From positions 6,014,001-6,078,000 of the forward strand of contig OZ281497.1 of assembly GCA_965637545.1 (NCBI GenBank): DNA of 64,000 bases, written 5' to 3'. The stretch is from Phallusia mammillata (Eukaryota). Every line of letters starts with the position of its first letter. Positions within the stretch are counted from its first letter, which is position 1. Of this stretch, positions 1 through 64,000 are shown piece by piece. A program made the translations under genes and the position numbers. A model generated the notes under the pieces. That model was given only the letters and a program-made list of their open reading frames with translations. It was not told the origin of the DNA and did not search any database.

Positions 1-174
1 AAAATCCTGGTGATTTTCGACCGATGTTGGATGGTACACTAGTCAAACTAATAAATTTTTTGGGGACACTTGGCGTTCTTTTGTGGAACACTGGTGTCCG
101 CGGAACAACGGTTGAAAATCATTGTTGCAAAGTATATCTTCGTTTCTTAACTTAAATGTTTAACTTAATTTCAG

Positions 175-2475
175 TGTTGGAAGGAGAACATAAAAACCTC
201 GGTGAGCGTCGAGATTTTTTTTTGAATATATTATTTGATATGTTGGGTTTGCATACGACATTAATATCATTAAACCTAAAAACTGGGAAAAAAATTGGAT
301 GAATTGCATAATGTAACAATATTTTTTGTTACATTTTGTTGGTTGTAAACTTCTGCTTGCCATAAAATGCCGCAGCCGTGTTTATTTTAAACGCAGCCAT
401 AGATACAGTGGTTGTACATGGGTCAAATTTGTAAACAGTGTCTGAATCTGGTAACGTTGTTGTAGTTTGTAGATTTGTAGTTTGTAGAAAAATATATTCC
501 GTTTCTTTCCAACTGTTTGTTTCACTCCAGAATCCCAACAAGTTAATCCTTTTGTTGCTGTTTTTTCAATTGTTAATCAATTGCTTAGTGTTTTTCCGTA
601 TTATTGTGGGCAAGCTTTGCGGAAGTTAACAGGTGGAATATTTGTTGTCATAGTGAATAATAAACCTAATATCGAAAAAATATTGTATGTTTGTTGAAAC
701 TACATATAAGTTAGTTTGGTTTTGGACTTGCTTTTTAGAATGTGGGGAGCAACATTTTACTTCTTCGTCTGGCAATCTTACGTCACCCGGTTACCCTGGA
801 GATTATCGCAACAACTTGGATTGTGAATACACCATCACTATATCTTCTGGGATGGTAAGTGACAGTAAACCTGATTTACAAAAATGGTGTCCCAAGTACC
901 CTAAAGACTAAAAAGTTGTATGCCAACATAAAATATTTCACTTTGCGTTCACTACAGCATGTTTGGTATATTCATGTAACACATTTTCTGTTTTTTCTGT
1001 AAATGAATTGTAACGACCTTTTCAAAAATTTGATGCACGTTATAACATGTATTGAGTCACATCGACATTTTTTTACTTTGGGTTTTCCAATTTGCTGTGA
1101 TTATCGTAACTGCTCTAAACAGTTTTGTGGTACTAAAAAGACTTTTAGCAGCCTATAGTAGACATATGCTTTAGATTTTTGTACGCTTATATATCTATAA
1201 TAAACCAATTTCTTGACATCAGTAATTTTAAAACAAAAAGGAAGGTATATGGCGGCCGTTGATGAAATAAAAAACTGCTATGCACCCGTTGTAGCAAAAA
1301 GATTGTGCACCCCTGCACTAGATAGTACATATCTATCATGATTTTTATTTACTAAAATCTATGTTCTGCCAAAGCAAACTTACTATGGTTCTACGAAAAT
1401 GATACATTTAAGGTACTAGTGTAAAGTCCCACCAAACTGTTAAGAGGTTAGGGCCAATTTGGCATGGGGAGTTATATAGTTTATTATTTAACAACCATCA
1501 GACATAGGTAACTTCCAAGATTCGTTTTTATTGTATGATTTTTATTTCAATCTTTGCCTTATTTTTAATTTTATGTTTTCATCAACTTTCTAAAAATTGG
1601 TTAATATTTTTTTTACTTTGTCAGGCGATATTGATTGAATTCCTAGATTTTGACGTGGAATTTGCCTCAAACTGTATTTATGACTACTTGGAAGTTTACG
1701 ATGGAATACAATTGGTAAGTGTTTTGTTTTATTAAAAACACATTTGATTAGTTGACAAACATTTCAATAAAAAGTAAAAAGTATTACAACATTTGTGTTT
1801 ATCTTCCATTTATTTGGATCTCTGAGTTTCCGCAGGAAGACTACAGAAAAATTTACAACCCTACCTTTAGTGCGACTGCGATCTATAATCTACTAACCAC
1901 GGTAATTTTGTTAGATATCTGGAAGACTGTGTGGCAATAATCTCCCACCCAACTTTATTGCCTACTCCACAATATTACGCCTTGTGTTTCATACCGATTA
2001 TATCGTAACGTCAACTGGATTTTTTATCTCTTGGACAACATCAAGTGAGTAGTTTTAGCATTTTCTTAACTTACTTGATTTTTATCTATAGTTTGGATGA
2101 CCAGCTCATTGTCTTTTCTTGACTTAAGAAGCGTCTATACCTTTAGATTCCTCTATAATTTACAAGTCTTCAGAGTTTTTAGACGTTGATGGTGCCCGAT
2201 CCTTTGCAAAATATTTGTAGGACCTTTTAACTTTTATCGGAATATTGGCTTGAAATCCGTTTTAGGCAAATATCGTTTGTTTACCACCTTGACAAATGTA
2301 GTGATTAGTGTATGTAAAAGGGCCACGGAAGGCAACCATATTTAGTTGCTTTCGTGGATTATGTTTTTTTTTAAGTGTGGGTATATTAATTTTACATTTT
2401 GTTTAGATTTAACCATGCCAAACACCACCACCAGCGTTCCAACTCCGCCTACTACCGTCAATATTACTGTGCCAG
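175..2475 (+). CDS. 3' portion of an upstream paralog: 27-nt linker microexon, CUB domain and Pro/Thr linker; truncated at about 2970
   Basis: In-phase GT-AG exons 175-201 (VLEGEHKNL), 739-854 (ECGEQHFTSSSGNLTSPGYPGDYRNNLDCEYTI), 1625-1714 (AILIEFLDFDVEFASNCIYDYLEVYDG), 1915-2044 (ISGRLCGNNLPP...FHTD...GFFISW) and 2407-2475 (LTMPNTTTSVPTPPTT). The region is paralogous to about 12170-15290. Confidence 0.85.
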
Positions 2476-2524
2476 GTATATATATATATATATAAAGCAG
2501 AAAAAGTTGCATGAATACATACAC

Positions 2525-2575
2525 CAGGGGTCGGCAACCTTTTCTACAACGGGGGCCGAAAATAATATCAGCAAA
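2525..2575 (+). mobile_element. 5' end fragment of a hAT-type MITE
   Basis: Begins CAGGGGTCGGCAACC, a hAT-like terminus. A degenerate paralogous copy lies at about 14642. No matching 3' end was found. Confidence 0.45.
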
Positions 2576-2996
2576 TTGCGACGGACTGGATTAATTTTCA
2601 CTATTAATTCTGGTTATATCATTTTTCATTTGTTGTGTAACTACAAATTTAAACCAAACTTCAAGCAGTAAAACTGCATTAATGACAATCTTTTCAAAAC
2701 CGGTATGGCAACACTTGAAACATTGCTGAAATGACGATATTTGCGTTCACACGTGTGTAAAGTTGTCTGTAAGATAAAAGCTGGCGATTATAACAGAGCA
2801 AAAATAGTATTATTCCACACAAGTACAGAGATAAAGCGAAGAAAAAAAGCGTTGTTTTCACCTACAATTGTTTTTGTTAGTAGAAACTTATCTGAGAAGC
2901 CCAGATCGCTGTTGGTTCACGCGTTCGGTTTAGTCCGAATCAGGAGCTGCATGCTATTTGTCGTCATAGTATAGTCATGAGGAGCAAACCGTAAAA

Positions 2997-3105
2997 AGTG
3001 ACGTATTTTCGCGTAATAGGGGCTCGCATTTAACCTTTGGAGTAAAATTTTTCCGACAAACGTTGGAAAAAGGGGTTAATTCTACGTTGGCGCTCAAAAT
3101 TTTCC
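2997..3105 (+). promoter_or_regulatory. Putative promoter of gene A with GG-(A/T)n-TTTTCC motifs
   Basis: GGAGTAAAATTTTTCC at 3039-3054 and AAAATTTTCC ending at 3105, with TGACGT just upstream. Homologous to 34940-35050, which precedes exon 1b of gene B. Confidence 0.5.
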
Positions 3106-3199
3106 ACAACTGATATTGTGGCTCATTGCAGTGCAGTGTCTGCAGTTCAAAGCAGTCAGTACTGCAAACTAATTTTTATGCAACGATGTTGAATTTGTG

Positions 3200-26775
<23,576 letters not shown>

Positions 26776-29700
26776 AAATTGATTCCGTGTGTATAAAATG
26801 TAATTCAGAAACGCAGTTGGAATTCTTGTTTATACTTTTTTTCGGTACGGCTTGGATTATACATTTAGTTAGTTTGCTTTTTTAGTTTGTCTTCTAATAG
26901 AAATTGCATATCGCTTCATAATAGTGTTTGTTTTATCTTTAAAACATTTACTTCCAACTGCTTGTGACAACATTATTGACATGAAAAAAGACGAATGTTT
27001 GAAAGGAGTGCACATTATAAAATCTTGCGAAACAAACAGTTTTCCAGTTGCAAGTTCGATGAACCGCTTGTGATTTACAAATCTGCTACCGTTCCCAACT
27101 TCGAAAAACATTGCAATATGAGAGTTTTAGAAGTAATTTGCTGTAGTTGGCATTTATAATGTTCCAGGTTTTTTGATCATTTGGACTCGTTTTTCCCAAA
27201 CAACTCTTTAAGTGATTCCTTTGATGATTTGCCGCTTGTATAAACTTTACAGACTATTGCGCGTGTAAACAATGACAAAGAGCGGCAGAAATGCGGGCGA
27301 GCGGGCGGGCGGACGAATACCTTGTGCCCAAACCAAACTAAAGTCTAAAAATCTCCAATTCGAGCCAAAATGTAACACATATCTTGCGCATAGTTCTAAG
27401 GTTTTAGTTGTGTCTGTGGTGTCACAGACAACAACTCCTTGTTTATCGCTTTCCTAATTCAGCTGAACTAGCTAAAATAAATCCCACATCTTGTTTTCGT
27501 TTGGCTGAGCTATATACATTTAGCCAGGGCTACCACTGAGAATTTTAATATAGGCCTATTTCAAGGTTTGCTAACGAAAAAATTCCAAAACTTGAACAAA
27601 CATCTCAAGATAACAAAAATGAGTTAAATAGACACACTTTTATTTCCAAACACATTGCCTTTGTGCATAATGGACGTTTGTTATTAGAATCAAACATAAT
27701 TCGATTTAAATCCCAACTGGCACTGGCAATATAAATATTCAATCTTTTTTCTCCGGGCCACCTCATACCACACTACGATGCTCAGAATAAGAAAAAGAAA
27801 ACGAGGTTGTACAATAATTTATTTGCGTTACTGACTTAGAAACCGTCCGTTGGCTGCAGCAAAATGCTACAAAGGCTGCAAAATAGCTATAAATCCCAAA
27901 GGATTTTTTCTTTTGTGTTAGGCCCATTATATTTCTTGACACGAGCAAGGTACGAATAGAGGCATTGTTATAACAGCAATGACATCAAAAATATCCCAGT
28001 ACAGGCTTATCTACTAGTTAAAATGGATCTGGTAGTTAAAATGGATCTGGTAAAGCCTGGAACATAAAATTGATTCTCGCCATTTCAAACGATCTGATCA
28101 GCAGCTGATTTTTGTCGGTAGCAATAGTAACAGGTGAAACTAAGACCTTATTTGACGCATAATATCAAAAATCCCAAGGATTTAAAGTTTTTTTCCAAAG
28201 ATTCAAAACTCCGGATTGTTGTAGCTCCGCATTCACCATTACCAATTGATTGAGCTTGGAGCGCAAGTACTTGAACCAAATGCAATGAGACCGAGCATTT
28301 TTAAATTTCTAGTTTCAGTTGGCTGAATTGATCAAGTATAGACGTAAGCACAATATGCGCCTGTTACATATAGTTGAAACATACACATCAAAGCTGGCAG
28401 TCTTCAATGCTATAAATAATGGTTTAAATTGCACAAGATTATTATGTCAAAAAACAACAACATGATTGCGGATCTTCTGTTGTGGTTACTCGTACACTTA
28501 TAGCTAGAGATACGTATGCAAACATTTTTCGTACACTCTAATGGCGATTTACCAAGGTGTACCCATAAATAGGATATAAACATGCCTTCATATCAAATTA
28601 ATTTTAAGAGTAACTTCGGTTACCATGAAGTGCTGCTTCAAGCGCTTGGACTCTGCAGTGGATATGTACTGTAATAACACTTAAGATACTTGCAGTTAGC
28701 ATAGCCGTTAGTATTACTATTACGTTGGTGGAGCCAGCCAAACTGGGACCTAAAAGCTAACCACCCGAATGAGGGAAAAAGGGTGGGGTTCAACAGGGAA
28801 AGAAACCACCAAAAGAAACCTTGGATACTTTCGGGCGCCAAGAAAAGGGTGCAGCATAAACACCGTGACTATATTACACGAGTGTACCACGAAAAACACA
28901 AAAAAGCGTAAAAACAAACAAACAAATAACAAAGAAAACAAAATTAAGTCAATGGGTTGTCGCGTCTGAGGGAGGACTTCAGGATTTCAGGAGTTGATCA
29001 TTTCCTAGCCGATGGCAGCTGTCTGCGGAAACAGGCAAGTTAATGTAATTTTTACTCTACAAAACGTGGTTTTATTTTTATCATTGCGTATATTACCTAC
29101 CCTATTATATCTTATTTGAAAAATTGTGTTTGTTAACATTGGTTTGAAATTGCTCTGGCCAAAAAATACAGGACTGACTGAATTTTAATTCCAAACAGGG
29201 GCGGCTCGTGCTAGGGTGCTGCGGAGCTCTAGATATTTTCACCTAATATTCCTACCACAAAAATACAGATAACTTTCATGATACTCATTTTTTTATTCCT
29301 AAGTATAATTTTTATCAGTATAATTTCCGCCTTGATCGGCATTTTTTTCATTTAAAAAAAAATATGGCATTAATATGTTATCTATGGTGGAACTGCAGCT
29401 CCAGTTTCATGACGAATCGTGACGTTTCATGACGTTTTGCACTTGTGCGCATGCGCACTTGGAAAAGCTACATGCCGAGCGAAATAGGCGACTGGGTGCT
29501 GCGGCTCGCGCAGCTCCACCAATCACGCAGCGTGTGAACTGGCCGCTGTAGTTGTGTTGTCTGTTCCGGGTCTATATTGTGCTCCAAAACCAAACCCGTT
29601 TGCTATATTCTAAGTTCGACAGTGAGTACAATTAAACATTTTTTTGCCGTGTTTTAATTTATTTGTTTGAAGGTTAGTCGTGAATTTTTAAGAAGACTGT

Positions 29701-31393
29701 AAGTGGGCTTCAGTTTTTGCAGTTATCATTGAATTGGAAAGTGTATCTACCACCTTGAAAAAGAGAAAGGTCATCTAACACTTTGAAAAGTCACGATTAA
29801 CATTTATAATAAAAACCTGAATAAAAAGTTAAGAAAGCTGGGATAAAACATCTGCTATTCAAAATATGTCATGCAGGAATAAACAACCACAAGAACTACT
29901 CACACTGTGAAGTTAAATGACTCACTGAAATTCAGGCAATATTAAATGCAGAACAAACAATTGCACAAGCAACAGGAATTTTGAAATACCTTAGTGATGA
30001 CAACACAAGCAACAGGAATTTTGAAATACCTTAGTGATGACAATTTCAAGTTTTGGTTTCTTAACACACCATGTGGACAGTATTTGCAACCAAGTGCAAT
30101 CTTGTGTATTGATATAATGGACATGTTATGTTTCTTTAAACAGTAGCTGCTAAATTGCTTCACAAATGTTTCTTAAGAATGAACATTCTACAGGGGAGAT
30201 AATAGTGACCACCAAACATATCCTGTTGTTAGAAAAGTTACTGAAACTTTTAAAGGAAAAGCCAATCAGCCAGCAATTTCCATGAGTCTCTCAAAGGCAA
30301 AACGGTTCTTGAAAAGGATGTCAACACTGAAAAGGATGCAAACTTTTCTAAGGAACACCATTATTTCCAAAAAGACTTGCACTTGCAGTGATAGCACTAA
30401 ATAGAAAAAAAAAAACAGTTTCTTGGTTATCATTTGGAAATCAAGGAAGAAGCTATGAATTATTTTGCTTAAACTATAGCTTTATGATTGATTTTGGTTG
30501 TAAAATAAAAGCACAAGGTTTAATAATATGTTTTAAGTTTAAGTGAGAGTGTTGTCATTTTCAAAGCTTGCAGAGTTTTGTACTTCAAAAAAGGAATTAT
30601 AAGCTATTTGCCACCAAATAAAGCAGCAAGTTTAGCAGTTAAGAAACTTACAAACAATTAATAGTTGTACACAAAAAATAAAAAAATGTTGAATAAACAA
30701 GTTCTGACACAAAGGTAATGTGGTTGTTGAATTTGTCAATTATGATACAAATAAAAAGCTTTATGGCTATTTTTTTGTGTGGCAATTATAATAATCTGTG
30801 ACGTGTAATGGAATATGTTGAAAATGCTGACTGTGGCTATAAGTTACTTCAATGATACATGACCATATTAATGACTGAATAGCAAGTGTAGTAGTCATTG
30901 TTACAACCAGTTTTACTTAAATGTTGTCCAATTGAAATACTTCGACCTTTTTCGACTCATTTATTAATAATTTTTTTCTTTGTACTGTTGTTTTGTTTTA
31001 CCGTATTTACAACCGCTTTGTTTCGAGTCTGTGTCACATGTTTTTGTGCCACATTATTACTGCATGTTATTGAGTTTGGCCCGTCGCTGTGCAAGTAAAC
31101 AAAATTCCCCAATGATACCGTCTCCTGTTTACACCCGTGTGCATTATTGCGTAACAACCATTACGTCACACTGGAGTTGCTAATTAAGATTTGCATTACT
31201 TGTTTTTCTACACAAACAATGACTAGAAAACTAGAACTGTGGCTTTTCTCTCTATTGGCAACTTATATTTGTCCAATAAAGGCTAAAAATTGGAGCAGCA
31301 CCCCCAGAAATTTTAGGCACGAGCCGCCACTGATTCCAAACACATAACGACCAATGCTAAACAAGATAATTTAAAAGCATTTTTTTGTTGCAG

Positions 31394-31500
31394 TGCGCTG
31401 CAGTGATAATCAGTGTACGTGTTGGGACGGAAGTTGCATAGCGGAAATCCAACATTGCAACCAAGTAAGCGATTGCCCACATGGAGAGGATGAGATTGAG
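31394..31500 (+). pseudogene. Orphan LDLa exon fragment in intergenic DNA
   Basis: ttgcag|RCSDNQCTCWDGSCIAEIQHCNQVSDCPHGEDEIE, cut before the last Cys and the donor. Flanking CUB and protease exons are absent. Confidence 0.8.
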
Positions 31501-32053
31501 ATTCCCGATGGCAACATATGACTGTAAAAGGACTATCATCGGGACATCACAGTCTTCCAACGACATCACAGTTCCAAGGAGCCCGGCGGTGCTTTCGCTT
31601 AGGCGGGTTTCATTTGACCAGCATGACCCGCGGGTTCAACCACAGTTTTATTCACCCAGAAGCACCTCGCCAGGTGAGTTTGGTCGATTGCGATCCTACC
31701 CTCTGCATTCGTAAGGTCAACGGCGAAATGGTAGTTTGCTGTGATGTTATGGACCCGAATGACTAAACTTGTGTATGACCAAGTTATCTAGGTCATAAGT
31801 ATGATACAAAACGGTAAGAATAACACAATAAAAAATACACCACTTTCGGATCGTGAGAATGTGACCTCAGCGGTCGATAATGTTGAGTGAAATGGATAAT
31901 TCACGTTCGGTTCAGTGAACAATTTTAAGGGTGGAATTTACCTTTGAAACTGAAAATGTAAACAGTAAGACACAGTAGTTACCTAATGTATCTCGCTGTT
32001 AGACGTTATTACAGAAAAAACGCGACTAGTACAATGCATTAAATTGTTTGTGT

Positions 32054-32482
32054 CAGAGTTGCAAGTCGGGCCGGGCTTTTCGGGCCGGGTTCGGGTTCGG
32101 GCCGGGTTCGGGCCGGGTTCGGGCTTAGGTATTTGTGAGAAAACGGGCTTAAAACGGGCCTGACTTTAAGTTCCGTGTCCGCCATTTTTTTTTAATAAAA
32201 TCACTCAGCTAAGTAACAAGTCTCTAGCTTTGACCTAATGCCCACTCTACTCTAAAACGTGTTGTTTACCCCATTGTCTACTATTATTTATTGTGTTTGT
32301 TGTCTTTCTCTTTTTTCTTTCTCATCCTTTGTTGCAAGGCTTTTTTGGATAGGCCTGTCAATCAAAATTTCGGGCCTAAACGGGCTTCTCAAAAACGTTT
32401 CGGGTTCGGGCCGGGCTTCGGGCTTATACTTTCGGGTTCGGGCCGGGTTCGGGCTCAGATTTCGGGCCCGCTTGCAACTCTG
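32054..32482. mobile_element. hAT-superfamily MITE with subterminal TTCGGG/CGGG arrays
   Basis: 12-bp TIR CAGAGTTGCAAG/CTTGCAACTCTG and perfect 8-bp TSD GTTTGTGT at 32046-32053 and 32483-32490. Confidence 0.92.
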
Positions 32483-33060
32483 GTTTGTGTATCACTCTCG
32501 TAACAACACGCTTTATTCTATAGCATTTTTTGTGTTATTTTAGACCATAGTGGTGTTTAACTTGTGCGGATAAAAGAAACAGATAGCCACTTTCAAATAC
32601 ACCACTGTTGCATAGTATGATCGCCAACTGAACATTGTACAGAAAAATTTTGCGCATGGTGGCAGCAAAGGTCGCAAACTGCAAAAACCTATGCATAGCA
32701 CTGCCGTAAGCATTATTGTCGTTTTTCTAATACGTCGACTTTCGGCACTTTTTGCGTTCATTTGCGCACACGAATCGAATGCTGTGATGCAATTACAAAA
32801 ATTCCTGCTTAAGCCTACAGCAAGAAGTCACTAGGTTGTTTACAATCGGCGAAGGGCGCTTCATGTGTGTCACGCGCTTTTTGTTACCGCGTGCAAACGT
32901 TGATAGTTACAGTTGGATGTTCAGGAGTTGTCATGTGTTTGGCAATAGAGCTTGCTTAGTTGTCGTACAGCTTATTTGTATTGTTTGCAGTTTATTAGTT
33001 ACAGGAATACAATTTAAACCTTTTTATGTCTTGAACAGCTTTATATCCAACCATCTATAT

Positions 33061-33481
33061 CAGCGGTTCCTAAACTGGGGTCCGCGGTCCTTTAGGGGTC
33101 CGTGAGGCAATTTTGGGGGGACCGCGAAGCGGTTGAAGTAATTCTATAATCTTATTTGACGTCAGTTTGTGCCACTAAATAAGTTTAAATCAAAGTAGAA
33201 TTGAGAATCAACTGTCTCCATTGCTTAACAATAGCTATTATTGAATGACAACTATCAAAAATGTAATTGTTCGCGCACAATTGTAATGCTTTTTGTCTTG
33301 TCTGTGATGTCACAAGCTGTGTTTGGATGACTTTTATGTGCAATTTTGCATCACTAGCTAAAATCCTGAAATCAACTTTCGTTTTTATGAAATACACATT
33401 TAGGCTTAAGGACCGCGAGCCCTCAAAATAATGGCAAAGGGACCGTTTTGAAAAAAATATGAAAAAGTTTGGGAACCGCTG
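33061..33481. mobile_element. hAT-superfamily MITE
   Basis: TIR CAGCGGTTCCTAAACT/AGTTTGGGAACCGCTG, 8-bp TSD ATCTATAT, and an empty paralogous site at about 59725. Confidence 0.92.
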
Positions 33482-34404
33482 ATCTATATGGACGCCAAAG
33501 TTTAACTGTTTGCCTGCATCAAATTATAAGGCAGTCTGAAACAATGTGTTAACAATTGAATACGGGGTTAAGCACAAATCTTCAGCGTGATATCTACTAG
33601 ATGAACTGTGTTGAAAGCCCTCGGGAAGAAATGATGTTTTGCTGCCAAAATTGCGACCCTTTGTGATGACAAACAGAAAAAGGTATTAAAATAAGCTTGT
33701 AGTATGGTTTGGAGTGAAATCAACCTTTACAGTCGCAGTTTTCCTGTGATTACTGTTGTCTACATCAATAAAATACAATGTCCAGTGCTAAAAATCCCAG
33801 GTCAAACAGGATTCCGTTTTAAATTATCCCATTTAACTGTTTCCGTTCGGATTTGAAACAAGTTGTTGCTGTTGCTTTTCTTTAAAAGATAAAAGGAAAG
33901 TGAAGTTTGAATACGTTTGTGTTCATGTAGGCGATGAACTTGTTTTTTTGGATATGAAATGACAACTTAGCATGACACTTTGTAGCGATGCGTGAAAATG
34001 ACGTTTGCTGAGACTTTTGTATCGATTTTTTGCACATTAATAACTCTATGCACTTCAATTTTCCACATTTAGTATGGCGTGTGAGATTTACATAAAAAGT
34101 AAATGTTTGCCACAAAATAATAGAAGAACATGTCTGCCAAAAAAAATAGTGTGATGTGGCTTATAAGATCATAAAAATGTTACTTAATTTCACAAATGGG
34201 GTAATTGCATAAACACGGCAAGTTTTATTCATAACTTCCATTCCCACGAGTCTTATAGGTTGGAACAGTACGTTCGGCAAACATATTTGGTGTCGTCCAA
34301 TTTTTTTTCCGGCCTTACTAATAAAAATCACTAACAAATGTAAGAACATGTAGTAAATTTCCGTCTACTTCGTAGCTGCCTAAATGTGAGTCACGAGACA
34401 CAAA

Positions 34405-34510
34405 GCCGTGACGTATCGCTCGCGTAAAAGGGGGCACGCACAAAGCCTTACAGGTAAAAATTTTCCGACTAAGGGGTAAATTTTCCACGTTGGCGGTTAA
34501 ATTTTTCCAC
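34405..34510 (+). promoter_or_regulatory. Putative promoter 1a of gene B with three GG-(A/T)n-TTCC motifs
   Basis: GGTAAAAATTTTCC 34453-34466, GGGGTAAATTTTCC 34473-34486 and GGTTAAATTTTTCC 34495-34508, with TGACGT upstream. Confidence 0.55.
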
Positions 34511-34623
34511 TTTCGCAAAGCAGTAATACTCCTGACATTGGGAGCGCCCTAATCATTGCAATGTCAGCAGTTCGGCAAGCAGTCATTGCTGCAAACTAAT
34601 TTTATGCAAATAATTTGGGCAAA

Positions 34624-34699
34624 ATGTTTACTTTTGTAATATGTTTGGTTTGCTGTGTTGGAACAACCCTAACCCAACCGGATTTAGTTGAGAATGTCG
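34624..34699 (+). CDS. Gene B alternative signal-peptide exon 1a
   Basis: MFTFVICLVCCVGTTLTQPDLVENV with a phase-1 gtaag donor; near-identical to gene C exon 1. Confidence 0.75.
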
Positions 34700-35135
34700 G
34701 TAAGTTATGTTTCAAACCAGAATTGTTAGAGACACTTTTAAAGGTAGAGAGTATTTAGGGCCGCCAGAAACAATTTTAAATGCGTTAAAAACATATCATA
34801 AAATATATGTTTCAAAACAGTTGTCGTTGGCTTGTAAAGTGTGCCGCAAAACGAAATTTAGGTTTATGAATGCGCCGCATGCTTGAAAAGTTTCATAGCC
34901 ACTAGCTCTCTAAAGCAAGTCATGAGACGCAAACCGTAAAACGTGACATATCTTTGCGTAATGGGGGCTCGCATACAACCGTTCGGGTAAAAATTTTCCG
35001 ACAAACTTTAGAAAAAAGGGTCAATTCTACGTTGGTGCTTAAAATTTTCCACTTCTGACGTTGTGGACGTCCTAATCATTGCAATGTCGGCAGTTTAGCA
35101 AGCAGTCAGTACTGCAAACTAATGTTGATTCAAAG

Positions 35136-57937
<22,802 letters not shown>

Positions 57938-58722
57938 AGAATTATGATGATGTCATCTTTCCAGACATAAGCTGCAATTACATGATAAAGCAAATACTCA
58001 AAACTGCAATATTCTGCACATTCTTAAGGTCGAATTTATGAGACGAACTTTATTTTCAAATGCAATTACCAAACAAGTAAATTCTAATTTCAGCGGACGT
58101 TATCATAAAGAGAATCGAAACTTGTGTGTTTCTTTCGCGTTCGTTTGGGAATTTAAACGATTAATATCGTGCTAAAAGTAAAGATTGCGGTTTGCCTGTT
58201 CTGATTTTATTTAATTGTTCCCCATTTTGATAATGTGTTTCATGTGCTTTTCATATTTAAAAATTGAAGCTATGCTTTTATCTTATTTTGTTCAACTTTT
58301 TGTTTATGCTGGTTTTGCCACTTTGGGAAACACTAGATCGCCTGTCACAAATTTATTTACATTGTGCATGTGCCTTTGTACATTGTGTGTGTACGCAAAT
58401 TGGTAGTGCGTGATTACGGCACAAGTGGCTGATGGCAGCATGCCTGTGACTGCCGTGTCTTTCCTGAGGCGCACGTTTTGTTCTGCACCTTGCAGTGTTT
58501 GTGGCGCCAGTCAGTTCTATTTTGGAAACTGTGGTGTGTGGACCTTGCTTAAGAAAATATATGCTTTGAAACTGACTGACAGCTTCGTGGTATCAGCAGA
58601 AAAGCTCACAAGGTTATTTTCCATAAATCGCGTACAACATAAACGCGACATCGCAGATTATGGAAAAAAATTCAAAATTGGAATAATTCGATTTTGTGAC
58701 TTGCTCTGTTCTCTTATTAGAG

Positions 58723-59017
58723 CAGTGGTTCTCACCTGGGGTGCCAATTAAAATGGTTATGGGTGCCGCGAGATATTAATATTGGAATACTGCGGCCCAT
58801 TATTTATTTTAACTTTTACCCGTTAAGTACGGAAATTATTTATTTCTAACCGAGTTTCAGCGCGCATTAAGTTTCGCGTCTTGCAGTTATTCCCGGCTCC
58901 TTATTGCATACAGTTATTTAATATACAGAAAAAAGTTGACTCAGTTTTGCCAGGGTGCCGCAAACTATTTATCTCTTTGATAGGGTGCCGCAAGGTCAAA
59001 AAGGTAGGGAACCACTG
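58723..59017. mobile_element. hAT-superfamily MITE
   Basis: CAGTGGTTCTCACCT.../...AGGTAGGGAACCACTG, 8-bp TSD TATTAGAG/TACTAGAG and internal GGGTGCCG repeats. Confidence 0.85.
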
Positions 59018-60129
59018 TACTAGAGACTACAGACCAGCAAACAAGTTTTATTTGGACGCATAAAAATACTGGTAGTTACCTAATATGACGCACCGTTATA
59101 CGATATTACAGAAAAAGCGCTACTATAGTAGGATGAATTATATTGTTTTGCGTGCATTATATTGTTTGACAATCTTTGTTTTATTTCAGACCTATAGTGA
59201 TTTGTAATTTTGCAGATAAAAGTACAGCTAGTCACTGTTAAAAACACCACTGTTGCATAGTATGATCGCCAACTGAACGTTGTATAAACAAATTTGCGCA
59301 TGGTGGCAGCAAAGGTCGCAAACTGCAAAAACCTATGCATAGCACTGCCGTAAGCATTATTGGCGTTTTTCTGATACGTGGACTTTAGGCACTTTTGCGT
59401 TCATTTACGCACACGAATCGAATGCTGTGATGCAATTACAAAAATTCCTGCTTATGCCTTCAGCAAGAAGTCATTAGGGCGTTTGCAATCACAGAAGGGC
59501 GCTTGCTTCGTGTCACGCTCTTTTTGTTACCTAATGCAAACGTTGATAACTACTTTTGGGTGTTCTGGAGTCTCCATGTGTTTGGCAATAGAACTTGATC
59601 TCCATGTGTTTGGCAAAAGAACTTGTATAGTTGTCGCACAGTTTACTTGTATTGGTTGCAGTTTATTAATTAATCATACAGGATGTCAATATATATTTTT
59701 TGTCTTGAACAGCTTTACATCTAACCATTTATATTGATGCCAAAGTTTAACTGTTTGCCTGAATCAAACTATAAGTATAAGGTTAAGCACAAATCTTTGG
59801 GGTGATATCTACTCGATTAACTTTGTTGAAAGTCCTTTACAAGAAATGAGGCTTTGCCGCCAAAAATGCGACTCTTCAAGATGACAAACACAAAAAGGTA
59901 AGTTATCCATTTTTTGTGTAGAATTTGTTTGCACATTGATAAATTGCATGAACACGGCAAGTTTTTTCATTACTTCCACAAATATGGGACAAGTTCGGCA
60001 AACATAGTTGGTGTCGTCTCGTTTTTTGTCGGACTTAGTGCATTACTAATATAAACCACGAACAGATGTAAGGCATGTAGTAAATTTCTGTCTACTTTGT
60101 AGCTGCCTAAATGTGAGTCACGAGACACA

Positions 60130-60235
60130 AAGTCTTGACGTATCGCTCGCCTTAAAGGCACGCACAAAGCCTTACAGGTAAAAAAATTCCGACGAAGGGG
60201 TAAATTTTCCACGTTGGTGGTTAAATTTTTCCACC
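60130..60235 (+). promoter_or_regulatory. Putative promoter of gene C with three GG-(A/T)n-TTCC motifs
   Basis: Motifs at 60177-60190, 60197-60210 and 60219-60232, with the same 20/22-nt spacing as at 34453-34508. Confidence 0.55.
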
Positions 60236-60347
60236 TTCGCAAAGCAGTAATACTCCTGACATTGGGAGCGCCCTAATCATTGCAATGTCAGCAGTTCGGC
60301 AAGCAGTCATTGCTGCAAACTAATTGTATGCAAAGAATTTGGGCAAA

Positions 60348-63300
60348 ATGTTTACTTTTGTAATATGTTTAGCCTGCTGTATTGGAATAAGTCTAACCCA
60401 ACCGGATTTAGTTGAGAATGTCGGTAAGTTATGTTTCAAACAGAAAATAGTTTGTATTAAAACTTCACTTGTTATGTCAGACGGTGTTTATACTGACAAA
60501 ACCCTAAACAGGGCAAATGAAAGCGGCTAAGTTTTTATGTAATATTTTTATGCCAAATCTTTGCAATCTAAGAAATTACGGCATAAAAACTTTCAAAAAC
60601 AGACAATTTAAATCGTAACAGGCACTTGAATTCAGCCTATTTTTAATTTTTTGTACAAAATACGACATAATGACCAAAAGTATACACTAAACATAAAAAG
60701 CGATATGCTGTATTTTTTAACGTGCTGTAAAATAATTTCTACTTAATATAGCGCATAAGTATTTCAAGAACGAATTTTAGTTTCCTTGACTGAAACGTCT
60801 CTTCCCTAATACATTCGTTACTTTTTCCGCCAAATATTTAGTTGCGGCCCGAAACTGTTTTGTTTCGGCCCGAAACCGATGTTTTGCTGACCACAGTGTT
60901 TTGGGTTGGCTCACTGTGTTTGCGCACTTGCCGAACAGACCGTGTCATGCGTCGTCTCGCTTCGTTGATTTGAAGTGATGTGCACGTGCTGAAGTTGAGT
61001 CTGGTCTCAAAATATGAACTTGTAACTATTTACCGCCAATGTCAACTCACACAGATGCAAAGCTCTTTGAAATATATTTAGACAGGAATGTAATGGCCTC
61101 TGAGAGCATGCGTTAAAAACATGCTTGGTTATACCTAACGCAACATAGAACTTTCAAAGAGGGTGTATACTTTGGACAAAAATACACAATAAATTATTCG
61201 AATTTTGTCCTAATGCTCGAATAATATCCACGAACCCAACACTGATCAAGGCAAGTCAGCCCAAACTCATCTTTTATTGCAGGTTATATGTTTTTTCAGC
61301 TTGAGTTCCTAGGATTCAAACGCGTAAAACCAAAATTCAAATTTCTTTTGTAGTGGAAACGGTGCATAAGTTCTCATTATCACAAGTCGCTATCTAATGA
61401 AGGCAAAACCCATCTAAATCATTAAATTTTTAAACGAACTTTTATAATCGAAGCACTTTGTCATATTAAACTGAACAATTTGCCAGTCTGAATTTATCGT
61501 CGGAGTTTTGTCCATAACTTAGTAAAGTGATCAAAACGCTGTAAAACGTGTGATAGTGCTTTATTTGTATGTATAAATAGGCTAACTCTCTGCAAATTGA
61601 AACAAAAATCTACTGTATTGTTTAAATTCCGCAGTCACGGCACTAAACGACGAAGAATACAGGGTAGCCGTTACAGGAGCAAACGGAACAATATTTTCTC
61701 CTAACGTTCCGTCACCATCTCCAGCAAACTTCACTTGTAGTTGGACAATCACTGGTCCACCTGACACGGTATTAATGTTACAACTAGTCAAGTAAAAAAC
61801 TGTTAAATTTGTATATTCTTACTTGAAATAGTTCATGTTCTTTTTAAATCGAGTTGGTTCTTGCTTTACCTTTCAAAAAGGACCGAATTATCCCAAGACA
61901 TGGAGTACTTTGCTTCTTGTATATCGATAGTTAACTTTAACATGTAAATGTCATATATTTAGATACTGATTGTGGAGTTTGATTATTTTACCATACCCTA
62001 CTCTGATGGATGTACTGATGCACGTATTTCGTTATACGATGGAAACAGCACCTTGGCACCATTGGTATGGACTATGTAATGTGCTAGTTTAAAAAGTATA
62101 ATATCTCACACAAAATTGTAAACTGTGGTTTGTATCAAAGCAAATTGTAAAATCTGTAGGACCAATTTTTTCATGTAACGAGTACAATTGCTTTTCAGCA
62201 TGAAGACCGCCATATTTGTGGGTATTATTCATCGGACTTCAGATCATCAAGCAACATAGCGCTACTCGTCTACAAAGCATCTGATACCTTTTCAACACTA
62301 TTCAGCCTGCACTGGTACTCGATAGGTAACTTGCTTTTAAATCGGTGGTTACCACCTAGCGACTTTTACTATGGCTTGCATGGTATCAACTAAACCCTGT
62401 TTGAATGTGTACGCCCATTGTTCTTGACTACATTGGCATATTGATCCCTATGTAAGTTGGGTCAGTTAAGTTGTAATTCCTGATCTAAAATTCCTGATCT
62501 AACTTAAAGGTAAGCTTCGGCGGGTATCACTAGTGGTAGGCGCACCACAGGTTGAGTACCATTACTTTAGGCCAAAGCTAGTTTTTTTTTACTTTGCTTG
62601 ATTGAAGGGGCTTTGTGTTCAAACGTGTTTTGATATTTTCTGTTAGAAAACTTATGTGTTGCACCATTTGTCCTTAACTCAACGTCTGGTTCTATCACAT
62701 CCCCATTGTATCCACAACCTTACCCTCGTGCTCAGCAGTGTGAATGGAGAATTGAAGTTCCTATCAATAAGGTTTGACATTTGATTACTGTGGCTGACAT
62801 TTGATTACCGTCCATAAAGTGTTGATTGACAGGACGTAGCGTTAACGTTTATCAGATAAGATGAACATAAATTCATAACTGGGATCAGCCCTGAAGCGTC
62901 GATGCAGACCAGCGATCACGGCACACTCCTATGTAAATCACAGTACGCCAGGCCCATTACAGGAATCATACCGAATCAGCCGGTCACCAAGCATTCACCA
63001 CCATATGGCAAGGCGTGGACTAGAAAAATCTAGCCTGCGGTGGGATTCGAACCCACGACAGGAGTCTTTCCGGGACTCGCGCTCTACCAACTGAGCTACG
63101 CAGGCTCAGTGGAGAATCCGCCGAAAGTCGAATCACAAGCACCGTTGCCTGCCTCGTATGCTGCACATGTCAGCTTCCAGTTATGAATTGTGCTTGTGAT
63201 TCGACTTTCGGCGGATTCTCCACTGAGCCTACGTAGCTCAGTTGGCAGAGCGCGAGTCCCGGAAAGACTCCTGTCGTGGGTTCGAATCCCACCGCAGGCT

Positions 63301-64000
63301 AGATTTTTCTAGCCTACGCCTTGCCATATGGTGGTGAATGCTTGGTGACCGGCTGATTCGGTATGACGCCTTTAATGGGCCTGGCGTACTGTGATTGTCA
63401 TTTATCAGATATTCGTGTTTAAATTAAACCTATTGCCTAAAAGGTTGCGGAGTCTGTTGTGGTTTGTGTAATTTATAGTATTTGATTGTTAAAGCTTGGT
63501 TCTGCCTTCGGAAACATTACTTATTACATGATATTAGCACCAGCAACATGTACGTACAAATCCCATACAAAACCGAACAAATTTGATACTTTTAATTCAT
63601 GTTAATGTCTCATGTCTCACAGGTCATTCACGTTACGTTCAACGATGTTGATATCTCCAACTCATATGGTTGCTATAGTAATTACTTGCAAGTTTTGGAC
63701 GGTGAAGAAGTGGTAACGTTTTGTGATTAGATAAGTTATAGCTAAAAATTTATATCCGTTTAACTAAATATTTCCCTTTTAAACATGGCTGCAGTAAGCG
63801 GATGCTACTACTAAAAAAAAAAACATAATTAACATTAAAAAGATACACTCTGCTTTACCACATTGTGTCCAAGAGTGTTTAAAATAAGTTAACCATGAAT
63901 TGTCGGTAAACATTTTACATTAACAACACTGAAATGCCAACCTTGCTTGCACAAGCTGACAAAAGTTGATTTTTGAAACTGTTTTTTATTTGTTTTCAGT
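60348..64000 (+). CDS. Gene C (5' part): signal peptide, an extra N-terminal CUB and a CUB homologous to CUB 1 of A and B; continues past the window
   Basis: Exons 60348-60423 (MFTFVICLACCIGISLTQPDLVENV), 61635-61768 (GTIFSPNVP...FTCSWTI), 61963-62064, 62199-62325, 62647-62771 and 63623-63712; the next acceptor AG is at 63998-63999. Confidence 0.85.
63033..63105 (-). tRNA. tRNA-like gene, GGA anticodon, short variable loop (non-canonical)
   Basis: GCCTGCG TA GCTC AGTTGGTA GAGC GC GAGTC CCGGAAA GACTC CTGTC GTGGG TTCGAAT CCCAC CGCAGGC. All four stems pair, A and B boxes are intact, and TTTTT lies 4 nt downstream. Atypical features are C33 and a 2-nt D/anticodon connector. Confidence 0.55.
63227..63299 (+). 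tRNA. tRNA-like gene, GGA anticodon (inverted second copy)
   Basis: Same cloverleaf with one acceptor-stem mismatch (GCCTACG), followed by TAGATTTTT. Confidence 0.5.

What the first reader, a model, noticed from the sequence alone, without database searches (positions are those of the whole stretch)
62848..63411. Mobile element carrying a complete, terminator-equipped tRNA-like gene (GGA), inserted as a head-to-head palindrome
Seen: the tRNA is internal, with a leader of at least 70 nt and a tail of about 170 nt. It has four fully paired stems, perfect A and B boxes and TTTTT 4 nt after its 3' end. Pol III should therefore make a pre-tRNA-sized RNA, unlike a SINE whose tRNA head is 5'-terminal and read through. 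The GGA anticodon sits in a class I, Lys-like body with C33. Established: G34 Ser tRNAs are generally absent in eukaryotes, and SerRS needs the long variable arm. Two divergent copies form a stem of about 205 bp in the gene C pre-mRNA, flanked by an 11-bp TSD. Inference: a tRNA-gene-bearing transposon family that may yield a tRNA mimic and dsRNA (editing or siRNA substrate).
Basis: partly seen in the sequence, partly recalled or inferred. Interest (0 to 1): 0.75.

Follow-up and report, generated by a model that had tools for sequence, protein, structure and literature searches.

The report
Palindromic tRNA-like retroposon insertion scar
This is one intronic copy of an abundant 355-base non-coding jumping element of an animal genome that carries a tRNA-like gene. 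Its head-to-head palindrome is the scar left by a Penelope-like way of copying RNA into DNA, not a purpose-built device.

Summary
There are two tRNA-like modules (pseudo-anticodon GGA, C33), 212-nt inverted arms that are 96% complementary, and an exact 11-bp target-site duplication (TSD) at 62848-58 and 63401-11.

The element is one insertion of a young family with a 355-bp unit. At least about 700 copies of its tRNA-like core lie in this 240-Mb genome. In about 90 sampled loci:
- 3' ends fall at two fixed sites 79 nt apart (T1 and T2), while 5' ends vary.
- Copies are solo, tandem (period 355) or head-to-head.
- 35 of 74 insertions have exact TSDs of 11-16 bp in AT-rich DNA.
- 19-20 of 21 TSD-bounded inverted composites pair one T1 end with one T2 end.
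- The two arms of a composite share subfamily variants.

These are the published scars of Penelope-like elements: two internal reverse-transcription start sites, a one-sided "tail", and both DNA strands extended. The unit has no hammerhead ribozyme, so it is not a retrozyme in the strict sense.

The window copy lies in a correctly spliced intron of a multi-CUB gene. Dispersed copies decay neutrally. Pol III transcription, a tRNA mimic, dsRNA effects and the helper element were not shown. This scan had already reached the same reading for this family on other DNA, at least seven times. I class it as a new variant of a known kind.

The parts
62848..62858 (.). Left copy of the 11-bp target-site duplication TTTATCAGATA. 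Its last two bases (TA) could equally be element sequence (unit positions u77-78).
62859..63176 (-). T2 arm: an inverted, 5'-truncated cDNA arm. Read on the minus strand it runs from unit position about u113 to the T2 terminus (...GTTCATCT(TA)). It includes the 79-nt 'tail' u1-u79.
63031..63106 (-). tRNA-like module 1: an intact cloverleaf with pseudo-anticodon GGA and C33, antisense to the host gene. The T5 run lies at 63024-63028 (seen as AAAAA on the plus strand).
63177..63189 (+). 13-nt junction filler CCAGTTATGAATT. It is identical to unit positions u53-65 in direct orientation and probably marks a template jump at the join of the two arms.
63190..63396 (+). T1 arm: a 5'-truncated cDNA arm from unit position u148 to the T1 terminus (...GGCGTACTGTGATT).
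63226..63301 (+). tRNA-like module 2, sense to the host gene. It is decayed: an A5/C68 mismatch in the acceptor stem and a T-to-C change in the D loop. The T5 run lies at 63304-63308.
63397..63400 (+). Four extra bases (GTCA) between the T1 end and the right TSD. They match neither the unit nor the target.
63401..63411 (.). Right copy of the 11-bp target-site duplication.
62771..63621 (+). Host intron (GT...AG) of a multi-CUB-domain gene. The flanking exons are joined in an RNA contig, so splicing works despite the insertion.

Best explanation
The 564-bp feature is a single insertion of a non-autonomous, non-coding retroposon family with a 355-bp unit and an internal tRNA-like gene.

Shown here: the family spreads through an RNA that is reverse-transcribed at the target site. 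Reverse transcription starts at one of two fixed internal sites 79 nt apart. T1 ends ...GTGATTT and T2 ends ...GTTCATCTTAA. Synthesis stops at variable 5' points, and templates can be longer than one unit.

Inferred for this insertion: both nicked DNA strands primed cDNA synthesis on the same or near-identical template. One strand started at T2 (left arm, 318 nt) and the other at T1 (right arm, 207 nt). The two 5'-truncated cDNAs were joined head to head with a 13-nt filler. The staggered nicks left an 11-bp TSD. Because both arms happen to include the tRNA-like module, the result is a palindrome with about 212-bp arms.

Inferred helper: this behaviour matches what is published for Penelope-like elements (PLEs). 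The helper is therefore most likely a PLE reverse transcriptase/GIY-YIG endonuclease encoded elsewhere in the genome.

Inferred, weakly, for the tRNA-like module: it is kept in the source copies, most likely as a portable Pol III promoter and/or RNA-processing signal. It is not a decoding tRNA, and in dispersed copies such as this one it simply decays.
For: Family size and unit: at least 708 genome matches to the 39-nt tRNA-like core with up to 2 mismatches, and 3785 first-look candidates. The 355-nt consensus came from 21 full units.

Ends: of 113 mapped segments, 82% of 3' ends fall at T1 (u351-u7) or T2 (u74-u85). The 5' ends are spread over the whole unit.

Target sites: 35 of 74 insertions have exact TSDs of 11-16 bp, mode 13. 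TSDs are 26% GC against 37% in distal flanks.

Architecture: of 33 insertions with a TSD of 11 bp or more, 12 are simple and 21 are inverted composites. 19-20 of the 21 composites pair one T1 end with one T2 end. If ends were drawn independently, mixed pairs could not be expected in more than half of the composites.

Single event: arms of a composite agree at polymorphic family sites in 57 of 69 comparisons (83%). Random pairs agree at 50% +/- 8%, and 0 of 2000 permutations reach the observed value. In the window, the arms share 4 of 4 diagnostic variants and differ by 7 private changes.

Independent example: L002, 1 Mb away, has the same architecture with its own 11-13-bp TSD and unrelated flanks.

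Long templates: arms longer than one unit lie inside TSD-bounded insertions, for example 610 nt in L006.

Literature match: a purified PLE protein cleaves and extends both strands and starts reverse transcription at two adjacent internal RNA sites, which explains the 'tail' (PMC11167929). PLE insertions are 5'-truncated, partly tandem, often with an adjacent inverted 5'-truncated copy and a tail at one end only (PMC8557442).

Possible helpers: GIY-YIG matches inside open frames of up to 973 aa occur at many loci of this genome.
Against: - No autonomous PLE sharing sequence with the unit was identified.
- The 79-nt tail is about twice the published 30-40 bp.
- The unit has no hammerhead ribozyme, unlike canonical PLE pLTRs and animal retrozymes.
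- In vitro, the PLE studied showed no difference in start site between the two strands, whereas here the two arms almost always use different sites.
- TTTTT directly after the tRNA-like module should stop Pol III before T1 and T2. Many insertions also include sequence upstream of the module. A simple Pol III transcript therefore cannot be the usual template.
- Transcription of the family was not demonstrated. Its depth profile in RNA-run contigs parallels that in a DNA run.
Confidence: 0.72

Rival explanations
1. A LINE-dependent SINE-like element: an ordinary non-LTR retrotransposon mobilises the unit, and the inverted arms arise by twin priming as in L1 insertions.
For: Fixed 3' ends, 5' truncation and variable TSDs of 11-16 bp are also typical of LINE-mediated retroposition. 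Many LINE-type reverse transcriptases with long open frames exist in the genome. In L017 a LINE ORF2 C-terminal fragment (zf-RVT) abuts a family copy.
Against: In twin priming the inverted segment starts at variable internal sites. Here the inverted arm starts at one fixed second site, T2. About two thirds of TSD-bounded insertions are inverted composites, and nearly all pair T1 with T2. There is no poly(A) or microsatellite tail. The tandem/partial-tandem organisation and one-sided tail are described as PLE-specific. The L017 adjacency is a single case without a TSD.
Confidence: 0.13
2. A ribozyme-free retrozyme analogue: multimeric transcripts are cut at the tRNA-like module by RNase P and RNase Z instead of a hammerhead. 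The unit-length RNAs are circularised and then copied by rolling-circle reverse transcription, which gives circularly permuted and multimeric insertions.
For: Some insertions are circular permutations of slightly more than one unit, for example L003 with 359 nt between its TSDs and L034 with 356 nt. Multi-unit arms occur inside single TSDs. Unit size and tandem organisation resemble animal retrozymes of 150-450 bp (PMC7229834).
Against: Insertion 5' ends do not cluster significantly at the module's ends. Six ends fall at u184-189 against 1.9 expected, which is not significant after scanning 355 positions. T1 and T2 do not coincide with the module's ends. RNase P/Z products carry 5'-P and 3'-OH, not the ends used by the RtcB pathway (my own knowledge). 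Tandem genomic arrays can supply multimeric linear templates. The contigs laid here cannot show circles.
Confidence: 0.1
3. A DNA transposon (MITE or foldback type) carrying a tRNA gene as cargo, with the palindrome as its long terminal inverted repeats.
For: This copy is a near-perfect palindrome flanked by a TSD. A 24-nt, 79% complementary inverted repeat also links 62870-62893 with 63166-63189.
Against: The outer ends of the composite are not inverted repeats of each other, because one is T2 and the other is T1. About a third of TSD-bounded insertions have no inverted part at all. The 5' ends vary, TSD length varies from 11 to 16 bp, and inner junctions differ between insertions. The 24-nt inverted repeat is explained by the 13-nt filler copied from u53-65.
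Confidence: 0.03
4. A pair of functional host tRNA or tRNA-mimic genes, kept by selection at this locus.
For: High Rfam scores (56.8 and 50.1 bits), intact A and B boxes, and a T5 run after each module.
Against: The module has C33, two nucleotides between the D and anticodon stems, and a GGA anticodon without the long variable arm of serine tRNAs. The right copy has lost its acceptor-stem pairing. Family copies decay as fast inside the module as outside it, 2.4% against 2.0-3.3%, with no compensatory changes. Old copies in the same window have lost the module.
Confidence: 0.02

Closest known systems
Penelope-like elements (PLEs) and their insertion footprint (Penelope/Poseidon, Neptune, Naiad/Chlamys; PMC8557442, PMC11167929)
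   Same: Strong 5' truncation, partial tandems, and an adjacent inverted 5'-truncated copy. Two internal reverse-transcription start sites give a one-sided tail. Targets are AT-rich and TSDs vary in length. Non-autonomous derivatives are known, such as MRC1 of Chlamys.
   Different: The unit has no ORF and no hammerhead. Its tail is 79 nt rather than 30-40 bp. It carries a complete tRNA-like gene with a T5 run. No sequence link to an autonomous PLE has been shown yet.
Animal non-LTR retrozymes (PMC7229834; bioRxiv 10.64898/2026.07.22.740005)
   Same: Short non-coding units in the 150-450 bp size range, organised from monomers to tandem multimers and dispersed through the genome. They are proposed to be non-autonomous partners of PLEs. 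According to earlier notes of this scan, hammerhead retrozyme families with the same kind of scars coexist in this genome.
   Different: The defining type I hammerhead ribozyme is absent. No circular RNA was shown. A tRNA-like module sits where a processing motif might be expected.
tRNA-derived SINEs (SINE2)
   Same: A non-autonomous retroposon with a tRNA-derived module that has intact A and B boxes. It is abundant and young, with TSDs.
   Different: The module is internal, about 184 nt from the start of a full unit, and is followed at once by TTTTT. There is no LINE-type tail or poly(A). Copies are laid down as tandem and inverted composites with two fixed 3' termini.

Membership tests
PLE-type (Penelope-like) retroposition, non-autonomous element | Fixed 3' end(s) with a high degree of 5' truncation | tested here: met
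   93 of 113 3' ends fall at T1 or T2, and the 5' ends are spread over the unit.
PLE-type (Penelope-like) retroposition, non-autonomous element | Partial tandem (pLTR-like) organisation | tested here: met
   Arrays with period 355 and arms of more than one unit inside single TSDs.
PLE-type (Penelope-like) retroposition, non-autonomous element | An inverted 5'-truncated copy adjacent to the main copy, forming inverted repeats | tested here: met
   21 of 33 TSD-bounded insertions, including the window copy and L002.
PLE-type (Penelope-like) retroposition, non-autonomous element | An optional 'tail' produced by two internal reverse-transcription start sites, often at one end only | tested here: met
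   T1 and T2 are 79 nt apart, and 19-20 of 21 composites carry the tail on one arm only. The length differs from the published 30-40 bp.
PLE-type (Penelope-like) retroposition, non-autonomous element | AT-rich target sites | tested here: met
   TSD GC is 26% against 37% in distal flanks. Motif detail is blurred by microhomology with the element's T-rich end.
PLE-type (Penelope-like) retroposition, non-autonomous element | Sequence shared with an autonomous RT/GIY-YIG element of the same genome (the region recognised by its reverse transcriptase) | not tested
   GIY-YIG matches lie in open frames of up to 973 aa, but the loci could not be fetched. No RT or EN open frame of 170 aa or more adjoins any of about 75 sampled insertions, except one LINE ORF2 fragment beside a copy in L017. 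A 146-aa GIY-YIG fragment lies about 400 bp from the L091 array.
Animal non-LTR retrozyme | A type I hammerhead ribozyme in each unit | tested here: not met
   An Rfam scan of 2.5 tandem units at E-value up to 5 finds only the tRNA model.
Animal non-LTR retrozyme | Unit expressed as circular RNA | tested here: inconclusive
   Only assembled contigs were available. They cannot show ends or circles, and the depth profile in the RNA runs parallels the DNA run.
tRNA-derived SINE (SINE2) | A 5'-terminal tRNA-derived head from which Pol III reads through the whole element | tested here: not met
   The module lies at u185-258 of a 355-nt unit with TTTTT at u262-266, and many copies extend upstream of it.
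Functional serine tRNA (anticodon GGA) | U33, one nucleotide between the D and anticodon stems, and the long variable arm needed by seryl-tRNA synthetase | tested here: not met
   C33, two nucleotides at position 26, and a 5-nt variable loop.
MITE / foldback DNA transposon | Terminal inverted repeats at both ends and a TSD of fixed length | tested here: not met
   The outer ends are T2 and T1, which are unrelated sequences. TSDs are 11-16 bp, and a third of the insertions have no inverted part.

The most novel reading that the evidence does not exclude
The tRNA-like module is the working counterpart of the hammerhead in retrozymes. Source copies would be transcribed from its Pol III promoter, or cut at it by RNase P and RNase Z. 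That would make this family a Pol III/tRNA-processing-dependent parasite of Penelope-like elements, and its roughly 700 loci could also release a short, non-decoding tRNA mimic. The near-obligate pairing of one T1 arm with one T2 arm would then report that a dimeric PLE enzyme copies a single RNA from two start sites at once.
Probability: 0.2. Interest if true: 0.7.

Novelty: new variant of a known kind. Interest (0 to 1): 0.42.

Why it matters
Penelope-like elements are the least understood class of retrotransposons, and their known small parasites (retrozymes) are defined by a hammerhead ribozyme. This family has textbook PLE scars but carries a tRNA-like gene instead. That would show the ribozyme is dispensable for this lifestyle.

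With hundreds of young copies, the family also offers a natural data set on where reverse transcription starts and how the two strands are used in vivo.

For genome annotation, these copies inflate tRNA gene counts: two false 'tRNA-Ser(GGA)' calls in this window and roughly 700 copies of the tRNA-like core genome-wide. They also place long hairpins in introns. For this particular locus nothing special is indicated, because the host gene is still spliced correctly.

Tried and rejected
- Hammerhead or other known RNA families in the unit: none apart from tRNA. A sub-threshold MIR5062 match only reflects the hairpin.
- MITE or foldback reading: rejected by the census.
- The 11-bp TSD as element sequence: BLAST extended the family match into it because 6+2 bases resemble the unit. 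However, the repeat is exact on both sides and fits the family's TSD range, so it is a true TSD with microhomology.
- Clustering of insertion 5' ends at the module's ends (an RNase P/Z signature): not significant.
- Selection on the module in dispersed copies: none. Divergence is equal inside and outside it, and there are no compensatory changes. Older copies are only slightly more conserved in the module, 10.5% against 12-17%, and the sampling was biased toward an intact core.
- Expression: the RNA-labelled runs hold family words, but the depth profile parallels a DNA run. About 0.2x DNA carry-over would explain it.
- Parent tRNA: the D arm is identical to Lys(UUU)-like and Tyr(GUA)-like sequences in the genome. 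The parent is not settled.
- Literature: no paper in the library combines Penelope-like, non-autonomous and tRNA-like elements in this sense.
Full report
**What is at the site.** ARAGORN and the Rfam tRNA model both find two tRNA-like modules. One is at 63031-63106 on the minus strand (56.8 bits) and one at 63226-63301 on the plus strand (50.1 bits). They are the only matches above gathering score in the whole window. They lie in inverted arms of 212 nt (62931-63142 and 63190-63401) that are 96% complementary. The whole structure is flanked by an exact 11-bp direct repeat, TTTATCAGATA, at 62848-62858 and 63401-63411.

The module has A and B boxes that match the consensus and a TTTTT run 3-4 nt after its end. 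It also has C33, two nucleotides between the D and anticodon stems, a 5-nt variable loop and GGA in the anticodon position. The left copy and the family consensus fold into a cloverleaf as their minimum-energy structure. The right copy has an A5/C68 mismatch and does not.

**It is one copy of a large family.** A search of the window's own 240-Mb assembly with the right arm gave 3785 first-look candidates. The scored matches were 92-100% identical over most of the query. A 39-nt piece of the module matches 708 places with up to 2 mismatches. From 21 full units I derived a 355-nt consensus. In its coordinates:
- u355 is the last T of ...GTGATTT. This terminus is called T1.
- ...GTTCATCTTAA ends at u78-80. 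This terminus is called T2.
- The tRNA-like module is u185-258.
- TTTTT is u262-266.

I then mapped the unit onto 87 sampled loci and the window. The first 30 loci were the best matches. Another 60 were the first exact-core places on three contigs. One further locus, L091, was mapped separately.

**Anatomy of the insertions.**
- Of 113 segments, 93 (82%) have their 3' end within a few bases of T1 or T2, whereas 5' ends occur all over the unit.
- Of 74 insertions, 35 have exact flanking duplications of 11-16 bp, mode 13. Up to 3 of these bases may be microhomology with the element's T-rich end.
- Targets are AT-rich: 26% GC in the TSDs against 37% in distal flanks.
- Among the 33 insertions with a TSD of 11 bp or more, 12 are simple. 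L003 is an example, with 359 nt between its TSDs, a circular permutation of slightly more than one unit.
- The other 21 are head-to-head composites whose two 3' ends face outward.
- In 19-20 of these 21 composites, one end is T1 and the other is T2. Independent choice of ends cannot give mixed pairs in more than half of cases.
- The inner junctions differ from insertion to insertion and sometimes contain short extra pieces of the unit.
- Arms longer than one unit, and arrays of up to 4.4 units, occur.
- The two arms of a composite agree at polymorphic family sites in 83% of comparisons. Random pairs agree at 50% +/- 8%, and 0 of 2000 permutations reach the observed value.

**The window copy in this frame.** Reading left to right, the insertion consists of:
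1. the TSD (62848-62858);
2. the T2 arm on the minus strand (62859-63176), which on the plus strand reads from T2 down to u113;
3. a 13-nt filler identical to u53-65 (63177-63189);
4. the T1 arm on the plus strand (63190-63396, u148 to u354);
5. four unmatched bases, GTCA (63397-63400);
6. the TSD again (63401-63411).

Both arms carry the same four subfamily variants (u190 C, u323 G, u324 A, u331 T). They differ only at seven private positions, two of them in the right module. This fits one event from one template followed by about 1.7% decay per arm, which is the family's average divergence.

A second insertion 1 Mb away (L002) has the same architecture, unrelated flanks and its own TSD. The palindrome is therefore a recurrent insertion scar. 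The arms are about 212 bp long only because both cDNAs happened to run past the module.

**Mechanism.** Fixed 3' ends, variable 5' ends, TSDs of variable length, no terminal inverted repeats and no coding capacity together indicate target-primed reverse transcription by an enzyme supplied in trans. The particular scars are those described for Penelope-like elements:
- Insertions are strongly 5'-truncated and organised in partial tandems. They often have an inverted 5'-truncated copy alongside, and a 30-40-bp tail that is often present at one end only (PMC8557442).
- A purified PLE protein cleaves and extends both DNA strands. It starts reverse transcription at two adjacent internal RNA sites that are not homologous to the target, and this accounts for the tail (PMC11167929).

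Here the two start sites are T1 and T2, and the tail is u1-79. The genome has many GIY-YIG matches inside open frames of up to 973 aa, so helpers of this kind plausibly exist. The link to a PLE therefore rests on scars, not on shared sequence. An ordinary LINE with twin priming is the main rival. It does not explain a fixed second start site or the T1/T2 pairing.

**What the tRNA-like module does.** This remains open. It is not a decoding tRNA. In dispersed copies it decays like the rest of the unit, 2.4% against 2.0-3.3%. The stems that my sampling did not bias show 0 compensatory and 30 broken pair-cells. Three old copies in this same window (36313-36662, 20679-20859, 25154-25205; 75-90% identical, all ending at T2) have lost or degraded it. 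The consensus nevertheless keeps a perfect cloverleaf, boxes and T5 run (84 of 93 copies retain TTTTT), so the source copies seem to need it.

A Pol III promoter is the simplest role. However, TTTTT lies upstream of T1 and T2, and many insertions include sequence upstream of the module. The template must therefore be a read-through or externally driven multimeric transcript. Processing by RNase P and RNase Z, as a stand-in for the hammerhead, is attractive but unsupported. Insertion 5' ends do not cluster significantly at the module's borders, and no hammerhead or other known ribozyme is present.

**RNA evidence.** Only assembled contigs were available.
- One contig from an RNA-labelled run joins five exons, including 62644-62769 to 63621-63712. 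That run therefore contains RNA, the element is intronic in a plus-strand gene, and splicing is intact.
- Exon-by-exon Pfam scans show CUB-domain pieces on both sides of the intron. I did not search the joined exon model.
- Family sequence is present in the RNA-labelled runs of three studies. Its depth profile parallels that of a DNA run, and roughly 0.2x DNA carry-over would explain it, so expression is not shown.
- The intron RNA is predicted to form the long hairpin. Editing or siRNA production could not be examined.

**Comparison and novelty.** The family works like a non-autonomous PLE partner and resembles animal retrozymes in size and organisation. It fails the retrozyme's defining test, the hammerhead. 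It also fails the SINE2 test because the module is internal and followed by a terminator. I found no paper in the held library describing a PLE-type element with a tRNA-like module.

Earlier notes of this scan reached the same reading on at least seven other stretches of this genome, including my L002. I had formed the same idea before reading them (note) and tested it independently here. Those notes call the organism a sea squirt, which I did not check.

**Verdict.** This is a real, ordinary copy of an unusual family, which I class as a new variant of a known kind.

Noticed in passing
window 36313-36662, 20679-20859, 25154-25205: Three older copies of the same family, 75-90% identical to the consensus and all ending at the T2 terminus. 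The first has a 19-nt deletion that removes the 3' part of the tRNA-like module and the T5 run. A 12-nt inverted piece just upstream hints at another composite.
   Followed up: partly
Rfam gives no match at gathering score in the window. I did not determine the boundaries of its element.
   Followed up: no
L017:1850-2920 (minus strand): An open frame of 357 aa with a zf-RVT match (LINE ORF2 C-terminus) runs directly into the 5' end of a family copy that ends at T2. No TSD was found. It may be chance adjacency or a clue to a different helper.
   Followed up: partly
L091:216-1777 and L091:2172-2609: An array of one inverted T2 piece plus about 4.4 tandem units lies 400 bp from a 146-aa GIY-YIG open-frame fragment on the opposite strand.
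   Followed up: partly
L086-L090 (contig C3, about 100 kb apart) and L050-L052 (contig C2): Five loci share exactly the same 757-nt structure (u32 to u78). Three others share the same inverted 61-nt piece plus a 669-nt arm. These look like segmental duplications that carried family copies along, and I removed them from the counts.
   Followed up: no
G000:C1:30989801 and G000:C2:16009579 / 16017220: Sequences with the same D arm as the module but with U33 and TTT or GTA anticodon loops. They are probably true tRNA-Lys(UUU) and tRNA-Tyr(GUA) genes and are candidate relatives of the module's ancestor.
   Followed up: no
window 25681-26466 (plus strand): A 262-aa open frame with a GDSGGP motif, which looks like an exon of a trypsin-like serine protease.
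   Followed up: no
window 62775-62811: Two copies of a 17-nt direct repeat (TGACATTTGATTAC[T/C]GT), 20 nt apart, at the start of the host intron.
   Followed up: no
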